From a virus (Duplodnaviria; Heunggongvirae; Uroviricota; Caudoviricetes): DNA of 64,000 nt. The stretch lies in IMG/VR virus record IMGVR_UViG_3300045988_009603. The stretch is one strand, 5' to 3'. Shown in pieces: positions 1 to 64,000 of this stretch. How positions within the stretch are numbered: the first letter of the stretch is position 1; every line of letters starts with the position of its first letter. Made by a program: the position numbers and the translations under genes. Under the pieces are notes generated by a model that saw only the letters and a list, made by a program, of their open reading frames with translations, made no database searches and was not told where the DNA came from.

Positions 1-732
1 TGAAACACCAACAGCTTCATACTCTTCAATCTGTACTTTATACTTCCACGGTACATAAGCATTAAGCAATGGTGAACGACCTTCTGGGTTACCATACTCA
101 TCGTCATACTTAAACAGCATGAATTTAGCTCGTGGGAGTTTTCTTGTTAGTGGTCTTTCTCCAAGATTAATTGCTCCAGCAATATGTGAAACATTTCTCA
201 GATTTTGTCTGACACCAGTAACTTTTCTAAAGTCTTCGTCAAAATACCACTTATCAAGTGTTGATTGGTTTCTGATTGGTAATTTAGCCCACCCAATTAG
301 ACCATCATCAAATTTTGACTGGTACTTTCCTTTTTTACCCTGACGTTTCTTATAAACCTTTTCGTTAACACAGAACCCATAAGTGCAGAATGACATTACA
401 GAGTTAATAAAATCTGCCCAATCATGCTCCATGTCATCCATTAAAGAATTAAAGAAGTCTGCTCTTTCAAGCATTTTAGGGTCTTGCTCTTTTCCCTTTG
501 GAGGTACGAATCTCCAGTTGACTTTTCTGACAAACATCTTAATAATATTTACAGATGCTGCTACAGCAGGGTCACGCATCATTAATTGGAAAGTTTTAAT
601 ACTTTCAGGGAACCTTAGTGCCTGACGAGGTTCTTCATAGATTCTACCATTCTTAACCTTCAGACCCAAAGAACCTACTTCACCCATTCTAAATGGTGGT
701 AAGCTTTCTTGTGTTTCTGTAATTTCTGCCAT
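1..732 (-). CDS. putative portal protein, N-terminal part; gene runs off the window start
   Basis: Manual translation of minus strand from ATG at 730-732 is open to position 1 (MAEITETQESLPPFRMGEVG...); AGGTGA RBS; lies directly downstream of terL. Function from synteny only. Confidence 0.4.
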   Translation of the reverse strand, partial: MAEITETQESLPPFRMGEVGSLGLKVKNGRIYEEPRQALRFPESIKTFQLMMRDPAVAASVNIIKMFVRKVNWRFVPPKGKEQDPKMLERADFFNSLMDDMEHDWADFINSVMSFCTYGFCVNEKVYKKRQGKKGKYQSKFDDGLIGWAKLPIRNQSTLDKWYFDEDFRKVTGVRQNLRNVSHIAGAINLGERPLTRKLPRAKFMLFKYDDEYGNPEGRSPLLNAYVPWKYKVQIEEYEAVGVS

Positions 733-748
733 TCTTCTCACCTAGCTA

Positions 749-2365
749 TCAACGTCTAAGCCCCTCATATGGGTTTCCTCTCACTAAGTCTGTGTGAGCA
801 CCCATTGATGGTGGCTTGAATAATTTAACTTCGTTAAGACTGTTGAAAGCATCACTGGTAGCATCCACTTGGTCATCTTTAGTTTTACCATCACCACAAA
901 AGCCTTCAAGTTCTTGAAAGTAAGCTTCGTTCCAACTACCTCTTAAGACTTTTACAAGTCCAGCTTCAGAAGCAGCAGAAAATCCCGCAAAGCGGGTAAC
1001 TTTATCTTTATTTGTTGGTTTAGCTCTTGCGCGATAACCTTTCTCGGCAAGTTTCCTGATGAGGGATGTTGCATAGGATTTACCAGCAGCGCCTGGGTCT
1101 TGAGGGATAAAAATACCAGTTCGCTTACCGTCACTTTCAGCAGTCAAATTAATTTGTGTTTCGACTCCAGAGGGTCTATCTCTAAATCTTACTACATCAA
1201 TGATATAATAGCAACCGTCTTTTTTAGATTTACCCATCTTAACACCCGCTGTCCAGTCTGGGTTAGGGTTAATCTCAGATGGTAAAGTTGCTGCTAAGTC
1301 CCATGCTCTGACATCAAATACATCTTCTGGGAGTGAATCAACAATTTCACACCATTGTCTTTGCCAATAGTTTGAACCTTCTGCACGAGCCTTCCAGTTA
1401 CCGAAACGAAGTCTTGCAACGTTTACAGGTGTGTTGTTTTCCAACTTACCACGATATTTAGGTTCTAAGAAGTCAAGAATTGGGTTATCATCAATCGTAC
1501 CAGAGATGAAGGTGTATGTCTGAGGAATCTCAAGAGGGAACATTTCCAGAATCTTGTCTCTTTCCCAATCAGAAACCATCACACCATCATTCATAACATA
1601 CCAACGAATACGACCACACTTCTCAGGGTCTGGATATCCTTCTTCATCTAAGAATGGTTCTACCCAATCATAAATAAAATGGTCTCTGTCTGGGTTCATA
1701 GAAATCTTCATGTATGAATCACCTTCAGCCCCAGAACGTAGACGAGTCTGTAGGTATGAAATCTGTGAAGCAGAGAAGTGTGTACCTTCGTCAAAGTAAA
1801 TGGCTGAGTACTCAATACCCTGATGACCTTCAGCGTGCTTTTCAAGTTCTAGGTAGGTAAACTTGATAGTTGCCCCAGAAGGGAACGTGATAGTCATCTT
1901 CTGCTCGTGAGGAACCCCACCAAACTTACCAAATAGTTTCTTTGCAGCAGGCCATAAACCACCTTGTAACTGTGTTGTATTTCGACGGAAATATACAGCG
2001 TTATAGTTAGGGTCTTCAATAAATCTTAAAGAGTCCATTAACAATGCAGCAGTCTTACCAGCACCAGCAGCACCACCATAGAGAACCAAGTCAGCATTAG
2101 TATTTAAAAAGACCTCTTGAGAACCCGGCTGAGGGGCTACATAGTTCTTATCAGTCATCAATTTGAAGATAAGTCTAACTTGGTCTGGTGTGTATCTTAA
2201 TAAAGTCAGAATTTGAGTTGGAAGGAATTTAGAGGGGTCTTTACCGAATGATTTGATAATTTCTTTTACTTCATCAGAAAGCCCCAACTCTCCAGCTAGG
2301 ACTTTCCTAACATCTTCCACTCGCTTCTGCTTAACAGCATTTAAGTCCATTAAGCACCTCCGCAA
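749..2365 (-). CDS. terL: terminase large subunit
   Basis: 538 aa ORF; Walker A-like LYGGAAGAGKTAALL near N-terminus; C-terminal nuclease-like region with acidic residues. Confidence 0.85.
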   Translation of the reverse strand: MRRCLMDLNAVKQKRVEDVRKVLAGELGLSDEVKEIIKSFGKDPSKFLPTQILTLLRYTPDQVRLIFKLMTDKNYVAPQPGSQEVFLNTNADLVLYGGAAGAGKTAALLMDSLRFIEDPNYNAVYFRRNTTQLQGGLWPAAKKLFGKFGGVPHEQKMTITFPSGATIKFTYLELEKHAEGHQGIEYSAIYFDEGTHFSASQISYLQTRLRSGAEGDSYMKISMNPDRDHFIYDWVEPFLDEEGYPDPEKCGRIRWYVMNDGVMVSDWERDKILEMFPLEIPQTYTFISGTIDDNPILDFLEPKYRGKLENNTPVNVARLRFGNWKARAEGSNYWQRQWCEIVDSLPEDVFDVRAWDLAATLPSEINPNPDWTAGVKMGKSKKDGCYYIIDVVRFRDRPSGVETQINLTAESDGKRTGIFIPQDPGAAGKSYATSLIRKLAEKGYRARAKPTNKDKVTRFAGFSAASEAGLVKVLRGSWNEAYFQELEGFCGDGKTKDDQVDATSDAFNSLNEVKLFKPPSMGAHTDLVRGNPYEGLRR

Positions 2366-2371
2366 ATAGAA

Positions 2372-2572
2372 TTATTCAGAGTCTGTAGCAGTCTCTTCTT
2401 TCTTAACTTCGAACTTTGCATCAACAGCATCAAGAAGTGCATCCATAGATGCTTCTTTGATATCAATACCTGTTGCTACAGACAATCTGTCTGCAATTGC
2501 CATGATAGTATTCTGCATAAATTCTAGCTTCTTATTAGCTTCATAAAGTTCTTTATAAACGGTCTCGCTCAT
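2372..2572 (-). CDS. hypothetical small protein immediately upstream of terL (small terminase not supported)
   Basis: 66 aa ORF, stop 7 nt before terL start; no recognisable motif. Confidence 0.35.
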   Translation of the reverse strand: MSETVYKELYEANKKLEFMQNTIMAIADRLSVATGIDIKEASMDALLDAVDAKFEVKKEETATDSE

Positions 2573-2608
2573 TATGTTTTCTCCAAATAGTTAACCATGT
2601 TTCCCCTT

Positions 2609-2632
2609 AAAAAAGACGGTACAGAGACCGTC
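2609..2632 (-). terminator. rho-independent terminator at distal end of tRNA operon
   Basis: minus-strand hairpin GACGGUCUCUGUACCGUC followed by U6. Confidence 0.6.
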
Positions 2633-2794
2633 AAGGAGAAACCACAATGTACGTCAGAGACATACTGTATAAGGCTTCTTATAAAGTATAACTCTGTAAA
2701 AAAGCCCTGTCTAAAAATACTCTTCGGTAGCGAAAGGAAGAATACTTATAGCAGGGCATTATTATTATTTTAATTGAGAGAGAGTAAAATAACT

Positions 2795-2870
2795 TGGAGA
2801 ATCCGAAGGGACTCGAACCCTTATAAACCTGTTTTGCAGACAGGCACATAGCCATTTCTGTCACGGATTC
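2795..2870 (-). tRNA. tRNA-Cys (anticodon GCA)
   Basis: anticodon stem-loop CCTGT-CTGCAAA-ACAGG; T-loop TTCGAGT; U73 discriminator; CCA encoded. Confidence 0.75.
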
Positions 2871-2874
2871 AAAT

Positions 2875-2967
2875 TGGAGGAAGATACCAGACTTGAACTG
2901 GTACACCGATTTCTCAGCTACTGGCAGTTTAGCAAACTGCTCCCTTACCTTTTAGGGTTAATCTTCC
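2875..2967 (-). tRNA. tRNA-Ser (anticodon GCU), long variable arm
   Basis: acceptor GGAAGAT/ATCTTCC; anticodon loop TGCTAAA; T-loop GTTCAAGTC; about 93 nt. Confidence 0.75.
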
Positions 2968-2968
2968 A

Positions 2969-3703
2969 TTATTTCTGTAATGCGTTCTTCATTTCTGGTG
3001 TTGCAATAGTGTCGATTACACCAGTTTTACAAGCATCATCAAACCAGTCTGGTAAGATACCTGCTAAGAACCCATTGATATTCGTTTTAAGGTACTCTGC
3101 AATAAGGGCAGTTTCTTCTTCAATCATCTGCACAACTTCATCTGCATAAGCTGTAATCTTCGAGATACCTTCATTAATCTTACTAACAGCTTGGTTAGCT
3201 AAATCAGAAATAGTATCAAGACCTTTATCAATAGCATCCTGTAAGTCGCTTAATACATCATTAACGCCATCTAGTGTACTGTTAATTGTATCCATAGCTT
3301 TTTGACCATACTCTGTAGCAACACCCATAATACCACTAAATGGTGTACAACCAACTTGCTCTCCTGCTGCACCCATAACATTAGAGTAGCCTTTTGCTAC
3401 CTGCATACGTGATGAAAACTCATCAATGGACTTTTGACCATAATCTGTCAGTGTCTTAGTAGTTGATGTAGTGCTTGTCAGACTCGTTGTAAAGCTATTA
3501 AGCAGAACTGTTGTAAGTCCAGCAGCAATAAGCTTATCCTTTATTGTGGGGTCTGTTACAGAGCTAATAGAGCTTACAAGTGATGTAGAGGCAGCTACGG
3601 TTCCACCTAGAACTGCTGCACCAGTAATAAGGGGATTAGAAAACCCTCTACCGGTTTTTAAGAGATTAAAAATCTCCTTACCTTGTTCTGTCATCTCTTT
3701 CAT
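2969..3703 (-). CDS. hypothetical protein embedded in tRNA cluster
   Basis: ORF track 2969..3766; internal start MKEMTEQ at 3703 preferred because upstream part overlaps tRNA-Phe; Thr/Ser-rich, no recognised domain. Confidence 0.5.
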   Translation of the reverse strand: MKEMTEQGKEIFNLLKTGRGFSNPLITGAAVLGGTVAASTSLVSSISSVTDPTIKDKLIAAGLTTVLLNSFTTSLTSTTSTTKTLTDYGQKSIDEFSSRMQVAKGYSNVMGAAGEQVGCTPFSGIMGVATEYGQKAMDTINSTLDGVNDVLSDLQDAIDKGLDTISDLANQAVSKINEGISKITAYADEVVQMIEEETALIAEYLKTNINGFLAGILPDWFDDACKTGVIDTIATPEMKNALQK

Positions 3704-3719
3704 TAAGCACCTTTGAAAT

Positions 3720-3795
3720 TGGTAGTCCAGTGGGATTTGAACCCTCTTCTCATGTTTTTCAGACACGCGCTTTAACCATATAAGCTACTTGGACT
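3720..3795 (-). tRNA. tRNA-Phe (anticodon GAA)
   Basis: anticodon loop CTGAAAA; T-loop TTCAAAT; A73; T-stem has one non-WC pair so boundaries +/-2. Confidence 0.6.
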
Positions 3796-3801
3796 ATAAA
3801 T

Positions 3802-3877
3802 TGGGGTGACCTACGGGATTTGAACCCGTATAGACCATGTTCACAGCATGGGTCATTACCATTTATGATAAGGCCAC
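3802..3877 (-). tRNA. tRNA-His (anticodon GUG)
   Basis: anticodon stem CCATG/CATGG, loop CTGTGAA; T-arm ACGGG-TTCAAAT-CCCGT. Confidence 0.8.
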
Positions 3878-3908
3878 ATTTAAGGACTCTCGTAAGAACC
3901 CTTAGAAG

Positions 3909-3984
3909 TGGCAGCGGCATAAGGATTTGAACCTTAATAAGACAGCTTCAGAGACTGCTGCATTGCCAGTTATGCTATACCGCT
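3909..3984 (-). tRNA. tRNA-Gln (anticodon CUG)
   Basis: standard cloverleaf, D-stem GCAT/ATGC, anticodon loop CTCTGAA. Confidence 0.65.
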
Positions 3985-3989
3985 AAATT

Positions 3990-4068
3990 TGGTACTCCAT
4001 ATCGGATTCGAACCGATACATAACACAGATTTTAAGTCTGGCCTCTCTGCCAATTGGAGTAATGGAGC
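3990..4068 (-). tRNA. tRNA with anticodon UAA (Leu isoacceptor by anticodon), short variable arm
   Basis: anticodon loop CTTAAAA; D-loop CAATTGGCAGA; A73; T-arm ATCGG-TTCGAAT-CCGAT. Confidence 0.5.
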
Positions 4069-4070
4069 AT

Positions 4071-4146
4071 TGGCGGGGGATGTTGGAATTGAACCAACTT
4101 CTTCGATTTCAAAGACCGAGGTTTTAACCTTGTAAACTAATCCCCT
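4071..4146 (-). tRNA. tRNA-Gln (anticodon UUG)
   Basis: anticodon stem TCGGT/ATCGA, loop CTTTGAA; T-arm GTTGG-TTCAATT-CCAAC. Confidence 0.6.
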
Positions 4147-4154
4147 TTAAATCT

Positions 4155-4712
4155 TTACTTCCTTAGTGGATGAATAAAGAATGCCAACATAACTCTTTCC
4201 CTTGAGAATGCTCTTTCTTCTGGGACAACACTTTTAAGTTTCCATCCAACATAAATTCTCCAGTAGAATTGTTTACCAAAGACTTTAATTGATGGGATAA
4301 AGGCGAATAACCCCCAAGCATTACTGTTCCACATTAGGAGATAACCTGTCTGATTATCTTCATGGTCAGAACTTACGTTGATATTACCTTTCCACTTAGT
4401 AACATCTTTTACATCTCTTCCTAACACATGGTAAGAGAAGTTATAAGCTTTGTTTCTCCAGAGCCATCCAACTCTCTGCAAATAGACACCAAGCTTACCA
4501 ATCTTTCTAATCTTAGCCCATCTTTTAACGTGACCTTCATCACCATCAATTGGGTTGTCATATGTCTCCATCCATCTGAATCCAAAAGGTAGATGTCCTT
4601 TCTTCTCACTATAGAATGGAACTACAAAAGGTGCTAAGATAACTGCTAAGATTGCTGCCAATGGGTCTAGCAAAGCTAGGAAAATCCATGAAGCATACTT
4701 CAAATATCTCAT
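4155..4712 (-). CDS. hypothetical membrane protein embedded in tRNA cluster
   Basis: 185 aa ORF; hydrophobic N-terminus IFLALLDPLAAILAVILAPFVVPF; Trp-rich. Confidence 0.5.
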   Translation of the reverse strand: MRYLKYASWIFLALLDPLAAILAVILAPFVVPFYSEKKGHLPFGFRWMETYDNPIDGDEGHVKRWAKIRKIGKLGVYLQRVGWLWRNKAYNFSYHVLGRDVKDVTKWKGNINVSSDHEDNQTGYLLMWNSNAWGLFAFIPSIKVFGKQFYWRIYVGWKLKSVVPEERAFSRERVMLAFFIHPLRK

Positions 4713-4731
4713 TTAAATAGCCTCTTTAAAT

Positions 4732-4807
4732 TGGCGCAGGATAAGGGATTCGAACCCCTATTAACAGCTTCGTAGACTGTTGCTCTATCCATTTGAACTA
4801 ATCCTGC
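4732..4807 (-). tRNA. tRNA-Arg (anticodon ACG)
   Basis: acceptor GCAGGAT/ATCCTGC; anticodon loop CTACGAA; T-loop TTCGAAT. Confidence 0.75.
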
Positions 4808-4812
4808 AAAAT

Positions 4813-4890
4813 TGGTGTTCCAAGACGGATTCGAACCGTCACTAGTACAAGGTTTGAGCTTGCATCCTCTGCCAATTGGGATACTGGAAC
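4813..4890 (-). tRNA. tRNA with anticodon CAA (Leu isoacceptor by anticodon), short variable arm
   Basis: anticodon stem GCAAG/CTTGT, loop CTCAAAC; D-loop CAATTGGCAGA; A73. Confidence 0.5.
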
Positions 4891-4891
4891 A

Positions 4892-4966
4892 TGGTACTCA
4901 CTAAAGGACTTGAACCTTTTTCTTCATCTTGTAAGGGTGATGTTTTACCATATAAACTAAGCGAGT
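4892..4966 (-). tRNA. tRNA-Val (anticodon UAC)
   Basis: anticodon loop CTTACAA; T-arm AAAGG-TTCAAGT-CCTTT; one C-A mismatch in anticodon stem. Confidence 0.6.
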
Positions 4967-5061
4967 ATGAAAGAGGTCTGAAGTTGTGCCGCTAACTCAA
5001 CTCCGTGGAATTTGTTACGGTCTTCAGTTGACACCAGCGGTCTTTCACTTGACCTCTGAAT
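4967..5061 (-). ncRNA. structured non-tRNA spacer (pseudoknot-like crossed helices)
   Basis: no T-loop motif; crossed complementarities CTGAAG/CTTCAG and GCCGCT/AGCGGT plus outer GAGGTC/GACCTC. Confidence 0.3.
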
Positions 5062-5138
5062 TGGTGCTGCTCACAGGACTCGAACCTGCATTTCCATCCT
5101 TACAAGGGATGTGTAATAGCCAATTATACGAAAGCAGC
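5062..5138 (-). tRNA. tRNA-Thr (anticodon UGU)
   Basis: anticodon stem CATCC/GGATG, loop CTTGTAA; T-arm GCAGG-TTCGAGT-CCTGT. Confidence 0.8.
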
Positions 5139-5139
5139 A

Positions 5140-5553
5140 TTAAACTTTTATGATACCAGCATGTACTTTTCTGTGACAGTTAGCGCACAAGACAATGCAC
5201 TTTCTGATTTCATCTTTTAATCTTTTTGTGGAGTATGAATAAAGTGATGCAGGATTCAAATCTTTCTGGGAAGGGTCTGTATGGTGTAAATCCAATGCAA
5301 CTGGTTCTTTCTCACCACATATATGACATTTGCATAAAGCTTTGTACCTTCTAGCTAGAGTCTTGTTATACTCTCTCTTGAAGTTACGAGTACTTTTAAT
5401 AGCCTCTTTCCTTTTATCATTTGCTTGATAACTCTTTGCATCACGAAGTCTTGCACAGTCTTTGCATTGACTTTGAAGACCATCTTTCTTGTTCTTATTC
5501 TTATGGAATAAGCTTTCATCTTTTGGTATTCTGCAAGTACTGCATATTTTCAT
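5140..5553 (-). CDS. HNH endonuclease embedded in tRNA cluster
   Basis: 137 aa; Cys-rich, LDLHHTDP...CANCHRKVH HNH motif. Confidence 0.75.
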   Translation of the reverse strand: MKICSTCRIPKDESLFHKNKNKKDGLQSQCKDCARLRDAKSYQANDKRKEAIKSTRNFKREYNKTLARRYKALCKCHICGEKEPVALDLHHTDPSQKDLNPASLYSYSTKRLKDEIRKCIVLCANCHRKVHAGIIKV

Positions 5554-5567
5554 ATCACACCTTAATT

Positions 5568-5642
5568 TGGAGCATCCAGAGGGAATCGAACCCTCAACCT
5601 CAGTTTGGAAGACTGTAATTTTCCCGTTTAAACTATGGATGC
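5568..5642 (-). tRNA. tRNA-Gly (anticodon UCC)
   Basis: acceptor GCATCCA/TGGATGC; anticodon loop CTTCCAA; T-loop TTCGATT. Confidence 0.7.
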
Positions 5643-5648
5643 ACTAAT

Positions 5649-5724
5649 TGGTGGAGTCACTGAGAATTGAACTCAGTTACCGAGTTTGCAAAACTCGAAT
5701 TTTAACCATATAAACTATGACCCC
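5649..5724 (-). tRNA. tRNA-Ala (anticodon UGC)
   Basis: anticodon stem CGAGT/ACTCG, loop TTTGCAA; G3-U70 pair in acceptor stem. Confidence 0.8.
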
Positions 5725-5730
5725 AATGTT

Positions 5731-5806
5731 TGGTACAGGTGGAGGGAATTGAACCCATCGTCTTACTGATTAAGAGTCAGCCGCATAACCATTTTGCTAC
5801 ACCTGC
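5731..5806 (-). tRNA. tRNA-Lys (anticodon CUU)
   Basis: anticodon loop CTCTTAA; paralogous to the UUU copy at 6957-7032; T-stem only GGG/CCC. Confidence 0.6.
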
Positions 5807-5813
5807 ATTAATT

Positions 5814-5891
5814 TGGTAGGAGACAAGGGATTCGAACCCTCAAACACCAACTTCTAAGGATGGTAGGTTTACCAATTACCGTCAATCTCCC
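5814..5891 (-). tRNA. tRNA with anticodon UAG (Leu isoacceptor by anticodon), short variable arm
   Basis: anticodon loop CTTAGAA (stem has U-U mismatch); T-arm GAGGG-TTCGAAT-CCCTT; D-loop TAATTGGTAAA. Confidence 0.45.
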
Positions 5892-5966
5892 ATTAAATCT
5901 TTTTAGAGAACTTCTAAGAACCTAAGCAACAAGGTTCCACAACAAGCTGTAATAACCTTAGAAGCC

Positions 5967-5990
5967 CTCTAAAAAGACCTAAATAGGTCT
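5967..5990 (-). terminator. internal terminator-like hairpin in tRNA operon spacer
   Basis: minus-strand AGACCUAUUUAGGUCU followed by U5. Confidence 0.45.
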
Positions 5991-6146
5991 TTGCATAGTC
6001 TTGTTTAATCCGGTGACTAGAACCTTTGGAGAGCTTGATATTATCTCTTCTCCGTGACACCTACTAGGTGCTTTATCAGTGTGTACGACAATACACGAGG
6101 GATACCAAAGCAACATCCGAATGAAGCTTGGCTTTAAATCTTATTA

Positions 6147-6236
6147 GGCGGTAAGTAAAGGAGTCGAACCCTCACCGTATCTCTACAGTGGCAACAGTTT
6201 TCAAGACTGTTTGGCTGCCATTAGCCGCTACCTACC
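6147..6236 (-). tRNA. tRNA-Ser (anticodon UGA), long variable arm
   Basis: anticodon stem ACAGT/ACTGT, loop CTTGAAA; about 90 nt; G73; 3' CC encoded, terminal A not. Confidence 0.7.
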
Positions 6237-6249
6237 CCTAATAAGACTT

Positions 6250-6332
6250 TGGCATGGGACGGAGGAGTTGAACCCCTTTGAAACGGTTTTGGAGGCCGTT
6301 GCTCATGCCTTAGAGTCTTAACATCGTCCCAC
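6250..6332 (-). tRNA. tRNA-Trp-like (anticodon CCA) with extra nucleotides between acceptor stem and D-stem
   Basis: anticodon arm ACGGC-CUCCAAA-ACCGU resembles E. coli tRNA-Trp; acceptor GTGGGAC/GTCCCAT; about 7 nt longer than canonical. Confidence 0.45.
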
Positions 6333-6474
6333 ACTATAATTCGAAGCTTACCGTATTTTCGCAACACTGTAAAGCCCCTTCTCAGATTATTTACATGTTC
6401 TGGAAAACATGAGATACAGACCACCTCCTTACACGGAGACCCGATAAGGTCGTCTAAGCAATCTGCTAACTATT

Positions 6475-6551
6475 TGGCACACCCTACAGGATTCGAACCT
6501 GTAACTAACGATTTAGAAGACCGTTGCTCTATCCAATTGAACTAAGGGTGC
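6475..6551 (-). tRNA. tRNA-Arg (anticodon UCU)
   Basis: canonical D-arm GTTC-AATTGGATA-GAGC; anticodon loop CTTCTAA. Confidence 0.8.
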
Positions 6552-6798
6552 ATTAATCTTTAAAGACTCTCTTAGAAAGCCCTTAAAGATGCCCACCTTA
6601 TTAATCATACCGTGGGCGAGTACGCCAAATTCTTTGATGAGGGATTGGAAGACCTCACTGGTGTTTAGCCTATCAAGCTACTGCCAGAAAAACATTGTCG
6701 TTTGCATTTATTTTAAATTTGCAAAATAGACGCTACGCAACGAAAACTAAGGTTACTATAAAGTGGTCACATGTTAATGTCAACAACTTTATTGAAAT

Positions 6799-6874
6799 TG
6801 GTACTGGTAGGTGGAATCGAACCACCGATGTTCCCTTATCAGGGGAGTGTTATAACCTTCTTAACTATACCAGC
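6799..6874 (-). tRNA. tRNA-Ile (anticodon GAU)
   Basis: anticodon loop CTGATAA; T-arm GGTGG-TTCGATT-CCACC. Confidence 0.8.
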
Positions 6875-6875
6875 T

Positions 6876-6952
6876 TGGAGGTTCAGATGGGAATCGAACC
6901 CACATTCATAGGGCTTATGAGACCCCTGCATTACCTTATCTGCGACTGAACC
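6876..6952 (-). tRNA. tRNA-Met (anticodon CAU; elongator Met or Ile2 not distinguishable)
   Basis: acceptor GGTTCAG/CTGAACC; anticodon loop CTCATAA. Confidence 0.7.
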
Positions 6953-6956
6953 ATAT

Positions 6957-7032
6957 TGGTAGAAGTGGAGGGATTCGAACCCATCGCCTGTCAGATTAAA
7001 AGTCTGCCGCATCACCATTCTGCTACACTTCC
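6957..7032 (-). tRNA. tRNA-Lys (anticodon UUU)
   Basis: anticodon loop CTTTTAA; same unusual T-stem as the CUU copy. Confidence 0.65.
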
Positions 7033-7179
7033 ATTAAATTATCTTTGTAGATAAGCTACCCAGACTTGCTTAAGGTCTGTAGCGATGTGCTTTGTTGGGT
7101 TTAAATCTAGAATTTACCCTTTCACCCTTTGTGGTCGCATACTCACAGGTAAGCTTAATAACTTATCTACAAAGATAAT

Positions 7180-7316
7180 TACCAGACCGTTGTTTATCAT
7201 CTTAAGTGCTACCATTACACCAACTCGACATCTGCCGAGTGAAGGAATCGAACCTTCGCCTTTTCTTTACCGGAGAAATAGATTGTTTAAGTTTTGCTGT
7301 AAACGGTCTTCTGTAA
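7180..7316 (-). ncRNA. tRNA-like element with permuted arm order, enclosed by a terminal inverted repeat
   Basis: minus strand reads terminal stem AGACCGUU, T-arm GAAGG-UUCGAUU-CCUUC, ACUCGGC, AGAU, GUCGAGU, D-arm-like GUGUAAUGGUAGCAC, closing AACGGUCU; no canonical 5'-to-3' cloverleaf. Confidence 0.3.
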
Positions 7317-7490
7317 ATTTGTTGAGCCAGACCAAGTTTTAAATTTTTTCAAAATTAAATTGGCTTGAAAATATCATACGTACTTGCTGAATTTGGTCTT
7401 CTGCTCCTTTAAAGAATACTCGTAAGAACTCTTTAAGGGAGGGGCTAAATAGCCCTCTCAAAACATCATCTTGAAATACTTATTATAATT

Positions 7491-7568
7491 TGGCGGTTAC
7501 GAAGGGATTTGAACCCTCATCATCTCCCGTGACAGGGGAGTATTTTAACCAGATTAAACTACATAACC
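7491..7568 (-). tRNA. tRNA-Asp (anticodon GUC)
   Basis: anticodon stem CTCCC/GGGAG, loop CTGTCAC; G73. Confidence 0.85.
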
Positions 7569-7574
7569 TTTATT

Positions 7575-7662
7575 TGGTGTGCCGTGTAGGAGTCGAACCT
7601 ACCGAGTCTCAATGACAAGGGATTTACAGTCCCCACCGCTACCATCTACGGGATAACGACAC
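7575..7662 (-). tRNA. tRNA-Tyr (anticodon GUA), long variable arm
   Basis: anticodon loop CTGTAAA; T-arm GTAGG-TTCGACT-CCTAC; about 88 nt. Confidence 0.8.
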
Positions 7663-7671
7663 ATTTAAATT

Positions 7672-7748
7672 TGGCGGTTAGTCAGGGATTCGAACCCTGT
7701 GCCATTCGCTTAACAGGCGACCGCACATACCTTATGTGCTTCCTAACC
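7672..7748 (-). tRNA. tRNA-Asn (anticodon GUU)
   Basis: D-stem GCAC/GTGC; anticodon loop CTGTTAA. Confidence 0.8.
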
Positions 7749-7825
7749 TTAATACATTGCCAGACCGTGTTTTTTCTTTTATCCGCAAAAAGTAGTTTGT
7801 TGCTGCATACGGTCTTCTGCAAAAT

Positions 7826-7902
7826 TGGAGGCGGGTGCAGGAGTCGAACCTGCCGATACCATGCTAATGAGACATGTGAGACGCCCTTTCTCTATACCCG
7901 CA
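7826..7902 (-). tRNA. tRNA with anticodon CAU (second Met-type; initiator or Ile2 possible)
   Basis: anticodon loop CTCATTA; T-arm GCAGG-TTCGACT-CCTGC; 1:72 mismatch. Confidence 0.55.
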
Positions 7903-7993
7903 ATTCTTAATGACCAGACCAAATATCTTCTTTGTCCGATTTATCTTCAGATGAATAAGATTAAGTTTGCTGCAATTGGTCTTCTGTCAAAAC

Positions 7994-8071
7994 TGGCGTT
8001 CCAGAAGGGATTTGAACCCTCAAATATCCACTTTGAAAGAGTGGTGACTTTACCGTTTTGTCTACTGGAAC
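7994..8071 (-). tRNA. tRNA-Glu (anticodon UUC)
   Basis: anticodon stem CCACT/AGTGG, loop CTTTCAA; acceptor GTTCCAG/CTGGAAC. Confidence 0.85.
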
Positions 8072-8078
8072 ATTAATT

Positions 8079-8155
8079 TGGTCTCTGTTGGAGGACTTGA
8101 ACCTCCGGCCTTACCGCCCCAAACGGAACGCTCTACCAAGCTGAGCTAAACAGAG
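8079..8155 (-). tRNA. tRNA-Pro (anticodon UGG)
   Basis: canonical D-arm GCTC-AGCTTGGTA-GAGC; anticodon loop TTTGGGG. Confidence 0.75.
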
Positions 8156-8181
8156 ATAAACTTTTCAAACTCTATGTAACC

Positions 8182-8211
8182 ACTTTAACATTATTTTTTA
8201 GTGGTTGTCAA
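8182..8211 (-). promoter_or_regulatory. putative sigma70-like promoter of tRNA operon
   Basis: minus strand TTGACA-N18-TAAAGT, A/T-rich upstream; about 25 nt upstream of tRNA-Pro 5' end. Confidence 0.45.
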
Positions 8212-8270
8212 GAACTTTTTTAAAATATTTTCAGTATCTTAGAAAAGCTCTCATTTCGTTTCTATGTAGA

Positions 8271-8311
8271 ACATATTAAAGGGTATCAAACACATTGTCA
8301 ATACCCTTTTT
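8271..8311. terminator. bidirectional terminator-like hairpin downstream of the vWA gene
   Basis: GGGTAT-N14-ATACCC flanked by T-runs on both strands. Confidence 0.45.
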
Positions 8312-8319
8312 AAAACTTT

Positions 8320-9735
8320 TTACCAGATGTAACGGTCAATCATTACTGCTTTGAGCATTACGCTGGTTGGGTCAAACTTCTCACCACCAAGCAGAGCTTT
8401 TAAAGTGGCTGGAGAGAACCCTGATACCATCGCTACACCATTATCCTTAACAGATACTTCGCAAGTACCATTACGGTTTGCTAAGTACCAGAATACTAGT
8501 TGTGGCATTTCGTACCCAGCTTTTTTGTACTTACTCTGAATTGCTTCAAAGTTTGTACGACCATTTGCACCATCAACCTGATTAAACTCCATATCAGAGA
8601 AGATAATAAGCTTACTTGGCATATCTTTCTGAGTCAAGTTGTTTCTCTTACCTACCTCAAGAATACGGTCAAAAGCTGCTTGTAAGTTAGTTGAACCATA
8701 TTCAACATGACGCATTACCTGACGATGACGGTTTCGTAAATCACCACTCAGTTCAATGAAATGAGGGTTTGTTGAATAGACCATTAACTCATCTTTAAAG
8801 CAACCTGTATTGCGTTCTGCTACATACAAGGCAAGTGATACACCAATATCAAGGGCAGTAATTGAGCCAAGATTCACCCAAGACATTGAGCTTGAAACAT
8901 CAGTCATACACAAGATGTTTTCACCTTCTGCCATCCAGTTTGGTAGTGCTTTCCACTGCTCATTAGCAACATCTGCATTACCATACTTGATAGATTTAAT
9001 CACATCGTATGGGTAAACAGCACCAGCGTTAATCTTGGCCTCACCTTTTGAGAGGGACTCGATGTAAGCTTTATAACGTTCCCCATCTTTACGGTTAAAG
9101 AGTTTTTGGTAACGTGCAGCAGCGAGTGAAGGAATCTTGCTGTAGTCAATCTTACCAAACTCATTAGCAGAGATTTTTTGCTCAACCGTATCAGACAGTG
9201 CAGATAACAGTGTGCGGTACTCTTTCTCGCTTAAGTTTGCAAACTTGCAGAAACGTTTTACAAACTGTTTGTGGCGTGGTTTTACTCGTGGCAACCACTT
9301 AGCTGCTAAACCTGCTGTTGCAGGGTCTAGTAATGCTGCTTCTAAATGTTTGAAGGCATCCGTCTCAAAGCGAGTACCTACGAAGATTTTGAAGTCATCA
9401 AAACGACCAAGTTCTGCAATCTTGTCCATAATGCGAAGAACCTGTGTAGGTTCTAAAACTTTATCTTCAATTGCTTGAAGTAAAACAGTTCGGAAAGCTT
9501 TACGCTCACCCATACCTTCTCGTACATCTCGCATATGCAGTAAAATACGAACTGCAACATCAACATCCTCACGCAAAGCTTTGTAGAACAGGTCTGGTAA
9601 GATTTCTACATTGCTACGGCTTGAGCCAGCGGCTTTGTAAAAGTCTACCAGAGCAGACATTGATGAAGTATGGTTTACAGCACCATTTTCAGTTCGACCT
9701 GCATGAAGGTGCGCATGTTTAAATAACTCGCTCAT
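8320..9735 (-). CDS. von Willebrand factor A (vWA) domain protein with alpha-helical N-terminal domain
   Basis: 471 aa; MIDAS-like DVSSSMS motif about residue 275. Confidence 0.65.
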   Translation of the reverse strand: MSELFKHAHLHAGRTENGAVNHTSSMSALVDFYKAAGSSRSNVEILPDLFYKALREDVDVAVRILLHMRDVREGMGERKAFRTVLLQAIEDKVLEPTQVLRIMDKIAELGRFDDFKIFVGTRFETDAFKHLEAALLDPATAGLAAKWLPRVKPRHKQFVKRFCKFANLSEKEYRTLLSALSDTVEQKISANEFGKIDYSKIPSLAAARYQKLFNRKDGERYKAYIESLSKGEAKINAGAVYPYDVIKSIKYGNADVANEQWKALPNWMAEGENILCMTDVSSSMSWVNLGSITALDIGVSLALYVAERNTGCFKDELMVYSTNPHFIELSGDLRNRHRQVMRHVEYGSTNLQAAFDRILEVGKRNNLTQKDMPSKLIIFSDMEFNQVDGANGRTNFEAIQSKYKKAGYEMPQLVFWYLANRNGTCEVSVKDNGVAMVSGFSPATLKALLGGEKFDPTSVMLKAVMIDRYIW

Positions 9736-9816
9736 ATTTTACTCTCTTCTCTCATTTGTTGTTTGATGTGACAGACTTTAGAGCAACTTTGTAGAGTCTG
9801 TCAACACCTTTTAAAA

Positions 9817-10188
9817 TTATTTTTTGAGAGTCGCTACAGCAGAGAACGTTGGTTTGTTATCTGTCTGTTGTTGACCACCATTATCAGGAGTCTTCTTAGT
9901 GTCTGCTGCAAGTGCTTTCATCTCACCTGCTGAGTGAGTAAAGATAGTTTTACCGACCTCAATCATACTCTTGATGGTTACGTCATCTGTGTTTAACCCG
10001 AACTCTGCAAGCTTAGCCGCGTCCCTTGTAACAATCGCCTCAAACAGCTTTGCAGCGAACTCAGCAGAATTATCAATGGTCAGTTGAGCTTTTACGAGTG
10101 AGCTTTTGTTACGAGAGCCTTTTGGTCTTCCAGATGGGTTTCCAGACTGGCCTTTTTTAAACTGGCCTTTGTTTGTTCTGTTTTTCAT
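9817..10188 (-). CDS. hypothetical protein with basic Gly/Pro-rich N-terminus
   Basis: 123 aa; KGQSGNPSGRPKGSRN motif. Confidence 0.5.
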   Translation of the reverse strand: MKNRTNKGQFKKGQSGNPSGRPKGSRNKSSLVKAQLTIDNSAEFAAKLFEAIVTRDAAKLAEFGLNTDDVTIKSMIEVGKTIFTHSAGEMKALAADTKKTPDNGGQQQTDNKPTFSAVATLKK

Positions 10189-10363
10189 TGGTATGCCTCT
10201 TATAAGACCTCTTAAAAGGCTTTTAAGATAAAAGATAGATATCCAGAAAGATATCTGTTTAAATAGCCTTTTTAGAGGAACCTTTTAAGTTATCTTCTAA
10301 GTATTTATAAGCCTACACCTTGTCAAGTCCTTTGTCAACAACTTTTTTAACTTGCAATAGTTC

Positions 10364-10392
10364 TTGACTTGTTGTATGGATTACTGTACCAT
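10364..10392 (+). promoter_or_regulatory. putative promoter of plus-strand early block
   Basis: TTGACT-N17-TACCAT; weak -10. Confidence 0.3.
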
Positions 10393-10437
10393 CTTACTTA
10401 AAGCTGTAGGTCTGCCTTGTTCTACAAAGGAGACTTA

Positions 10438-10599
10438 ATGAGAAAATCAAACAACCCGAAGAAAGGTAAAAATACCAATCACTGTAAGGAATCAAAAAGG
10501 GCAGAGTTACTCTACTATTCATCCTCTGAAATTGGTCTGTACCTGTTCTTTCAAAATTACAGAAGACAAGAGGATTATCTATGTGTAGTTCCCAATTAG
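10438..10599 (+). CDS. hypothetical small basic protein
   Basis: ORF with AAGGAG SD before internal ATG. Confidence 0.35.
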   Translation: MRKSNNPKKGKNTNHCKESKRAELLYYSSSEIGLYLFFQNYRRQEDYLCVVPN

Positions 10600-10814
10600 A
10601 AATCGCAGATATTATAGATTTATATCAAACTGCAAAGAGTCATGGCTATATAACCTCAATTGGAAAGAATAGTCACTACGATGCTTTGACTGGAATGTAT
10701 TTCAGGGCAATGGCTCAATCTAGTGAACAGCACTTGATGGTTTCTTCCAGTGAGTTTACTTCGTTTCTCTATTGCAGCAAAATCATAAATCGCAGGAGAA
10801 CTGAAAAATGTTAA
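10581..10814 (+). CDS. hypothetical protein
   Basis: 77 aa ORF with AGAGGA SD; overlaps neighbours. Confidence 0.35.
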   Translation: MCSSQLEIADIIDLYQTAKSHGYITSIGKNSHYDALTGMYFRAMAQSSEQHLMVSSSEFTSFLYCSKIINRRRTEKC

Positions 10815-11398
10815 CAGTAAGTTTTAATTACAATAGTGATGGCTCTGTATCAATTAATTCACCATATGCAAATGACCTATTGAAAGAGCTAGTTAATCAG
10901 TGTGATAGAGGTCTTCACTATGTCCCAAATTCTTTCAAGCAGAAGACTATTGCTAATAACTTGATGCGTGTGACGGTTACAACATCAAATCCAAACTACG
11001 ACATTGATAGTGAAAGCCCTTATTCTTTAGTGGCTCTTGGAGAGTGCAGTCAATTTAAACTTGTATGCCACGACTCAGAAACATTTCTTAAGGTGTTTTC
11101 CAACCTTATTCACAATAATAAGTACGGGTATGTTGACGGTAGTGCAAACTTCTATCCAGCAAACTATACATGCCTATTGATTGATAATATGAGAAGTAGC
11201 AAGCAAGAACCTACAGAAATCTCATTTGATGTGAACTCTAGTCCAGACGCAGAAACAAGTAATAACTTTGATATGAGCTACGCACTATCACTTAGTAAGA
11301 AATCCGAGTTCATTGATTATGTCAATGGATTTGGTTTTAAGTTTGACGAGAACATGAATCTCAAAAAACTTAAGAACCTACTTAAGACCAAAGCTTAA
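10808..11398 (+). CDS. hypothetical protein
   Basis: 196 aa ORF with AGGAGA SD. Confidence 0.5.
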   Translation: MLTVSFNYNSDGSVSINSPYANDLLKELVNQCDRGLHYVPNSFKQKTIANNLMRVTVTTSNPNYDIDSESPYSLVALGECSQFKLVCHDSETFLKVFSNLIHNNKYGYVDGSANFYPANYTCLLIDNMRSSKQEPTEISFDVNSSPDAETSNNFDMSYALSLSKKSEFIDYVNGFGFKFDENMNLKKLKNLLKTKA

Positions 11399-11406
11399 GT
11401 ATAAAC

Positions 11407-11432
11407 AGGGGCTAATGCCCCTTTATCTATTT
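11407..11432 (+). terminator. terminator-like hairpin
   Basis: GGGGC-TAAT-GCCCC followed by T-rich tract. Confidence 0.45.
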
Positions 11433-11445
11433 ATAAGGATATTTA

Positions 11446-11817
11446 ATGAAGGCTAAGAGTGCAAAAGACTTTTATTGCTTCCTACAATCCTATATCAATT
11501 CCGTGGAGAAAGGTGATAGATACAATCTTAAAGATGTTATTGCATCACCTTTAACATGGAGACTTAGCAAATGGCCTGAAGAAGATATCACACCCACTAG
11601 TAAACAACCTACCTACATCCCAGATATTAATCTCCCAGATTCAGATAAGTTATTGTATCCAATGTTCCACATTGTTGGGCTTGGTACATTTCTTATGGAT
11701 ATCCAGTATGTAATCGGTAAAGGTTATAAGGTTGAAGGTATTGTTGTTGGTGATGTATCTCCACAACATAAAGGCTATTTTAGATTAAACGCACGTTTAG
11801 AGGCTAAAAAGAAATGA
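11446..11817 (+). CDS. hypothetical protein, paralogous to N-terminal domain of next gene
   Basis: 123 aa; shares FLMDIQYVIGKGY-type motif with 11814..12698. Confidence 0.55.
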   Translation: MKAKSAKDFYCFLQSYINSVEKGDRYNLKDVIASPLTWRLSKWPEEDITPTSKQPTYIPDINLPDSDKLLYPMFHIVGLGTFLMDIQYVIGKGYKVEGIVVGDVSPQHKGYFRLNARLEAKKK

Positions 11818-12698
11818 TTAAAGCAAAGACTTACCCAGACTTCAAAGAATTTGTAAAGGGTTTCGTTGCAAATGTAAAGGCTGGTAAGAGATATGATTTT
11901 AGAACATACCAAGAAGCTATTTTACCACTCACCTATAGCTCATATTGGCCTGAAGCTGATATTGCAGAGGTTGAGAAGTTTGACTACAAACCAGACTACA
12001 AAGTTCCTTTCAGTGATGAACTTCTTTACAGTGTTGGTGCACAGATGAGAACTTCTGATTTCTTCATGGATTTACAGTATGCAATCATCAATGGTAAAGA
12101 TGTTGACACGGTGTATTGTGAATGGTTGGCAAGAGTTAAGCCGTTCTCAATGTTGAATGCTAAGTTGAAGGATGCCATTAAGCCACCAGTAATTACTCAG
12201 CAGCCAACAAACCAAACAGTCAATGAAGGTGGAGCACTTACCCTAAGTGTTCTCGCAACTAATGCCACTGGGTATCAATGGAAGAAGGATGGTGAGGACA
12301 TCTCCAGTGCCACTTCTGCAACTTACACAAAACAATCCGTAGCGCCTTCTGACGCTGGTTCATACACTTGTGTTGTATCTGGAGAGGGTGGGACAAGTGT
12401 CACCTCAGATGCAGCAACAGTGACTGTGAATGCCTTACCAGTAATTACTCAGCAGCCAACCAATCAAGAAATCACTGAAGGCGAGAACTTAACGCTGAAT
12501 GTTGTGGCTACTGGTGCAACAGGTTACCAGTGGAAGAAAGGCGAGGAAGTCATCCCAGACGCAACTGCTGCAACTTATACCAAAGAAGGTGCAACCGCTG
12601 CTGATGCAGGAAGCTACACCTGTGTAGTGACTGGCGCAGGTGGCTCTGTAACATCTAATGCAGCAACAGTTACAGTTAACCCAACAGGGGAGGCATAA
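11814..12698 (+). CDS. protein with two tandem Ig-like domains
   Basis: 294 aa; duplicated about 80 aa unit VITQQPTNQ...GSYTCVV...ATVTVN. Confidence 0.6.
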   Translation: MIKAKTYPDFKEFVKGFVANVKAGKRYDFRTYQEAILPLTYSSYWPEADIAEVEKFDYKPDYKVPFSDELLYSVGAQMRTSDFFMDLQYAIINGKDVDTVYCEWLARVKPFSMLNAKLKDAIKPPVITQQPTNQTVNEGGALTLSVLATNATGYQWKKDGEDISSATSATYTKQSVAPSDAGSYTCVVSGEGGTSVTSDAATVTVNALPVITQQPTNQEITEGENLTLNVVATGATGYQWKKGEEVIPDATAATYTKEGATAADAGSYTCVVTGAGGSVTSNAATVTVNPTGEA

Positions 12699-13162
12699 TG
12701 CAACTCTCAAGAAAAGGTTTAGATGCTATTAAGTTCTTTGAAGGTCTGAAGTTAGAGGCTTACGAAGACTCTGCCGGAATCCCAACAATTGGGTATGGTA
12801 CAATCCGTATTGACGGAAAACCTGTTAAGATGGGTATGAAAATCACTACTGAACAGGCTGAACAATATCTTCTCGCGGATGTTGAGAAGTTTGTTGCAGC
12901 AGTGAATAAAGCTATCAAGGTTCCAACCTCTCAGAATGAGTTCGATGCACTTGTAAGTGAAACATACAACATCGGTATCACAGCTATGCAGGATTCTACA
13001 TTTATCAAGCGCCACAATGCTGGTAATAAGGTAGGTTGTGCAGAAGCTATGCAGTGGTGGAACAAGGTTACAGTCAAGGGTAAGAAGGTCACTTCAAACG
13101 GTCTGAAAAATAGACGTAGAATGGAAGCTGACATTTATCTTGACAGTGTATATCCAAAGTAA
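12698..13162 (+). CDS. endolysin, T4-lysozyme-like muramidase (GH24)
   Basis: 154 aa; LKLEAYEDSAGIPTIGYGT...NIGITAM typical of lysozyme family. Confidence 0.8.
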   Translation: MQLSRKGLDAIKFFEGLKLEAYEDSAGIPTIGYGTIRIDGKPVKMGMKITTEQAEQYLLADVEKFVAAVNKAIKVPTSQNEFDALVSETYNIGITAMQDSTFIKRHNAGNKVGCAEAMQWWNKVTVKGKKVTSNGLKNRRRMEADIYLDSVYPK

Positions 13163-13172
13163 TATCTTTATA

Positions 13173-13199
13173 GGCTCCTTCGGGAGCCTTTTTTATTTT
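13173..13199 (+). terminator. rho-independent terminator
   Basis: GGCTCC-TTCG-GGAGCC followed by TTTTTTATTTT. Confidence 0.7.
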
Positions 13200-13213
13200 C
13201 TAAGGAGAAAATC

Positions 13214-13612
13214 ATGAAGCTTTGGGCTAGTGACTTTGGGACTTTTAAGTACACTCGTAATGGTTCGCTTGTACGCATTGTTGGAAACAATGTGGTTTCA
13301 AGAGGCGACAAGGTGTATACACGGTTTACTGTAGAGCTTGTTGAACTGTCACCTATTGAGTCTGTGAACAATGGCCTGTTCAAGTTTGAGACTTACAATG
13401 TCAATGAACATGGACAATTCAACCCTCTTGGTGAAAGTGGACTTGATATTATTTCAGAACACCCGTTGACAAAAGAGCAACTTGCAGGTTATTATAAAAC
13501 TGTTCTTGAAAGGCAGTTAGCAACACATGAACAAGAAGCTAACTACCATTTACAACATTGCGAAATTTTAAGAGAAAAAATCGAACAAGCAGAGAGAGGT
13601 TTTTATGAATAA
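13214..13612 (+). CDS. hypothetical protein
   Basis: 132 aa ORF, GGAG SD. Confidence 0.5.
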   Translation: MKLWASDFGTFKYTRNGSLVRIVGNNVVSRGDKVYTRFTVELVELSPIESVNNGLFKFETYNVNEHGQFNPLGESGLDIISEHPLTKEQLAGYYKTVLERQLATHEQEANYHLQHCEILREKIEQAERGFYE

Positions 13613-14000
13613 TAACAGTCATATTCACGTTAAAGTTGATGTCAGCCGTTACAGCGAAAATGAGGAACTAGACCTGCAAGATGCTCTTCTCTTTGAGAAG
13701 AATGGTAATCTCCATTTGCATTTTGAAGGCACAAACACATATCTCCACAGATGTCGAGATGATGCAGATGGTTGCCCTGTTTTTGCTTGGTATAATTTAG
13801 AGTTTCCACTTTACGCAATCCATTATCCAGATGGTGGAGAAGACTGGACAACTCAATCAATCTTTGATGAGCTTAACGGTATTCCGGTTGAGCAGGAAGA
13901 ACAAGAGCCTGTTGAGCTTACCTTCACCTTCGTCAAAGAAGAAACGATTGGTGATTTGTCAGTAACTGAAGCTATTCAGGTAACACAGGTCATTCGCTAA
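13605..14000 (+). CDS. hypothetical protein
   Basis: 131 aa ORF, start overlaps upstream stop. Confidence 0.5.
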   Translation: MNNNSHIHVKVDVSRYSENEELDLQDALLFEKNGNLHLHFEGTNTYLHRCRDDADGCPVFAWYNLEFPLYAIHYPDGGEDWTTQSIFDELNGIPVEQEEQEPVELTFTFVKEETIGDLSVTEAIQVTQVIR

Positions 14001-14293
14001 TGAGTAAAGTACAGGTTATTTTCCCTATTTGTGACTTCTCACTAGAGCGTGAACTTGACCTGTACGAAGAAATTACTGACGAAATCATCTGGTCTGTTGT
14101 AGAAGAGGCTATCAAGAAACTGTATGGTGGCCTCTTAAATCCATCAAGTAAAAAGCTCAACACTAAACAAGTAGCTGATACGTACACTTCATACGATGCC
14201 TACAACAAACCTTTTGAGAATACCTGCTTTGACCTTATGGTAGGTAATAATAAAGTCAACTATTTCTTCGTCAGAGAGTTTAACGATGAGTAA
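14000..14293 (+). CDS. hypothetical protein
   Basis: 97 aa ORF, coupled start. Confidence 0.5.
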   Translation: MSKVQVIFPICDFSLERELDLYEEITDEIIWSVVEEAIKKLYGGLLNPSSKKLNTKQVADTYTSYDAYNKPFENTCFDLMVGNNKVNYFFVREFNDE

Positions 14294-14630
14294 GCTCCAT
14301 GTCACAGTGTACAAAAACTTCTCAGATATCAAAGAGTCTTTAACCAATAAGCTTGACATGCAACGGAAAAGACTCTTTTTAATGTATGACATTGACAACT
14401 ATAACCATCCTAAAGAGTTCAACTACAAAGATGGTACAAAGATTGTTGAATTTGAAGATTCTGTAACGGTGTATGTCAAGCATGACTTACCAGCAAAGTA
14501 TATAGGGATGTTAGAGTACTATATATTCAAACATACAGGTATGCGTGGTGAATCTGTCAAGATATCTTCTATAGAAGTTTTTGAGAAACCTAACACACAA
14601 CTTAAAAAATATTTAATGAGGAAACTGTAA
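14286..14630 (+). CDS. hypothetical protein
   Basis: 114 aa ORF. Confidence 0.5.
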   Translation: MSKLHVTVYKNFSDIKESLTNKLDMQRKRLFLMYDIDNYNHPKEFNYKDGTKIVEFEDSVTVYVKHDLPAKYIGMLEYYIFKHTGMRGESVKISSIEVFEKPNTQLKKYLMRKL

Positions 14631-15220
14631 TGTCCGAAGAGCAACAGGATATCATCCCACAAGTAACATTAGTCCAACATTTTGGAAACATTGAAGGGTG
14701 TGTTGCACTTTTTCAACCAAGTATCAATTCCCCTGCAAAAGTTTGCAAGTTGACTATGAATGTTAATAACATTAGTATCTGCCTTGTTGATGAAGTCCAG
14801 TACTTCAAGTTTAATGACAGAGAGGTTGATGCTGCACTTTTGAAGTATCGAGCTAGTCTCGAAAAAGATATTGACCATAAAGAACTTGTAACACTGTTTG
14901 GTGACCTTCACAAGCTTCTTGAAAAGGTTATGAAGCGCACATACTACATGAACAATGGTTCAATTATCACCACCATGATTTCACCATGTATCTCTGAGCC
15001 AATTTTAACTGATGATGGCGGGTACTATGTTGTAGCATCAGCAGATTCTGATTGGTGGATGAAAAACACAGCACTTAAGACGGTTATTGAGGCTATTCGT
15101 GAGCATATCCCTTCATTCAGCCCGTGGAAAGGCAAAGGTGATGACTTTATCGCATTGTTGAGTGAAGAGAGTAGCAAACGTAGTGCATTAATGCCTAAGA
15201 AATACTCTTGCAGAGTATAA
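14630..15220 (+). CDS. hypothetical protein
   Basis: 196 aa ORF. Confidence 0.5.
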   Translation: MSEEQQDIIPQVTLVQHFGNIEGCVALFQPSINSPAKVCKLTMNVNNISICLVDEVQYFKFNDREVDAALLKYRASLEKDIDHKELVTLFGDLHKLLEKVMKRTYYMNNGSIITTMISPCISEPILTDDGGYYVVASADSDWWMKNTALKTVIEAIREHIPSFSPWKGKGDDFIALLSEESSKRSALMPKKYSCRV

Positions 15221-15236
15221 AATATTATCTATAATG

Positions 15237-15266
15237 GGAGCTATCGAGAGGTAGTTCCCTTTTTAG
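15237..15266 (+). terminator. terminator-like hairpin
   Basis: GGGAGCTA/TAGTTCCC stem followed by TTTTT. Confidence 0.45.
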
Positions 15267-15282
15267 TTTCTGGAGAATAGGT

Positions 15283-15828
15283 ATGGCTAAAGTAAAAGAA
15301 CACGATAAAATTATTTTGTATGTTAAACAGAACCCTTCTAAGAGTGTTGAGGCTGTTGTGACATATGTCTCTCATAATGGTACAGTTTATTTTCGACCAC
15401 TGAAGAACTTAGACTTTGATACAACCCCAAACCACACATTTAGTACCTCTGCTAGACTGTGTGCAGGGACTGTATACTCAACTTCTGAGATTGAGTCCTT
15501 ATCTTTCACAGGTGCTTACAAGAACTTTATCGGGATTGCTTTAAAGGACTCTGAAGAATCTTTTAAATTTTTCATGGAGACTAATAAAGGTTGCTACACA
15601 CATGTTATGCCAGTCTATAAGAAAGTTGACACAGAGCTTACCAGCAAGTGCGAAGAGATTAGTAGTGACTTAATAGAACTTCAAGCATCTACTAAGAATG
15701 CCATTTACATTATCGAGCGAGATTACTTAGAAGTTCTTTTTAGAGACATGTTAAAAGCTGGTTTTACTCCAAATGAAATTACAAAAGAAACTCAACGCCA
15801 GTTCAGAAATGCTATGGTGAAAGAATGA
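15283..15828 (+). CDS. hypothetical protein
   Basis: 181 aa ORF. Confidence 0.5.
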   Translation: MAKVKEHDKIILYVKQNPSKSVEAVVTYVSHNGTVYFRPLKNLDFDTTPNHTFSTSARLCAGTVYSTSEIESLSFTGAYKNFIGIALKDSEESFKFFMETNKGCYTHVMPVYKKVDTELTSKCEEISSDLIELQASTKNAIYIIERDYLEVLFRDMLKAGFTPNEITKETQRQFRNAMVKE

Positions 15829-16043
15829 AAAAACTAACTACAGTTGAAGATTACTACAAGCTGTCCCTGTTAGAGCAATATCGTAGAAGTCAGAATATAA
15901 GAAAGTGCTATGGTAAACACGCTGAAGGTGACTTTTACCGTTGCTACGATGCAGATTTAAAAGGTGTAACACCTAGAGGGAAAGTCCTGCAAAGACTTGT
16001 TGACCTTGAGTGGAACAAACGATTGAGAGAGGTTGGAAAATGA
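15825..16043 (+). CDS. hypothetical protein
   Basis: 72 aa ORF. Confidence 0.4.
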   Translation: MKKLTTVEDYYKLSLLEQYRRSQNIRKCYGKHAEGDFYRCYDADLKGVTPRGKVLQRLVDLEWNKRLREVGK

Positions 16044-16543
16044 TTTACGAAGAGAGATATAAGATAGATTATCAGGATACTCGTCATCACACTTCTTTGA
16101 GAGTAACCAAACCAAATGGAGATACCGGTATTATAGCACATTTTGGTGGTGATTATTGGTACGGCACAGGTTGCTTTGAAGGTTACAGTCAAGAATACTT
16201 GAAAGCATTCTACAGAGACTTTACAAATGACTACAACAGGGTTGTTGACGAAAAGAATAAGTGCATTAAGCATGAACACCATGCCAGAGGTTGTTTAAGT
16301 ACGGTAATGGTACTGGCATTTTTCTTAGCAACATTACTGGCAGTATCAGCAATCAGTTCCATAGCTCAAGACTTAACCATTACACAGATTACTGCAAAGG
16401 TATATGATGTTTGGTACTTGTATGCTGTCCCTTTAGTTGGTATCATCATCGCACTAATGAGATTCAGAGTTCATAAGAAACGTCTTAAGGATTCTGAGGT
16501 TAAACTTGAAGAGGTAAGTAAAGAATGCAACCTACAATTATAG
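16010..16543 (+). CDS. hypothetical membrane protein (two C-terminal TM helices)
   Basis: 177 aa; VMVLAFFLATLLAVSAISSI and VWYLYAVPLVGIIIALM. Confidence 0.5.
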   Translation: MEQTIERGWKMIYEERYKIDYQDTRHHTSLRVTKPNGDTGIIAHFGGDYWYGTGCFEGYSQEYLKAFYRDFTNDYNRVVDEKNKCIKHEHHARGCLSTVMVLAFFLATLLAVSAISSIAQDLTITQITAKVYDVWYLYAVPLVGIIIALMRFRVHKKRLKDSEVKLEEVSKECNLQL

Positions 16544-16619
16544 CTATATGTGTTCGTTTTGCAATCGCTGAAATGATTAACAAGGCAATCTTAAAAGATG
16601 CCTATGGAGAAACTAAGTA

Positions 16620-16844
16620 ATGATTAAGACACCTGTACCAATTTTTGGATTTCCTTCTATTGAAGAGTTCAAAGTTTATCTTGACAAAAACTTCTACAAT
16701 GAGCAGCCTGTTACTCTGCTGAAGAGTGATTTATCAGAGCTTCTTGATATGGTTATCAAGGCAACTTCTGAGAAGGAACCTGAGCAGAAAGCTGAGAAGA
16801 AGACTAGTAAGAAATCCGATAAGAAAACTGAAAAGTCTGAGTAA
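16620..16844 (+). CDS. hypothetical protein with Lys/Glu-rich C-terminus
   Basis: 74 aa ORF. Confidence 0.45.
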   Translation: MIKTPVPIFGFPSIEEFKVYLDKNFYNEQPVTLLKSDLSELLDMVIKATSEKEPEQKAEKKTSKKSDKKTEKSE

Positions 16845-16897
16845 TAACTTGAGGGGTTACTTGATAGCCCCTTTGTAGGAACTTAGAAGGTAGCGAA

Positions 16898-17362
16898 ATG
16901 AAAGTTAAAGTGGTAGTTCAAAAAGCAATGCTTAACAATTCAACGAAAGATAAAATGTACAAAGAGATTTGTGATAAGTTGAATTGTTCAAGACATGCTG
17001 CTAAGGCTCTTGTGCATTGCTTTATCTTGGAATGCTCAGAAGCTTATATGAAACATATAGCTTTTGAAAGTTCTAACTTACTAGGTGATGTAGAAGTTGG
17101 TGAGAAGTTAAAAGAACCTGAGATGAAAACAGTTCCTAAAGTTGGTAATGTATACCATCTTAAAGACTTCAAGGCTGGAAAGGTTGTTGCAAAAGGTGTA
17201 GTAGAGCATGTTTATGATGATGGCGAATACTTACTTAAAGTATTTGAGTATGATAGCCACTATACACACTTATGTGGGCTTACATTCTTTGTAACAAAAG
17301 AAGACCTCATTAAAAACAAAGACAACAAGTTTGCAGTCCCAGATTACCAAGTTTTACGATAA
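16898..17362 (+). CDS. hypothetical protein
   Basis: 154 aa ORF. Confidence 0.5.
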   Translation: MKVKVVVQKAMLNNSTKDKMYKEICDKLNCSRHAAKALVHCFILECSEAYMKHIAFESSNLLGDVEVGEKLKEPEMKTVPKVGNVYHLKDFKAGKVVAKGVVEHVYDDGEYLLKVFEYDSHYTHLCGLTFFVTKEDLIKNKDNKFAVPDYQVLR

Positions 17363-17924
17363 TGGTGTGATAGATATGAAAAAAGATAACTTAAAAGAAG
17401 TTGAAGGCAACTACCTAGTCCTTGACTGGAATGATATTCGGGAAGCACTATCCGAAGAAAACCTTGACATACTAAAGCAACTTATCTTCTCAGTACGTCA
17501 TACCAGAGGTATTGTAAACGGTAAAGAGCCACTTGAAGGAATCTTTGTAGAGAAGTCTTATCCGTTCTATGAAGACACTTTGCAGAAAGTTAAAATGCAC
17601 TTTAGACAGAAGAACCGTAAAGTGGTCACTATGGTATCTCTTGGTGGACAGAGCATGTCTGTGATGGAAGATATCAACCCTAAGAGACCGAGTAAAGGTG
17701 TTTGTATAAAAATCACAGGTCATGAAGAGTACATCTCAGTGGATGACTTTAGTGCATTCTGTAATGGTTCTGCTGTCTTTAATGGGTTCCACTATGATAT
17801 CCGAGTGTATCCAATCAAGGGAGATGATATCATGATGCAGATATTTGATAACAACAATGGATTTACTCATTTTTATCAGACAACTAAGTCATCACTGAAG
17901 ACAGTTCTGGAAACACTGATTTAA
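17331..17924 (+). CDS. hypothetical protein
   Basis: 197 aa ORF. Confidence 0.5.
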   Translation: MQSQITKFYDNGVIDMKKDNLKEVEGNYLVLDWNDIREALSEENLDILKQLIFSVRHTRGIVNGKEPLEGIFVEKSYPFYEDTLQKVKMHFRQKNRKVVTMVSLGGQSMSVMEDINPKRPSKGVCIKITGHEEYISVDDFSAFCNGSAVFNGFHYDIRVYPIKGDDIMMQIFDNNNGFTHFYQTTKSSLKTVLETLI

Positions 17925-17934
17925 AATATCTTAA

Positions 17935-17961
17935 GAGCCTCCTTAATTGGGGGCTTTTTAA
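17935..17961 (+). terminator. terminator-like hairpin at end of plus-strand block
   Basis: AGCCTCC/GGGGGCT stem followed by TTTTT. Confidence 0.5.
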
Positions 17962-17964
17962 TTT

Positions 17965-19525
17965 TTATAAAATTTCATCGGTTGTCCCAACCTCTGGGTC
18001 ACCATCATATGTGAATAAAATATCTACCCTTCTTAACAACCTTCTTAAGCTTACTCTCTATATAGTTATATAGTACTATATAGTATCTTAGTGTCTATCT
18101 AGTGGTCTTAATAGCCCATCTGTATAACCCTTCTAAACACTCTTCTAACAAGCCTTCTTAACAACCTATACAATCACCTTAACCATCCCTCTACACCCTC
18201 TTAGAAGCTCCTATACACCTCTTAATCTCTATGTCAGCTATGTTACCCTCTATAGATGTTCACTAGGTATTACTAAGCCTCTATATAGTCTGTTTTAACA
18301 AACTTAACAGGAATATCTTTACAGACCTTATCTCACAAGGTCTAACACGGTACTAACAAGGTATCTTATAAGCCTGTTTATGCCTGTATTTTTAAAAGAC
18401 TGTCTAGGTAATTATTCAGAATTTTAAAATTTTTATAAAATAGGGCTATCAAGTCATTTTTTAGGGTCTTTGAAGGAACTCAAAAATATCTGTAGAAGAT
18501 GTATATCTGCTTGGTAGCCCTTAACATCCCTGTAACATCCCCTTTGCAGAATTTTAAAATATCATTAACAATCTCTTAACAGTTGCTACATCTTCTTAAC
18601 GACTCTTCAAAGGTCTTAACAGTTTCTTAACAGAACTAACAAGGCTGTAACAGTTTCTTAACAGTTGATACATAGTCTTTACAGATGCTTAACAGATGAC
18701 TAACAAGAGCTAACAAGTTAATTTTTAAGAGTTATTTTGTAGGGATTGGTAACAATACCAATTAAGATAATTAACAAGTTCCTAACAAGTGTTTAATCTT
18801 TTTAACAAGCTATTAACATGGTCACTATCTCTTTTCTTATCGTTCCCTTTCCCTCTTAGTGATTCTTTAAATAGCCCTCTTAAAAGCTCTCTATAGCTTT
18901 TTGTAAGCTCTTTTAAGCCTCTTCCTAGTAATTACACCCCAACTATGTAGAAAGCTCTTTATAGGGCTTTACAGAAGCTTTAAAGGCTATGTCAAAGACT
19001 CTTACAAGGCTTTTACATGGTTTTAACAGAGATTTAACAAGGGGCTAACAAGTTGCTAACAAGTGTCTTAAAAGCATAACTATGTAGGATTTGTTAAGAA
19101 ATTGTTAAGAAAATGTTAAGGGGGCTAGCATTTACGTAACTTTATAGCCTCTTTTACGTAACTTTGAAGTAACTTCATAGCCCCTATAACATACTTTTAA
19201 AACACTAACAAGCCCTTTCTAGTAGTTCACAAGAGACTAACGAGATGGTAAAGCTTACACCCTTATAAGATTCTTTTAAGGCTCTGGGAAGCTTTATAAA
19301 GGGCTTTTAAGGGTGAGGTAATGCAATCCCTTAAGTTGGGTTGATAAGGCTGTTATAGAGCGTTACAGAGCGTTTAAGGGGTTGCCCTTCCCTTTCGGGT
19401 TATGGGCTTATATTTAAGTTGATTTGATAAAAGGCTATAGAGTAAGCTATAGAGTTATTGCTTTTAAGGTCTAGTAAGATTCTAGGAAGGAAAGGGAAAG
19501 GGTTTGTATAAGGATTGTATAAGAC
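17965..19525. repeat. ORF-free repeat-rich region: YTAACAR(G) iterons, 16 bp perfect palindrome, several direct repeats
   Basis: at least 25 copies of CTAACAAG/CTTAACAG-type heptamers on one strand, often 10-12 bp apart; TATATAGTACTATATA at about 18068; TTTACGTAACTTT x2 at about 19140. Confidence 0.7.
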
Positions 19526-19526
19526 G

Positions 19527-19552
19527 TAAAAAAGCCCCTATTCAGAGGGGCT
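19527..19552 (-). terminator. rho-independent terminator at end of minus-strand small-gene array
   Basis: minus-strand AGCCCCUCUGAAUAGGGGCU followed by U6. Confidence 0.6.
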
Positions 19553-19590
19553 GTAAAGGTATCTGGGGCTATTTAGCCCCGTTGCGTCGA

Positions 19591-19839
19591 TTAGTTGTAA
19601 CCTTGTTTGCTGTAGTACAGGGAGACAATCAAATCACCCCAATAATGGTAATGGTGTTCATCGTTTAATGCCTCTTTTACTGCATCTTTCCAGAAGTCAT
19701 CAGTAGGGTTATAATCTGGAATAACTTGCTTGATAACTGTCTTCACTAATGAAAAACACTCATCAGTCCCACCAATATCAAATTTAACGTCCAGAGTATA
19801 ACAGCCATAAGCATTGACAGTTGCGCGGATAGTTGCCAT
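19591..19839 (-). CDS. hypothetical small protein (array gene)
   Basis: 82 aa ORF preceded by conserved cassette and AGGAG SD. Confidence 0.5.
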   Translation of the reverse strand: MATIRATVNAYGCYTLDVKFDIGGTDECFSLVKTVIKQVIPDYNPTDDFWKDAVKEALNDEHHYHYWGDLIVSLYYSKQGYN

Positions 19840-19904
19840 TTTTGAATCTCCTAGTTTAAGGACTTTACTTAGTAGGGAGGTTATCCCTCCCGTTGATTAG
19901 TAAT
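19840..19904 (-). repeat. intergenic cassette type A (hairpin + SD)
   Basis: CAACGGGAGGG-loop-CCTCCC...TAAACTAGGAGATTCAAAAATG. Confidence 0.7.
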
Positions 19905-20168
19905 TTACTGCATGTTGGCGTATGTTGCAAGTCTTTTTTCGTTGTATTTTGTCAGAATCTCACAAGATAAAACATCAAACTTTGTAATAGCGTTGCCTTT
20001 GTCGAGGTCAAAGAATCCAAATGATTTACCATCTTTGAATCCGACCACTTCGTAAGATTCTTTAATGATTTCACCATTGAACAAATCACTTTCGATACGG
20101 TGGAATAATGCTACATCCTCTTTGTCGGTTGCAATTTGTAAAAGTGTGGTCAGTTCGACGTTTTCCAT
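19905..20168 (-). CDS. hypothetical small protein (array gene)
   Basis: 87 aa ORF, cassette upstream. Confidence 0.5.
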   Translation of the reverse strand: MENVELTTLLQIATDKEDVALFHRIESDLFNGEIIKESYEVVGFKDGKSFGFFDLDKGNAITKFDVLSCEILTKYNEKRLATYANMQ

Positions 20169-20234
20169 CTTGATAACTCCAGTTTAGGACTTTATTTAGT
20201 GGGGAAGGTCATTCCCTCCCCGTTGATTGACAAT
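20169..20234 (-). repeat. intergenic cassette type A
   Basis: GGGGAGGGAATGACCTTCCCC hairpin + SD. Confidence 0.7.
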
Positions 20235-20765
20235 TTACAGATTTTTGATTGTCTCGTCAATATCTTTTTCAATATCTTTTAAAGTTTTTTCTAAGTTCTT
20301 GATATTGAACGTTAAACCTTCACCGAGGGTCTGAGAGTAACCGTTAGGACGATGGTCGTAAAGCTCGATATCTTCCACATCGGATAGGCTTACTCTTTCA
20401 CCATTTGCAGCGTAGGCCATTGAAACAGTATTTACAGGGGCTTTATAGAACTTGTTTAAGGACTTGATAGAACGTTCGTAAGCCATTTTATAACCGTTTA
20501 AAAGGCTTTTAACGTGGTTGTGAACGTTTTTACACTCATCCAAGTAAATCCCTAAGAATAGCGGTAATAATTCTGCTACAGCTTGCATAAAGCGAGAGAC
20601 CACAACTGTTGCAACATTACGACGATGAACGTAATAAGCCCCGTTTTCTGATTTAGTGATGGTTGCAAAGTGTACCCCATTGCAGCGAAATTCATAGGTA
20701 TCTTTAACAGGCTTAGACATTACAGCATTTGAGCGAATGTAGTTGATAGCTTGAAATTTGTTCAT
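20235..20765 (-). CDS. hypothetical protein (array gene)
   Basis: 176 aa ORF, cassette upstream. Confidence 0.5.
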   Translation of the reverse strand: MNKFQAINYIRSNAVMSKPVKDTYEFRCNGVHFATITKSENGAYYVHRRNVATVVVSRFMQAVAELLPLFLGIYLDECKNVHNHVKSLLNGYKMAYERSIKSLNKFYKAPVNTVSMAYAANGERVSLSDVEDIELYDHRPNGYSQTLGEGLTFNIKNLEKTLKDIEKDIDETIKNL

Positions 20766-20830
20766 TTTTGAATCTCCTAGTTTAAGGACTTTACTTAGTG
20801 GGGAAGGTCATTCCCTCCCCGTTGATTAGT
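20766..20830 (-). repeat. intergenic cassette type A
   Basis: same conserved hairpin + SD. Confidence 0.7.
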
Positions 20831-20928
20831 AATTTACTTGTTTTGATATCTGATTGCAAGCAATTTTTTAAGTTTATCTTTAAAGAAATCTTTTAAGTGA
20901 ATCCCTTTAAGATAAACCCCCTCGAACA

Positions 20929-20958
20929 ACATTACCAATGTCAAGGGGTATTGTCAAC
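20929..20958 (-). promoter_or_regulatory. putative internal sigma70-like promoter
   Basis: minus strand TTGACA-N18-TAATGT with TTGACA direct repeat. Confidence 0.35.
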
Positions 20959-20989
20959 ACTTTTTTAAAAGTTTTTTGTAAGTTATTGA

Positions 20990-21331
20990 TTAACTGATGA
21001 ATATTTTTTCAGGTTTTACGTAGCTGATACGCTGATTTTTTAGCAAGTCATCCCAGATTAGCGCGGCGATATGGGAGTAACCGGATTCACGTAAAAGCTT
21101 CATTGTTTTACTTCTCGTTTCAAAACGGCTTGCGTAGTACTCACTATTCAGCGTCGTTTTATTCCCTTCATTGTCTACATGGATAATCTGCATCACTTGA
21201 AAGGGGCTGACATCCTCGCCTTTATTCCACTGCTCAAAGTATTTTAGGCACTGCATAGGTGACATCTTATCACTTACTTGAGTTGACCAAGATGAGCCAG
21301 CCTTGTCGGTAATTACGGTTACATAAGCCAT
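20990..21331 (-). CDS. hypothetical protein (array gene)
   Basis: 113 aa ORF. Confidence 0.5.
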   Translation of the reverse strand: MAYVTVITDKAGSSWSTQVSDKMSPMQCLKYFEQWNKGEDVSPFQVMQIIHVDNEGNKTTLNSEYYASRFETRSKTMKLLRESGYSHIAALIWDDLLKNQRISYVKPEKIFIS

Positions 21332-21410
21332 TTTTGAATCTCCAGTTTAGGACTTTACTTAGTGGGGAAGGTCATTCCCTCCCCGTTGATTGACAATTTA
21401 CAGACTTTTA
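21332..21410 (-). repeat. intergenic cassette type A
   Basis: conserved hairpin + SD. Confidence 0.7.
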
Positions 21411-21420
21411 TCAGGCTTGT

Positions 21421-21654
21421 CTAGTCTTTTTCAATGATAATTTCATATTGACCATCGACACTATCAAAATAAACGCCGTCATTATCTTCTGTTTTGAAGT
21501 AGCATTGTATATCATCACTGGCGGGGTAGTCTTGTCTTGCTATCTGGCAAACTTGAATAGCATTTTCTTTACTCCCTGTAAACTCCTCAAGCCCTTTAAA
21601 ATCGCATGAATGACCATTACAAATAGAAAGGATAAGATAAATGGTTGTAAGCAT
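21421..21654 (-). CDS. hypothetical small protein with hydrophobic N-terminus
   Basis: 77 aa; MLTTIYLILSICNGHSC. Confidence 0.45.
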   Translation of the reverse strand: MLTTIYLILSICNGHSCDFKGLEEFTGSKENAIQVCQIARQDYPASDDIQCYFKTEDNDGVYFDSVDGQYEIIIEKD

Positions 21655-21720
21655 GATTTAAGCCTCTTAAAAGCCCCTGTGAGGGGCTAATCAGTGTTTA
21701 TAAGGTGATTGTATAGGTTA

Positions 21721-22263
21721 TTAGAAAAAGCTCTTCAAATCCTCTTCTGCGATGTTTTCCGTTAGTGTGTCCATGATGTCACAAAAAACCTGAATACTGT
21801 CCGATTGTTGAACACTTTTAGCAAGTAGTTCTAATGTCTCATCAAGATAATTCATATTTGGGTTATCCAGTGAAGGAAGACAAAAAGGCGAATACATAGC
21901 GTTAAACTCGGTTACATAAACCTTTTTAATCCAATTTAAATCGAAGTATTCTGTAAAACTTGCTACGCCAGACATATTATCACAAGAATAATCATCATTT
22001 AGGTCATCCTCTGGGATATCAAGCTCTAAGATAACAATATTTTGGGTTTTCATCTGGAAAGCTGCGGTGATAGCGGCATTACCCAGAGATTGTTGGATAC
22101 CTTCAGAGATTATTTCTTCCTCATCGTCACCATAGATTTTATTTTCTGGGTAAACGTAAAAATTCCCATCCATATCCGAACAATTCCATGCACCTGATGG
22201 CTTATCGCCGTTATTAATCAGGTTGATGAAGTTTTCTTGAGTAGTACCGTGGAAACATTTCAT
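21721..22263 (-). CDS. hypothetical acidic protein (array gene)
   Basis: 180 aa ORF. Confidence 0.5.
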   Translation of the reverse strand: MKCFHGTTQENFINLINNGDKPSGAWNCSDMDGNFYVYPENKIYGDDEEEIISEGIQQSLGNAAITAAFQMKTQNIVILELDIPEDDLNDDYSCDNMSGVASFTEYFDLNWIKKVYVTEFNAMYSPFCLPSLDNPNMNYLDETLELLAKSVQQSDSIQVFCDIMDTLTENIAEEDLKSFF

Positions 22264-22350
22264 TTTTGAATCTCCTAGTTTAAGGATTGAGTGATAAAGC
22301 TCTTTATCTGGGGCTTACTTTATCGAACTATAAGCCCCTTGTAAAGTACT
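22264..22350 (-). repeat. intergenic cassette type B (two hairpins + SD)
   Basis: GGGGCTTA-loop-TAAGCCCC and GATAAAG-CTC-TTTATC, then TAGGAGATTCAAAAATG. Confidence 0.7.
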
Positions 22351-22554
22351 TTAACGATTATTTTTGACAACTTTTAAAACTGCGCGATAACCTAAGCAAT
22401 AAGAATCACCGAAGAGTGACCGGCCCATGAAAGAATCCTCTTTGATATCCTTTGAAGTAACAGTTTTTTCTACGCCGTGAAAAAGGACTATATCGCCAAC
22501 TTTAATATCTTTGATGTGAGTAGTTTCAATGTTTAAGCCGTTAATAATAGCCAT
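22351..22554 (-). CDS. hypothetical small protein
   Basis: 67 aa ORF. Confidence 0.45.
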   Translation of the reverse strand: MAIINGLNIETTHIKDIKVGDIVLFHGVEKTVTSKDIKEDSFMGRSLFGDSYCLGYRAVLKVVKNNR

Positions 22555-22653
22555 TTTAGAATCTCCTAGTTTAAGGACTTTACTTAGTGGGGAGGTTATC
22601 CCTCCCGTTGATGTGTAATTTAATCTATCTGAAAACCAGTGTCAACAAAATTT
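22555..22653 (-). repeat. intergenic cassette type A
   Basis: conserved hairpin + SD. Confidence 0.7.
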
Positions 22654-23058
22654 TTATAGTTCTGCGTAAATTGCGTCACAGATATCACGAAAATCATGAT
22701 TTGTTAAATTACGTTGCAACCATGTTGCGAAAAAGTCAGCGATTGCAAAATTTGCGTCATACTCGACAGATAGCCACACTTTAACAGCAAAACGAAACAT
22801 TTTTAAATCAAGCTCTTTATTCATTACCTTAGATTTGCCTAACATGTCAGACATCTCATGTTGTGCACCGTCTAGCGTGATACCTGCTGCAACGTCAGCC
22901 AGTGAGTTTTTTACGTTTTCAACGTCTAAGATAACACTTTGAATCTTCCCGATAATGTTGTGCAATGTCTCATCCGGTGCTGATGATGTAATAACATTAA
23001 TCCGGTTAACGGTCAAACGTGCTTTTAAGATTGATAACTCACGGTTATTAATAGCCAT
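22654..23058 (-). CDS. hypothetical protein
   Basis: 134 aa ORF. Confidence 0.5.
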   Translation of the reverse strand: MAINNRELSILKARLTVNRINVITSSAPDETLHNIIGKIQSVILDVENVKNSLADVAAGITLDGAQHEMSDMLGKSKVMNKELDLKMFRFAVKVWLSVEYDANFAIADFFATWLQRNLTNHDFRDICDAIYAEL

Positions 23059-23143
23059 TTTAGAATCTCCAATTTAGGATTGAGTGATAAAGCTCTTTAT
23101 CTGGGGCTTACTTTATCGAACTATAAGCCCCTTGTAAAGTACT
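23059..23143 (-). repeat. intergenic cassette type B
   Basis: conserved hairpins + SD. Confidence 0.7.
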
Positions 23144-23416
23144 TTATACTAAGTGTAATTTTTTACCTTTTACCATGATGTAACTTGTTGCGCTATTGCT
23201 GTATACATCTTGATAAATTCTACGCAAACGGCCTTCGTAGTATACTTTCCAACTAGTTGGAATCTTTTTCCCGTATCCGGTAGCAGTTTTTTGGAATCCT
23301 GCAAGTTGCCAATCCAAAATGTGCTGTTCAGCTTGTAAATCCTCGAAGTGCATTACACCGTTCACATAGTGGCGCAGGGTTACGTTTAAGGTGTGACCGT
23401 TGTTAGTAGTGTACAT
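23144..23416 (-). CDS. hypothetical protein
   Basis: 90 aa ORF. Confidence 0.5.
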   Translation of the reverse strand: MYTTNNGHTLNVTLRHYVNGVMHFEDLQAEQHILDWQLAGFQKTATGYGKKIPTSWKVYYEGRLRRIYQDVYSNSATSYIMVKGKKLHLV

Positions 23417-23506
23417 TTTTGAATCTCCTAGTTTAAGGACTTTACTTAGTGGGGAAGGTCATTCCCTCCCCGTTGATTAGTAATTTACTTGTTTTAAAAA
23501 CCAAAA
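23417..23506 (-). repeat. intergenic cassette type A
   Basis: conserved hairpin + SD. Confidence 0.7.
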
Positions 23507-23839
23507 TCAAGAGGAATTTTTTCGTTTGCTCAATTCTTGAACTATTACAGCATGATAATCTTTTAAATCACTGATATTTAAAGCATTTATCAGAGAGTTA
23601 TAATCATCGACAAGCTGAAAATCATCTTTGAAAATGTCGCTGATTTGATAAGTTTTTGATTGAAATCTGAAGCTCATTTCTAACCGTTTTATTTGTTCAT
23701 CGCTTAAACGCTCCAGAAAGCTCATCACAAGGTTATTATTGACCTGCTGCGTGATTGCCTTACTTGCCAAATTATATGCGCTATAAGCCTTGTAAAGTGC
23801 TATAATGGCAATGATTGCAGTGATACCCATCATTAACAT
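23507..23839 (-). CDS. hypothetical protein with N-terminal TM helix
   Basis: 110 aa; MLMMGITAIIAIIALY. Confidence 0.5.
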   Translation of the reverse strand: MLMMGITAIIAIIALYKAYSAYNLASKAITQQVNNNLVMSFLERLSDEQIKRLEMSFRFQSKTYQISDIFKDDFQLVDDYNSLINALNISDLKDYHAVIVQELSKRKNSS

Positions 23840-24129
23840 GGTGCTTCCTCTTTACGTGATACCTTGCCATTTACAGTTATCTCATAAGATTCTAATAAAT
23901 CACTTTTAGATTTTACTGGACTTTTAAAAGTATCGTCATAAATATTTACTTGCAATACAGGTTTTTTATACTCCCTGCAACTATTCCATAAGCAAATCAC
24001 TACGCGACGGCCTTTTATTTTGCCGTGCAACCATTCCATAACATCATGATTATTTCTTGATGTTTCAATAAAATCAATTTTATTAAGTAACTTGCTTAGA
24101 TTTTCACGAACTTTATTGGATAATTTCAT
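23833..24129 (-). CDS. hypothetical protein
   Basis: 98 aa ORF. Confidence 0.5.
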   Translation of the reverse strand: MKLSNKVRENLSKLLNKIDFIETSRNNHDVMEWLHGKIKGRRVVICLWNSCREYKKPVLQVNIYDDTFKSPVKSKSDLLESYEITVNGKVSRKEEAPC

Positions 24130-24220
24130 TTTTGAGTCTCCTAGTTTAAGGGTTAATTTGATAAAGCTCTTTATCTGGGGCTATCATATCAGCTTGTTAG
24201 CCCCGTGTAAAGAGGTCTAT
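24130..24220 (-). repeat. intergenic cassette type B (variant)
   Basis: GGGGCTA-loop-TAGCCCC variant hairpin + SD. Confidence 0.65.
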
Positions 24221-24733
24221 TTAGCTCTTAAAGATATTCATCACTGAATCTTTCAACGATTCCAAACGTTCTAATACTTCAGATTCTGCGTCTGCGTTGT
24301 TCACCTCTTCTTTTAGTCTATCCTCTAAATCATCGCCGTCACGATAGCACCAATCGAAAGCATAACCAAGATAAAAACTTTCTAAAACCGTGCTACCGTT
24401 TGCATCCACAACTTTCGCGGCAAGGTTATACTCTGAAGCCTCTAAATCTCTTTCTAGTTCTTTCTGTAAGCTCGTGTAAGCCTCTTTCGATGGATTCTCA
24501 CGGCCTTGTTTTGCATAGTCACTTGAAAGCTGCTTAAGGCTGTAATGCAAAGGGATTGCATATTTAAATTCATTACGCTGACAGTTAGGATTTTTAATCG
24601 TCACACCGCCTTGATGGTCATCTGTAAACTTCCAATTATCAAGATTATGGCTTGCTTCAAAGCAATTGACAGCTTCATAAATAATGGTGAATTTTTCTTT
24701 TACAACTTCAAAGGTAGCATCTACAGTTTTCAT
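24221..24733 (-). CDS. hypothetical protein
   Basis: 170 aa ORF. Confidence 0.5.
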   Translation of the reverse strand: MKTVDATFEVVKEKFTIIYEAVNCFEASHNLDNWKFTDDHQGGVTIKNPNCQRNEFKYAIPLHYSLKQLSSDYAKQGRENPSKEAYTSLQKELERDLEASEYNLAAKVVDANGSTVLESFYLGYAFDWCYRDGDDLEDRLKEEVNNADAESEVLERLESLKDSVMNIFKS

Positions 24734-24828
24734 TTTTGAATCTCCTAGTTTAAGGACTTGATTTAGTGGTAAAGCTCTTTATCTGGGGCTTAAGATATCA
24801 ACTTTTAAGCCCCTTGTAAAGTACTTTA
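24734..24828 (-). repeat. intergenic cassette type B
   Basis: conserved hairpins + SD. Confidence 0.7.
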
Positions 24829-25101
24829 TCAGATTAAATTGCCAGTTAATGATAAGTGCATTTTATAGCCTTTTTTGGTAAAAACGTTCACTTTACCGAG
24901 TGATTTTACACCTTTAAAAAGGTTGTTTGAACTGCGTTTTAAGGTTAGTTGCTTATCAGCTTTCACGCCCCACCTTACAGCAGTTTGTTTTCCGTTGTCA
25001 ACCACTTTTCCGCATAACTTTTTAGCCATAACGCGAGCGTCATCACGAGTCTTTGCAGTAATTACAACGTTTTTTATAATAGCCATTTTTAAGTTCTCCA
25101 A
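24829..25101 (-). CDS. hypothetical basic protein
   Basis: 90 aa ORF. Confidence 0.5.
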   Translation of the reverse strand: MENLKMAIIKNVVITAKTRDDARVMAKKLCGKVVDNGKQTAVRWGVKADKQLTLKRSSNNLFKGVKSLGKVNVFTKKGYKMHLSLTGNLI

Positions 25102-25175
25102 TTTAGGATTTAGTGGTAAAGCTCTTTATCTGGGGCTTACTTTATCGAACTATAAGCCCCTTGTAAAGTACTTTA
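25102..25175 (-). repeat. intergenic cassette type B
   Basis: conserved hairpins + SD. Confidence 0.7.
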
Positions 25176-25556
25176 TCAGTTAATTTTGAAAATTGTCACA
25201 TAGCCGTCACTGCCGATTATTTGAGACACTCCAGCTTTTTCCACTGAATAGCCCATATTTTCAAGATGGTAAACAGCATCATCGTAACCATATGCGCCGC
25301 CCTGATAACGTCTCTTATCGCATCTTACTAATACTTTTCCGCGTCCTGCCAGTGCATTCAGTACGGCTTTTTCACTTGATAGTGTACCGTCTATCATGGT
25401 TGCCGTGTAATGGTTGATTTTATTCCCGTTGATATCATACTTGAAATTGAACGCATGAACAACAATTATTTTACCGTTAAATTTTTCATCAAGTGCCTTC
25501 TCCAGTGCGTTGCGAAAGTTGTCTTTGTTGATGAATTTCGGTGCACGATAAGCCAT
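25176..25556 (-). CDS. hypothetical protein
   Basis: 126 aa ORF. Confidence 0.5.
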   Translation of the reverse strand: MAYRAPKFINKDNFRNALEKALDEKFNGKIIVVHAFNFKYDINGNKINHYTATMIDGTLSSEKAVLNALAGRGKVLVRCDKRRYQGGAYGYDDAVYHLENMGYSVEKAGVSQIIGSDGYVTIFKIN

Positions 25557-25644
25557 TTTTGAATCTCCTAGTTTAAGGTTAATGTGGTAAAGCTCTTTAT
25601 CTGGGGCTTAAGATATCAGCTTTTAAGCCCCTTGTAAAGTACTT
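25557..25644 (-). repeat. intergenic cassette type B
   Basis: conserved hairpins + SD. Confidence 0.7.
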
Positions 25645-25851
25645 TTATCTATCGTAATAGTAAACCGCTGTCTGTTTTATATGTCGCTTTGTATTCTTCG
25701 TAAGGTAGCGATTAGAATTGATTGCCGTTTCTACATAGTTGCAATAATCAGCTTCTGATATTCTACGCCATGCGCCGCACACTTGCATATAAAAACGTTT
25801 TACCTTTGTGTTAACGTTAGTTGTAACCATCAATTCACGACTGTACAGCAT
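25645..25851 (-). CDS. hypothetical small protein, first gene of array
   Basis: 68 aa ORF. Confidence 0.45.
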   Translation of the reverse strand: MLYSRELMVTTNVNTKVKRFYMQVCGAWRRISEADYCNYVETAINSNRYLTKNTKRHIKQTAVYYYDR

Positions 25852-25901
25852 TTTTAGATTCTCCAGTTTAGGAAGTGGGCTGGCTTGCCCGTCTGATGCA
25901 A

Positions 25902-25930
25902 ATATTAGATAACCATACTCAAAGAGTCAA
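25902..25930 (-). promoter_or_regulatory. strong sigma70-like promoter driving the small-gene array
   Basis: minus strand TTGACT-N17-TAATAT with A/T-rich upstream element. Confidence 0.6.
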
Positions 25931-25959
25931 TAGGAATTTTAAAAATATTTTTGCAAAAA

Positions 25960-26330
25960 CTGTAATGAAACGGGCGCACGAGACTACCACAAAACAGAAC
26001 TACAATCAAGAATTATTTTTCAATCCGCTACAAATTTTTCTGTTGACTTTTATTTCCAGATGTGGTAGCCTTGTGAGAAATGGCGACATTCCCACCTGCA
26101 CCCACCTACCTGCACAATTCTAAAATGATTTTTCTTGCCCGACCTGATTTTTATCTGCACGTTTTGAAAATGAAAAAGCTCTTTGGAGATTACCTGCACA
26201 GTTTGAAAATGAATTTTCTCTTTGGAGTTCAAAATTCTCTCTACAGATTTCTCTACAGAACTCTACCTGCACAATCCTGAAATAAAAAAGCCCTCCTTAC
26301 CTGAAAAATTTACCAGATAAGAAAGGCTTA
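25960..26330. repeat. tandem imperfect direct repeats in non-coding region
   Basis: repeated TACCTGCACA (at least 3), TTTTGAAAATGAA (2), CTCTTTGGAG (2), TCTCTACAGA (2). Confidence 0.55.
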
Positions 26331-26358
26331 GCCTATTGTGAATATTCTACAGAGTTTC

Positions 26359-27144
26359 TTAGTTCTTTGCGTCTAAGAAGGTAACTTCCGGTGAAGAGAA
26401 GACCGTCTCGATATCCTCATCAGTTCTTGCATAGATATATGTATCTGCATCACTACCAAACGTTACAGCTATCCTGTGATTGCTCTTCGACAGGTGGGTA
26501 ACTAGAGCGTTACTTAGAGACATCTTCTCAACCGGAGGGTTACTTTGATGTATCTTACCTTTTCTTCGTCTGAAGAGGGTAACTGCATCCTCTGTGAACG
26601 TTACTACACCTGCAAAGTATTCTGGTTCACAGTAGTTATTCCAACCTGAGCGTAACTTGTGGTACATCTCTCCTTCGTAGACATACAGATAAACATCTAC
26701 ACTCTTCATCACCTGATTAATGATAACTGTGACGGCTTGAGGGTCTAGCCCACCGATACCTGCACCAATCATAGGTAACCCAACTTTCTTCAACTGATTA
26801 ACTTCACAGTATCTGTTAAGCTGTTTCAAAGATGACTCTAAAGCACTGTATCTGGCATCTTTACCAGTCTTAAGCTGAGTGTAAAGATTAGCTATACGAC
26901 CTTGTTTTAAACGTGCTACAGAGAAATTACCTAGTAAATTTTCACAGGGTTTGTGACCTATACCACCTGCATACAGATAAACTTCTGTATCAGTCTCATA
27001 TGCTTTTGGGTAAAGTTTAGAAATCTTGTCAGCGATACCTGCACCCATTAAGTTCATACAGTTGCAACCGTGACCAATAATATCAAACTTACCTTTATCA
27101 AATGCGTCAAAGATATCACCTTTGATGATTTTTACAATACCCAT
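26359..27144 (-). CDS. macro-domain-like protein (putative ADP-ribose binding/processing)
   Basis: 261 aa; IKGDIF...DIIGHGCNCMNLMGAGIADKI...GLPMIGAGIGGL resembles macro domain N-x-N, glycine-rich and P-loop-like motifs. Confidence 0.5.
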   Translation of the reverse strand: MGIVKIIKGDIFDAFDKGKFDIIGHGCNCMNLMGAGIADKISKLYPKAYETDTEVYLYAGGIGHKPCENLLGNFSVARLKQGRIANLYTQLKTGKDARYSALESSLKQLNRYCEVNQLKKVGLPMIGAGIGGLDPQAVTVIINQVMKSVDVYLYVYEGEMYHKLRSGWNNYCEPEYFAGVVTFTEDAVTLFRRRKGKIHQSNPPVEKMSLSNALVTHLSKSNHRIAVTFGSDADTYIYARTDEDIETVFSSPEVTFLDAKN

Positions 27145-27145
27145 A

Positions 27146-27346
27146 CTAATAATGCTCCCAACGTTGCATGTCTTCGGATGGTTTTACACGGTTACCTTCA
27201 TGGTCTACATAACCTGCACCACAACCTTCACAGATAACTGGCATAGCCGAGCCAGCTTCAAACTCTTCTTTGGTGAAGAGACCTTTCAAGTCCCCTGTAT
27301 CAACACCAAAATGTTCTATTGCACACTTCTTGCAGAAATCAGCCAT
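27146..27346 (-). CDS. small zinc-ribbon protein
   Basis: CKKC...CEGC; start taken at MADFCKK. Confidence 0.4.
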   Translation of the reverse strand: MADFCKKCAIEHFGVDTGDLKGLFTKEEFEAGSAMPVICEGCGAGYVDHEGNRVKPSEDMQRWEHY

Positions 27347-27566
27347 GAATAATTGCCTCTTGAATGATGATACCTTTACCACAACGACTTTTAAAGTCTT
27401 CCAATGGTTCAGAGATAAAGCCACGTAAGCAGTCAGTGAATACTAAGTTCTTCCGGTAAGCTATCACATCATTTGCTGTAAATGGTATGACCTTATTTCG
27501 TCCAATGAACACCGCTGACCTGATAAGTTTCCGTGTCTTTTTATCTCTGGCTAGTATTACTTTCAT
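27339..27566 (-). CDS. hypothetical protein
   Basis: 75 aa ORF. Confidence 0.4.
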   Translation of the reverse strand: MKVILARDKKTRKLIRSAVFIGRNKVIPFTANDVIAYRKNLVFTDCLRGFISEPLEDFKSRCGKGIIIQEAIIHG

Positions 27567-27867
27567 AGTTTACCTTCTCAGTTAGCTCGTATAAATCAAC
27601 ATGCTCAATACTATCAATGTTGATACCAATCTTTTTGAAGCGTTCTATCACTTCGTTGTCAGTCATCCATATCAGACACCAATGATTATGGATGGATTCT
27701 TCAAGAAGGTCAACACAATCTTTAAAAGTTTTTGTATCACTCCTTGTTCCGACTACTGCGATTGTTCCATACAACCACTTACCATTACCATAAGATACTT
27801 GTGCTACGCCAACTTCTTTATCTTTCTCGTAGTAAACAGCTACAAAGTCTCTTCCATTAATTTGCAT
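27541..27867 (-). CDS. hypothetical protein
   Basis: 108 aa ORF. Confidence 0.45.
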   Translation of the reverse strand: MQINGRDFVAVYYEKDKEVGVAQVSYGNGKWLYGTIAVVGTRSDTKTFKDCVDLLEESIHNHWCLIWMTDNEVIERFKKIGINIDSIEHVDLYELTEKVNYESNTSQR

Positions 27868-27869
27868 AG

Positions 27870-28139
27870 TTACTTCCTCGTTTTAAGAACTGCTAAGATT
27901 TCTTTAGAATCTGGTAAGAACCATGTGTAGTGATTCTCTTTGATTTCTGGATGAGTGTCAACCTTTATTTTGCACTCTTTACCAACATGCTTAAGCTGTG
28001 CTGTGACACCTTGCATAAAGATATGACACATCACATTATCCATAATGGTTGGTGAGAAATCAATTCGCATATAAGTTTCTTTTGGTCGTGGCAACAGTAA
28101 GTAACCTTCTACATAGAAAGTGTCTTGATTCTCTGTCAT
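27870..28139 (-). CDS. hypothetical protein
   Basis: 89 aa ORF. Confidence 0.45.
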   Translation of the reverse strand: MTENQDTFYVEGYLLLPRPKETYMRIDFSPTIMDNVMCHIFMQGVTAQLKHVGKECKIKVDTHPEIKENHYTWFLPDSKEILAVLKTRK

Positions 28140-28405
28140 TGCTGCTTATTCCCTAATAAAATCATGTCAATAAGGTTATTAGTTTTAATTGTACACTGGT
28201 AAAAGCCGTCACGGTAGAACTCAAGTGCTGCTGCTACATCACTACCTGTGTTGCCTTTGATGATATACTGTGACTCTTCTTGAGTGTACTTATCACCCTC
28301 ACTTACTTGGGAGTTTTTGAATGTACTGTTCACTTTGTTCGTTGAACACCCTGACATAATTATCAGTAACACAAACATTATAAAACTCTGGCTTAGTTTT
28401 TTCAT
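28136..28405 (-). CDS. lipoprotein, candidate outer-membrane spanin
   Basis: signal peptide with lipobox-like IIMSGC; overlaps 3' end of upstream TM protein gene in another frame. Confidence 0.45.
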   Translation of the reverse strand: MKKLSQSFIMFVLLIIMSGCSTNKVNSTFKNSQVSEGDKYTQEESQYIIKGNTGSDVAAALEFYRDGFYQCTIKTNNLIDMILLGNKQQ

Positions 28406-28646
28406 ATGTTAGTACCTCTTTTGTATGCTTATTCTTAGCAAGCACATCTTTCAAATCATTTTTGTAATTGGTGCTCAATGTAACTAATCCTTCCTGATAA
28501 GCATCTTTAGCAACACTTATGAGCTTTTGATTGTTTAGCTCAGTTTCAGCAACTTGGTAGTCTCTGTAAGAGTACCCTCCCCAGACACCCGCCCCAACTA
28601 AGAAAACAATTATGAAAGTAGCTTGACAGAACTCTTTAAATGTCAT
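28299..28646 (-). CDS. type II membrane protein, candidate inner-membrane spanin
   Basis: N-terminal TM FIIVFLVGAGVWGG followed by predicted helical periplasmic region. Confidence 0.45.
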   Translation of the reverse strand: MTFKEFCQATFIIVFLVGAGVWGGYSYRDYQVAETELNNQKLISVAKDAYQEGLVTLSTNYKNDLKDVLAKNKHTKEVLTYEKTKPEFYNVCVTDNYVRVFNEQSEQYIQKLPSK

Positions 28647-28666
28647 TTAACAATCTCCTGAAATGA

Positions 28667-28687
28667 AAAAGGCTCCCGAAGGAGCCT
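28667..28687 (-). terminator. rho-independent terminator
   Basis: minus-strand GGCUCC-UUCG-GGAGCC followed by U5. Confidence 0.6.
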
Positions 28688-28698
28688 GTATCTTAACC

Positions 28699-29178
28699 TT
28701 AACTGAGGACTTTAGCAAGGACATTTGCAGCCATCGAAGAAGCTTTTGCAGCAGCAGCTACCCCAGCTTTGACAGTGCTATCCTTAATAGCAGATACCGT
28801 TGCAGCATCAGTAAAGAGATAAGTAGTTGTTTTATAACCACTTGTAAAGGAAAGCATAAGAGCAGTTTCCAGATTGAAAGAGCGATACGGAGCACCTTCT
28901 TTAACGATACCTTCAGCACCTAACTCTGAAGCCATACCCATATCATAGATAGTCATCAGGTTTTCTTTGTGTGCAGTCGTTGAACCAGCACCTTTGACGT
29001 GTTTCTTAACATTCAGAAGAGCACGGTATTCTCGGATGTTACCGTCTGCTTTTACATTGACAGCACGGAAGATTTTACCCTCAAAGTTGCTTTTGATAAT
29101 GTTACGAACTACTTCAGATTTGTTTGCCGTAACGTCCAGTGCTACCGTAATGATATTGTTCATAAGTTTTTCTCTCAA
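28699..29178 (-). CDS. hypothetical protein
   Basis: 159 aa ORF. Confidence 0.5.
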   Translation of the reverse strand: MREKLMNNIITVALDVTANKSEVVRNIIKSNFEGKIFRAVNVKADGNIREYRALLNVKKHVKGAGSTTAHKENLMTIYDMGMASELGAEGIVKEGAPYRSFNLETALMLSFTSGYKTTTYLFTDAATVSAIKDSTVKAGVAAAAKASSMAANVLAKVLS

Positions 29179-29870
29179 TGTTTAACTAACATGGTTTTAA
29201 TGTGTGGAAGGATTCTGTTTACCTTCTGAACATTCTTCTCTGTATCTTCTATAAAGCATACTATATTAAAGTAAGGAAGAATGCAAGACTGAATCATCCT
29301 AACTTTTAAACTTTCTGCACTTATAGAGTTAGTTCCAAAACCACGCATGAAAAGCATGTAATCATGCTCTATGTTATGCCTTAAAAACATCTCAGTAGGT
29401 ATTCTCTGAGATTCACCTCTTGCTGTCAAGAGTCCAATGGCAGCATGATTAGCAATTGCATCAATAATACTAAAAACATACGTTGGTTTTGCTCTTACAG
29501 AGTCAAGAAGATTAGTGTACTGTGAGAATGACCCATCAGTCAATTCCGTTGAGCAATCTTCGTGATTAAAATTTGTAAGAACACCATCAATATCTGCTAA
29601 GATGAGGTTACCTTTTTCTACAAGGTCTTTATTGACTATGACTAAACTGTCACGTCTTACACCTACAGTTTGTCCAGTCTCTTTGTCCACAACGTTCACA
29701 ATTGGTTGTGATGTGTGGAACTCTTCAAGTGAACATACAACTTCTCTTGCAGTGTCTTCAAAATCCCTGCACTGTTCTGGAGTCCATATACAGGAATCAA
29801 GACCTAACTCATGAGGATGCAAGTCGTAAGCATGACACAGTACTTCATCAGACTTTCTTAATTTTTTCAT
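29175..29870 (-). CDS. HAD-superfamily hydrolase-like protein (possible nucleotidase)
   Basis: ILADIDGVLT (DxDGx motif I), GLLTARGES, IEDTEKN. Confidence 0.45.
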   Translation of the reverse strand: MKKLRKSDEVLCHAYDLHPHELGLDSCIWTPEQCRDFEDTAREVVCSLEEFHTSQPIVNVVDKETGQTVGVRRDSLVIVNKDLVEKGNLILADIDGVLTNFNHEDCSTELTDGSFSQYTNLLDSVRAKPTYVFSIIDAIANHAAIGLLTARGESQRIPTEMFLRHNIEHDYMLFMRGFGTNSISAESLKVRMIQSCILPYFNIVCFIEDTEKNVQKVNRILPHIKTMLVKH

Positions 29871-30396
29871 GATTTACCTTAGAAATGTTTGTTGCAAATT
29901 CACATTGAGCAATGACTTTCATATTGTTATAGACATCTTGAGAGTATTTCTTAGCTTTAGGGATTTTGTACGAATACCCAGCATTATATGATGCTAAAAC
30001 TTTTTGTAAAGTCTTCTTTGACTTTGGTTGACCGTGTACCTTAGTCCAAAATTCAAGCTCTTTGTGTGTTTCCTTTGCAGCATAGTCAAAATCTTTTAAG
30101 AGTTTCTTTTTAGCCACATTAGGACTAATTTTGTTACGCTTTACAACAGTCTTCAAGTGATTCTGGAAAATACCATAGTCATGGGTCTTTTTATTCTCTA
30201 CCTTCAGACCTAACTCTGACTCTTGTAAGGCTATAGCAGCTAGAGTAATACCCCAACCTTTACCCATATTATTCTCACCATACTGGTAAGCTTTTAACAT
30301 GTTTACTTTTTGGCTAATTGATAGCTCTGGGCAGTCAACTGCATAAGATAAGTGTGCTGTAAACATTAAGCACAAACCTAGAATCAACTTCTTCAT
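29848..30396 (-). CDS. secreted lytic transglycosylase-like protein
   Basis: signal peptide MKKLILGLCLMFTAHLSYA; ALQESELGL...HDYGIFQ resembles SLT catalytic region. Confidence 0.45.
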   Translation of the reverse strand: MKKLILGLCLMFTAHLSYAVDCPELSISQKVNMLKAYQYGENNMGKGWGITLAAIALQESELGLKVENKKTHDYGIFQNHLKTVVKRNKISPNVAKKKLLKDFDYAAKETHKELEFWTKVHGQPKSKKTLQKVLASYNAGYSYKIPKAKKYSQDVYNNMKVIAQCEFATNISKVNHEKIKKV

Positions 30397-30456
30397 TGGT
30401 TCTCCTGTTTAGTTTATCGTGACAACAATTATACAGCACTCTACACAAAATACAAA

Positions 30457-30484
30457 TAAAAAAAGGCCGCCGAAGCAGCCTTTT
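30457..30484. terminator. bidirectional terminator-like hairpin
   Basis: A8-GGCCGCCGAAGCAGCC-T4. Confidence 0.45.
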
Positions 30485-30497
30485 AAGAAATTACTTA

Positions 30498-31607
30498 TTA
30501 GATTTCACGTTTACGTTGAGAAATGAGTTCACCAGCAGTACCAACGATGACATGCAAAGCTTCAGTCTTACCATCCCACGCTTTCAGCACTTTACGCTGA
30601 TTATCAACGATTGCTGCAACTTCATAACGGGATGAACGCATCTTCATATCGTTGTAATCAGTTGGAACAGATACAACATCTCGTGGATGGACACGAACCT
30701 TCAGGATTGTATCACCTGAGAAGCAACGAACATAATCCCAAGCACCAACATGAAGACCCTGAGAGCAAGTTACGTTACGGTTGTTATCAACCATCCAACG
30801 TGGCATTTCTACAATATTACCTAAATCATTAGGTACTTTATAGGTGTGGGAGTCAACCAACTTGCCTTCACGAGTAGAGACTTTCTTCCAACCAATGATG
30901 TAACCTTCTTCATCAATTTCAACATCAAGGTGAGATACGAATCCCCAAAGTTGTTCTACAGAATCTTTAGATGGGTTTTCCATCAGTTTTTCGAAGAACA
31001 TTACAAGTCGTTCAAAACCTTTATCACCAGTCTTCATCATGTGAAGAATACGGTCAACCAGAGTAGAACGCATCTCAACAGCACCGTAGAATAACTTGTC
31101 ACCTTTGATTGTGATAGCACCCTGAGTGAAGTTTTCGATAGACTTACGAATGTTCATCAGTTCAAAAGCTTTCTTGTACTCACCACCTACAACAGCCATT
31201 ACGATTTCTTTGTAGTTTGGATGGGTAGACTCAACGATTTCAGAATCTGCACCGAAAGTCATGATAACAGAATCGCCAGTAATCATATACTCAATCTGGT
31301 TACCATTCTGCATAGCTTCGTGTAGTTTATTTACTGGAGCTTCCTGTACAGCCTCTTTAACAACCTTTTCAACTGGTTTTCCAGCTTTCTTTTTAACTGA
31401 TTTAGCAACTTGCTTCAAAGTCTTCGTAGCTGGTTTAGAAGCTACCTTTTTCTTACCTTTTAAGGTTGCTTCATGACGCTCTACAGCACGACCAACTGAA
31501 CGGGTTGAAGTATTGAACTTCTGTGCAATAGCTGTTTTAGTCAGCTTACCTTCTTTCACCAGTTCGTAAATTTCTGCGTCAATCTGTGCTTTAGTTTTAA
31601 TAGTCAT
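30498..31607 (-). CDS. rIIB-like protein (by position next to rIIA-like gene)
   Basis: 369 aa ORF immediately downstream of GHKL-ATPase gene; no independent motif recognised. Confidence 0.35.
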   Translation of the reverse strand: MTIKTKAQIDAEIYELVKEGKLTKTAIAQKFNTSTRSVGRAVERHEATLKGKKKVASKPATKTLKQVAKSVKKKAGKPVEKVVKEAVQEAPVNKLHEAMQNGNQIEYMITGDSVIMTFGADSEIVESTHPNYKEIVMAVVGGEYKKAFELMNIRKSIENFTQGAITIKGDKLFYGAVEMRSTLVDRILHMMKTGDKGFERLVMFFEKLMENPSKDSVEQLWGFVSHLDVEIDEEGYIIGWKKVSTREGKLVDSHTYKVPNDLGNIVEMPRWMVDNNRNVTCSQGLHVGAWDYVRCFSGDTILKVRVHPRDVVSVPTDYNDMKMRSSRYEVAAIVDNQRKVLKAWDGKTEALHVIVGTAGELISQRKREI

Positions 31608-31686
31608 CTTATTACTCTCTCTTGTTAGTTAATAAATCATTTTGTAAGGCTATTCTAAGGGGCTTCAAAGCCCCTTGTCAAACACT

Positions 31687-34053
31687 TTAATCGTAAATTG
31701 TAGTCCCTTCTGGAACACACTTCACATCAAAGCCTAAGAATTTACTCACTTCAATGGGTGACACTTTATTCCAATCTAAATGAGAAAGCAAGAAGTTTTC
31801 TTGTTTTCTTTTTGAAAGATAGTTTGTCACCTTAATAATCATACGGTCACCAGCTTTCTTAATTTTCTTGTATAGCTTTGTATCGTTGTCAAGGCATTCT
31901 TTCAAAGTTTGCAACCGACTAATAGTGTAGGTGTATGCAAACGGTGCAGCAACGTATTGGATTTTACCAAACATTGCCTCAACAGCATCTTCATTACCTT
32001 CTAAGAAGATAGTTTTGTTTGTGTCTCGTGAATAGCAATAGCCACGAGAAATCTTCTTGTTATTGAACGTAAAGTTTCTGGCAATAATCCAACTGCTTGT
32101 AAGGTCTAGAACACCATTCATATAGATACGTGTCATATACCTGTTATGATTAATCCAGTGAACATCAGTTAAGCTGTCGTTCAAGAGTTTCTCATCTACT
32201 TCAATCCAGTCTTCTGGTATCTTTTTCCAATTTGCTTTTCGGAAAACATAGACTGTCTTTTCAATGACATTGGCAACTGACTTAGCTACATCTTCTGGAG
32301 ACGAGCAAAAACATTCACCATCAACAGTATCACCTACTGCCTTGATATAAAGTTGAGGCTCTTCAATTGTGTCTAAGTCTTCTGACACCTCTTTATAGGA
32401 AGCTACACCTTCTGCTGGAACAGCTTTCCAGAGTTTTACAACACCTCTTACAGCTTCTTTACGCTGATAATGATGTTCCTTATCAGACATCTTCACAATC
32501 TTTAACAAGCTTTTATCAAGTTTGTGCAGATTGATTAGGTCGTCTAACTCTTTTTCAGTCGAGAATACAAAGACAATACCATTATATCTGTGAAACAGAC
32601 TTGACTCACTGGCATAGTCTCGACATGCACCACGCAAGATTTGGTTGCGTCCTACAGTCTTCTCAGTACCATTTTTATTGCGACGGTCATTGATAACAAA
32701 CAAAAACTGTTCAATTTGGCTTTTGCGCATTGCGCCAAAGATATTGAACATACTTGCCTCTTGAGTGTAGGAAAGTGCTGTTGCACGAATCTTACTTTCT
32801 AAAGAGTTGAACTTAACATAAGCAACTGGATTATAAAGATAATCTACTTTAGGGATGTTGTTTCCGTTCCTATCAACCTTAATATTACCTTTACCATCAC
32901 GTTCATAAATAACTGAGCCGTCTTCTGCGTAGATAATTCCACGACGAATGTTTAGTAATTCTTCTTCCAGAGAATCAAGCTTAACACCACCCCACTCTAG
33001 CTTTGGACACACAGCATTAAACATCTCTCGTGAGTTCAAACGTAACTCAGCATAAGCCTGTGCAGCATCCATGAGTGTAGGTTGGCTATTAACTTTCTTG
33101 ATAACATCCTTTGTAATGGCTTCAGTTATCTTTTTAGTAGCCTCAATGATAACATTTTTTGTCGTGTCATTCATCTGTAATGCTTCACGAGAAGCTGCGA
33201 TAGCAACTGAACCAATAGGCATATAGATGTTTACAAGGTCTACGCTCCTACGGAAAAATTCTGGCAAGACTTTGAAGAAATCATCACCAAGTAATGCTTC
33301 CATGTTAACAGGGTATGCAATGTTACCCATCACCACATTAAACTCTGTCCTGTTACCACTAGAACGCCAACTTTGCTTATGAATCATAGCATCATAAACA
33401 CCTTCTTCACGGGCAATGACGTTCATATCTGCTAATACATCGTCATACTCGATATTGCTTTCTGGTTTTACAGCAAAGTATGAGTATACGTGACCAGCTT
33501 CTTCAAAGAATTTTGAGATACGATGGTCAGCAACTGCTACACGTACAGCTAAACCATTAGGTTCTTTTGTTGGATTGGTGGTCAGCTTAGTTACTTGAGG
33601 GATACCATTCTCAAGATAAACAGAGTACTTATTAACAACACCATCAACATAACTGGACACTGTGAATGACTGAGCAATTGCAAATGGGGATTTTGAGCCG
33701 ATACCCATTGCACCAATGTAGTCATTAGAGTCATTCTTCGTAGAAGCCCCGTAGTTTAGATACAAACTCATAACTTTATCATGAGTCAATCCAGTTCCAA
33801 AATCACGAACTTCAAAGTAAGGCTCAAAACGAGTAGGTAAATGCACATGGAACGGGATGTTCTCTTTTCCAGCTTCTTTCTGAGCATCCACTGCGTTACA
33901 TGACAGTTCACGAATAACTGCCCTTTCTTTAAAGGTGTATACACCAGAACTCAAAAGGCTGAACATTTCGGGTGTCATTGTAATCTGTGCTTGAGACGTC
34001 TCTAAAGAAGTTGAACTCTTAATCACTTCTGCGTGGTCATTTACCATGCGCAT
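31687..34053 (-). CDS. rIIA-like protein with N-terminal GHKL (HATPase_c) ATPase domain
   Basis: 788 aa; ELSCNAVDA, DFGTGL, GAMGIGSKS Bergerat-fold motifs. Confidence 0.55.
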   Translation of the reverse strand: MRMVNDHAEVIKSSTSLETSQAQITMTPEMFSLLSSGVYTFKERAVIRELSCNAVDAQKEAGKENIPFHVHLPTRFEPYFEVRDFGTGLTHDKVMSLYLNYGASTKNDSNDYIGAMGIGSKSPFAIAQSFTVSSYVDGVVNKYSVYLENGIPQVTKLTTNPTKEPNGLAVRVAVADHRISKFFEEAGHVYSYFAVKPESNIEYDDVLADMNVIAREEGVYDAMIHKQSWRSSGNRTEFNVVMGNIAYPVNMEALLGDDFFKVLPEFFRRSVDLVNIYMPIGSVAIAASREALQMNDTTKNVIIEATKKITEAITKDVIKKVNSQPTLMDAAQAYAELRLNSREMFNAVCPKLEWGGVKLDSLEEELLNIRRGIIYAEDGSVIYERDGKGNIKVDRNGNNIPKVDYLYNPVAYVKFNSLESKIRATALSYTQEASMFNIFGAMRKSQIEQFLFVINDRRNKNGTEKTVGRNQILRGACRDYASESSLFHRYNGIVFVFSTEKELDDLINLHKLDKSLLKIVKMSDKEHHYQRKEAVRGVVKLWKAVPAEGVASYKEVSEDLDTIEEPQLYIKAVGDTVDGECFCSSPEDVAKSVANVIEKTVYVFRKANWKKIPEDWIEVDEKLLNDSLTDVHWINHNRYMTRIYMNGVLDLTSSWIIARNFTFNNKKISRGYCYSRDTNKTIFLEGNEDAVEAMFGKIQYVAAPFAYTYTISRLQTLKECLDNDTKLYKKIKKAGDRMIIKVTNYLSKRKQENFLLSHLDWNKVSPIEVSKFLGFDVKCVPEGTTIYD

Positions 34054-34081
34054 AATACTTTCCTCTTAGTTTACTGTTAAA

Positions 34082-34258
34082 TTACTTATTAAACATTTTA
34101 CCAGAACCACCACATATAGGGCAACAGCCTGTTCTTGTATAACCTTCCCCATTACAGAAGTCACATTTTTTGTGCTCTGCGTAGTACTTGCAAAGAAGGT
34201 AAACAAACACTGCTACACTACCAAGTGACAGTAAAATTTCTATCCAATATGCTTGCAT
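34082..34258 (-). CDS. small membrane zinc-ribbon protein (below ORF-track size cutoff)
   Basis: manual translation MQAYWIEILLSLGSVAVFVYLL...CDFCNGEGYTRTGCCPICGGSGKMFNK. Confidence 0.3.
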   Translation of the reverse strand: MQAYWIEILLSLGSVAVFVYLLCKYYAEHKKCDFCNGEGYTRTGCCPICGGSGKMFNK

Positions 34259-34587
34259 GACTCACCTCTCATATTTTTGTAAAGGATAAAGCTTCTGTCA
34301 TGGACGATACTTGTAGATACTGCAAAGTTACTTTCAAGCATCTGTTTGTTTGGATTGTAGAAGTTTTCTTTAAACTCGTCAAGTGCAAATTGGTGATTGT
34401 CTGGAAGACCTTTTACACAGACCTTTATTGTAATTGCTGCTGCAACCTTGCCAGTCAGTTCTTCTTTAGCTGCTACTAAGATTTTGTTGAGGAACTTATG
34501 ACCATTTTCAGGCTTCTTGATATTCTCCCAGCGTTCTTCTAAGACAATATTGATGTTCATTTCTTTGATTTTCATAATTTTCACCAA
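34240..34587 (-). CDS. hypothetical protein
   Basis: 115 aa ORF. Confidence 0.45.
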   Translation of the reverse strand: MVKIMKIKEMNINIVLEERWENIKKPENGHKFLNKILVAAKEELTGKVAAAITIKVCVKGLPDNHQFALDEFKENFYNPNKQMLESNFAVSTSIVHDRSFILYKNMRGESCKHIG

Positions 34588-34925
34588 GTCCAGTTAACGA
34601 GTATACCATCAAAACCTTTTGCTAAGGGTACACCCTCATGCTCATAAAATTCAGGATTAACTTCGAATCCACGATTTTCAATATAATCTATCATATATTT
34701 CATTACAAAGCTAATCTCTTCGTGGTCATCTGGGTCTCTGCCAAAGAACTGTTCTATGACAAACATACCTTCTTTTGTAGCAAATTGGCAGTGGTGATTG
34801 TGGATACCTTCACAAAACTTTTCAAACTTTTCTTTACCGAGAACTTCAAGGATGTCTGTATAGGCAACTTGTAAGTATTTCGGTTGTACAGGTTTCTTGT
34901 TAAACCATATGGAAAGGTTGTCCAT
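34581..34925 (-). CDS. hypothetical protein
   Basis: 114 aa ORF. Confidence 0.45.
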   Translation of the reverse strand: MDNLSIWFNKKPVQPKYLQVAYTDILEVLGKEKFEKFCEGIHNHHCQFATKEGMFVIEQFFGRDPDDHEEISFVMKYMIDYIENRGFEVNPEFYEHEGVPLAKGFDGILVNWTW

Positions 34926-34942
34926 AGCATTCTCCAGAAATT

Positions 34943-34963
34943 AAAAAGGCTCCCGTAGGAGCC
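34943..34963 (-). terminator. rho-independent terminator
   Basis: minus-strand GGCUCC-UACG-GGAGCC followed by U5. Confidence 0.6.
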
Positions 34964-34978
34964 TCTTATCATATACTT

Positions 34979-36760
34979 TTAAAGCTGCTTGTCAATATTA
35001 TTTCGAATATCACCAAGAGATGTGTAACCGAACTGCTCAGAGTCACTAAAGACTAAACGTAAAGCACAAGCTGGATGTTCAAGCACATCTGCAAAGCTCT
35101 GGAATCCATAGCCATCTACAGCTTGCAGCTTATCACCATCCCACATAGGTGCTACACCACCAAAAGCAGACTTCTTAACACCACTATCTGTTTTAGGGTC
35201 TTTTGCAAGCATAATCTCTTTACCGCCAATGCTTGCAAGAGTTGCTTTGACAGCAAATGCAAAGGTGTCACGAGTCATGTACTGGTAAGTGTAAGAACCT
35301 ACACCAAACACTACGTTAGAGCTTGCAAAACCCATTTCATACAAACGCTTCAAGATTTCGTTTGCACGTTCCAACGTGATAGAGTCACCATAAATAAGTC
35401 CGATGTGCTCATCCAGTACTTTAAAACCTTTAGAGTTGATAGTTCCCCCAAAGATGTTATACAGTGTCTTGATAGCTCCATCAATCTCTGCTACAGGACG
35501 TGTTACAACGTTTGCAGAACCAACCATATAAGCGTTTTTCAACATCACTGTATCAGCAACTTCAAAGTCTTCTCTGTCAACAACCATTTCGTAGCCTTCT
35601 GACAGTAGCCACCCAGCAATACCATAGTTGATGTTTTCAAGCTTCATGTTCAGAACAGCATTCAACATTGTGTCGCTGGCTTCCAGCTTGCTTAGGTGTT
35701 CGTAATAAGATTTTTTAGCGCACTCTAAATGGATTGCTTTGTATCCTGTGACAATATGTACAGGGTCTCCAGAGTCAGGACGGATTACCAGTTTACCATC
35801 ACGTTCCATAATCTCTTTACGAAGTGCTGGTAAGATTTCTGATACAGTTCTCCAGAAATTATAAGTGTCTGAAACAACACTTGCAATACCAGTTGGGTAA
35901 GTTTCTGTTAAGAAACGACGGAAGGTTTGTAACTCACCTTTAAAGCGTCTTTCTTCTTCAACCAACTCGTTACCACCTTCCCAAGCAATGTTTGCACACA
36001 TTACAGAGTGTTCAGTGGCTGGTACAGAACCACCAATATCAGAGATTGGGTAAGATTGTCCGTAGATGCGTTTAGCTGTATATACAGCAGGGAAGCTATC
36101 AGTCCCTTTAAAGCTGGTTAAGTGGCCTACAGCGTTAAATGCGTCATCGGTAAAGCCAGACATACCACGCATAGCAAAGTCATGGCACTGATAAGGTAAA
36201 TGCAAGGTATTGTCGCAAGTAAGGTCAGCCCACTTCTTACAGATACGTTTGTAGTGCAATGCAATAGTTGCAATGGTACAAGCCTTCCAAATCTCAGCAG
36301 AGAAAGCATCTTCAAGATACCCCGCTACCCAATGGAAACCTGAAACAGTGTTCTGGAAGATAATCATTGGTACACGCATAGGGACAACTGTGCCTTCTTC
36401 TACAGCGTATACTTCAACTGGTAGATAACCTAAGTCGTGAAGTGCTTCCCAATGTTCTCGACCAATAGCATCTTTACCCAGAACACCGTTCATGACTTCT
36501 AAGATTTCGTCAATTGCTTCTTTTTTGTCACGTTCAAAGAAAGTGGCGTTCCAATGGTCTATCAAGTAATCTTTAACGAAACGTTGAATACCAAAAGCCA
36601 CTACACCGTCAATTGCTAAAGGACTGTTAAACCATTTATCACTACGTGGTGTCAGGTTCAACATAAGATATTGCGTAGCATCTGGATACTGATATACATG
36701 TGATGCCTTGTAAGCATCTGCATTAAGACCTGCTGGTACTGCATAAAGTGATTTAGTCAT
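34979..36760 (-). CDS. nicotinamide phosphoribosyltransferase family protein (NadV/Nampt-like; possibly Namat of NARP1)
   Basis: 593 aa; N-terminal TDAYKASHVYQYP matches Nampt signature region. Confidence 0.75.
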   Translation of the reverse strand: MTKSLYAVPAGLNADAYKASHVYQYPDATQYLMLNLTPRSDKWFNSPLAIDGVVAFGIQRFVKDYLIDHWNATFFERDKKEAIDEILEVMNGVLGKDAIGREHWEALHDLGYLPVEVYAVEEGTVVPMRVPMIIFQNTVSGFHWVAGYLEDAFSAEIWKACTIATIALHYKRICKKWADLTCDNTLHLPYQCHDFAMRGMSGFTDDAFNAVGHLTSFKGTDSFPAVYTAKRIYGQSYPISDIGGSVPATEHSVMCANIAWEGGNELVEEERRFKGELQTFRRFLTETYPTGIASVVSDTYNFWRTVSEILPALRKEIMERDGKLVIRPDSGDPVHIVTGYKAIHLECAKKSYYEHLSKLEASDTMLNAVLNMKLENINYGIAGWLLSEGYEMVVDREDFEVADTVMLKNAYMVGSANVVTRPVAEIDGAIKTLYNIFGGTINSKGFKVLDEHIGLIYGDSITLERANEILKRLYEMGFASSNVVFGVGSYTYQYMTRDTFAFAVKATLASIGGKEIMLAKDPKTDSGVKKSAFGGVAPMWDGDKLQAVDGYGFQSFADVLEHPACALRLVFSDSEQFGYTSLGDIRNNIDKQL

Positions 36761-36806
36761 CTTTTAATCTCTCTCAAAATGGGGCTTGAAAGCCCCCTAT
36801 AAAGTT

Positions 36807-37706
36807 TTAATCAAGGTTTGCTACAGTAACTTGACCATAATGTGTTAAACCACGGTCTTTAGCTTCCCCTAAAGAGTTTGTAGTGTAGATGTGGTCAATA
36901 CCATTGTCAAGAAGGTTTTCAACCCCTTTAGAGAAGATACCATGTGTTACATAGAGTTCCACACGTTTTGCACCTGCTTCACGAAGATGTTTAGCTGCTT
37001 CTATGAAGGTTCGACCGCCATCACAGATGTCGTCGAGAATCATAACAGTTTTATCGGTCAAATCAACATCATCAAGGATTCGCATACCAGTAATTTCACC
37101 AGTTTTGAGGTTACGTACTTTAGACATTGTGATGTATGGCTTATCCACCTCTTTAGCAGTTTCTGCAATCTTCTTAGAAGCACCTGCATCTGGGGCTACT
37201 AAGTAATCAACCAGTGGGTCATTTGCATAGTGGACTGCAATTTCATTTTGAGGAATACTTTGGAAGCAGTTAAACAGGTTATCTGGTACATAACTGTGAG
37301 GGTCAACTGCACAGACTGCACCAAACCCCATTGCATTGACCTGTTTAGCAAAAACCTTTAAAGCTGCTGCATCACCTTTAAACATGTGACGGTCATATCG
37401 TGCATTTGGTAAGTAGTAAAAAATGACAGTCTTTAAGGCATAGTCATGAGGGACTAAATCATCAATTGCTTCTTTAGCAAGTGCCACAGCAAACAATGTG
37501 TCCTTGTCATAACCTTTCACAATAATAATCACATTGTTGATAGACGATGCTGCATAAGCAGTAAAATCAACAAGCTCTTGTGAAAAATGTCCACCAATCT
37601 CACCAGAAGGGAATTGGATGATGTTAAACTCTTCTTCATGAGTTCCTTTAGTCGGTGAATGAACTGTAACACGGATAGATGTTTTCATAGTTTCTCTCTT
37701 AGTCAA
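36807..37706 (-). CDS. ribose-phosphate pyrophosphokinase family protein (Prs-like; possibly ADPR-PP synthetase Adps of NARP1)
   Basis: 299 aa; VAPDAGASKK and PRPP-binding VMILDDICDGGRT motifs. Confidence 0.7.
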   Translation of the reverse strand: MTKRETMKTSIRVTVHSPTKGTHEEEFNIIQFPSGEIGGHFSQELVDFTAYAASSINNVIIIVKGYDKDTLFAVALAKEAIDDLVPHDYALKTVIFYYLPNARYDRHMFKGDAAALKVFAKQVNAMGFGAVCAVDPHSYVPDNLFNCFQSIPQNEIAVHYANDPLVDYLVAPDAGASKKIAETAKEVDKPYITMSKVRNLKTGEITGMRILDDVDLTDKTVMILDDICDGGRTFIEAAKHLREAGAKRVELYVTHGIFSKGVENLLDNGIDHIYTTNSLGEAKDRGLTHYGQVTVANLD

Positions 37707-37977
37707 AAGTTACGTTTGTTACTGCCATTGCAGATTTGCATTTTGCAGGGTCTACAACGTGATAAAGTACACTACAGTTACCTGTGCTGTCTGGTACAGG
37801 CTTTACCCATTGATGCTTTATAGTTGGCTCTCCTAAGTCTTTGTAAGAACCATCTGTAAAGTTGTTTACCATCTCAAGTGCAATTGGTTCTGGAACATGA
37901 CCACGTATCATGTACATCTCACAACCATTACCACCTTCACTGACTAATGGTAAAATCTCCCACTTTTCTTTAGCCAT
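37699..37977 (-). CDS. hypothetical protein
   Basis: 92 aa ORF. Confidence 0.45.
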   Translation of the reverse strand: MAKEKWEILPLVSEGGNGCEMYMIRGHVPEPIALEMVNNFTDGSYKDLGEPTIKHQWVKPVPDSTGNCSVLYHVVDPAKCKSAMAVTNVTFD

Positions 37978-38485
37978 TGTAAGTTGCCCTATAAACTGTC
38001 TCGAACTTCAACAGGAGAGATATTGCCAAATCTGTATAGTTGTTGTCAAGCACATCTGGCATATTATTTTTGATATATTTCTCTTGCTCTTCATAGGTCA
38101 TCTTAGGGGTGCTTAAAAGATTATCCCCTTGCTTCTGGTTATCAAGTTTAGTCTGGATAAACCAGTTTGCACAGTGGTGCTCACCACCCTTTGTAACAGG
38201 TTTGTGGTGGCCTAATGTGAAGGATTGACTACCTGTATATCTGCAAAGTTTATTGAGTACTGTAATGGTGTTCTTCACAACAAAACATTCATACAGGTTG
38301 TCTATGGTGTAGTATGGGTAATATCGGAATAATACTCTTTCACGAGTACTCTCACGATTCCAGAGAATCATGTGATTGGAGTTGGAAGGGTCATATTGGT
38401 GGGAGTCAATGAACTCTTGACGTTCCTCAAAGCTGAGCCTTAACACTGACATTGCAGCCGAACGTTTCAGGTTTGACAGGTACAT
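37970..38485 (-). CDS. hypothetical protein, possible HNH-type nuclease
   Basis: GHHKPVTKGGEHHCANW...KQGDN motif; weak. Confidence 0.35.
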   Translation of the reverse strand: MYLSNLKRSAAMSVLRLSFEERQEFIDSHQYDPSNSNHMILWNRESTRERVLFRYYPYYTIDNLYECFVVKNTITVLNKLCRYTGSQSFTLGHHKPVTKGGEHHCANWFIQTKLDNQKQGDNLLSTPKMTYEEQEKYIKNNMPDVLDNNYTDLAISLLLKFETVYRATYNG

Positions 38486-38537
38486 ATTGTCTCCAAAATA
38501 AAAAAGGGAACCTTTACAGTTCCCTAATCATAGACTC

Positions 38538-38849
38538 TTACTGAACTAATTTCAATACTTTGAAGAAACCTTCTTCGCCAATTGCATCATAGACCTTTTC
38601 AGTTGGCTTGATAAGGTTGTTCAAGCAGATTATTTTCTTACGTTTCTTATCATAAGAGAGTTTAAGCTGCTTCAGCTCTTTATCATCTTCAGGGTGCTCA
38701 TTGTACATCTTTACAGCCTCTTTGAAGCTAATGTAACCGCCACCAAGAGTAAGGAAACCTGTGCCACAATAATGTGAATTGTGTTTATCAGCCATAAACT
38801 GACACAGAACAGAAATCTGAATTTTACGGGTGTTATAAATCTTTTCCAT
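38538..38849 (-). CDS. hypothetical protein
   Basis: 103 aa ORF. Confidence 0.45.
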   Translation of the reverse strand: MEKIYNTRKIQISVLCQFMADKHNSHYCGTGFLTLGGGYISFKEAVKMYNEHPEDDKELKQLKLSYDKKRKKIICLNNLIKPTEKVYDAIGEEGFFKVLKLVQ

Positions 38850-38860
38850 TTTAGTTATCC

Positions 38861-39109
38861 TTACTTGTTGCGTTTACGGTTACGAGCTTTCTTAGCTGCC
38901 CGTTTAATAGCTGCTGCACCAGTTGGTCGATGTGCTTGTTTCTTACCACCTTTACCACGGCCTACATAGATACTTTTCATAATCTCATTAGCCAACTTCT
39001 CATCCATCTTGAAGTTCTGCATGAGATGAGTCACATCAACACCAGTGAGCATACCTAGTGATGCCAGTGCTGCTTTTACTTTTGATTTAAAACTGTTCCA
39101 GATTCCCAT
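38861..39109 (-). CDS. hypothetical protein with basic C-terminus
   Basis: 82 aa ORF. Confidence 0.4.
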   Translation of the reverse strand: MGIWNSFKSKVKAALASLGMLTGVDVTHLMQNFKMDEKLANEIMKSIYVGRGKGGKKQAHRPTGAAAIKRAAKKARNRKRNK

Positions 39110-39453
39110 TTCTTATCTCTCTCAATCTTTTCACAAAATGTTTTAAGTTCTTCTTCAGTGACACCAACAACACTGTCACCAACGTTTAAATTTGTTCTAT
39201 AGAACATTGTAAAGTGGCCTTTACCAATAACTTCAAATGTTCCAGCCTTCTCAATCTCTGCTAAGGCTTCCATTCCAACATTACCGAAGAGTGAGTTTGT
39301 ATACTTTTTCCACTCATCAAGGAGTTCGGTCTTAACCTTATAAGTGCCTAATAGGGCACTGTTGAAAGAGATAATCATTATCTCACCTTTTCCGTAGCCA
39401 ATTTTACGGCGAGATTTATTCTGCTCGCCATTGACAATCACCTTGCCACCCAT
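39076..39453 (-). CDS. hypothetical protein
   Basis: ORF 39076..39534 trimmed to internal Met to limit overlap with nrdG. Confidence 0.35.
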   Translation of the reverse strand: MGGKVIVNGEQNKSRRKIGYGKGEIMIISFNSALLGTYKVKTELLDEWKKYTNSLFGNVGMEALAEIEKAGTFEVIGKGHFTMFYRTNLNVGDSVVGVTEEELKTFCEKIERDKKWESGTVLNQK

Positions 39454-39901
39454 ACTCTTTTCTCCAGAGGTTTTGGTTATCAGAACCACGATATGGTTTA
39501 ACTGTTGGTTTAGATGAATCATACTTACCATCAATCACCACGTCAACATATTTCATCACATCAAGGTGGATTTTTTCGTGTAACTGAAAACCTGTCCAAA
39601 GCCATATAGACTTTTCTGGATAAACAGTTTTAATACGCTTGCATATGTTGGTGACTTCTTGAATGTTTCTGTCATCCAGAGGCTCCCCACCAAGTATTGA
39701 CAGCCCACTGATAGCATTATCATCCATTAACTTAATAATGCCATAGAGGTTTGCATAAGTAAACTCTTTACCAGCATTAAATTTCCAAGACTCCCTGTTA
39801 AAGCAGCCTTCACAGTGATGTTTGCAGCCAGCTACGAAGAGGCTTACACGAACCCCTTCACCATTAGCTGTGTCAAATGGTCTAATCTCCATGTAATTCA
39901 T
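39416..39901 (-). CDS. nrdG: anaerobic ribonucleotide reductase activating enzyme (radical SAM)
   Basis: 161 aa; CKHHCEGC cluster, GGEP motif; collinear with E. coli NrdG. Confidence 0.8.
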   Translation of the reverse strand: MNYMEIRPFDTANGEGVRVSLFVAGCKHHCEGCFNRESWKFNAGKEFTYANLYGIIKLMDDNAISGLSILGGEPLDDRNIQEVTNICKRIKTVYPEKSIWLWTGFQLHEKIHLDVMKYVDVVIDGKYDSSKPTVKPYRGSDNQNLWRKEYGWQGDCQWRAE

Positions 39902-39936
39902 CTAGTTACCTCACCAATATTATTTAAGCCTTTTAC

Positions 39937-40332
39937 TCATTCAAACACCACCTGACAAGGAACTTGTTTAGTAATAAATTCTTCACAGTGTTCTTTAATG
40001 AAGTTTTGTAATGGCACACAGTCTTGTGCACAAGTCATTAGCATAATGTACTCTGGATTCATAATATTTTCAATGGTGTAGAAGACAACATTGTCAAATA
40101 ATTCATGACCGTCTTCTTCAGACCAAGTTCCAGTGACTATAGCTAATTTGTCAAGCAATTCATTAGGCAACGCTACACCATCTTCTACGGAATCACTTAG
40201 AACGTTGTCACCTATGTACAATGTGAAGACCGTATGAAATGTTGAGTATCTTACGTGATTCTTTTCACAAGAGCCACACTCTGAGGCGTAATCTTTAATC
40301 CACTCTAACTGTTTTTTGTTCAACTTAATCAT
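39937..40332 (-). CDS. hypothetical Cys-containing protein
   Basis: 131 aa ORF. Confidence 0.45.
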   Translation of the reverse strand: MIKLNKKQLEWIKDYASECGSCEKNHVRYSTFHTVFTLYIGDNVLSDSVEDGVALPNELLDKLAIVTGTWSEEDGHELFDNVVFYTIENIMNPEYIMLMTCAQDCVPLQNFIKEHCEEFITKQVPCQVVFE

Positions 40333-40544
40333 AATTTCACCTTAGTTGGTAATGCACTGAATGCTATAGCTAACCCTAAAAATGGTTTGAAGCATGACCA
40401 TAAATCCATTTGTCCATGATATGATAAACTCCATTGTGGGTCTGAAAAACCCCATACCATAACACTAACCCCAAAGAAGAAGATTGCTATGTATAGTATG
40501 GGTGCTAATACCCTTAAGAGTGTTGTCATTATTAATTCCACCAT
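40329..40544 (-). CDS. small membrane protein
   Basis: 71 aa, two hydrophobic segments. Confidence 0.4.
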   Translation of the reverse strand: MVELIMTTLLRVLAPILYIAIFFFGVSVMVWGFSDPQWSLSYHGQMDLWSCFKPFLGLAIAFSALPTKVKL

Positions 40545-40918
40545 ATAGTTTTACCATTATCACATGTGTAAAGATACTCTACAGAAGTTTGTGGGACAAG
40601 TATAGTGGTGTTCCCACTAAGTACACTCACAAAATAAGTAGCCTCACGATGTTGATGAGTTTTTACACAATGGTTTGCCTCCATCCATATCACAGTTTTG
40701 TATGAATAGAACACCGCCAAGACACAAAGTGTAATAACCCCAACTATCATGGCAAACTCAGGCAAAAAATCTGACTGTATGATGTCTCTAAATCTCATTA
40801 TTCCAAGAATAAATAAGATTATCAGACATACAATCCCACAAACTGCTACATAAAGCCACAAGTCCATAATGCAACTCCAAAGAAAAAGGTGATGTAAGCC
40901 TATCAAGAACCACATCAC
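40532..40918 (-). CDS. membrane protein
   Basis: 128 aa, multiple hydrophobic helices. Confidence 0.45.
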   Translation of the reverse strand: MMWFLIGLHHLFLWSCIMDLWLYVAVCGIVCLIILFILGIMRFRDIIQSDFLPEFAMIVGVITLCVLAVFYSYKTVIWMEANHCVKTHQHREATYFVSVLSGNTTILVPQTSVEYLYTCDNGKTIWWN

Positions 40919-40939
40919 CTTGTCAAGTTTTACATAAGG

Positions 40940-41548
40940 TTATTTTTTCTTACAATTGTCAAAATGATATCGAGTCATGTTACCAGCACCACCAGTCATA
41001 CCACAATGAGGGCAAGTTTTCTTTTTCTTTGGCTTTTTTCCGGCTTCTGACATCTTCTTCCTTGTTTCTATAGACCTTTTACAACCTTTTGATTTTGTAT
41101 TGCCTATTTGAGATTCTCCTAACCGTCTTCGATGTTCTTCAGTGAAAACCCTACCTTTATTCACAATAGATAGAGCTTTCGAGTTCAAAGCCCTTACCTT
41201 TTCATAGTCTCTGGATGATATTTTCCTATCTAGGCCATCATGGGCTAACCTGTTCCATGCAAACCATAACTTATGATTGTTTGGATACATCTTAACCAGT
41301 AATTTATGAGCTATATAATGCTCTCTAGGTGTAAGTAAAGCAATATTATCTCCACTAATTTTATCGCCACCTAGACATACTGGTGTGATATGGTGTCTTT
41401 CATAACCCTTACCTTGACATTTGTAGTATGTAAGAGGCACACCCCTTTCAGAATGTGCCTTCTTAATAATTGCATTATATATTAGTTCGTAATTCATTTG
41501 TATGCTACATAGAAACCCTATCCTTAATTTCTGCCATCTTAGCGTCAT
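40940..41548 (-). CDS. HNH homing endonuclease with NUMOD-like repeats
   Basis: ERHHITPVCLGGDKISGDNIALLTPREHYIAH; repeated basic K/R helix motifs; overlaps 3' end of nrdD. Confidence 0.7.
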   Translation of the reverse strand: MTLRWQKLRIGFLCSIQMNYELIYNAIIKKAHSERGVPLTYYKCQGKGYERHHITPVCLGGDKISGDNIALLTPREHYIAHKLLVKMYPNNHKLWFAWNRLAHDGLDRKISSRDYEKVRALNSKALSIVNKGRVFTEEHRRRLGESQIGNTKSKGCKRSIETRKKMSEAGKKPKKKKTCPHCGMTGGAGNMTRYHFDNCKKK

Positions 41549-42473
41549 TCATTCGAGACTGACCTTTAATTTTTGTGAATGACAAGTACCCGCACACCCT
41601 GTTAATCACAGAGATGTCATGTGAATGGCAAACCTCACATTCTTCAACATCAGCCTTTGGTCTGTTACCACAATGTTCACAGATTGCTAAGTCAAAGTTA
41701 AGTCCCTGATAGAAGCCTTTCAACATCCCTCTTGTAATACAACTTTTAAGTGCTGGTAAGTTTTCTGGGTTAGCTACCCTTACATACTGGATTCTGCCAC
41801 CTCTACAAATATGGAAGAATGGTTCTTCTAAGTCCTGCTTCTCAAATGGTGAGATATCTGCTGCAACATTCATATGAAAACTGTTTGTAAAGTATTCCTT
41901 ATCAGAAACACCTTTGATAACGCCAAACATATCTCTGAACTGTTTTAGTTGAGTCCCACAAAGTGATTCTGCTGGAGTACCATATACCGCATATAAGAAG
42001 CCATCTTCATTCTTAAACTCTTCAGTTTTCATGTTAATGTATGCCAGAACATCGTATGCAAAACTACAGCTTCCAACTTCATGAAGTCGTTTACCCTCAG
42101 CAAGAACAGATAACTCATCAAGCGCAGTAACACCAAAAGAAGCTGTGAAAGACTTCACAATATCCCAGCCAACCTTGTCAGTAGGTTTCTTAGTCCCTTT
42201 GTACAGACCACCTTGTGTGAATGCAAGAGGGTTAGAGCTTGCTGGCATATTAGCAATCATTTCGTAGCGTTTCTTGTGGAAGCTGCGAATCATCTCTAGG
42301 TACTTATCAAGCTCTTTCCAGAAATCTAAGCCATTCTCTTTAGAATACTGGTAAATCATTGGTAAGTTCAAAGATACAGCACCAATGTTAGCACGACCTA
42401 CATAAAACTCTTCACCATCTTCGTTATGGTATGGTGATAAAAACGCTCTACACTTGTTGTTCAGGTAAGTTCG
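41505..42473 (-). CDS. nrdD: anaerobic ribonucleotide reductase, C-terminal exon region
   Basis: glycyl-radical motif RVCGY, Zn-ribbon CEHCGN...CEVC; upstream in-frame region contains NIGAVSLNLP. Confidence 0.75.
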   Translation of the reverse strand, partial: RTYLNNKCRAFLSPYHNEDGEEFYVGRANIGAVSLNLPMIYQYSKENGLDFWKELDKYLEMIRSFHKKRYEMIANMPASSNPLAFTQGGLYKGTKKPTDKVGWDIVKSFTASFGVTALDELSVLAEGKRLHEVGSCSFAYDVLAYINMKTEEFKNEDGFLYAVYGTPAESLCGTQLKQFRDMFGVIKGVSDKEYFTNSFHMNVAADISPFEKQDLEEPFFHICRGGRIQYVRVANPENLPALKSCITRGMLKGFYQGLNFDLAICEHCGNRPKADVEECEVCHSHDISVINRVCGYLSFTKIKGQSRMNDAKMAEIKDRVSM

Positions 42474-43215
42474 CTACGCTTACCCCGCTTTATTCAAGCT
42501 GCTTACTGTCACCAGTAAGTCCAGACTATATCTTCTACTTATTTCTAAGTAGCGTACCATTTCGAGTCGCTTGACCCTACACCGCTACATTCATCACGGT
42601 TAGTCGTTTGGCATTTAGATGTACTCAAATTCATGTTCAAAGTTATTATATTCTTTTACACCCTTCAGTATTGAAGAGATAGTCTTGCGATTATACCCAA
42701 GTATCTTGGATAACTCTCGTATCGAGTTCGCAACAATAACTTCTTTTGTTACTTTGTGTGTAGCCTTCACAGCATATGAACGCTTACAAAACTTGTAGCA
42801 ACCATTCTCATAACCTTCTTTAACATTCTCAGAATGAGTTCCCCATTCTAAGTTAGAAGCATGGTTATTCAGTTTGTTGTCATCTTTGTGTTTTACAATT
42901 GGAAGATTGTTCGGGTTAGGTACATATTTCTCAGCAACTAACCTATGAACATACATGTCACGATTCTTCTTACCGTAAAACCTCACTTTCATATACCCAG
43001 TGTTGGATTTCCACTGCTTAAGTTCTACACCATTTTTCCTAAAGACTCTTCCATCTTCAGTAACATGATAATTTGGCATGTAATACTCCTATGTTATATA
43101 GTTTCTTACATCGTACATCATTTAGCACAGGATTGTCTACATCTGTAGAGTTTCCCTGTTTAGGCACGTTTTAGATGAGCTATAGAGCTTGTTAACCCAT
43201 CGGTGAAATTACCTT
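42460..43215 (-). other. group I intron-like insertion in nrdD (boundaries approximate)
   Basis: separates N- and C-terminal NrdD ORFs; contains HNH ORF; 3' region has P7-like GACUA...UAGUCUGG and a P9-like hairpin. Confidence 0.5.
42615..43079 (-). CDS. intron-encoded HNH homing endonuclease
   Basis: 154 aa; HKDDNKLNNHASNLEWGTHSEN. Confidence 0.75.
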   Translation of the reverse strand: MPNYHVTEDGRVFRKNGVELKQWKSNTGYMKVRFYGKKNRDMYVHRLVAEKYVPNPNNLPIVKHKDDNKLNNHASNLEWGTHSENVKEGYENGCYKFCKRSYAVKATHKVTKEVIVANSIRELSKILGYNRKTISSILKGVKEYNNFEHEFEYI

Positions 43216-44391
43216 GCCAGAACGCTCAAAAGCCTCTGCTACAGCACCATGACCAGATACACTTAAGAAATCTGGATACATAGCTTTAGAGCAACACTCT
43301 ATAGCTTTTTCAAACAACCTTGCTTGGCATACATCAAGCTTATGTCTTGTCTCTTCATAGATATACACAAGTTTAGGGAACACCACAGGTTTTTTGCTTT
43401 TACCTTGCCCATTCATTCTTACATTAAGAATTGTATTAGCAATCATAAACTGAAGACGGTTATCTTCATTGTGCATATCTGGTTCCAGCAAACCAAATGT
43501 CAGAGTAGTAAATGCAAAATCACCGCGACTGCAAGGAACAGTGTTAAGTTTCATTTCAAGAGATTGGAAACCCTGTGTTAACTCATTCTGTAGTTGTTCC
43601 ATTACGTAATTATAGTGTTGCTCTTTAGGGATTCCGTACTCTTCAGCTTTCTCTGAATGGTACACTAAAGACTTCTTAGCATACGGTACAAGCACCTTAT
43701 CAATCTCTGCTAAAGTAAATCCACCAAATTGCTGTGCAGTTGCTGAAAGAACTACATCACCAATAACCTGTAAGGCTGACAGCACAGACTTTGGTTCACA
43801 GTATTCAATGCCAGACATTTCAAAGCCACCTTTTAGTACTTTACCAATGTCAAACAGGCAACAGTTGATACCACCAAAAATTAGGTCTCTTAAGTCATGG
43901 ATGTAGATAAATCCTTTTTCAATGGCTTCAAGTTCCTCTGGTGTTAAATGGTACTGTTTAAAGATTTCTTTAGTCAGGTAACCACGAATAATTGAACCTT
44001 TTGTAGAAATTAAACTGCTGTCAAAGTTAGCATTTTCACGGTCACCTAAGAAGAGTGTGTCTTTAGTCTTCTGGTAAAGCTCATCCCAATTTTGAGCAAC
44101 CTCTTTACGGTAATTTCTATATGTTGAGTAAGACTCATAAATCTCGTGATTTACTTCTGCCAAAGCACCCTCAACAATGCTGTGAATATCGTTTACTGAG
44201 ATGAGCAAATTATTCTGCTTAGTGGACTTTACCAGAATCCTCATAAATGCTGATTCAAGAGCTTGGGTAACATCTGGTGGCAGTTCTTTATATCCAACCC
44301 TGTTAGCTGACTTAGTTACTGCTGCTAAAACTTTTTTGATATCCGGTTCTTCAAGTGAGCCATTCTTTTTAATAATTTGTACTTTGTTCAT
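43192..44391 (-). CDS. nrdD: anaerobic ribonucleotide reductase, N-terminal exon region (3' end reads into intron)
   Basis: ATP-cone-like N-terminus VQIIKKNGSLEEPDIKKVLAAV; 399 aa ORF. Confidence 0.7.
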   Translation of the reverse strand: MNKVQIIKKNGSLEEPDIKKVLAAVTKSANRVGYKELPPDVTQALESAFMRILVKSTKQNNLLISVNDIHSIVEGALAEVNHEIYESYSTYRNYRKEVAQNWDELYQKTKDTLFLGDRENANFDSSLISTKGSIIRGYLTKEIFKQYHLTPEELEAIEKGFIYIHDLRDLIFGGINCCLFDIGKVLKGGFEMSGIEYCEPKSVLSALQVIGDVVLSATAQQFGGFTLAEIDKVLVPYAKKSLVYHSEKAEEYGIPKEQHYNYVMEQLQNELTQGFQSLEMKLNTVPCSRGDFAFTTLTFGLLEPDMHNEDNRLQFMIANTILNVRMNGQGKSKKPVVFPKLVYIYEETRHKLDVCQARLFEKAIECCSKAMYPDFLSVSGHGAVAEAFERSGKVISPMG

Positions 44392-44410
44392 TATTGCCCC
44401 TTTACATGCT

Positions 44411-44431
44411 AAAAAGGTCTCCGAAGAGACC
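44411..44431 (-). terminator. rho-independent terminator
   Basis: minus-strand GGUCUC-UUCG-GAGACC followed by U5. Confidence 0.55.
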
Positions 44432-44439
44432 CTTTCATT

Positions 44440-44646
44440 TTAAATCTTTTTAGAAAACTTCGAAAAGAGTTCTCTTAGTTTTTCAGTGATACCTAACTGT
44501 ATTTCTAATATTTCAAAGATAACCCATAGTAACATGGCTCCGAACAACGAACCTTGTTCAAAATCAGTAAATAGGTTAACAACAAGCATACCAATCACAA
44601 TAACTGGTGCATCAACAACCAAACCTTCCCAAAGGCGTTTAAGCAT
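44440..44646 (-). CDS. small membrane protein
   Basis: 68 aa, hydrophobic. Confidence 0.4.
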   Translation of the reverse strand: MLKRLWEGLVVDAPVIVIGMLVVNLFTDFEQGSLFGAMLLWVIFEILEIQLGITEKLRELFSKFSKKI

Positions 44647-44881
44647 TATTCACCTCTGCCATGAAATTCTGTAGCGTTCCAACAGGTTTTAGGTTTTGAC
44701 CGTCAGTTTTCATGATGAATGGCATCTGACGAACTGGCATCTGTGCAATATCCATCAGGTCTGACAGCTCATAATCCTGCCCTAACATTCTCACAACATG
44801 GTCAATACCACGAGCTTTCGCAAAATTCTTTGCAGTCTCACACTGAGGGCATCCAGTTTTGGAGTAAATTACATAAGTCAT
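44639..44881 (-). CDS. glutaredoxin/NrdH-like redoxin
   Basis: 80 aa; CPQC active site after beta1. Confidence 0.7.
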   Translation of the reverse strand: MTYVIYSKTGCPQCETAKNFAKARGIDHVVRMLGQDYELSDLMDIAQMPVRQMPFIMKTDGQNLKPVGTLQNFMAEVNNA

Positions 44882-45954
44882 TAAGGAACCTCTAAAAATC
44901 CACTATTCAAATCATCTACAACAGTATTCAATAGATACGCACCGTTCTGTTGCTCCTGATTAGCATTCTGCTCTTTATCAATTTCCATCTTCTTAATCAT
45001 ATACTTCAAAGGTGGTTCTTTAGGAGCTACAAAATCTCTAGGAATGCCAAACATATCATACAGTGGGGCAGCATTATAGTAAACCCACTCATGAAGAAGC
45101 TTTGTATTTAACCCAACTACAGCACGTCCTTCGGAGAAGATATAATACGACCATTTCTCTTCACTTTCAACTACTTCATCTAAGATTACTTTAATCTCTG
45201 GAAGAATTTGTTGGAAAGCTTTTTGCCACTCATCATCTCTTAAAGTTTCTTTTAAAACTTCAATATCAATTTTAGTGTGAAGGATTTCGTCAAGCATAAT
45301 TTTCTGGACAGCTTGAGCAATACCTTGAAATTTATCTTGAGCATCAAGTGCAAAAGTACATGCAAAGGATGCCATAAAAGAAATGCCTTCAAGTGCAGTC
45401 ACTGCAAATAGACCTTTTAGAATCACTTTATGGAAGTGCAAAGGGTCTTTGTCCAGAAGTGAGTCACGGACATAGCTTAGCCGATAGTTTATACCTTCAT
45501 CTAGTAATTCTTCAAGAACACGATTCACAGTTTTTAATCGGTCTTGTACAGCAATATTCTGGTTAATCTCATCTAAGATTGTTTCAGGATTTTTAATACA
45601 TTGTCTTACAATCTCCGAGTAAGTAAGAGCATGTAGGTTTTCAATCTCAGACTGCTTCATAATTGAAGTTGCATAAATGTCATCAGAGATAAATGGTGCA
45701 AAGGCAAATGCTAAGCTCTTAGCAACTTGGGTGTCTGCTTCCCACTGCCACTTAAGAATCTCAAGCATTACACCTGACATTGATGCTGGCACACTCTCAA
45801 AATCAAGACGTGATTGCTCAAAAGGGAACTCATCTTCTGACCAATCTTGTGCTTTTTGTTGTTTATAGAGTTCAAAGATTTTTGGGTAGTGCTTATTAAG
45901 TGAGTCAAATGTTTTTCTCTCACCACCTAAAAAGATTGGGTGTTGGTTAATCAT
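44881..45954 (-). CDS. nrdB: ribonucleotide reductase class Ia beta subunit
   Basis: ferritin-like diiron fold motifs; ORF track 44881..46014, start trimmed to MINQHPIF. Confidence 0.85.
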   Translation of the reverse strand: MINQHPIFLGGERKTFDSLNKHYPKIFELYKQQKAQDWSEDEFPFEQSRLDFESVPASMSGVMLEILKWQWEADTQVAKSLAFAFAPFISDDIYATSIMKQSEIENLHALTYSEIVRQCIKNPETILDEINQNIAVQDRLKTVNRVLEELLDEGINYRLSYVRDSLLDKDPLHFHKVILKGLFAVTALEGISFMASFACTFALDAQDKFQGIAQAVQKIMLDEILHTKIDIEVLKETLRDDEWQKAFQQILPEIKVILDEVVESEEKWSYYIFSEGRAVVGLNTKLLHEWVYYNAAPLYDMFGIPRDFVAPKEPPLKYMIKKMEIDKEQNANQEQQNGAYLLNTVVDDLNSGFLEVP

Positions 45955-46208
45955 AGTGTGATTTCTCCTTTCTTTATCATCTCTAAGGCTTGTTTTCTGT
46001 CTAAAACTTCCCAATTTTCTTTGTTAAACATGTCATAAGGTCTTGCATAGATTTTACCATCTGCTGTAGAGATGTAAGAGACACCAGCGACCCATGAGTC
46101 ATCATTTTGTTTTATCATCATATCTGTGCTACTCACATAGTACAGCGTTTTCCGAGGTTTGTGGAGCAAATATATGGGCCACTCGTGATTTGCTATTAAA
46201 TCTTTCAT
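45951..46208 (-). CDS. hypothetical small protein between nrdA and nrdB
   Basis: ORF 45951..46292 trimmed to MKDLIANHEW; ATGA overlap with nrdB start. Confidence 0.35.
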   Translation of the reverse strand: MKDLIANHEWPIYLLHKPRKTLYYVSSTDMMIKQNDDSWVAGVSYISTADGKIYARPYDMFNKENWEVLDRKQALEMIKKGEITL

Positions 46209-46263
46209 AGTTTCTCCAAAGTTAATTTTAGAGGGTCTTTTACGACCCTCATAGTTATTAAAA

Positions 46264-48498
46264 CTAAACACCACAACCCTCGCAATAAGCATCTTGCAGT
46301 GCAGATTTACCTACACCAATGCGACTGTTAAGGTAGTACATGGTTTTCATACCTACTGAGTTGGCATAAATCATGTACTTCAAAGCCTGAGCCAATGATA
46401 CCTTCTTAGACTTTGCGTAGTCAACATAGAAGTCTGAAGAGATAGCTTGACCAGTGAACTTTTGAACAATTGCATAACAATCAATCAGGTCAAAGGTGTC
46501 AATACCCCAAGCAATTTCATAGACATACTTCAACTCTTCATAATCTGGAACAATAAACAGTACGTTACCAGTTGCAGACTTTTTAGTTAAAATAAAGTCA
46601 CGAATTGGATACAAGCCATTTGTCGTATTAGTTGCCAGTGAAGAACTCTCATTAGGCATGTAAGCCTCTAATACAGAGTTACGGATTCCACCGTTTTCTT
46701 TAATACGTTGTGCTAAGTCATCCCAATCATAACGAAGTTTTGCATCATGCTTCTCATCAATCTTCTTGTTAGCTGTCTTCGGAGGAACCCAACCTTCAGG
46801 GTATTTAGTGAACTGCATATACTCAGGCACACCACGTTCTTTAGCAAGTCTTAAAGAAGCTTCGTGTAAGTAGTAAGAGTGCATTTCAGCAAGCTCATGA
46901 AGCTTTGTCTTACCCGCTCTTGAAGAATAGTTCACGTAGTTTTTCGCAAGGTAATGAGCCACATTTGTAAGGCCAATCCCAACAGAACGACGCTTCTGAA
47001 CATGGTTACGCATCGACGGATACGGATAATCCATAAGGTCAATAACGGAGTCAACCATTGCAAGAGCATAATAAGCAACGTCAGCGTATTCATCTTCTGA
47101 AATTCTCCCTGCAACCAAACTAGCTAGGAAGCAAAGAGCTACCTCACCATCCTCTTTCACAGCGTCATCTCTGTAAAGGTCTGTCTCTTTCTCAAAGCCG
47201 TACACTGGCAACACAATTTCCATACAAAGGTTTGACATCTTCAAAGGCTCTTTAAATGGTGTATGTGTGTTTGCATTATTTGTGAAGAATGGATACACAC
47301 GGCCTGTTGCATAACGCTGCTGGATAAACAGTTTAGCAATTTCACGAGCCTTCACACGTCTGTGTTTGACACCTGAATGTACTGCATGACCAACTGCCAT
47401 AGCAAACTCATCAGCAGATGCTGTGTAGAACATGTCATAGAGCTTTGGTGCATCCTTGTAAGAGAATAACAACCAGTCTGTATCATATTGAACACACTGC
47501 CAGAAGTAATCATTTGTACCAAATGAGTAGTCCATCTCGTTAATACGTTTCGAAGGAACCGTTGTAGGGTGCTTCAAACGCAGTAAATCTTCAATCTGTG
47601 GGTCTAGAGCAGTGTAGAAGTTGTTAGCTGAACCACCACGACTCTTCTGTTTGTTTGCCTCTACAGATGAGCGTACAAGCTTGTAATAAGGCAGTTTACC
47701 CATGTGCTCAATAGTATTTTGACGGATACCATCACCAATAGTACGAGTCTCCATCAGCATCCCAATGCCAGCTTGCTTTGTAGTCATATCATAAGCAACC
47801 TTTGCAGCAATACCGAGAGATTCAGCGGTATCATTCGCCTTAATCAAACAGCACGACGCATAACCTGATTTAGTAGCTCTTAAACCATTCAGATAAGGCG
47901 TAGGAGCGTTAATCTTCAGGTCAGATAGGTAAGTGTACAGCTTAATCACATCTTGCAGCCTACGGTGCTTTGGTTGCTTCTCAAAGGCTTTCATAGCCAT
48001 ACCCATAAACATAAATTGTGGTGACTCAAAAAGTCTTCCTGTTTTAATATCACGGATACCATACTTGTCTCTGAACTGTTTCAGGACTGCATAACCGTAA
48101 GAGATATCCTTTGAGTGCACAATGTACCCTTGCAGATATTCAAGCTCTTCCTGAGAATAGTCCATCTTCTCCCAAAGTCCTGCTCTCTCCATATTTTTAA
48201 CGAAGGTAACCAGCGTAGGAACCTTAGTAAAGCCTCCAAAGGCTTCTTTGTAGATAATTCCCAGAAGTAGCCGTCCAGCCATGTCTGAGTACTCTTGAGT
48301 TTGTTTATCAACACAAACATCAATCATGGCTTGGTGCATCTCTTTTGTAGTGCAACCTTCATAGACACGTTTCATAGCTTCCATAGTGACTTCTGACCAG
48401 ATAATCCCACGCTTATCTGCCCATGATGCCCACTTATTCAATCTTTCTGGGTCAAAGCTTACTACTGTACCATTTGATTTTTTAATTGTCTTAATCAT
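46264..48498 (-). CDS. nrdA: ribonucleotide reductase class Ia alpha subunit
   Basis: 744 aa; NLCMEI active-site region; C-terminal CEGCGV. Confidence 0.9.
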   Translation of the reverse strand: MIKTIKKSNGTVVSFDPERLNKWASWADKRGIIWSEVTMEAMKRVYEGCTTKEMHQAMIDVCVDKQTQEYSDMAGRLLLGIIYKEAFGGFTKVPTLVTFVKNMERAGLWEKMDYSQEELEYLQGYIVHSKDISYGYAVLKQFRDKYGIRDIKTGRLFESPQFMFMGMAMKAFEKQPKHRRLQDVIKLYTYLSDLKINAPTPYLNGLRATKSGYASCCLIKANDTAESLGIAAKVAYDMTTKQAGIGMLMETRTIGDGIRQNTIEHMGKLPYYKLVRSSVEANKQKSRGGSANNFYTALDPQIEDLLRLKHPTTVPSKRINEMDYSFGTNDYFWQCVQYDTDWLLFSYKDAPKLYDMFYTASADEFAMAVGHAVHSGVKHRRVKAREIAKLFIQQRYATGRVYPFFTNNANTHTPFKEPLKMSNLCMEIVLPVYGFEKETDLYRDDAVKEDGEVALCFLASLVAGRISEDEYADVAYYALAMVDSVIDLMDYPYPSMRNHVQKRRSVGIGLTNVAHYLAKNYVNYSSRAGKTKLHELAEMHSYYLHEASLRLAKERGVPEYMQFTKYPEGWVPPKTANKKIDEKHDAKLRYDWDDLAQRIKENGGIRNSVLEAYMPNESSSLATNTTNGLYPIRDFILTKKSATGNVLFIVPDYEELKYVYEIAWGIDTFDLIDCYAIVQKFTGQAISSDFYVDYAKSKKVSLAQALKYMIYANSVGMKTMYYLNSRIGVGKSALQDAYCEGCGV

Positions 48499-48516
48499 TT
48501 TTGAATCCTACAGATG

Positions 48517-48538
48517 AAAAGAGCCTCCGAAGAGGCTC
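48517..48538 (-). terminator. terminator-like hairpin
   Basis: minus-strand GAGCCUC-UUCG-GAGGCUC followed by U4. Confidence 0.5.
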
Positions 48539-48544
48539 CCTAGT

Positions 48545-48883
48545 TTAAATCTTGAAAATTTGCTCATTCTGCCACATATCGTAAAACTTATCACTTACTT
48601 TTGTGACTGAAGAAGTGTGCATACAATTCAGGGAGAACCATGATGATGTATTATCATCCATAATTGTTTCAAGTTTTTGTGTAACGTTCACATCCATGTC
48701 TGCAACAACGTAATTACCTCGCATCTTGCAAACAATTCTTCCAAACAAGATTGCACTTCTGCCTCTTCGGTCATCACAGTACATAACTGTGTCTCCGTGC
48801 TTAACGTCTTGTCCGATACTGTCAACACCTAACTTAGCACCTGAGATAATGTCATCATAAGATAACTTTTTTGCTTTAGACAC
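48545..48883 (-). CDS. hypothetical protein
   Basis: 112 aa ORF. Confidence 0.45.
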   Translation of the reverse strand: MSKAKKLSYDDIISGAKLGVDSIGQDVKHGDTVMYCDDRRGRSAILFGRIVCKMRGNYVVADMDVNVTQKLETIMDDNTSSWFSLNCMHTSSVTKVSDKFYDMWQNEQIFKI

Positions 48884-49208
48884 GGTATTTCTCCAAGTTT
48901 CTTTTTAGATATAACCAACCATAGTCAGTTCTTTCTACACCCATGAAGAGTGGAGCCATTACAACTTTACCAAAAGTATTTCTGTGTAGGCAGATTTCAA
49001 AGGAATACTCTTTCTCAATATCAATCCCATATTTGTACAGGACTGCTTTTAAAACTTGTTCATTATCCAGAAGTGTATCTGGAGTCTCACCATACTTCTC
49101 AAGTAACGGGTCATTCATAAACACCGTCATCGAAATATTGTAGTTTGAGAAGTGGCTCTTCTGAGCCACAACCTCTTTATTAATGTTCTGTGAATCCATT
49201 ATAACCAA
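48876..49208 (-). CDS. hypothetical protein
   Basis: 110 aa ORF. Confidence 0.45.
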   Translation of the reverse strand: MVIMDSQNINKEVVAQKSHFSNYNISMTVFMNDPLLEKYGETPDTLLDNEQVLKAVLYKYGIDIEKEYSFEICLHRNTFGKVVMAPLFMGVERTDYGWLYLKRNLEKYRV

Positions 49209-49935
49209 CCCCTTTTAACCAGCACTTCAGGTTATTAGCATCATAATTCAGTTTCGGGTATGAGGTTACATGGAACTGCTCACCATCATAGTAGACAATA
49301 TCTGCAATCCATAGTCCATTCTCTTTACAGAAATCTTTATCTGCTTTAGAGGTAATTGGATTAACTTCTACAAAACCATCTACACCCAAATCCTTTAAGC
49401 TACCTACAATACCTTTGCAGATAACGCATGTCTCAGATACTACCACAAAAAGTTCTTGGCTTTCAAGCTCTACAATGTATTCACCAAGCTGTACTTTAGG
49501 GAGATTTGATTGCTTCATAATCTTCCCATCGGCTGCACGGACAATCGCATACCACTCTTTACCATCAACCACTGACATTCTGATGATACACTCTTGACCA
49601 GTACGCTTCTCAATATCTGCAAGACGTTTTAAAGCTTCTTCATAGTCATCTGTGTACTTCAGGTCATTATTATGACAAACAGCTTTCATCGCACCGTTAT
49701 GGTCATGTTGTGACAGGTAAATCAAACCGTCAAGAACATATTGCAAATCTGCCTGAGCATCCAATGTCTCAATTGGGTCTTTCTCTTCAATTGCTTTCAC
49801 AAGCTCTTTTGCTTCTTCAAGCATACATAAAGATTGAGACTTTAAAGATTCCCAATACTCATCACTGTAAGGTTGCTTTTGAGTGTTCCCACAACGAAGG
49901 TTCCAGTTTTTTACTGATTCTCTTGAGTTAAACAT
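49180..49935 (-). CDS. hypothetical protein
   Basis: 251 aa ORF. Confidence 0.5.
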   Translation of the reverse strand: MFNSRESVKNWNLRCGNTQKQPYSDEYWESLKSQSLCMLEEAKELVKAIEEKDPIETLDAQADLQYVLDGLIYLSQHDHNGAMKAVCHNNDLKYTDDYEEALKRLADIEKRTGQECIIRMSVVDGKEWYAIVRAADGKIMKQSNLPKVQLGEYIVELESQELFVVVSETCVICKGIVGSLKDLGVDGFVEVNPITSKADKDFCKENGLWIADIVYYDGEQFHVTSYPKLNYDANNLKCWLKGVGYNGFTEH

Positions 49936-50174
49936 TCGGACTCCTTAAAATATTTGTTAACCTTTATCTCTCGTGTTTCAATATATTCCAGATGCTCACG
50001 TAGCTCTTGACGTTTAAGCATTAGGTGCTGCATTTGAGATTCAACAGCTTCAACCTCTTTAATTATTGACTCTCTGGCATTTGCAAGAATGCGCTCAAGT
50101 TCTTCAATCTTACTGTCAACTTTTGCTACATGACTCACAGCTTTACTTTTGTTAAACATTTTATTCTCTCTCAA
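49911..50174 (-). CDS. hypothetical coiled-coil protein
   Basis: 87 aa. Confidence 0.4.
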   Translation of the reverse strand: MRENKMFNKSKAVSHVAKVDSKIEELERILANARESIIKEVEAVESQMQHLMLKRQELREHLEYIETREIKVNKYFKESECLTQENQ

Positions 50175-50180
50175 TAGTTA

Positions 50181-50678
50181 TCAAGCACAGTTTGCTTTCA
50201 TTACCTTATGGATTCTTTTTTCAGCATCTTCATAAGTTTCTTTAGTAATAAACTTAATTGCTGCAATATTGGCATTGTAGAAGAGTCTGAGCTTAGAGTC
50301 AATCCTTTTTGTCATTACATCGAATTTATGTTGGAGGTTTGCTTCACCATAAACTAGGCCACCTTTCGTGTAGTAGGTTTGGATAATGTAAAAGTCAAAA
50401 AATTCCTTTCCAAAGCTCTCGATATCTTTTTTAATATACTCAGAAGAAGTCTCATAAGTCATCCAATCACTCTCCTTAGTGACTACCTTCTTCCGAGTCT
50501 TGCCAGCAACTTTTCTTTTGGTCACACTATTAAGCTGTTTCTTTCCTATGTAATATTGTCCGGTTTTCTTACAGTGTACTAAATAGACAAAACCAAAATG
50601 TTTAGTGGGGTCAACTTCCCCACATAAAGATACCCAATGACCATAGGTGGGACAATTGCCAAATCCTTTAATCTTCAT
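50181..50678 (-). CDS. GIY-YIG-like endonuclease
   Basis: FGFVYLVHCKKTGQYYIGKK resembles GIY...YIG motif. Confidence 0.45.
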   Translation of the reverse strand: MKIKGFGNCPTYGHWVSLCGEVDPTKHFGFVYLVHCKKTGQYYIGKKQLNSVTKRKVAGKTRKKVVTKESDWMTYETSSEYIKKDIESFGKEFFDFYIIQTYYTKGGLVYGEANLQHKFDVMTKRIDSKLRLFYNANIAAIKFITKETYEDAEKRIHKVMKANCA

Positions 50679-51708
50679 TCATACACGGCTCCCAATTATA
50701 TTTCTTAAAAGAGAAATTATCTTTTGGATTTCTCTCTTGATATGCTACCCAGAAATGCTGCTCCATTAACTCTAACGGTGTCTTTGTAACAGTTTGTCCA
50801 TCCCATGACACATAGGTATAAGACTCTTTTTTAGCATAGAGTTCATAGATAGCGTCAAGACACTCTTTATAGGTCTCTTTACCATCTAAAGCATTCATCA
50901 CAGCTACTTTTCCAGCACCTTTAAGTCCGAAGTAGTTGTCTGCATTATCCCCAGCAACAGCCTGATAACACAAGAATTTAAAACCTACACCAACTGTTTT
51001 TGCAGCTTTTGGTTTTGATTTGATAGGGCAATCCCAGATATCACCAACATTATTGTCAGCAATAAAAATTAGTGGTGACTTTTCATAAGTCATGTCAATA
51101 CAATAAGTCCCTTCAGCTTGTCGAAGGTCTTTGTCAATACTCATAAGAGCAGCCTTTTTACCCATCTTCTCAGCTTTAGCAATTACGATTGAATCAGCTT
51201 CGAATCCACCCTTTAAGAGTTTGAACTCTGGTCTGGATAAAAGATATTCACGACAAGCGACTAAATGTGTTGGTGTGACAGCATCTTTACGGTTACCTTG
51301 ATATTGGTGCTCAAGACCTTTAATGTCTTTATGTTTATGTACACCCTTCTCTGTTAAATAACCTAACCAAGTTCTTTCTTTACCAACAACCTTAAGCCAT
51401 TCCTGAAGAACCTGCTGAGTAGCCATGATAGCTTCTTTTTCACTCTTAGCTTCTTTCCAAGTCTGTCTTTCCCATTCATCTTCATCAAATGTTAGGCCAA
51501 GCTCTTCTACAAGGATTCTCTGGTCTGCTAACCATCTTGCAGCATCTTTTGCATTATCAAATGGTTCAGATTCTTCTGCTGTGAGTTTATTGACGTATTT
51601 ATATTTTGCTTTCTCAACTACACAAGCACCTTTATAGGCAATACTGTCAGAGTCAATAAAGACATGTGTAACTGAATCGGGAAGTTTTGTTAGTGTATAC
51701 TTCTCCAT
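50668..51708 (-). CDS. 5'-3' exonuclease, T7 gene 6-like
   Basis: SIDKDL...IWDCPIKS...AVAGDNADNYFGLKGAGKV parallels T7 gp6 CDKDF...LWDCIKS...IKGDITDGYSGIAGWG. Confidence 0.6.
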   Translation of the reverse strand: MEKYTLTKLPDSVTHVFIDSDSIAYKGACVVEKAKYKYVNKLTAEESEPFDNAKDAARWLADQRILVEELGLTFDEDEWERQTWKEAKSEKEAIMATQQVLQEWLKVVGKERTWLGYLTEKGVHKHKDIKGLEHQYQGNRKDAVTPTHLVACREYLLSRPEFKLLKGGFEADSIVIAKAEKMGKKAALMSIDKDLRQAEGTYCIDMTYEKSPLIFIADNNVGDIWDCPIKSKPKAAKTVGVGFKFLCYQAVAGDNADNYFGLKGAGKVAVMNALDGKETYKECLDAIYELYAKKESYTYVSWDGQTVTKTPLELMEQHFWVAYQERNPKDNFSFKKYNWEPCMNED

Positions 51709-51770
51709 TATGACTCTCCATATGAAAAAGCCCCATACTAAGTACAGGGCTTCAAAGTAACTTTTAGAGA

Positions 51771-52628
51771 TTAGTCTTCTGTATCGAAGTCTTCATCTTC
51801 TTCGTCATCTGGGTCTGGCAAGTCTTCATCATCGCCATCATCAGAGTGATTCGAAGGTTTGTGGTCTGTTGCGTCTTCTTCAGTGATTTCACCGTTATCT
51901 TCAACACCATCAAGACCAAGCATAGCCAGTTCGTCTTCATCCAGCTCAGGTTCACCGTTAGCACCGTTACCACCAGTGTAAGGTACAAGAGTATCAATGA
52001 TAAACTGTTCCTGAATAGGTTTTGTCAGAACATTGTTCTCAAAAGTGTAGAAGTGAGTAGAAAGAATCACACTACCAAAAGAACCGTTACCAACTGCAAT
52101 ATCTGGATGAATCACATCATAGTTCTTGTCATCTTCATGTTTATCAGATGCTTGAGCTTTGATTTTCTTCATCGGCTGCTTAACAGCTACACGCTTACCA
52201 TTTACTTCTTCAATCAGCATTACAGGGAATGACTGTTTAGCTGTCCACACAGCACCATCTTTATAAGCTGCTGCACGACTTACTTTCAGGATGTAGTAAG
52301 TGTCTGCTTCAAATGGTGGTTTACAACCAAACTTCTCTTCGAAGTCATCTGCATCAACTGCTTCAGTAGTAACTTTATCCCAACCTTCTGGGTTTTTCTT
52401 AGACTTAGTAAACTCTTTAAACAGCTTGTTACCATCTTCTGCCAGAATTGAAACACTGTAGTTGCAGTCTTTGCCTGGGAATTTCTTATCAATGGATTTA
52501 CCTTTTCCCGGACGTGGTGAAGTGTTCAGGTAATAAAACCAAACATCTTTCAGCAGGTAACGCAGAGTTTGACGTTCAGTACCGTTGTACTTCTCTACCG
52601 GAGCTTTCATTTTAACAACTTTAGACAT
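51771..52628 (-). CDS. single-stranded DNA-binding protein-like (acidic C-terminal tail)
   Basis: 285 aa; C-terminus DEDLPDPDDEEDEDFDTED as in T7 gp2.5-type SSBs. Confidence 0.45.
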   Translation of the reverse strand: MSKVVKMKAPVEKYNGTERQTLRYLLKDVWFYYLNTSPRPGKGKSIDKKFPGKDCNYSVSILAEDGNKLFKEFTKSKKNPEGWDKVTTEAVDADDFEEKFGCKPPFEADTYYILKVSRAAAYKDGAVWTAKQSFPVMLIEEVNGKRVAVKQPMKKIKAQASDKHEDDKNYDVIHPDIAVGNGSFGSVILSTHFYTFENNVLTKPIQEQFIIDTLVPYTGGNGANGEPELDEDELAMLGLDGVEDNGEITEEDATDHKPSNHSDDGDDEDLPDPDDEEDEDFDTED

Positions 52629-52700
52629 TATTTAAACCTCTATCTCAATTTATGAAGAGTACCAATTCTAGTTTGTTGATACTCTATTGTCAAATATTAA

Positions 52701-52850
52701 TTACTGGAAGTTGTGCTTATCTTTAGAAGCTGCTTTACGTGCAGTTTTTCCAGTTCTTACACGCTTCTCTTCATAGTATTTTGCTGGTTTGCCAGCAGTG
52801 GCTTTTAAGGAATCCCCAAAAACTTTTTCAAATGCTTTAGAGTGTTTCAT
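52701..52850 (-). CDS. small basic protein (below ORF-track cutoff)
   Basis: manual translation MKHSKAFEKVFGDSLKATAGKPAKYYEEKRVRTGKTARKAASKDKHNFQ; GGAGAA SD. Confidence 0.3.
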   Translation of the reverse strand: MKHSKAFEKVFGDSLKATAGKPAKYYEEKRVRTGKTARKAASKDKHNFQ

Positions 52851-53102
52851 GATATTCTCCGATATACTTGATATTCAAACACATTTTCTTTTATTACAAA
52901 CAGCCAACCAATATTATGTTGAGGTATAGTAATAGTGACTGTGATAATGCTGTGATGGAACTTTTCTTCTACCTAAACGCCTCCATCACATTTCATGTAG
53001 AGCATTCTATAGAACCTATCAACCTTTGTCAAACACTCTTCCTGAAATTCATTTAAACTTTTTTCTTCAAAGAAGGGTATGAACCCCTCTCTTTTATAAC
53101 TT

Positions 53103-55094
53103 TCACTCAGTTTCGAACGGGCAGTCATCTGCATCCTCACTTAATACAGGTGGAATCGTTGAGCTTTGACGCTGCTCTTCAGTATAAACTTCACCAGTCT
53201 CACGGTCAAACACTTCATCCTCATAATGAGGTAAAGAGTCATCGTAATGGTCTTCAGCTTCACCAATACCAAACTGCTGGCGAATATTTTCTGCTGCACC
53301 GTCAATATCAACACCACATCCAGAAGCTTTGATAAGACGTCCTGTATCTGGATTGTACCAAGTATGACCAGCAATACCTGTTGACTTACCATGACGACGA
53401 CACTTAGTTAACTTGATTTTTGTCAAGTTTTTCTTAACAGGGTCTGGGTCAACCTTGTTACGCATTAACAGAATGTTGTTCATAGAAATCTGGAAATACG
53501 CACCAGAACCTTTAATATCCTCTTCAGAGATATCTCCACCTTCAGAGTTGGCTTTCTGACCACCTGCACTCTTACGAACGTGACATACGTTTACCTGTGC
53601 ATACTGGTAGCGTTTGCAACGACGCAATAGCTCAGACAAAACTTCCTCTTCATCCGTATCTGAACGTGACAGAGCCAACGTAATAGGGTCAAGAATAATA
53701 ATCTTGCAATCTAAGCTGTTAACAAGATAGTCAACAAACTCCAGCAAATTATCTTGGTCAATTGCCCCTTGATGGTCTACGATATGGATACGACGACCTT
53801 TAGATAGCTCTGCGTGTGCTCCCTTTAGTTCATCCCAATCCCGTTCATCATAAGGAATCTCAGAAATCTGCTTGCTCAGGTGGATTGCACAGAGCATTTC
53901 CATAAGTTCTTCGTAAGTATCTTCTACAGGAATTACACCGATATTATAATCAGTTTCTTTCCAAGCTGAATAAATCATCTCACGAGTGTAAGCTGACTTA
54001 CCTACTGAAGATGGTGCTGCAATAGTTGTAATCTCACCTAAACCATAACCACCATAAGTCAGCCTGTTCAAATCTCCGAAAGACTCTGGGAAAGGAATCA
54101 ATGGAATCTGACCACGATTCTTCATCGCCTCAAAACCATCTGCAAAGTTCTTGATACCAGCAGGGCAGTAACGAGGTGCGTTGTAGATACGCTGTTTAAA
54201 TCCTTCCAGAACTGTGTCTTTCTCTTTATAGAACTTTGTCCACCATTCATTAAGGTCTTTTACACCTTCTGGATACTGGAATAAACGAACCTTCTCAATA
54301 GGTAGGATGCCAGCGGCCTCTTTGGTAGCTTTAGCACCTGCTTCATCGTTATCAAAGCACAAGTAAATCTCATCAAATGATGTGATGTACTGATAGTTGT
54401 CTTTGATAGACTTAATGTTTGCACCTGATGGAACAGATACGTGACAGTAATTCTTACGACGAGACTTATCTTTAATTGCCAGAGAAGTCATGTAGATTGC
54501 TGTAGCACATTCCATCTCACCTTCCCAGATGAATAAACGGTTACCACCTTCTGGAGCAATCCATGAACCGAACATTGCCAGTTCACCTTTAATATCCCCA
54601 ACACCACCTGAAAAGTCTTTTAGCTTACCACGTAGGTGTTCTTTTGGATGGTCTTCTGGGTAACGGTGACGAACACGGTAACCAACATGTTCTAGTTTGC
54701 CATCTTCATTACGTTTGTAAGTTGGATAGAAATGTGCATCAATTTCACCATCACTATCAATGTCAACCTTGATACCTAAACGTTCAAGGACTTTTGCAGG
54801 GATTTTCCTGTCTTTCAAGTCCATTGCTTCTAGGTTTTCTTTTACATCATCTAAATCCATTCCACGGAAAGTACGGTTTTTATTATCTGAACCAGTAGAA
54901 TAAGTGCTCACGATTTGTCCTTTATCAAAATCCCACTCTGGGAAACCTTTGTTACAGCTAAAGCAAGTCATCGAATAAGAATCATCGTCATGATGGTAGA
55001 TTGAACCAGCATCTGATGAACCACAACGTGGACATGCACAATGACCAACAAACTGACCAGCCTCTTTCAATTTACGACCTTTAGACATTAGCAC
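53103..55094 (-). CDS. DNA primase/helicase (zinc-binding primase domain + DnaB-like helicase)
   Basis: Cys4 cluster CACPRCGS...CFSCNK; Walker A GLGEITTIAAPSSVGKS. Confidence 0.8.
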   Translation of the reverse strand: MLMSKGRKLKEAGQFVGHCACPRCGSSDAGSIYHHDDDSYSMTCFSCNKGFPEWDFDKGQIVSTYSTGSDNKNRTFRGMDLDDVKENLEAMDLKDRKIPAKVLERLGIKVDIDSDGEIDAHFYPTYKRNEDGKLEHVGYRVRHRYPEDHPKEHLRGKLKDFSGGVGDIKGELAMFGSWIAPEGGNRLFIWEGEMECATAIYMTSLAIKDKSRRKNYCHVSVPSGANIKSIKDNYQYITSFDEIYLCFDNDEAGAKATKEAAGILPIEKVRLFQYPEGVKDLNEWWTKFYKEKDTVLEGFKQRIYNAPRYCPAGIKNFADGFEAMKNRGQIPLIPFPESFGDLNRLTYGGYGLGEITTIAAPSSVGKSAYTREMIYSAWKETDYNIGVIPVEDTYEELMEMLCAIHLSKQISEIPYDERDWDELKGAHAELSKGRRIHIVDHQGAIDQDNLLEFVDYLVNSLDCKIIILDPITLALSRSDTDEEEVLSELLRRCKRYQYAQVNVCHVRKSAGGQKANSEGGDISEEDIKGSGAYFQISMNNILLMRNKVDPDPVKKNLTKIKLTKCRRHGKSTGIAGHTWYNPDTGRLIKASGCGVDIDGAAENIRQQFGIGEAEDHYDDSLPHYEDEVFDRETGEVYTEEQRQSSTIPPVLSEDADDCPFETE

Positions 55095-55281
55095 CTCTTC
55101 GTTGTAGTTCTGCCTTCAATCCGTTTTCAATCTTGTCCAGTTCATGAATTTCATCTGCAATCTCTTTCCTTCGTGATTCAACTCTCTTAAGACGTTCAAT
55201 CATTACCTCATTGGAAAGAGATGAGAGTTCCACTAAACGATGGTCAATAACTTTAAAATTATCTTTTACTCTCATCTTCAT
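55081..55281 (-). CDS. hypothetical small protein
   Basis: 66 aa. Confidence 0.4.
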   Translation of the reverse strand: MKMRVKDNFKVIDHRLVELSSLSNEVMIERLKRVESRRKEIADEIHELDKIENGLKAELQRRGANV

Positions 55282-55289
55282 TCTCTCTT

Positions 55290-56033
55290 TTAAATTTTCA
55301 GGATAGCTCTTAGCTTACTTTCAAGGTCTTCAAGAGTACCATTATTATGGATAATGTCACGCGCATATTTGGTAGAAATTCCATTTTCTGAAACATGTGA
55401 TGAAACTTTATCCACATTGTCTCTTTTTACTTCAATAGTTTGGTGTGCAAATCTGCTCAACCACTCAGCTTCAGAGTCAAACCTTAAGTCACTGATTAAA
55501 ACAACACCTTCTTGATTTCTAAGTGAACAAGATTCAAAGAATCGAACCATCCGTTTTTCGAGGTCTTTAGACCAGAACTTGTCACCCATAACTTTACGGA
55601 TAACTTCAGTGCCCCAAATCTGTTGAATTTGCCTTGATGAGAATTTATACTTTTTACTAAACCCCAGACGTGTCAATATGGTCGGTTTAGCGACCTTCTT
55701 AAGCTCCATGATTAATCGTCCTGTTAGCTCTGACATAAGTTTAAAGTCCATATGGTAACGTTCATCTCTGAAGGTGAACTCAATAGCTTCCGTAACTTTA
55801 GGCATAAGTTCAGAGTATGATAAATCAAAAACCTGTGGAGTCTCTTTAGTTTCGCCGTAAAGGTCATTCCATGTCAGGTCAAATATCTTTGATGCAGATA
55901 GCTTAAGATTGTCTGCATAGGCCATTACTGCAACATTGTAGCCATACTCATCTTCTAAGATATTCTTGACAATAGAACATGAGGTATCCTTTCCAGAACG
56001 TGCTTTTCCAGTAAATGCGATAATATTACTCAT
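55290..56033 (-). CDS. deoxynucleoside monophosphate kinase
   Basis: N-terminal P-loop FTGKARSGKDT. Confidence 0.7.
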   Translation of the reverse strand: MSNIIAFTGKARSGKDTSCSIVKNILEDEYGYNVAVMAYADNLKLSASKIFDLTWNDLYGETKETPQVFDLSYSELMPKVTEAIEFTFRDERYHMDFKLMSELTGRLIMELKKVAKPTILTRLGFSKKYKFSSRQIQQIWGTEVIRKVMGDKFWSKDLEKRMVRFFESCSLRNQEGVVLISDLRFDSEAEWLSRFAHQTIEVKRDNVDKVSSHVSENGISTKYARDIIHNNGTLEDLESKLRAILKI

Positions 56034-56094
56034 TTTATCTCCATTAATTACTAAAAAGCCCCCAATTAAGGAGGCTTGTAAGGTTTATAAAGAC

Positions 56095-56907
56095 TTAGTG
56101 CAGTTGGTCAGTACTAATCTGTGAATACTCTTTTTCAGCCATAGCTGAGACTTGCTTCACAAAATCGTCACCAAAGTGGATGCGAAGCTTCTCTTCAATG
56201 ATTGAAGCGCCAATGTTTACCAAAACATCATTGATTGCTTGCATACTGACACCACCAGTCATCTCCTCAACGAACTCAATGGTTACACCCAACATCTGAG
56301 AAAGTTGGATTAGTGCAACAATATTCATCATTGTAGAAATAGCTGGAATCATCAGAGCGACCTTCACCTGTAGTGGTTCTACATCAGCTACAGAATCATC
56401 TTTCACAGCTTCTGCTAAAGAGTCTTTAGTTTGCTGGATAATCTCTTTGATTCGTGGGTTTAACTCTTCTACACCCCAATCAAGTTTTTCATATCGTGAC
56501 AGCTTCTCTTCCATGCGCTTCTCAAGAGCAGCCATAACAGCACTCGTTGACGAAATTAATAGGTCAACTAGCTCATTATTACCTAAGAGCAGTAGTGAGT
56601 CTTTTTCTTCAGAGGTCATGGCAATATAGTCATTTTTCTGCATCTCATAAAAAATGAACTCTGCAAGGGCATCAACACCTACAACGATAGATGCTAAGGC
56701 AAGTGTTTTGTCACACAGCATCATGTTAACCTGTTCTGCAAAAGCACCGTTATCAGACTTATCTTTAGGCAAGTTATAGCTTGCAGGCATAAACTGTTCT
56801 GTGTAGTTGTTTCCACGAAGAATCATAGCCATGCTTTCTACGGCATTGATTAAGAATGCTTCGTCAATACCTTTTTCTTTAAGCATTTGGTCTACAGTAG
56901 TGTTCAT
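56095..56907 (-). CDS. hypothetical protein
   Basis: 270 aa ORF. Confidence 0.5.
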   Translation of the reverse strand: MNTTVDQMLKEKGIDEAFLINAVESMAMILRGNNYTEQFMPASYNLPKDKSDNGAFAEQVNMMLCDKTLALASIVVGVDALAEFIFYEMQKNDYIAMTSEEKDSLLLLGNNELVDLLISSTSAVMAALEKRMEEKLSRYEKLDWGVEELNPRIKEIIQQTKDSLAEAVKDDSVADVEPLQVKVALMIPAISTMMNIVALIQLSQMLGVTIEFVEEMTGGVSMQAINDVLVNIGASIIEEKLRIHFGDDFVKQVSAMAEKEYSQISTDQLH

Positions 56908-56908
56908 A

Positions 56909-57331
56909 TTATTTCTCTCTCAGTTGGTTAAGTTTCTTTCTAGAACATTTTAAGTTTTCTGATGAAGAAAAGTCAAGTGTCTTTTCAGAACGTGGATAGT
57001 AATGTCTATCCCAAGAAGTTTCAACATCGTTAATCAGTGACGCTAGATTACACAGGTCTGTACCACTTTGCAACCTCTTTTTAAGAGAATCTAGTAAAGC
57101 AACTGTATCTTTAGCTTTACGCCTTGCTGTAGCAACATCTTTCATATGCTCAAATACAGAGCATTTTAAGTCATCTTCATAGTTTTCAGACAACTCTATT
57201 TCATGTTGTATATCAACCATCCTCCTGTGATGGTGAGCATATTCCCGTTGAGCAGCAATGTCAAGTTCTTCCAACTTCTGCAAAGCTCTAACAAAGTCAG
57301 CTATGTCTGGGTGAACAAACATTTTCTGCAT
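56909..57331 (-). CDS. hypothetical protein
   Basis: 140 aa ORF. Confidence 0.5.
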   Translation of the reverse strand: MQKMFVHPDIADFVRALQKLEELDIAAQREYAHHHRRMVDIQHEIELSENYEDDLKCSVFEHMKDVATARRKAKDTVALLDSLKKRLQSGTDLCNLASLINDVETSWDRHYYPRSEKTLDFSSSENLKCSRKKLNQLREK

Positions 57332-57493
57332 GTAAGCCTCTTTTAAGTAACTATTAAGTTTTAATCTTTTATCTTAACGTATTCTATACGTTATACTTTA
57401 AAGCTTTTTAAAAGCTATTAAATAATCTTTTAAGAGTTTTAAAGTAACTGTATAGTTAAACTGTTAAGTAACCTTTTAAGTAAAAACCCACTT

Positions 57494-57530
57494 CGCAAAG
57501 ATTAACACCTTGTCAAGTACATTGTCAACT
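57494..57530. promoter_or_regulatory. divergent promoter region with conserved TTGTCAA direct repeat
   Basis: CCTTGTCAAGTACATTGTCAAC...TATAAT; near-identical motif at 10321-10350. Confidence 0.4.
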
Positions 57531-57587
57531 TGCTTTTTATAATTTTTTGCAGTAATGTATGAGGTTAATGAATTAGAGGGAGTACAA

Positions 57588-59730
57588 ATGGAAAACGTAG
57601 ATTTTAAAAACTTACACTTAGTTGGTGATACAGAAACTGATGGTTTACTCCTTGAGTTCACTAAAGTCCACGTCATGGCTTTCGCAGACTATAAATCTGA
57701 CGATGAAGAGCCACCTGTATGGGTCTTTACAGATGAGCCTATCCTCGGTCACAAGTATACCAAGTACATTAAAGGTGGTTTGCGTGAAGGTATTGAGTTT
57801 GCGTTAAAGGCAAAACGGCTTTGCATCCATAATGGTCTGGGGTATGACTGGTGGGTTTTCAATCACATTGCACCTGATTTGTGGAACTTTGATAATCCAA
57901 AGTGTAAGCCGTGGAGTAATTTCTTTCAGGATTCTCTTATCCAGTCTCGTGTTCAGTGGATGGATAGACCAACTCCAAAAGGCTATAAAGGTGCTCATGG
58001 CTTGGCAGCATGGGGTGCTCGTGTTGGTGTACGTAAACCAGAGATTGAACATTGGGGTGTGTGGAATGCAGAAATCTTCACTCGTGTTGTAGAGGATATC
58101 CGTATTAACGCCAAAACTAAACGAGCACTGGATAATGAATATCTCAAGTTAAAGAAGTGTGGTATAGACACTTATGAAACCTATATGCGAGCTAAAGAGA
58201 CATCTTTCTGGATGAGTCAACAAGCTATTAATGGTTGGAAAGCTGATAAGGAGCTTATGGAGTTCCATGTAAAGGAACTTGACAAGTTGACTAATGAGCT
58301 TGCTTCAGAAGTTGAACCACACCTTCCACCAACTATTAAGACCAAAGGTAAAGTCACTGGAGAAGAGTTTGCAAAAGCTTGGAATGAGTATGTTGAAGCG
58401 TTTGGTCATGCAGATGGACTGAAAAGAATTACCAAGTACCCTAAGACAAAGTATCGTCAGCAGGTACGTAACGGTGAGATGCAGACATATGAAATCAAGC
58501 CATTTGGTAAGCCAACTACAAAGATTTTTAACATTGAAAAGCGGAATTGCTATACACCAACCAACACTGTAACTGGCGAAGAGTACAAAGAAGGTTTTGT
58601 AGCAATGAAGGATGCTCGTGCAATTTGCAATGAGTTGAATGCAAAGATTGGTAAGAAATGCAAAGACTGGAAGCCAGTAAAAACAGTCAAAACTGTGAAG
58701 TACTATAACAGTCACGTTGTTAACCACTTTGAACTTGAGTCAAGTCGCTACACAGGATTGATTGATGCACCATATACACCAATTGAGTTTGAAGTTTCTC
58801 GTATGACTCAGGTAGCAGTTGTTAAAGACTACTTGAAATCAGTTGGTTGGATTCCAGATGACTGGAACTACAAGAAAGACTCAGACGGTCGCCCTGTCAA
58901 AGTTTGTCGTTTCAAAGACAATAAAAAGATGATTACAAAGCATCCTAAGTGGCAGGAGATGGTTGAGCGTTGTGGATTGAGCTATGTTGAACATGAAGGT
59001 GTACAGTACATTGAGCATAACTGGTCTGTGAAGAAGTACACAGATTTGCTTGAACCTTGTCTGATTAGGACTTCACCAAAACTTACTGAATCATCTTATG
59101 ATACGATTGAAGGTGAGCTTGGACAGAAGATTGCTAAGTACTACACTTTGATGCACCGACGCAGAACTATTGAGAACTCAAAGGATGATGAAAAAGGTTG
59201 GTTGAACCAGATTCGTCCTGATGGTCGCCTTAGTGCTGGCGCAATGGTGTTTGGTACTTCAACTGGACGTATGACACAATATGGTATTGTAAACGTACCG
59301 TCTGGCGCTGCTGTCTATGGAGCACCCATGAGGGAAGTTTGGACTTGTGAAGAGGGTACTAATATTGTTTCAGCCGACATGAATAGCGCCCAACTTGTGC
59401 TACTGTGTAACTTTATGGGTGATAAAGATTTCACTAAAGCGGTGACAGAGGGTAAAGAAGAGGTTGAGTTTGTTAAACAAGATGATGGTAGATACTATTG
59501 CAAACATTTTGACCAGTATCTAAACCCAGCTATTGACAAGTATTTACATTATGATTCGGAAAATGACTTATACGTGGTGTACTCAGGGACTGATGCACAT
59601 ACTTTAAATAGTATCTACTTCAGTCTTAATAAAGAGGAAGACATCTTGACGTGTCGAGCTACTCAGGATACAAATCTTCTTCAAGAAATTAGTAAAGGTC
59701 GTAAGAAAGCCAAAAATGGCATTTATGCGT
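57588..59730 (+). CDS. DNA polymerase I family (family A), exon 1: 3'-5' exonuclease and N-terminal polymerase region
   Basis: Exo I VGDTETDG; motif A-like SADMNSAQLVLL; first half of motif B RKKAKNGIYA. Confidence 0.8.
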
Positions 59731-60534
59731 CAGTGGCGCATGTAAAACGTTGTGAATTGCTGGAAGCCTAAGTCTGTAAAGATATGGTAATCAGCAGCGA
59801 AGTCTCTGTTAGGACTCCTAAAACAAAGGAGAGAGAGACAATGGCAGGTTACGAAGAGAGATTATGCACTGAGTGTGGCACGGAGTTTAAACCATACCAA
59901 TACAATCAGAAACGGTGCAGAAGCTGTGTATTAAAATTTGACAGAAGGGCAGAACACAGGGTTCTTACTAAGAAATGCCCTAGCTGCGAGAAGGTGTTCA
60001 TGCCGAGAACAGCAAGGCAAGTTTATTGCTCTTCACATTGCGGTGAGAAAGGTAGAGTTAAAAATTACTACCTAAGAACATATGGCTTGGAAAGGGAAGA
60101 GGTTGAAGCTCTACTCCGCAACTGTGATTACAAATGTCAAATTTGTGGCGGTGAAGGTTTTATCATGAATGGTTCACGACACAAGGCTAAACTTGTTGTT
60201 GACCATGACCACAAAACCGGAAAGGTAAGAGGTATGCTATGCCACAATTGCAACAGAGCTTTGGGGTTGCTTGCAGATAGCGTTGATAATATGCAAAGAG
60301 CAATTGACTACCTAAGCAAATAATATAATTGTAGAGATTCCTAACAGAGAAACGTTCAGAGACTATCGAAAAGCATACTTAACGTATGAACTGAGTAGAG
60401 TAGGGTGGTAAGCTAATGACCATCCCCAAGTGCAACGGTAGCACCAATGCTACGTGATATAGTCCGACACTCCGTAGAAATGCGGAGAAGTTCATAAGAG
60501 AACTGGTACACCTTGCGAGTGTATTGACCAGATG
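59731..60534 (+). other. group I-like intron in DNA polymerase motif B
   Basis: exon 1 ends with U, intron ends with G; joining gives IYALLFGAGDEK (T7: IYGFLYGAGDEK); P7-like GACUA...UAGUCC in 3' region. Confidence 0.55.
59784..60323 (+). CDS. intron-encoded HNH endonuclease
   Basis: LVVDHDHKTGKVRGMLCHNCN HNH motif plus Cys4; true start may be MAGYEERL. Confidence 0.8.
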   Translation: MVISSEVSVRTPKTKERETMAGYEERLCTECGTEFKPYQYNQKRCRSCVLKFDRRAEHRVLTKKCPSCEKVFMPRTARQVYCSSHCGEKGRVKNYYLRTYGLEREEVEALLRNCDYKCQICGGEGFIMNGSRHKAKLVVDHDHKTGKVRGMLCHNCNRALGLLADSVDNMQRAIDYLSK

Positions 60535-61091
60535 TATTGTTCGGGGCTGGCGATGAGAAATTTGCTAAGACGATTAAAGCATCTACAACTGAGGAAGGTG
60601 CTTTAACTAAGCAAACATACTTTGTACGCCTCCCTAAAATTAAGAAGTTGATAGATGATTTAGAAGCAGACTTCAAAGCCACTAAGAAGGCTCTTGAAGA
60701 GGTATTTGGTAAGACTGCTGCAATCTCTAAAGGGGGGTTTGTAAAGGTTGCTGGAGCTTGGTTGTGGTGCAAATCTCCACATAAGTTATTGAATTATTTG
60801 CTCATGGGTTCGGAAAGTCAGGTTCAGAATGAAGCCATCAACCTTGCTTGTAGAAGAACTTGTGAAGAAGGTCTTACAAAGTTGAATGGTCGAAAACCAG
60901 CTATTGGTGCTAGATTGCTTTTGGCATATCACGATGAGAATAGTTGGGAGTGTCCAGAAGACATGACGCAGGATGTTAAAGCAGTAATTGACTGGATGTA
61001 TGGTCAAGCATCAAGAAATTTAGGGCTTAAGGAGGAAACTCTTGTAACTGGCACTGGTAAAGTTGGTAAAAATTGGCTTGAGGTACACTGA
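60535..61091 (+). CDS. DNA polymerase I family, exon 2 (second half of motif B, motif C)
   Basis: LFGAGDEKFAKTI; LLLAYHDEN (motif C HDE). Confidence 0.8.
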
Positions 61092-61152
61092 TTAGTATTG
61101 ACAAGGTGCTCATGGAAGAGTACCTTATACAATATCTTATATAGGAGGGCTT

Positions 61153-61362
61153 ATGAGCCACCGTGGAAGAACCCATGCAGCGATGATGAAAGGTGCTTCA
61201 AAGGAAACTATCAAGAATCGTAAACAGAAGTTGTTTGAGAGGATGAACAGGTTAATTGACAATTCATCTCTGTCAGGTTCTGAGAAGGTTTTCTTGAAAG
61301 GTAATCTGAAAAGCATTGCACAAGAGCTTATTGATATTGAATATTGGAGACACCAAAAATGA
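61153..61362 (+). CDS. hypothetical small protein
   Basis: 69 aa. Confidence 0.45.
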   Translation: MSHRGRTHAAMMKGASKETIKNRKQKLFERMNRLIDNSSLSGSEKVFLKGNLKSIAQELIDIEYWRHQK

Positions 61363-61577
61363 AACTTGCAGATGTTATCCAACAACTTCACGACAACTGC
61401 TACACTCCAGAGTTGATTCAAGAGATGCTTATTGTGGTGATGCCTAGTAAGTTCTTAAAAGGTTTTAATCGTGAGGCTTTAAAGGTCGCGCATATCCTTA
61501 TCGTTGACGGTAAGATTGCAAGAGACCGTACAGGTGTTCTTAAGGGTGAACGTATTGATATCTTGGAATTGCTATGA
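61344..61577 (+). CDS. hypothetical small protein
   Basis: 77 aa. Confidence 0.45.
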   Translation: METPKMKLADVIQQLHDNCYTPELIQEMLIVVMPSKFLKGFNREALKVAHILIVDGKIARDRTGVLKGERIDILELL

Positions 61578-61734
61578 ATAAGTTATATAGTCTCTGGGGA
61601 AGGATGGGTAAAGATTCTGACTGGAATCTGCTCAAAACAAATGTAAAAAGTAATGAGATAGCGTACTACAAAATTCATTACTACAAAACTTTCAGAGAGC
61701 TTGAGTATCGTGAACAACAGACAGGAGAAGTATT

Positions 61735-61980
61735 ATGTGGAAATCAGTAATTGTGCTTGGTGTTATTTTTCTAGCTGGCTGCAACCCTTCTTATGAAGAT
61801 AAAAATGCTTCTTATAGTCTCCCACCAGAGATGCAAGATTGTAAAGTCTATAAGCTAAATGGTGATACTATAAGCAGGGATATTGTTGTTGTCAGATGCC
61901 CCAACTCTCAAACAACAACATCTTATAGATATGGCAAAAATGGTCAATCTCACACCACTGTTATTGATGGAGGGTACTGA
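61735..61980 (+). CDS. small lipoprotein
   Basis: signal peptide with canonical lipobox MWKSVIVLGVIFLAGC. Confidence 0.6.
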   Translation: MWKSVIVLGVIFLAGCNPSYEDKNASYSLPPEMQDCKVYKLNGDTISRDIVVVRCPNSQTTTSYRYGKNGQSHTTVIDGGY

Positions 61981-62188
61981 TATGCAAATTTTAGTAAACT
62001 ATATCTATTGCTACGATGTTGTTTATTCCACTGCAACCGTGGCCCAACAAAACCCAATAGTACCACGAGAGGGTGAATGGGTTCGTATTGATGGTTGGAC
62101 TTACACTGTGGAGAGTATTACTCACAAGTTTGATGTTGCTGGTGATGTTCAAGTTATCGACGTAGAGATTGGTGGTAAGAGAAAATGA
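61883..62188 (+). CDS. hypothetical protein
   Basis: 101 aa ORF overlapping lipoprotein gene end. Confidence 0.35.
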   Translation: MLLSDAPTLKQQHLIDMAKMVNLTPLLLMEGTDMQILVNYIYCYDVVYSTATVAQQNPIVPREGEWVRIDGWTYTVESITHKFDVAGDVQVIDVEIGGKRK

Positions 62189-62403
62189 CTGTAGAAGACA
62201 AATTTAAGAACGCAGTTCTTACAGAAGATGGTGAGCTTGAAACATTCATTCTCCGTGTTGATGGTAAACTATTCCGGTGTCGTTGTGGGTCAAACTGTTT
62301 TCATAAACCAGATAAAAATGACTTAGAGCTTTACGCATGTAATGCTTGTTACACTTGGTATCACTCAGAGGTTAAAAATGACAATTCTGTACAAACAAAA
62401 TAA
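62185..62403 (+). CDS. small zinc-ribbon protein
   Basis: CRCGSNC...CNAC. Confidence 0.45.
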   Translation: MTVEDKFKNAVLTEDGELETFILRVDGKLFRCRCGSNCFHKPDKNDLELYACNACYTWYHSEVKNDNSVQTK

Positions 62404-63481
62404 AGATGGTTCTTTCAATGTCTGGTCATGTGTCGCTGTAGGTGACAAAGTTATTACAACCTATGGTAAAGAAAATGGCAAGATGATGTTTGAAGAGTAT
62501 ACAGCAGAACCTAAAAACATCGGTAAAAAGAATGAGCGTAACGCTGGACAGCAAGCTCTCTTTGAAGTTTCTGCTAAGTACAAGAAACAAGTAGACCGTA
62601 AAGGTTATGCTTACACAAAAGAGTCTGCACAGAATACTGAGAAGGTAGGTGTACAGCTTGCTCATGATGCTGCAAAGGTTAGTCATGCAAAGTATCTGAA
62701 GTTCCCTGCTGATGCTCAACCAAAACTTGATGGTGTACGTTGTAGGATTTCAAGGCACTTAAGTATTGGCAGTGTATTCACAGCATACTCTCGTGAAAAT
62801 ACTGTTTACAAAATCCCTACTGAACTAATACCTGACATTATGGCAATGTTAAGGCTCCACAAAGATGTTGATGAATTTGATGGAGAGATTTATGCTCATG
62901 GGTGGGACTTAGAAGATATTGTCTCTATGATTAAAAATGAAGACAATCCTGACAGACACTTGCTCAAATTTTACTGGTATGATATCTGTGACAGTACTAA
63001 GACGTGGCCTGAGCGTAGAGATATTATTGAGACTTCACCATTGAATGACTTTAGAGATGGCTGTAAAGTTATCCCTGTTAAGTCTCGTCGTGTAAATTCT
63101 TGGGAAGAGTTTGATGAAGCTCATGATAAGTGGGTTGAAGCTCAGTTTGAAGGTGCAATGTACCGTTCAATCTCTGAAGACTCATTCTATGAGTGTTGTC
63201 ACCGTTCATACTTCTTGATTAAGCACAAGAAGATGCACACTGAAGAGTTTAAAGTGACTGGTGTAAAGACCGATAAACGTGGTCATGGCAAGTTTGTTGT
63301 AGAGACTCTCCCTAACGTCTTTGTAGATGTCTCATGGAAGACTACTCATGAGAAGAAACAGTATCTTGCTGAACATCCTGAAGAGTTTATCGGGAAGCCT
63401 TTAACGGTTCAGTTCCAGAAGATGACTCGTAAGGGTTCTTTACAGTTCCCTGTCGGGCTAGTTATTAGGGATTATGAATAA
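62378..63481 (+). CDS. ATP-dependent DNA ligase
   Basis: adenylation motif I PKLDGVR; EGAMYR motif; start trimmed to MTILYK. Confidence 0.75.
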   Translation: MTILYKQNKDGSFNVWSCVAVGDKVITTYGKENGKMMFEEYTAEPKNIGKKNERNAGQQALFEVSAKYKKQVDRKGYAYTKESAQNTEKVGVQLAHDAAKVSHAKYLKFPADAQPKLDGVRCRISRHLSIGSVFTAYSRENTVYKIPTELIPDIMAMLRLHKDVDEFDGEIYAHGWDLEDIVSMIKNEDNPDRHLLKFYWYDICDSTKTWPERRDIIETSPLNDFRDGCKVIPVKSRRVNSWEEFDEAHDKWVEAQFEGAMYRSISEDSFYECCHRSYFLIKHKKMHTEEFKVTGVKTDKRGHGKFVVETLPNVFVDVSWKTTHEKKQYLAEHPEEFIGKPLTVQFQKMTRKGSLQFPVGLVIRDYE

Positions 63482-63484
63482 ACT

Positions 63485-63631
63485 ATGTTCAGTACAGTCA
63501 TTCTGTTTATACTGGTTGTCTTTGTATTGTCATACGTTGCAAGTAAGCTTTTGGACACATCTTTTGCAATGGGTGTCTTGTTTACAATCTTTTGTTTCGT
63601 GACACATATAGCTATCAGGACTTTTATATAA
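63485..63631 (+). CDS. small membrane protein (below ORF-track cutoff)
   Basis: manual translation MFSTVILFILVVFVLSYVASKLL... Confidence 0.3.
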   Translation: MFSTVILFILVVFVLSYVASKLLDTSFAMGVLFTIFCFVTHIAIRTFI

Positions 63632-63699
63632 AAAGCTGTTGACATAGAAAATTTGGTGAGTATACTGAGCAGCATAAACCAACAGGTACTCACCAGCAT

Positions 63700-63970
63700 C
63701 ACTTAAGAGTCTTTCTAAGAGGGTTTTTAAGTGATGTGTAGCTCGGTCAGGTATGGTGCGGTGGTGTAAGGTGGTGTCAGGTGTAGTATGGTGCGGTGAT
63801 GTGAGGTATGGGTAGTTAGTCTCAGCTACATTAAAATGAGACTTACCTTTTTAAAAGGCCTTTTAAGAGGGTCTTTTAATGAGGTGGGGTGGTGTAAGGT
63901 GGTGTAAGGTCTGGTTCGGTGTGTCGCGGTATGGGTGGATGGTAGTAGCCACGTTAAAAATCTACCAAGT
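63700..63970. repeat. G/T-rich direct repeats at window edge
   Basis: two about 80 bp units rich in GGTGTAAGG/GGTATGG each ending near ACRTTAAAA. Confidence 0.45.
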
Positions 63971-64000
63971 TTCTAAAGAGTCTTCTGTTGAGGGTTCTTT

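Follow-up and report, generated by a model that had tools for sequence, protein, structure and literature searches.

Does the dense tRNA array on the minus strand of this phage sequence provide a complete tRNA set that could free the phage from reliance on host tRNA pools, and is anything else encoded with it? Within the window (the whole 64-kb stretch of DNA that was analysed), the array is flanked by a Ro60-like gene and the terminase gene. Sequence comparison assigns the source to Felixounavirus, as a probable Felix O1-like myovirus: a 5.8-kb region matches 349 phage records, with 97% identity to Escherichia phage EcoM2 and 96% to Felix O1, and the tRNAs annotated in the EcoM2 and Felix O1 records run in the same order as here. 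As the Felix O1-like tRNA cluster has been in print since 2010, with 22 tRNAs given for the corresponding cluster (PMC3185647), the core finding was already known; four unannotated Y RNAs and a conserved, odd tRNA-Trp-like gene that is missed by standard software go beyond it. We consider it probable that the locus is a Felix O1-like array of 26 canonical tRNAs and a Trp-like gene, with a second system that resembles Y RNA/Ro60.

The 26 tRNA genes called by ARAGORN are confined to the minus strand at positions 2795–8155; the rest of the 64 kb yielded no call (Table 1). Their isotypes are Cys, Ser (two), Phe, His, Gln (two), Leu (three), Arg (two), Val, Thr, Gly, Ala, Lys (two), Ile, CAU-anticodon (two), Asp, Tyr, Asn, Glu, and Pro. 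The sequence-only reading had listed 27 genes for all 20 amino acids; most of its calls were retained, no anticodon was reassigned, and for the 26 genes the anticodons and isotypes agreed one-for-one. The 27th gene (Trp-like) was rejected by ARAGORN and Rfam, yet it is conserved; 19 amino acids are each served by a called gene, and Trp is represented only by a non-canonical candidate. The gathering score of the Rfam tRNA model was passed by 23 of the 26 genes; Ser-UGA and Tyr produced just weak matches, to the tRNA-Sec model, and the Rfam search yielded nothing for the CAU tRNA at 7826–7902. The 3′ CCA is encoded by 25 of the 26 genes and by the Trp-like gene, the exception being Ser-UGA (CCU); the accompanying statement that almost all of the genes continue into AUU was too strong, as 15 of 25 CCA ends are followed by A(A)UU.

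Table 1. Features of the tRNA array and its surroundings (window coordinates).
Feature	Position	Strand	Evidence
Terminator-like long hairpin GCCCUG...CAGGGC, then UUUUUU	2698..2757	-	fold
tRNA-Cys (GCA)	2795..2870	-	ARAGORN; Rfam 56.4 bits
tRNA-Ser (GCU)	2875..2967	-	ARAGORN; Rfam 46.2 bits
DUF7217 protein, 244 aa	2969..3703	-	Pfam/PHROG
tRNA-Phe (GAA)	3720..3795	-	ARAGORN; Rfam 45.0 bits
tRNA-His (GUG)	3802..3877	-	ARAGORN; Rfam 53.3 bits
tRNA-Gln (CUG)	3909..3984	-	ARAGORN; Rfam 58.7 bits
tRNA-Leu (UAA), 79 nt, short variable region	3990..4068	-	ARAGORN; Rfam 47.5 bits
tRNA-Gln (UUG)	4071..4146	-	ARAGORN; Rfam 56.6 bits
DUF7338 protein, 185 aa, hydrophobic N-terminus	4155..4712	-	Pfam/PHROG
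tRNA-Arg (ACG)	4732..4807	-	ARAGORN; Rfam 59.8 bits
tRNA-Leu (CAA), 78 nt, short variable region	4813..4890	-	ARAGORN; Rfam 43.6 bits
tRNA-Val (UAC)	4892..4966	-	ARAGORN; Rfam 60.0 bits
tRNA-Thr (UGU)	5062..5138	-	ARAGORN; Rfam 54.7 bits
HNH endonuclease, 137 aa	5140..5553	-	PHROG 2255 HNH E 4.7e-41; Pfam HNH weak
tRNA-Gly (UCC)	5568..5642	-	ARAGORN; Rfam 59.6 bits
tRNA-Ala (UGC)	5649..5724	-	ARAGORN; Rfam 57.3 bits
tRNA-Lys (CUU)	5731..5806	-	ARAGORN; Rfam 56.9 bits
tRNA-Leu (UAG), 78 nt, short variable region	5814..5891	-	ARAGORN; Rfam 40.0 bits
tRNA-Ser (UGA), 3′ end CCU	6147..6236	-	ARAGORN; Rfam tRNA-Sec only, 36.9 bits
tRNA-Trp-like gene, non-canonical	6250..6332	-	Rfam tRNA-Sec 23 bits; conservation; covariation
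tRNA-Arg (UCU)	6475..6551	-	ARAGORN; Rfam 62.8 bits
Internal promoter-like site TTGACA N17 TATAGT	6755..6783	-	11/12 match, region's best
tRNA-Ile (GAU)	6799..6874	-	ARAGORN; Rfam 62.3 bits
CAU-anticodon tRNA	6876..6952	-	ARAGORN; Rfam 54.3 bits
tRNA-Lys (UUU)	6957..7032	-	ARAGORN; Rfam 54.4 bits
Y-RNA-like E4, YrlA type	7179..7316	-	R1 top match, 55.8 bits, E 7.7e-10, full length
Y-RNA-like E3, short type	7324..7406	-	R2 20.1 bits, E 0.013
tRNA-Asp (GUC)	7491..7568	-	ARAGORN; Rfam 65.2 bits
tRNA-Tyr (GUA), long variable arm	7575..7662	-	ARAGORN; Rfam tRNA-Sec only, 29.6 bits
tRNA-Asn (GUU)	7672..7748	-	ARAGORN; Rfam 48.0 bits
Y-RNA-like E2, short type	7757..7822	-	R2 29.4 bits, E 4e-5; R1 21.1 bits
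CAU-anticodon tRNA, initiator-like	7826..7902	-	ARAGORN
Y-RNA-like E1, short type	7911..7989	-	R1 29.9 bits, E 2.8e-4; R2 28.6 bits, E 7e-5
tRNA-Glu (UUC)	7994..8071	-	ARAGORN; Rfam 60.6 bits
tRNA-Pro (UGG)	8079..8155	-	ARAGORN; Rfam tRNA 57.7 bits
Promoter-like site TTGACA N18 TAAAGT, TG before -10	8182..8211	-	motif match
Promoter-like site TTGACA N17 TAATAT	8273..8301	-	motif match
Ro60-like protein, 471 aa	8320..9735	-	Pfam DUF2828 + DUF7788; predicted fold
Promoter-like site TTGACA N18 TAAAGT, upstream of Ro60-like gene	9775..9804	-	motif match

Several genes depart from the usual tRNA pattern. The initiator-like CAU tRNA contains a 1:72 mismatch (U·C here and A·A in Yersinia phage P778), U37, and one additional connector nucleotide, and its Felix O1 counterpart has a Cove score of 28.9 (PMC3185647). 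The second CAU tRNA is a candidate for either elongator Met or lysidine-type Ile2. tRNA-His has C73 but U at position −1, whereas E. coli hisR encodes G−1; in Felix O1, tRNA-His was listed as 'pseudo', as was tRNA-Tyr by tRNAscan-SE (PMC3185647). tRNA-Leu (UAA) is shorter than the 87-nt E. coli leuT, and tRNA-Lys (UUU) and E. coli lysT share the same anticodon loop. Relatives differ in single tRNAs: at the position that corresponds to tRNA-Arg (UCU), a tRNA is neither called nor annotated in EcoM2 and Felix O1.

The Trp-like gene has an 8-bp acceptor stem, an invariant 9-nt connector (AUGUUAAGA), and a 3-bp D stem, followed by an anticodon stem with a 31·39 mismatch, the loop CUCCAAA, a 4-bp T stem, G73, and the encoded CCA. 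It is identical to E. coli trpT at 56 of 83 positions, including the entire anticodon loop and G73. The gene was found in 236 phage records, with a tRNA annotation in none of the 30 rows listed. In an alignment of eight phages, 97.5% of the cells were paired, and in six pairs (15 cells) both sides had changed with pairing kept, compared with 0 in slid controls. Positions 6250–6332 thus appear to hold a real, conserved tRNA-like gene, with an unusual cloverleaf that is backed by compensatory changes.

The gene directly upstream of the array, which the sequence-only reading did not mention, is predicted to encode a Ro60-like protein that is composed of a helical TROVE-like N-terminal part and a vWA domain with a conserved DxSxS motif (D279, S281, and S283 are invariant). 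Among PDB structures, its AlphaFold model (pLDDT 86) was closest in fold to Ro60 (2i91, 1yvr, 1yvp, 9nfa), a TROVE domain (9kop), and D. radiodurans Rsr (2nvo), with E values of 2e-8 to 1e-6 and TM scores of 0.55–0.66. Sequence searches returned no Pfam TROVE match and no PDB match, which leaves the predicted fold as the basis of the assignment; the protein is 34% identical across its full length to a mycobacteriophage 'Ro-like RNA binding protein'.

Four elements (E1–E4), interleaved with the tRNAs of the first sub-array and likewise missing from the sequence-only reading, are putative Y RNAs that would belong with this gene. CAGAAGACC and GGUCUGG each occur four times, exactly and on the minus strand, within 7182–7986. 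The elements share a predicted closing structure, and their flanks differ yet are complementary. E1, in the Glu/Met spacer, consists of an outer 4-bp helix, an AGA bulge, the inner helix AGACCAA/UUGGUCU, and a bulged G, followed by CAGCAA; E2 occupies the Met/Asn spacer. In E4, the same type of closing stem encloses a circularly permuted tRNA-like core, as in YrlA, with a V hairpin, a T arm (GAAGG-UUCGAUU-CCUUC), a 7-bp acceptor-like hairpin (ACUCGGC/GUCGAGU), and a D arm (GUGU-AAUGGUA-GCAC), and this core gives a partial Rfam tRNA match (22 bits). In phages SUSP2 and Moogle, the acceptor-like stem is swapped for other sequences that still pair, and in Yersinia phage P778 the inner helix changes in a compensatory manner from AGACC/GGUCU to GGACU/AGUCC. 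Covariance models R1 (from 14 non-Felix phages) and R2, both built from the Ro-adjacent RNAs of other phages without any Felix-like sequence, placed E4, E1, E2, and E3 at the top within the window, E3 being the fourth-best R2 match. Because the script that selected the elements for both models demanded a closing helix, the covariation seen there is partly circular. Across 76 further phage loci that contain a Ro-like gene, the strict motif was found within 1 kb 53 times on the strand of the gene and 2 times on the opposite strand, and mycobacteriophage Archie has three elements of this build directly after its Ro-like gene. The phage Y RNA family always adjoins Ro60-like (DUF2828) genes, and each of the four elements comprises a closing helix with conserved bulges and then CAGCAA. 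The 5′-strand motif GNCGAAN0-1G that is carried by cellular YrlA RNAs (Chen et al., PMC4201824) is absent from E1–E4.

Both additions to the published cluster have rival readings. The Trp-like sequence could be a dead tRNA-Trp pseudogene, with the phage using host tRNA-Trp and its set covering 19 amino acids rather than 20, in keeping with the rejection by ARAGORN (which makes no call at 6250–6332) and Rfam, the missing tRNA annotation in the 30 rows listed, the insertion in the D region, and the loop-adjacent anticodon-stem mismatch. We regard this as unlikely, because conservation spans Felix O1-like phages, Pectobacterium phage Arno18, and Yersinia phage P778, the last of which keeps the gene even though its Ro-like protein is merely 53% identical; moreover, the anticodon loop core UCCAA, connector, G73, and CCA are all invariant, and the paired changes described above have no equivalent in the controls. 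The four repeats, in turn, could be nonfunctional tRNA leftovers or repeated spacer or processing signals with a coincidental likeness to Y RNAs. They are located in tRNA spacers, E4 holds pieces that resemble tRNA halves, Rfam 15 matches none of them, and, folded one sequence at a time, they barely exceed shuffled sequence in stability (z −1.0 to −1.4); tandem tRNAs can also mimic YrlA in searches (Chen et al., PMC4201824), and R1 matches tRNA–tRNA junctions with 17–25 bits. These junction matches, however, are confined to model positions 46–98 and score far below E4, which covers the full model. The closing helix and CAGCAA are unrelated to tRNA and recur by Ro-like genes without nearby tRNA genes (e.g. 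loci L010, L012, L015, and L017), and the strand bias of 53 to 2 and compensatory changes across genera also make a coincidence highly improbable.

From the observed genes, structures, conservation, and family membership, we infer how the array and the second system may be expressed and used. The TTGACA-N18-TAAAGT sequence that had been proposed as the promoter is present at 8211–8182, and the site at 8273–8301 sits within a hairpin just past the Ro60-like stop codon. Promoter-like sites are at shuffle frequency (18 found, 16.8 expected), so the transcription units are deduced only from three sites, by how well these match and where they lie. With at least three such sites, the proposal of a single operon is not established. 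The proposed terminator past tRNA-Cys is borne out by a long hairpin (2757–2704, then U6), the enclosing 110-nt stretch of which folds at −28.1 kcal/mol (z −4.9). Host sigma-70 RNA polymerase would initiate at three or more promoter-like sites and stop at this hairpin, and the precursors would then be cut by host RNase P and 3′ processing enzymes. The same cuts would release E1–E4, which may bind the Ro60-like ring protein, and the complex may target structured or damaged RNA during infection, with tRNA or pre-tRNA as the likeliest substrates. This putative role of the Y RNAs is modelled on bacterial Rsr/Y RNA particles.

The tRNAs themselves would mainly supplement decoding of A/U-ending codons, which the phage (39% G+C) uses far more than its host; relative to an E. 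coli sample, the phage uses cognate A-ending codons 1.6–11 times more. Codon supplementation was argued earlier for Felix O1 (PMC3185647). It leaves unexplained the tRNAs for codons that are rarer in the phage than in the host, such as AGC and AUC. The sequence-only reading suggested a self-sufficient set that frees the phage from host pools and possibly shields it against tRNA-targeting defences; evasion of such defences is an idea in print for other phages (PMC10264068, PMC11464382, PMC11555353). Such a set would agree with the coverage of 19 amino acids plus the Trp-like gene, and with second isoacceptors that may be absent from the host or distinct from its own (e.g. Lys-CUU). T5 tRNAs rescue infection from PARIS and retron effectors, nuclease-resistant anticodon loops have been proposed (PMC11464382, PMC11555353, PMC10264068), and the neighboring Ro60-like/Y RNA module is tied to bacterial RNA repair operons (PMC7790460, PMC4201824). 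Completeness holds for amino acids, however, and not for codons: classical wobble lets the phage tRNAs read 45 of the 61 sense codons (78% of the phage's own codons), and extended U34 wobble raises this to 51 (92%). No phage tRNA reads GGU, the commonest Gly codon of the phage (39.7 per 1000), GGC, CGG, or several codons that end in C. Independence is further undercut by the non-canonical Trp candidate, the tRNA-His without encoded G−1, the host-like Lys-UUU anticodon loop, and the loss of single tRNAs, such as Arg-UCU, in relatives. Self-sufficiency is therefore rather unlikely, and codon supplementation is the better fit to the pattern.

The three protein genes that had been noted as interrupting the array (HNH, membrane-type, and 244 aa) are all present and are mobile or accessory interruptions. 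The DUF7338 protein bears a 'holin' label in some records, without evidence. The HNH gene is a mobile insertion that varies among relatives, the Felix O1 cluster containing two more HNH genes than are found here.

The 5.8-kb region analyzed here shares 97% identity with Escherichia phage EcoM2 and 96% with Salmonella phage Felix O1 (96-97% across 97-100% of the 5.8 kb), its gene order is that of published Felix O1-like genomes, and it is matched by 349 phage records, 219 of which cover at least 80% of its length. Because of this identity and these matching records, the window is, judged from its sequence, a Felixounavirus. In EcoM2 and Felix O1, the annotated tRNAs follow the same order and are located between an "RNA-binding protein" gene and the terminase gene. 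The window has the Ro-like gene, tRNAs, DUF7217 gene and terminase in the positions typical of Felixounavirus, at 95-97% nucleotide identity and with HNH genes inserted among the tRNAs. Published descriptions of the tRNA cluster exist for Felix O1 (Whichard et al. 2010, PMC3185647) and wV8 (PMC2674420); the Felix O1 genome paper reports 22 tRNAs found with tRNAscan-SE, labels Tyr and His as "pseudo", gives a low Cove score for a Met tRNA and discusses codon compensation (PMC3185647). The core of the tRNA finding was therefore already known, and the array itself is nothing new: it has been in print for Felix O1 since 2010 and occurs in hundreds of sequenced relatives.

When ARAGORN was run on the whole window, 26 tRNA genes were called, all on the minus strand and with the isotypes and anticodons derived by hand in the sequence-only reading, and none was found in the remaining 58 kb. 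The Rfam tRNA model RF00005 scored above its gathering threshold for 23 of them; Ser-UGA and Tyr, which have long variable arms, gave a sub-threshold match to the tRNA-Sec model only, and the first CAU tRNA had no Rfam match. A 3′ CCA is encoded in 25 of the 26 genes (Ser-UGA ends in CCU), but the AUU said to follow almost all of them is present, as AUU or AAUU, after only 15 of the 25. The three protein genes reported within the array are the HNH endonuclease gene (PHROG HNH, E 4.7e-41), a gene for a DUF7338 protein with a hydrophobic N-terminus, which is the predicted membrane protein, and the DUF7217 gene. In comparison with Felix O1, the window has 26 software-callable tRNAs versus 22 (the extra ones are Ser-GCU, Ser-UGA, Arg-UCU and the second CAU tRNA) and one HNH gene in the cluster versus three. 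The tRNA-Arg(UCU) gene is not called or annotated at the corresponding position in EcoM2 and Felix O1, and the extra HNH genes of Felix O1 are located in that stretch. The tRNA array is being reshuffled by mobile endonuclease genes.

Features of the tRNA array and its flanks (window coordinates)
Feature	Coordinates	Strand	Description
26 tRNA genes	2795-8155	-	ARAGORN
Ro60-like gene	8320-9735	-	471 aa; Pfam DUF2828 + DUF7788 only
E1	7989-7911	-	short type
E2	7822-7757	-	short type
E3	7406-7324	-	short type
E4	7316-7179	-	YrlA type, four hairpins enclosed
Trp-like gene	6250-6332	-	27th tRNA-like gene
tRNA-Leu x3, short variable region	3990-4068, 4813-4890, 5814-5891	-	78-79 nt
tRNA-His	3802-3877	-	
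First CAU tRNA	7826-7902	-	
Second CAU tRNA	6876-6952	-	
tRNA-Arg(UCU)	6475-6551	-	
DUF7217 gene	2969-3703		244 aa
DUF7338 gene	4155-4712		185 aa
HNH endonuclease gene	5140-5553		
Promoter-like sites	8301-8273, 8211-8182, 6783-6755	-	
Terminator-like hairpin	2757-2704		3′ of tRNA-Cys
Hairpin after Ro60-like stop codon	8278-8309	-	12 bp
CUUUAAGGG...CUUUAAAG hairpins	6556-6590, 3881-3904, 7408-7436, 5895-5982	-	
Thr/Val spacer fold	4967-5061	-	-30.7 kcal/mol, z -2.9

The array described in the sequence-only reading was confirmed, but that account of the region omitted a Ro60-like gene and four Y RNA-like elements. The product of this gene, which stands just upstream of the tRNAs, is predicted to have the Ro60 fold, with a helical TROVE ring and a vWA domain. 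The link comes from the predicted fold and not from sequence matches: no Pfam TROVE match was obtained, phmmer against PDB sequences returned nothing relevant, and NCBIfam returned nothing. For the AlphaFold model (pLDDT 86), the ten best PDB fold matches were Ro60, a TROVE domain and D. radiodurans Rsr, with E-values of 2e-8 to 1e-6 and TM scores of 0.42-0.66 over about 510-570 aligned columns. A tblastn search gave 34% identity over the full length to a mycobacteriophage "Ro-like RNA binding protein", and the Ro-like protein of Yersinia phage P778, which shares the synteny and has 26 tRNAs, is 53% identical to that of the window. The vWA domain contains a DxSxS sequence, which we take to be the metal-site (MIDAS) motif of such domains, and its residues D279, S281 and S283 are invariant among 36 homologues. 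A literature search on DUF2828 retrieved only unrelated plant papers.

The spacers of the first tRNA sub-array contain four copies of CAGAAGACC, with GGUCUGG 50-120 nt further on (minus strand, 7182-7986). The corresponding elements, E1-E4, share a predicted closing structure that comprises an outer 4-bp helix whose complementarity is preserved although its sequence differs between the elements, a 3-nt AGA bulge, an inner helix AGACCNN/NNGGUCU and a bulged G. The 5′ strand of this structure reads CAGAAGACCNN(N)UNCAGCAA, and CAGCAA is located directly 3′ of it. E1 and E2 fill their tRNA spacers almost exactly, and all four elements lie on the strand of the Ro-like gene, with starts 330-1010 nt downstream of its stop codon; as characterized by Chen et al. 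2014 (PMC4201824), a YrlA RNA is encoded no more than about 4 kb from a Ro60 orthologue. Within E4, a V hairpin comes first and is followed by a T arm (GAAGG-UUCGAUU-CCUUC), then by a 7-bp acceptor-like hairpin (ACUCGGC-AGAU-GUCGAGU) and last by a D arm (GUGU-AAUGGUA-GCAC), so that its predicted structure is that of a circularly permuted tRNA. A permuted tRNA core is the hallmark of YrlA-type Y RNAs (PMC4201824; bioRxiv 10.1101/312249). E1-E3 do not have a tRNA-like core and therefore correspond to the shorter, YrlB-like class. The single-sequence fold z-scores of E1-E4 are modest, and no Rfam 15 family fits them: at permissive thresholds there was no Y RNA or YrlA match in the four elements, and chance-level matches to Plastid-ycf2 (antisense of tRNAs), MIR473 and a permuted tmRNA (27 bits) were discarded.

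The elements could be followed in other phages. All of them are kept in Felix O1, SUSP2 and Moogle, except that E1 was not found in Moogle (motif scan, three elements). The acceptor-like stem of E4 is replaced by other pairing sequences, ACACG/CGUGU in SUSP2 and ACCCUUC/GAAGGGU in Moogle, and the predicted E4 folds retain their four-arm layout. P778 does not have the exact Felix motif AGAAGACC...GGTCTG; it contains three elements with an inner helix GGACU.../...AGUCC, in which both ends of the Felix helix have changed in a compensatory way. Compensatory stem differences are thus present between the E1-E4 copies and in P778, Moogle and SUSP2. In mycobacteriophage Archie, three elements of the same build are located directly after the Ro-like gene, and the middle one is tRNA-like; it was in mycobacteriophages, beside Ro-like genes, that YrlA-like RNAs of phages were first reported (Chen et al. 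2014, PMC4201824). The E4 loop in Moogle starts with G-CCA, like a tRNA 3′ end. An acceptor-like hairpin loop that begins with a discriminator base and CCA, as in ACCCUUC-G-CCA-AACA-GAAGGGU, was observed at 6153-6283 of the Moogle locus and in two other loci (L043, about 11480-11590; L075, 11795-11930 and 14484-14620). Such a hairpin could be a permuted tRNA gene in which opening by RNase P exposes a ready-made CCA end.

A wider comparison comprised 76 non-Felix loci with a relative of the Ro60-like protein (75 from IMG/VR and P778). A loose helix search gave many background matches and was replaced by a strict motif with strand and distance controls. Within 1 kb of the gene, the strict motif occurred 53 times on the strand of the gene and twice on the other strand (0.36 versus 0.014 per kb), and 37 of the 76 loci have at least one copy. 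In many of these loci there is no tRNA gene nearby, and the motif therefore accompanies the Ro-like gene rather than tRNAs. In raw counts, a tRNA gene is present within 10 kb in 31 of the 75 non-Ounavirinae IMG/VR loci (L009-L083), and 22 have at least three; in several IMG/VR loci (L024, L042 and L043), a tRNA directly abuts a Y RNA.

Two covariance models that contained no Felix-like sequences, R1 (from 14 tRNA-like elements) and R2 (from 18 short elements), were then searched against both strands of the 64-kb window; their training elements had been selected with a helix requirement, and the E-values are rough owing to a shortened calibration. R1 ranked E4 first, at full length (55.8 bits, E 7.7e-10), and E1 second (29.9 bits, E 2.8e-4), and also matched E2 (21.1 bits). 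Its other matches were tRNA-tRNA junctions that fit only the T-to-D part of the model, the tandem-tRNA artefact of YrlA searches of which Chen et al. warned (PMC4201824). The four best R2 matches in the 64 kb were E2 (29.4 bits), E1 (28.6 bits), E4 (21.9 bits, partial) and E3 (20.1 bits). The spacer between tRNA-Thr and tRNA-Val forms a long fold with a CUGAAGACC variant of the Y RNA motif; it was matched by neither model and was not counted as a Y RNA.

The arrangement resembles the bacterial Rsr/YrlA systems in that a gene for a Ro60-fold protein has several small RNAs on the same strand beside it, each with a long stem formed by its 5′ and 3′ ends. E4 shares with YrlA the permuted T arm, acceptor-like hairpin and D arm and a U-purine dinucleotide before the D stem, and its 7-bp acceptor-like stem resembles that of the RNase P-cleaved M. 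smegmatis YrlA. The differences are that the window protein belongs to the DUF2828/DUF7788 branch and not to Pfam TROVE, and that there are four RNA copies, located between tRNA genes inside the tRNA operon. In addition, the cellular 5′-strand motif GNCGAAN0-1G (Chen et al. 2014) is absent in E1-E4; in place of this YrlA motif, their module consists of the AGR-helix and CAGCAA, and the 3′ side carries a bulged G. An AGR-helix with C[ACU]GCAA is the common feature of the phage Ro-adjacent RNA family. We conclude that E1-E4 belong to a phage branch within the Y RNA family and that E4 is of the YrlA type.

The 27th gene of the array, read from the sequence as Trp-like, proved to be conserved, but its status as a canonical tRNA was not upheld by software: there was no ARAGORN call and no RF00005 match, and a 23-bit match to tRNA-Sec was the only one in Rfam. 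The gene was found in 236 phage records. Among the 30 matches listed for it, none is annotated as a tRNA and most have no annotation at that place. Pairs of the cloverleaf read from the sequence were counted in an alignment of eight phages (the window, Felix O1, SUSP2, Moogle, Sf14, Sf17, Pectobacterium phage Arno18 and Yersinia phage P778), and as a control the count was repeated after sliding the partner 1-3 columns. In the cloverleaf, 97.5% of cells pair and two-sided changes occur at six pairs (15 cells), and in the slid-partner controls the number of pairs with two-sided changes was zero. In this structure, the acceptor stem has 8 bp (first position A or G, opposite U) and is joined to the D stem by an invariant 9-nt connector, AUGUUAAGA. 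The D stem has 3 bp, the T stem 4 bp and the anticodon stem 5 bp, the last being closed by a C.A or C.C mismatch; the anticodon loop measures 7 nt and the variable loop 5 nt, and both G73 and an encoded CCA are present. The loop is CUCCAAA in the window; its U33-CCA-A core is invariant in the eight phages, and its first and last two positions vary. Identity elements of E. coli TrpRS are the CCA anticodon, set in a 7-nt loop that has U33, and the discriminator G73. The gene has all of these features, and the standard 7/5 cloverleaf is absent.

Comparison with E. coli trpT showed 56 of 83 positions to be identical, including the whole anticodon loop and G73. Because of this identity and the compensatory pairs, the gene looks like a remodelled tRNA-Trp kept under selection rather than a decayed copy, its sequence apparently derived from an ordinary tRNA-Trp. 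Acceptor stems of 8 bp are known from tRNA-Sec, which is of the 8/5 type, and "allo-tRNAs" with an 8/4 build were reportedly described by Mukai et al. in 2017. The Trp-like gene resembles these tRNAs in that its 8-bp acceptor and 4-bp T stems keep 12 stacked pairs, and in that tRNA-Sec is its sole Rfam signal; it differs in the short variable loop, the CCA anticodon, the 9-nt connector and the 3-bp D stem. ARAGORN found no canonical Trp tRNA in the regions fetched from Felix-like relatives or P778. Standard predictors skip the sole Trp candidate, and survey counts of "isotypes covered" are therefore systematically off for this phage group. As a conserved gene of the 8/4 type, it points to a class of tRNA-like genes missed by predictors. 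The gene also occurs at 98.9% identity in a record labelled Staphylococcus phage SA1 (GU169904.1, 59833-59921), and a Campylobacter-labelled record matches it as well; these records are probably chimeric or contaminated with Felix O1-like sequence.

Neither the Trp-like gene nor the Y RNAs appear in the searched portion of the Felix O1 paper (PMC3185647) or in the GenBank annotation of the region. In all records inspected, E1-E4 are unannotated, covered by a "hypothetical protein" or occasionally called as tRNAs; Chen et al. 2014 list 22 phages with YrlA in their Supplemental Table S2 (PMC4201824). None of the database records inspected annotates the Y RNAs or the Trp-like gene for what they are, yet they are of known kinds.

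Several other tRNAs of the array are unusual. The three tRNA-Leu have variable regions of 5-7 nt, as opposed to the long arm of E. coli leuT (87 nt), with A73 and the Leu-type D loop AAUUGG[C/U]A retained. The possibility that they are mis-registered suppressors was rejected, as their loops (CUUAAAA, CUCAAAC and CUUAGAA) leave the anticodons UAA, CAA and UAG in place; P778 has the same short-arm kind, 77 nt in length. The tRNA-His has C73 but U at position -1, where the G-1 encoded in E. coli hisR is missing; its Felix O1 copy was labelled a pseudogene by tRNAscan-SE (PMC3185647). The first CAU tRNA has a U.C mismatch at 1:72, three nucleotides between the acceptor and D stems, and U37. Conservation of the 1:72 mismatch with different bases in P778 (A.A; L003 11015-11091) suggests that this tRNA is of the initiator type, and the second CAU tRNA could be Met or Ile2. 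P778 also contains, at about 12005-12150, a tRNA-like sequence with matching acceptor halves (GCGGGUG...CACCUGC), a good T arm and ∼70 extra nucleotides in the anticodon region; ARAGORN gives no call there, and the sequence could be an interrupted or intron-bearing tRNA.

By software, the tRNAs serve 19 amino acids, and Trp is added only by the non-canonical, conserved and structured candidate gene. Host independence had been proposed from the complete set, and at the codon level it does not follow. Under classical wobble, the 27 anticodons read 45 of the 61 sense codons, which account for 78% of phage codons in a sample of 51 long ORFs of the window; 51 codons, or 92% of phage codons, become readable if reading of U by U34 is also allowed in four-codon boxes. 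The commonest Gly codon of the phage, GGU (39.7 per 1000), has no phage tRNA, and GGC, CGG, six C-ending codons and AUA (unless one CAU tRNA is Ile2) are also uncovered. With the Trp candidate counted, the set is therefore complete by amino acid and not by codon, and "all 20 amino acids" does not equal host independence. The original interpretation is partly supported: an array of all isotypes, with Trp as a candidate, was retained, and the codon-complete set and the single operon were not. Relative to a 50-kb sample of E. coli K-12, the cognate codons of the U34 tRNAs are 1.6 to 11 times commoner in the phage, with the highest over-use for AGA (11-fold), the codon decoded by tRNA-Arg(UCU); other examples are ACA (3.8-fold) and CCA (2.9-fold). 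This pattern fits codon supplementation, in which the tRNAs would mostly boost A/U-ending codons.

A clustered, near-complete tRNA set biased toward A/U-ending codons in a large lytic coliphage is reminiscent of T4 and T5, as are the small ORFs, homing endonucleases and other small RNAs scattered within the cluster; to our knowledge, the Ro60-like/Y RNA module is not a feature of either phage. For the T4 and T5 arrays, codon compensation and escape from anticodon nucleases, PARIS and retrons have been proposed, and by analogy with the work on T5 it is plausible that the tRNAs described here help evade tRNA-cleaving defences (PMC10264068, PMC11464382, PMC11555353).

The comparisons establish the genes, structures, conservation and family membership of the Ro-like/Y RNA system, for which the following course of events can be proposed. 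The arrays would be transcribed by host RNA polymerase. E1-E4 lie between tRNA genes, so tRNA-processing enzymes would release them, with RNase P and 3′ processing at the flanking tRNAs liberating both tRNAs and Y RNAs. The Y RNAs would bind the Ro-like ring via the conserved bulged helix and CAGCAA, and by analogy the particle may act on misfolded or damaged structured RNA, most plausibly phage or host tRNAs. Analogues are the Rsr/Y RNA/PNPase particles and the rsr-yrlBA-rtcBA RNA repair operon of Salmonella (PMC4201824, PMC7790460). A more far-reaching proposal, which we regard as unlikely, is that a phage-encoded particle composed of the Ro60-like protein and the four Y RNAs serves in tRNA surveillance or counter-defence, in functional coupling with the tRNA array. 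In this scenario, tRNA-processing enzymes would cut the Y RNAs from tRNA precursors, E4 as a tRNA mimic would dock tRNA-handling host factors onto the Ro ring (or decoy tRNA-cleaving defence nucleases), and the 8/4 Trp-like, G-1-less His, short-arm Leu and mismatched CAU tRNAs would be variants shaped by conflict. We know of no Rsr in E. coli K-12 itself, and Felix O1-like phages would therefore, if this is true, provide a clean genetic system in which to address the role of bacterial Ro/Y RNA particles, a long-open question. A Ro60-like gene and four Y RNAs threaded through tRNA genes are thus present in E. coli and Salmonella phages that are in wide use, which offers an easy and tractable coliphage system in which to ask about the Ro/Y RNA role during infection, and the phage-wide RNA family, recognizable by its AGR helix, CAGCAA and bulged G, can now be searched for and annotated.

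With regard to transcription, the promoter proposed upstream of tRNA-Pro was located at the second of the promoter-like sites, and the terminator-like hairpin after tRNA-Cys has a U6 tail and z = -4.9 versus shuffles. The proposed single operon did not hold, as there are three promoter-like sites on the same strand and one terminator-like hairpin, and the array probably consists of at least two transcription units. The best promoter-like site of the region (6783-6755, 11/12) lies between tRNA-Ile and tRNA-Arg(UCU); the sites come from a consensus scan alone, and such matches are no commoner here than in shuffled sequence. The -35 box of the next promoter-like site falls within the hairpin that directly follows the Ro60-like stop codon, and termination of the Ro-like transcript may be coupled there with initiation of the tRNA transcript. 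A family of stable hairpins built on CUUUAAGGG...CUUUAAAG (z -1.7 to -5.7) includes several G-U pairs, which makes it specific to minus-strand RNA. Three of its four members stop just 5′ of a tRNA (Arg-UCU, His and Leu-UAG), and the fourth (7408-7436) is located just upstream of E3; these hairpins could be processing or RNase III sites.

Follow-up and report, generated by a model that had tools for sequence, protein, structure and literature searches.

Three leucine tRNA genes of a Felix O1-like phage (95–97% identity to Felixounavirus genomes), with the anticodons UAA, CAA and UAG, are real and conserved, yet lack the long extra arm (Table 1). They lie in the window, i.e. the 64-kb stretch of the ~88-kb genome that was analyzed here. 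Judged by their sequences, they very probably work as leucine tRNAs on a type-I-like body, would be charged by the host LeuRS and would serve leucine codons. The finding is correct but ordinary: tRNA-Leu of this short-armed design has been recorded before and is common in phages, and many of the 70–216 near-identical Felix O1-like records already list the three genes as tRNA-Leu.

Table 1. tRNA genes of the window relevant to the three short-armed leucine tRNAs.
Feature	Position	Strand	Description	Identified by
tRNA cluster, 26 genes	2795–8155	minus (all)	small ORFs interspersed	ARAGORN
Ser tRNA	2875–2967	minus	long variable arm kept	
tRNA-Leu(UAA)	3990–4068	minus	79 nt with encoded CCA	ARAGORN, Rfam
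tRNA-Leu(CAA)	4813–4890	minus	78 nt with CCA	ARAGORN, Rfam
tRNA-Leu(UAG)	5814–5891	minus	78 nt with CCA	ARAGORN, Rfam
Ser tRNA	6147–6236	minus	long variable arm kept	
Tyr tRNA	7575–7662	minus	long variable arm kept	

ARAGORN placed the three genes at exactly the coordinates originally proposed and reproduced the expected anticodon loops CUUAAAA, CUCAAAC and CUUAGAA. Covariance-model scoring, suggested at the outset as a check, likewise upheld them: the Rfam model RF00005 matched the UAA, CAA and UAG tRNAs at 47.5, 43.6 and 40.0 bits, respectively (gathering score, 29 bits), with the full model (1–71) covered in each and the anticodon placed no differently by either finder. In total, Rfam supports 24 of the 26 cluster tRNAs, and the layout of the cluster is that annotated in Escherichia phage EcoM2. 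The location of all three Leu genes on the minus strand is a point absent from the original prediction.

All three sequences adopt a canonical cloverleaf with intact G18G19 and UUCGAAU, i.e. a normal D/T elbow. Their variable regions read GUUAUGU (7 nt), ACUAGU (6 nt) and UGUUU (5 nt) in the UAA, CAA and UAG tRNAs, respectively, bearing out the 5–7 nt that had been claimed, and are devoid of a stem, as opposed to a class II arm, taken here as at least 10 nt forming a stem-loop. In the same phage, the variable region measures 20–21 nt in the two Ser tRNAs and 15 nt in the Tyr tRNA. A73, A37 and an encoded CCA are present in each of the three; the former two had been noted correctly, but for only two of the tRNAs.

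Individually, the UAA tRNA combines G1·U72 and A73 with a D arm of CUC/CAAUUGGCAGA/GAG, a C27·U43 mismatch and U48 closing the variable region, and the CAA tRNA has G1-C72, A73, the D arm UCC/CAAUUGGCAGA/GGA and again U48 in the closing position. The predicted 3-bp D stem with an 11-nt CAAUUGGCAGA loop thus holds for these two, but not for the UAG tRNA (G1·U72, A73, D region UGACGGUAAUUGGUAAACCU, U48 closing the variable region), which carries one extra nucleotide in its 8–26 region (21 nt). ARAGORN reads this D region as a 3-nt connector followed by a four-pair stem with a C·U mismatch, while homology to the tRNA of phage BF23 described below suggests A10-U25, C11·C24 and G12-C23 enclosing a 12-nt loop. 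The anticodon stem of the UAG tRNA additionally contains a U30·U40 mismatch. Pairs 3-70 in the three tRNAs are U-A, U-A and G-C, with no G3·U70 among them. Single-sequence MFE folding recovered no cloverleaf for the three genes and gave weak z-scores (–1.6, –1.5 and –0.3), which we do not hold against them because AU-rich tRNA transcripts commonly behave in this way.

For E. coli LeuRS, A73, A15-U48, G18G19, A20a and the D/T tertiary pairs matter, whereas the anticodon and the long arm are dispensable, and variants without both arms are still charged (PMC9976931). We compared the genes with an E. coli-type leucine set consisting of A73, A14, A15-U48, G18G19 in register and placed after U16U17, A20a, a canonical T loop, and a 3-bp D stem with an 11-nt loop. 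The UAA and CAA tRNAs carry this set, and so does the UAG tRNA, but with the extra D-region nucleotide and a D-stem mismatch. The D arm, a 3-bp stem with an 11-nt loop of the form R-AAUYGGUAGA, is shared with E. coli leuZ (UAA), leuX (CAA), leuW (UAG) and leuQPV (CAG), all with the motif AAUYGGNAGA. Not one of the phage's other 23 tRNAs combines a leucine-type D arm with A73. In the loci retrieved, 331 of 488 Leu tRNAs bear the Leu D-arm signature (a 20-nt 8–26 region with AAUYGGNARA in register), as opposed to 4 of ~1,870 non-Leu tRNAs, and only two of these four also have A73 and U48; the signature is exact in the UAA and CAA tRNAs, the corresponding region of the UAG tRNA being 21 nt long. 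All three genes combine a Leu anticodon, a variable region of 4–8 nt, A73 and U48, the features taken here to mark the short-armed tRNA-Leu type of T5/BF23, tRNA arrays and Actinomycetota.

Isotype-specific scoring, a further check proposed beforehand, agreed with a leucine identity. Home-made profiles, from which the arm was removed and in which the anticodon was masked and the Leu profile trained on long-armed genes only, ranked leucine first for all three tRNAs (Leu vs. next-best profile: 31.1 vs. 26.5 bits for UAA, 19.1 vs. 15.6 for CAA and 30.3 vs. 25.8 for UAG). With 15 of 23 control tRNAs assigned correctly (~65%) and margins of 3.5–4.6 bits, this result is supporting rather than decisive.

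At 99–100% identity, the UAA, CAA and UAG tRNAs recur in 216, 70 and 71 phage records, respectively; given conservation at this level, the three genes are not chance occurrences. Copies of the UAA tRNA (at least 99% identity, 216 records) are labeled tRNA-Leu wherever annotated, and the CAA tRNA is found in 248 phage records at an identity of at least 95%. The CAA orthologue of Erwinia phage phiEa104 (77 nt; tRNAscan-SE call tRNA-Leu, 50.3 bits) has a G-C pair in place of A30-U40. In the UAG family (eight homologues), 94.4% of cells are paired, compared to 41–61% in slid registers, and six pairs are altered on both sides in a compensatory manner, with three of the five anticodon-stem pairs among the changes. 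This covariation backs the 7-bp acceptor register with A73 as well as the anticodon stem. More generally, 17 pairs in three stems were scored across 170 distinct viral short-armed tRNA-Leu genes and proved paired in 92–100% of sequences, as opposed to 41–69% for 15 of these pairs in shuffled controls, where pair 1-72 reached 0.88; G53-C61 is invariant and hence uninformative. A73 is present in 170 of the 170 and U48 in 168, although neither was selected by the search pattern.

Homology to a characterized member is restricted to the UAG tRNA, which is 83–85% identical to T5-like tRNA-Leu genes such as tRNAL1 of the Tequintavirus BF23 (AJ604530; anticodon UAG). With its CCA, the latter is 77 nt long; its variable region measures 5 nt, and it has A73 and the Leu-type D arm AUG/GAAUUGGCAUA/CAU. 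Both tRNAs share the U30·U40 mismatch and an identical T arm; the phage tRNA of the window differs from its BF23 counterpart by the extra D-region nucleotide, C11 for U11 (giving the C·C mismatch), and an acceptor stem that departs from that of BF23, including G1·U72 instead of G1-C72. According to the note in GenBank entry AJ604530, a swap to a CUA anticodon makes BF23 tRNAL1 an "effective amber suppressor"; the entry leaves the inserted amino acid unstated. Such suppression shows that in E. coli the BF23 tRNA is charged independently of its anticodon and is used by ribosomes. No UAA or CAA tRNA-Leu is annotated in the tRNA region of BF23, unlike the three short-armed Leu tRNAs of the Felix O1-like phage, and the relatives of the UAA and CAA tRNAs, confined to Ounavirinae and a few other phages, include none that is characterized. 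The T5-like homologue H201 is labeled 'tRNA-OTHER' by some annotation pipelines.

Besides the D-arm architecture, the phage genes have in common with the E. coli tRNA-Leu genes A73, U48, a canonical T loop and the three anticodons, and both probably use the same synthetase. E. coli tRNA-Leu is longer, with 85–87 nt and 13–15-nt arms compared to 78–79 nt and 5–7 nt in the phage, whose tRNA-Leu stems are AU-rich with G·U pairs and mismatches, and in which C32 replaces the host U32. In the E. coli LeuRS–tRNA-Leu complex (PDB 4AQ7) and in M. tuberculosis LeuRS, the C-terminal domain is reported to contact the foot of the long arm, through Arg811 and Arg921, respectively (PMC3561953, PMC12360207). 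Because of this contact, leucylation of the phage tRNAs may be slower than that of host tRNA-Leu. A phage-encoded LeuRS was considered as well and rejected, as none of the six window ORFs of at least 500 aa contains a domain of LeuRS or any other synthetase.

Taken together, we infer that the host LeuRS would charge the three tRNAs with leucine, a short variable loop replacing the class II arm while the leucine identity elements stay otherwise intact. The arm would be dispensable from tRNA-Leu because LeuRS has no need of it, while the phage Ser and Tyr tRNAs would keep theirs because SerRS and bacterial TyrRS use them. The UAA anticodon is predicted to read UUA and UUG, CAA to read UUG, and UAG to read the CUN box, such that the phage tRNAs may serve UUA, UUG and CUN codons, which are heavily used by the AT-rich phage. 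Leucine codon shares in the window ORFs amount to 26% for UUA, 28% for CUU, 15% for UUG, 10% for CUA and 13.5% for CUG; leucine codons altogether make up 7.9% of all codons, an ordinary level. UUA, UUG and CUN codons are used far more by this phage than by E. coli, for which textbook values of codon usage and tRNA gene copy numbers entered the comparison. The phage encodes the Leu anticodons UAA, CAA and UAG, with CAG absent, and the matching host Leu genes are each single in their locus (four E. coli Leu tRNA loci read).

The original prediction had raised an "unusual phage solution". Leucine-type tRNAs without a class II arm are what we found, but they are not unusual, given their presence in T5 and BF23, in viral contigs, in bacterial tRNA arrays and in Actinomycetota. 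Among the matches listed, 25 of 120 viral contigs carry a short-armed tRNA-Leu (~21%), a figure that covers AATTGG D-loop genes only and rests on the order of appearance of short and long genes in one combined scan. Again among the matches listed, the short-armed share is 1/38 in loci with one or two tRNAs, 9/43 in those with three to seven and 15/42 (36%) in those with at least eight. In 215 viral loci, the arm is long in 131 of 133 Ser and 51 of 53 Tyr tRNAs, and Leu tRNAs divide into 181 short- and 163 long-armed ones. This natural pattern, in which Leu loses the arm and Ser and Tyr almost never do, matches the in vitro arm-independence of bacterial LeuRS.

Short-armed tRNA-Leu genes were also found, among the matches listed, in bacterial tRNA arrays and on many Actinomycetota chromosomes. 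These are 74–77 nt long and have a 5-nt variable region, the CAAUUGGCAGA D loop, A73 and U48, but are GC-rich (mean 61%), mostly lack an encoded CCA, are in most cases single in the fetched 8-kb stretch, and are not close in sequence to the window genes. A tRNA-Leu(TAG) in a Mycobacterium tRNA cluster has been noted to have a short variable loop (PMC6582537), and for M. tuberculosis, tRNA-Leu-2, 3 and 5 are the ones chiefly credited with long variable loops (PMC11541572). The premise that bacterial tRNA-Leu is normally long-armed agrees with current reviews (PMC9976931, PMC12360207), but our genome scans show that it does not apply universally. The trait receives little attention in reviews, where animal mitochondrial tRNA-Leu is the only short-armed exception named (PMC9976931); our literature search found no paper dealing specifically with short-armed tRNA-Leu of phages or bacteria, the Mycobacterium statement being a passing remark and that on M. 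tuberculosis an indirect hint.

Animal mitochondrial tRNA-Leu has a short variable region, and its leucylation depends on A73 and A14; in human mitochondrial tRNA-Leu(UUR), the anticodon stem is fragile and mismatched, the transcript is floppy, and charging uses a dedicated mitochondrial LeuRS (PMC9976931). The phage tRNAs differ in that they retain G18G19, UUCGAAU and the full elbow, and hence are not of the animal mitochondrial type, which is defined by a reduced or non-canonical D/T elbow together with a dedicated organellar LeuRS.

Several other readings of the three genes can be weighed against this evidence. That the anticodon arms were mis-parsed had been offered as an alternative from the start; the genes would then be plain class I tRNAs with a different isotype. 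Rfam and ARAGORN do differ by one base in the acceptor stem of the UAG tRNA, but both give identical anticodon loops in all three genes, and as the covariation counts of the UAG family support its acceptor and anticodon stems and fix the register, we consider this reading refuted and practically out of the question. Decay into pseudogenes, or a non-translational role as decoy, primer or regulator RNAs, could account for the mismatches in the UAA and UAG tRNAs, the extra D-region nucleotide of the latter, the Rfam scores of both, which rank among the cluster's lowest, the weak folding z-scores, and the labels 'Pseudo' or 'Undet' on phiEa104 tRNA genes of the same cluster. It is nevertheless very improbable in view of near-identical sequences across hundreds of isolates, stems upheld by compensatory substitutions, the encoded CCA, the near-invariance of A73 and U48 in viral short-armed genes, and the in vivo suppression recorded in GenBank for the BF23 homologue, its U30·U40 mismatch included. 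A switch of identity, in which leucine anticodons would be charged with another amino acid and UUR or CUN codons partly recoded, has a precedent in the class I tRNAs of yeast mitochondria that carry Leu-box anticodons yet accept Thr or Ala (PMC7609411), and would fit the 'tRNA-OTHER' label of the T5-like homologue. We regard it as extremely unlikely here, since A73, the Leu D arm and U48 occur in all three tRNAs, the anticodon-masked Leu profile is best for each, and leucine codons are at an ordinary level in the phage ORFs. By textbook identity rules, the Val, Ile, Met, Thr or Lys synthetases would need anticodon bases that are absent from the three tRNAs. Alanine identity is ruled out by the sequences, with G3·U70 missing.

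The remaining alternative is compatible with LeuRS charging and departs from our preferred explanation only in the reason for arm loss. It holds that the short arm is adaptive, escaping host or phage factors that read the type II arm (toxins, nucleases or nucleotidyltransferases), such that leucine decoding would survive an attack on host tRNA-Leu. The enrichment of short arms in large mobile clusters among the matches listed is consistent with this, as are their occurrence in bacterial tRNA arrays and the existence of several short-armed lineages with 84–87% identical long- or intermediate-arm relatives, which suggests repeated independent shrinkage. However, neutral loss of a dispensable element combined with phage genome compaction gives the same pattern, Actinomycetota have the trait in ordinary chromosomal genes, and the Ser and Tyr tRNAs of the same clusters keep their arms and would thus stay exposed. 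Our literature search turned up no factor that targets E. coli tRNA-Leu via its arm, and we know of none. We therefore deem an adaptive origin unlikely. Quite unlikely, too, is the broader proposal that selection has repeatedly favored arm loss in the mobile tRNA-Leu genes of phages and arrays, making leucine decoding independent of, or hiding it from, arm-reading host or phage factors such as toxins, nucleases and modification enzymes; if true, the short Leu tRNAs of Felix O1-like and T5-like phages would be a counter-defence or take-over device instead of a mere compensation for codon usage.

For the window itself, the result mainly removes the parsing doubt: these are genuine, conserved leucine tRNAs whose anticodons had been placed rightly. 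The wider point is modest but real: it bears on tRNA annotation pipelines and on how orthogonal or minimal tRNA-Leu scaffolds are designed, and raises the question of whether arm loss has a selective cause. A link between arm loss and the G1·U72 wobble seen in two of the three tRNAs was rejected based on its frequencies: the share with G·U at 1-72 is 41% among short-armed viral tRNA-Leu genes and 30% among long-armed ones, compared to 11% for other viral tRNAs.

ARAGORN called 26 tRNA genes in the window (2795–8155), every one on the minus strand, and the Rfam tRNA model RF00005 (gathering score, 29 bits) confirmed 24 of these calls. The tRNA region was 95–97% identical to Felixounavirus genomes, e.g. 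EcoM2 and Felix O1, in which the counterparts of the three Leu genes are annotated as tRNA-Leu; by its sequence, the window comes from a Felix O1-like phage. Originally predicted as Leu-anticodon tRNAs with short variable arms, the three genes were recovered as such by both tools: RF00005 scored them at 47.5 (UAA), 43.6 (CAA) and 40.0 bits (UAG) and placed their anticodon loops exactly as ARAGORN did, and their variable regions measured 7, 6 and 5 nt, respectively, against 20–21 nt in the two Ser tRNAs and 15 nt in the Tyr tRNA of the cluster. All three carry A73, A37 and an encoded CCA, A73 and A37 having been granted to only two of them before. The accompanying description of the D region was right for the UAA and CAA tRNAs and missed that this region is irregular in the UAG tRNA, with one extra nucleotide; correct as far as it went, it also left out the minus strand and a U30·U40 mismatch in the UAG tRNA. 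G1·U72 wobble pairs occurred in two of the three genes (vs. G1–C72 in E. coli tRNA-Leu genes) and, across the viral loci fetched for comparison (L001–L215), in 41% of short-armed and 30% of long-armed tRNA-Leu, vs. 11% of other viral tRNAs.

Coordinates of the Leu genes (tRNA segments 5′ to 3′) and of further features in the window and in comparison loci
Feature	Location	Strand	Segments or source
tRNA-Leu(UAA)	3990–4068	−	GCUCCAU UA CUC CAAUUGGCAGA GAG G CCAGA CUUAAAA UCUGU GUUAUGU AUCGG UUCGAAU CCGAU AUGGAGU A CCA
tRNA-Leu(CAA)	4813–4890	−	GUUCCAG UA UCC CAAUUGGCAGA GGA U GCAAG CUCAAAC CUUGU ACUAGU GACGG UUCGAAU CCGUC UUGGAAC A CCA
tRNA-Leu(UAG)	5814–5891	−	GGGAGAU UGA CGGU AAUUGGUAA ACCU A CCAUC CUUAGAA GUUGG UGUUU GAGGG UUCGAAU CCCUU GUCUCCU A CCA
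tRNA-Ser(GCU)	2875–2967	−	ARAGORN
tRNA-Ser(UGA)	6147–6236	−	ARAGORN
tRNA-Tyr(GUA)	7575–7662	−	ARAGORN
tRNA-Met(CAU), one of two	7826–7902	−	ARAGORN
tRNA-free gaps, examples	5892–6146, 6237–6474		
Short-armed tRNA-Leu(UAG), Mooglevirus 3HA14	L343:4528–4604		
tRNA-Leu(UAA) copy, Staphylococcus phage SA1	GU169904.1:62026–62103		
RNA genes between tRNAs, BF23	L336:3020–3380, 4056–4227, 5371–5473, 5701–5825, 6619–6692; L337:3752–4535		BF23 record
Long-armed tRNA-Ile(UAU)	L005, L014, L018, L026, L043, L047, L070, L071, L089, L106, L107, L174, L178, L182, L206		IMG/VR

Other members of the cluster showed peculiarities of their own. The two calls below the Rfam gathering score were tRNA-Tyr(GUA) and one tRNA-Met(CAU), the latter with a 7-nt D loop (AAGGGCG), a 3-nt connector, the anticodon loop CUCAUUA and U73. 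In the ARAGORN parse, tRNA-Ser(GCU), also kept in Mooglevirus and Erwinia phage phiEa104, has U73 in place of the usual G73 and a 3-nt connector between acceptor and D stems. The tRNA-Ser(UGA) call ends in CC after G73, CCA being reported in 23 of the 25 other genes (tRNA-Phe also deviates). The cluster contains tRNA-free gaps; in the BF23 record, genes for ‘stable RNA with unknown functions’ and ‘tRNA-like RNA’ lie between the tRNAs.

The short arms could reflect mis-parsed anticodon arms, as the original prediction allowed, or gene decay. The first was refuted by the agreement of ARAGORN and Rfam on the anticodons, by near-identity across phage records and by covariation in the UAG family. 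Copies at least 99% identical were present in 216 (UAA), 70 (CAA) and 71 (UAG) phage records, labelled tRNA-Leu in every record with annotation. When eight UAG homologues from Felixounavirus, Suspvirus, Seunavirus and T5-like phages were aligned, 94.4% of cells paired in the cloverleaf register, vs. 41–61% in registers slid by 1–3 columns; both members of six pairs had changed, in three cases within the anticodon stem, and none of 500 shuffles matched the covariation score. The U30·U40 mismatch is replaced by C–G in other Felixounavirus alleles. In the CAA tRNA orthologue of phiEa104, the acceptor stem differs throughout yet remains paired, and G30–C40 stands where the window has A30–U40. Such compensatory changes, together with the identity of at least 99% in 70–216 records, argue against decay as well.

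The record of Staphylococcus phage SA1 holds a copy 100% identical to the window's tRNA-Leu(UAA), suggesting either the presence of Felix O1-like sequence in this record or a wrong attribution. Exchange of the tRNA-Leu(UAG) gene between phage families is pointed to by three observations: in Mooglevirus 3HA14 an unrelated short-armed tRNA-Leu(UAG) occupies the slot between tRNA-Lys(CUU) and tRNA-Ser(UGA), the window's Felixounavirus allele is of T5/BF23 type, and several alleles with differing anticodon stems (85–92% identity) exist within Felixounavirus.

For leucine identity, E. coli K-12 leuZ, leuW, leuX and leuQPV were dissected like the phage genes. Each combines U8 and A73 with a 3-bp D stem, an 11-nt D loop (R-AAUYGGUAGA) and a variable region whose last base is U. 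In the phage, precisely this D arm (CAAUUGGCAGA) is found in the UAA and CAA tRNAs, along with A73 and U48, whereas the UAG tRNA has one nucleotide more (UAAUUGGUAAA). Determinants of E. coli LeuRS comprise A73, the A15–U48 pair, G18G19, A20a and D/T-loop tertiary pairs, whereas neither anticodon nor long arm is required (PMC9976931). The D-arm signature of Leu, counted over every locus fetched, marked 331 of 488 Leu tRNAs and four of ~1,870 non-Leu tRNAs, only two of the latter combining it with A73 and U48. Leucine identity was also supported by an isotype-model check with home-built profile HMMs for 20 isotypes, derived from viral tRNAs with anticodon masked and variable region removed: the Leu profile, trained on long-armed genes only, ranked top for all three genes (31.1 vs. 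26.5 bits, UAA; 19.1 vs. 15.6, CAA; 30.3 vs. 25.8, UAG). As the profiles assigned only 15 of the remaining 23 tRNAs of the window correctly, they are supportive, not decisive. Two IMG/VR loci (3300045988_182201 and a relative; L069 and L113) encode a tRNA with a full leucine-type body (D arm GAAUUGGUAGA, A73, U48, 8-nt variable region) and the Glu anticodon UUC, which would insert Leu at GAA/GAG if charged by LeuRS, or could be a decaying copy.

T5-like phages encode a 77-nt tRNA-Leu(UAG) 83–85% identical to the window's. It is tRNAL1 in the curated BF23 tRNA-region record, whose note states that ‘replacement of the anticodon with CUA sequence converts this tRNA into effective amber suppressor’, leaving the inserted amino acid unnamed (AJ604530). 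A short-armed tRNA-Leu of the BF23/T5 family is therefore processed, charged irrespective of its anticodon and used by ribosomes in E. coli.

In E. coli, CUG makes up about half of leucine codons. The window (38.7% G+C) uses UUA (26%), UUG (15%), CUU (28%), CUA (10%), CUC (7%) and CUG (13.5%) in its ORFs. In the host genome, tRNA-Leu(CAG) is encoded three times at leuQPV, while leuZ, leuX and leuW are each the sole Leu tRNA gene in their own locus among the E. coli loci fetched; the phage isoacceptors are exactly UAA, CAA and UAG, without CAG. No synthetase domain was found in the six window ORFs of at least 500 aa. Structure, identity elements, conservation and distribution of the short-armed tRNAs are demonstrated here. 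Given this isoacceptor set, the phage-favoured codons and the synthetase search, the best-supported mechanism is one in which host LeuRS would use A73 and the elbow to charge the three tRNAs, which would in turn supplement decoding of codons overused by the phage. Arm loss itself may, with low probability, be adaptive, e.g. as an escape from arm-recognising factors.

The other option of the original prediction, an unusual phage solution, was right in kind and wrong about rarity, the trait being widespread in phages and bacteria. A pattern of Leu D loop, YAR anticodon, T loop and short spacer matched at least 120 IMG/VR contigs, and ARAGORN called all 120 listed matches tRNA-Leu (74–80 nt). A second scan, visiting contigs in the same order and allowing short and long spacers, gave bimodal spacer lengths, with 25 short-armed and 95 long-armed contigs among matches listed; thus, among these matches the short-armed share of viral tRNA-Leu genes with that D loop was about 21%, climbing with cluster size (1/38 with 1–2 tRNAs, 9/43 with 3–7, 15/42 with at least 8). 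In 170 distinct viral short-armed genes, 17 acceptor-, anticodon- and T-stem pairs were paired in 92–100% of sequences, vs. 41–69% for 15 of the 17 in shuffles (0.88 for pair 1–72; the invariant G53–C61 is uninformative); A73 was present in 170/170 and U48 in 168/170. Long or intermediate arms occur in relatives 84–87% identical to several short-armed lineages, suggesting that arms shrank repeatedly. In the 215 viral loci, 131 of 133 Ser and 51 of 53 Tyr tRNAs kept the long arm; arm loss is confined to the tRNA whose synthetase has no need of the arm.

The short-arm pattern likewise matched at least 120 loci in bacterial contigs (one genome per species). Among matches listed, the fetched stretch contains just one tRNA gene in 86 of 120, mostly in Actinomycetota (Mycobacterium, Nocardia, Rhodococcus, Corynebacterium, Bifidobacterium, Arthrobacter and others), and ~20 belong to long arrays of tRNA genes in cyanobacteria, Acidobacteriota, myxobacteria and mycobacteria. 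Little has been published on the trait: a short variable loop is noted for a tRNA-Leu(TAG) of a Mycobacterium cluster (PMC6582537), long variable loops in M. tuberculosis are named mainly for tRNA-Leu-2, 3 and 5 (PMC11541572), and reviews of 2023 and 2025 describe tRNA-Leu as long-armed everywhere but in animal mitochondria (PMC9976931, PMC12360207). The three window genes themselves are already on record as annotated tRNAs, and a homologue has undergone in vivo testing; under-appreciated are the spread of short-armed tRNA-Leu and the specificity of arm loss for leucine. The inverse case, a normally class I isotype with a class II-like arm, is seen in at least 15 distinct phage tRNAs of 90–96 nt that have the anticodon UAU and were called tRNA-Ile; their variable arms of 21–27 nt mostly carry a motif like CCAGAUUAG or ACAGAUAAU.
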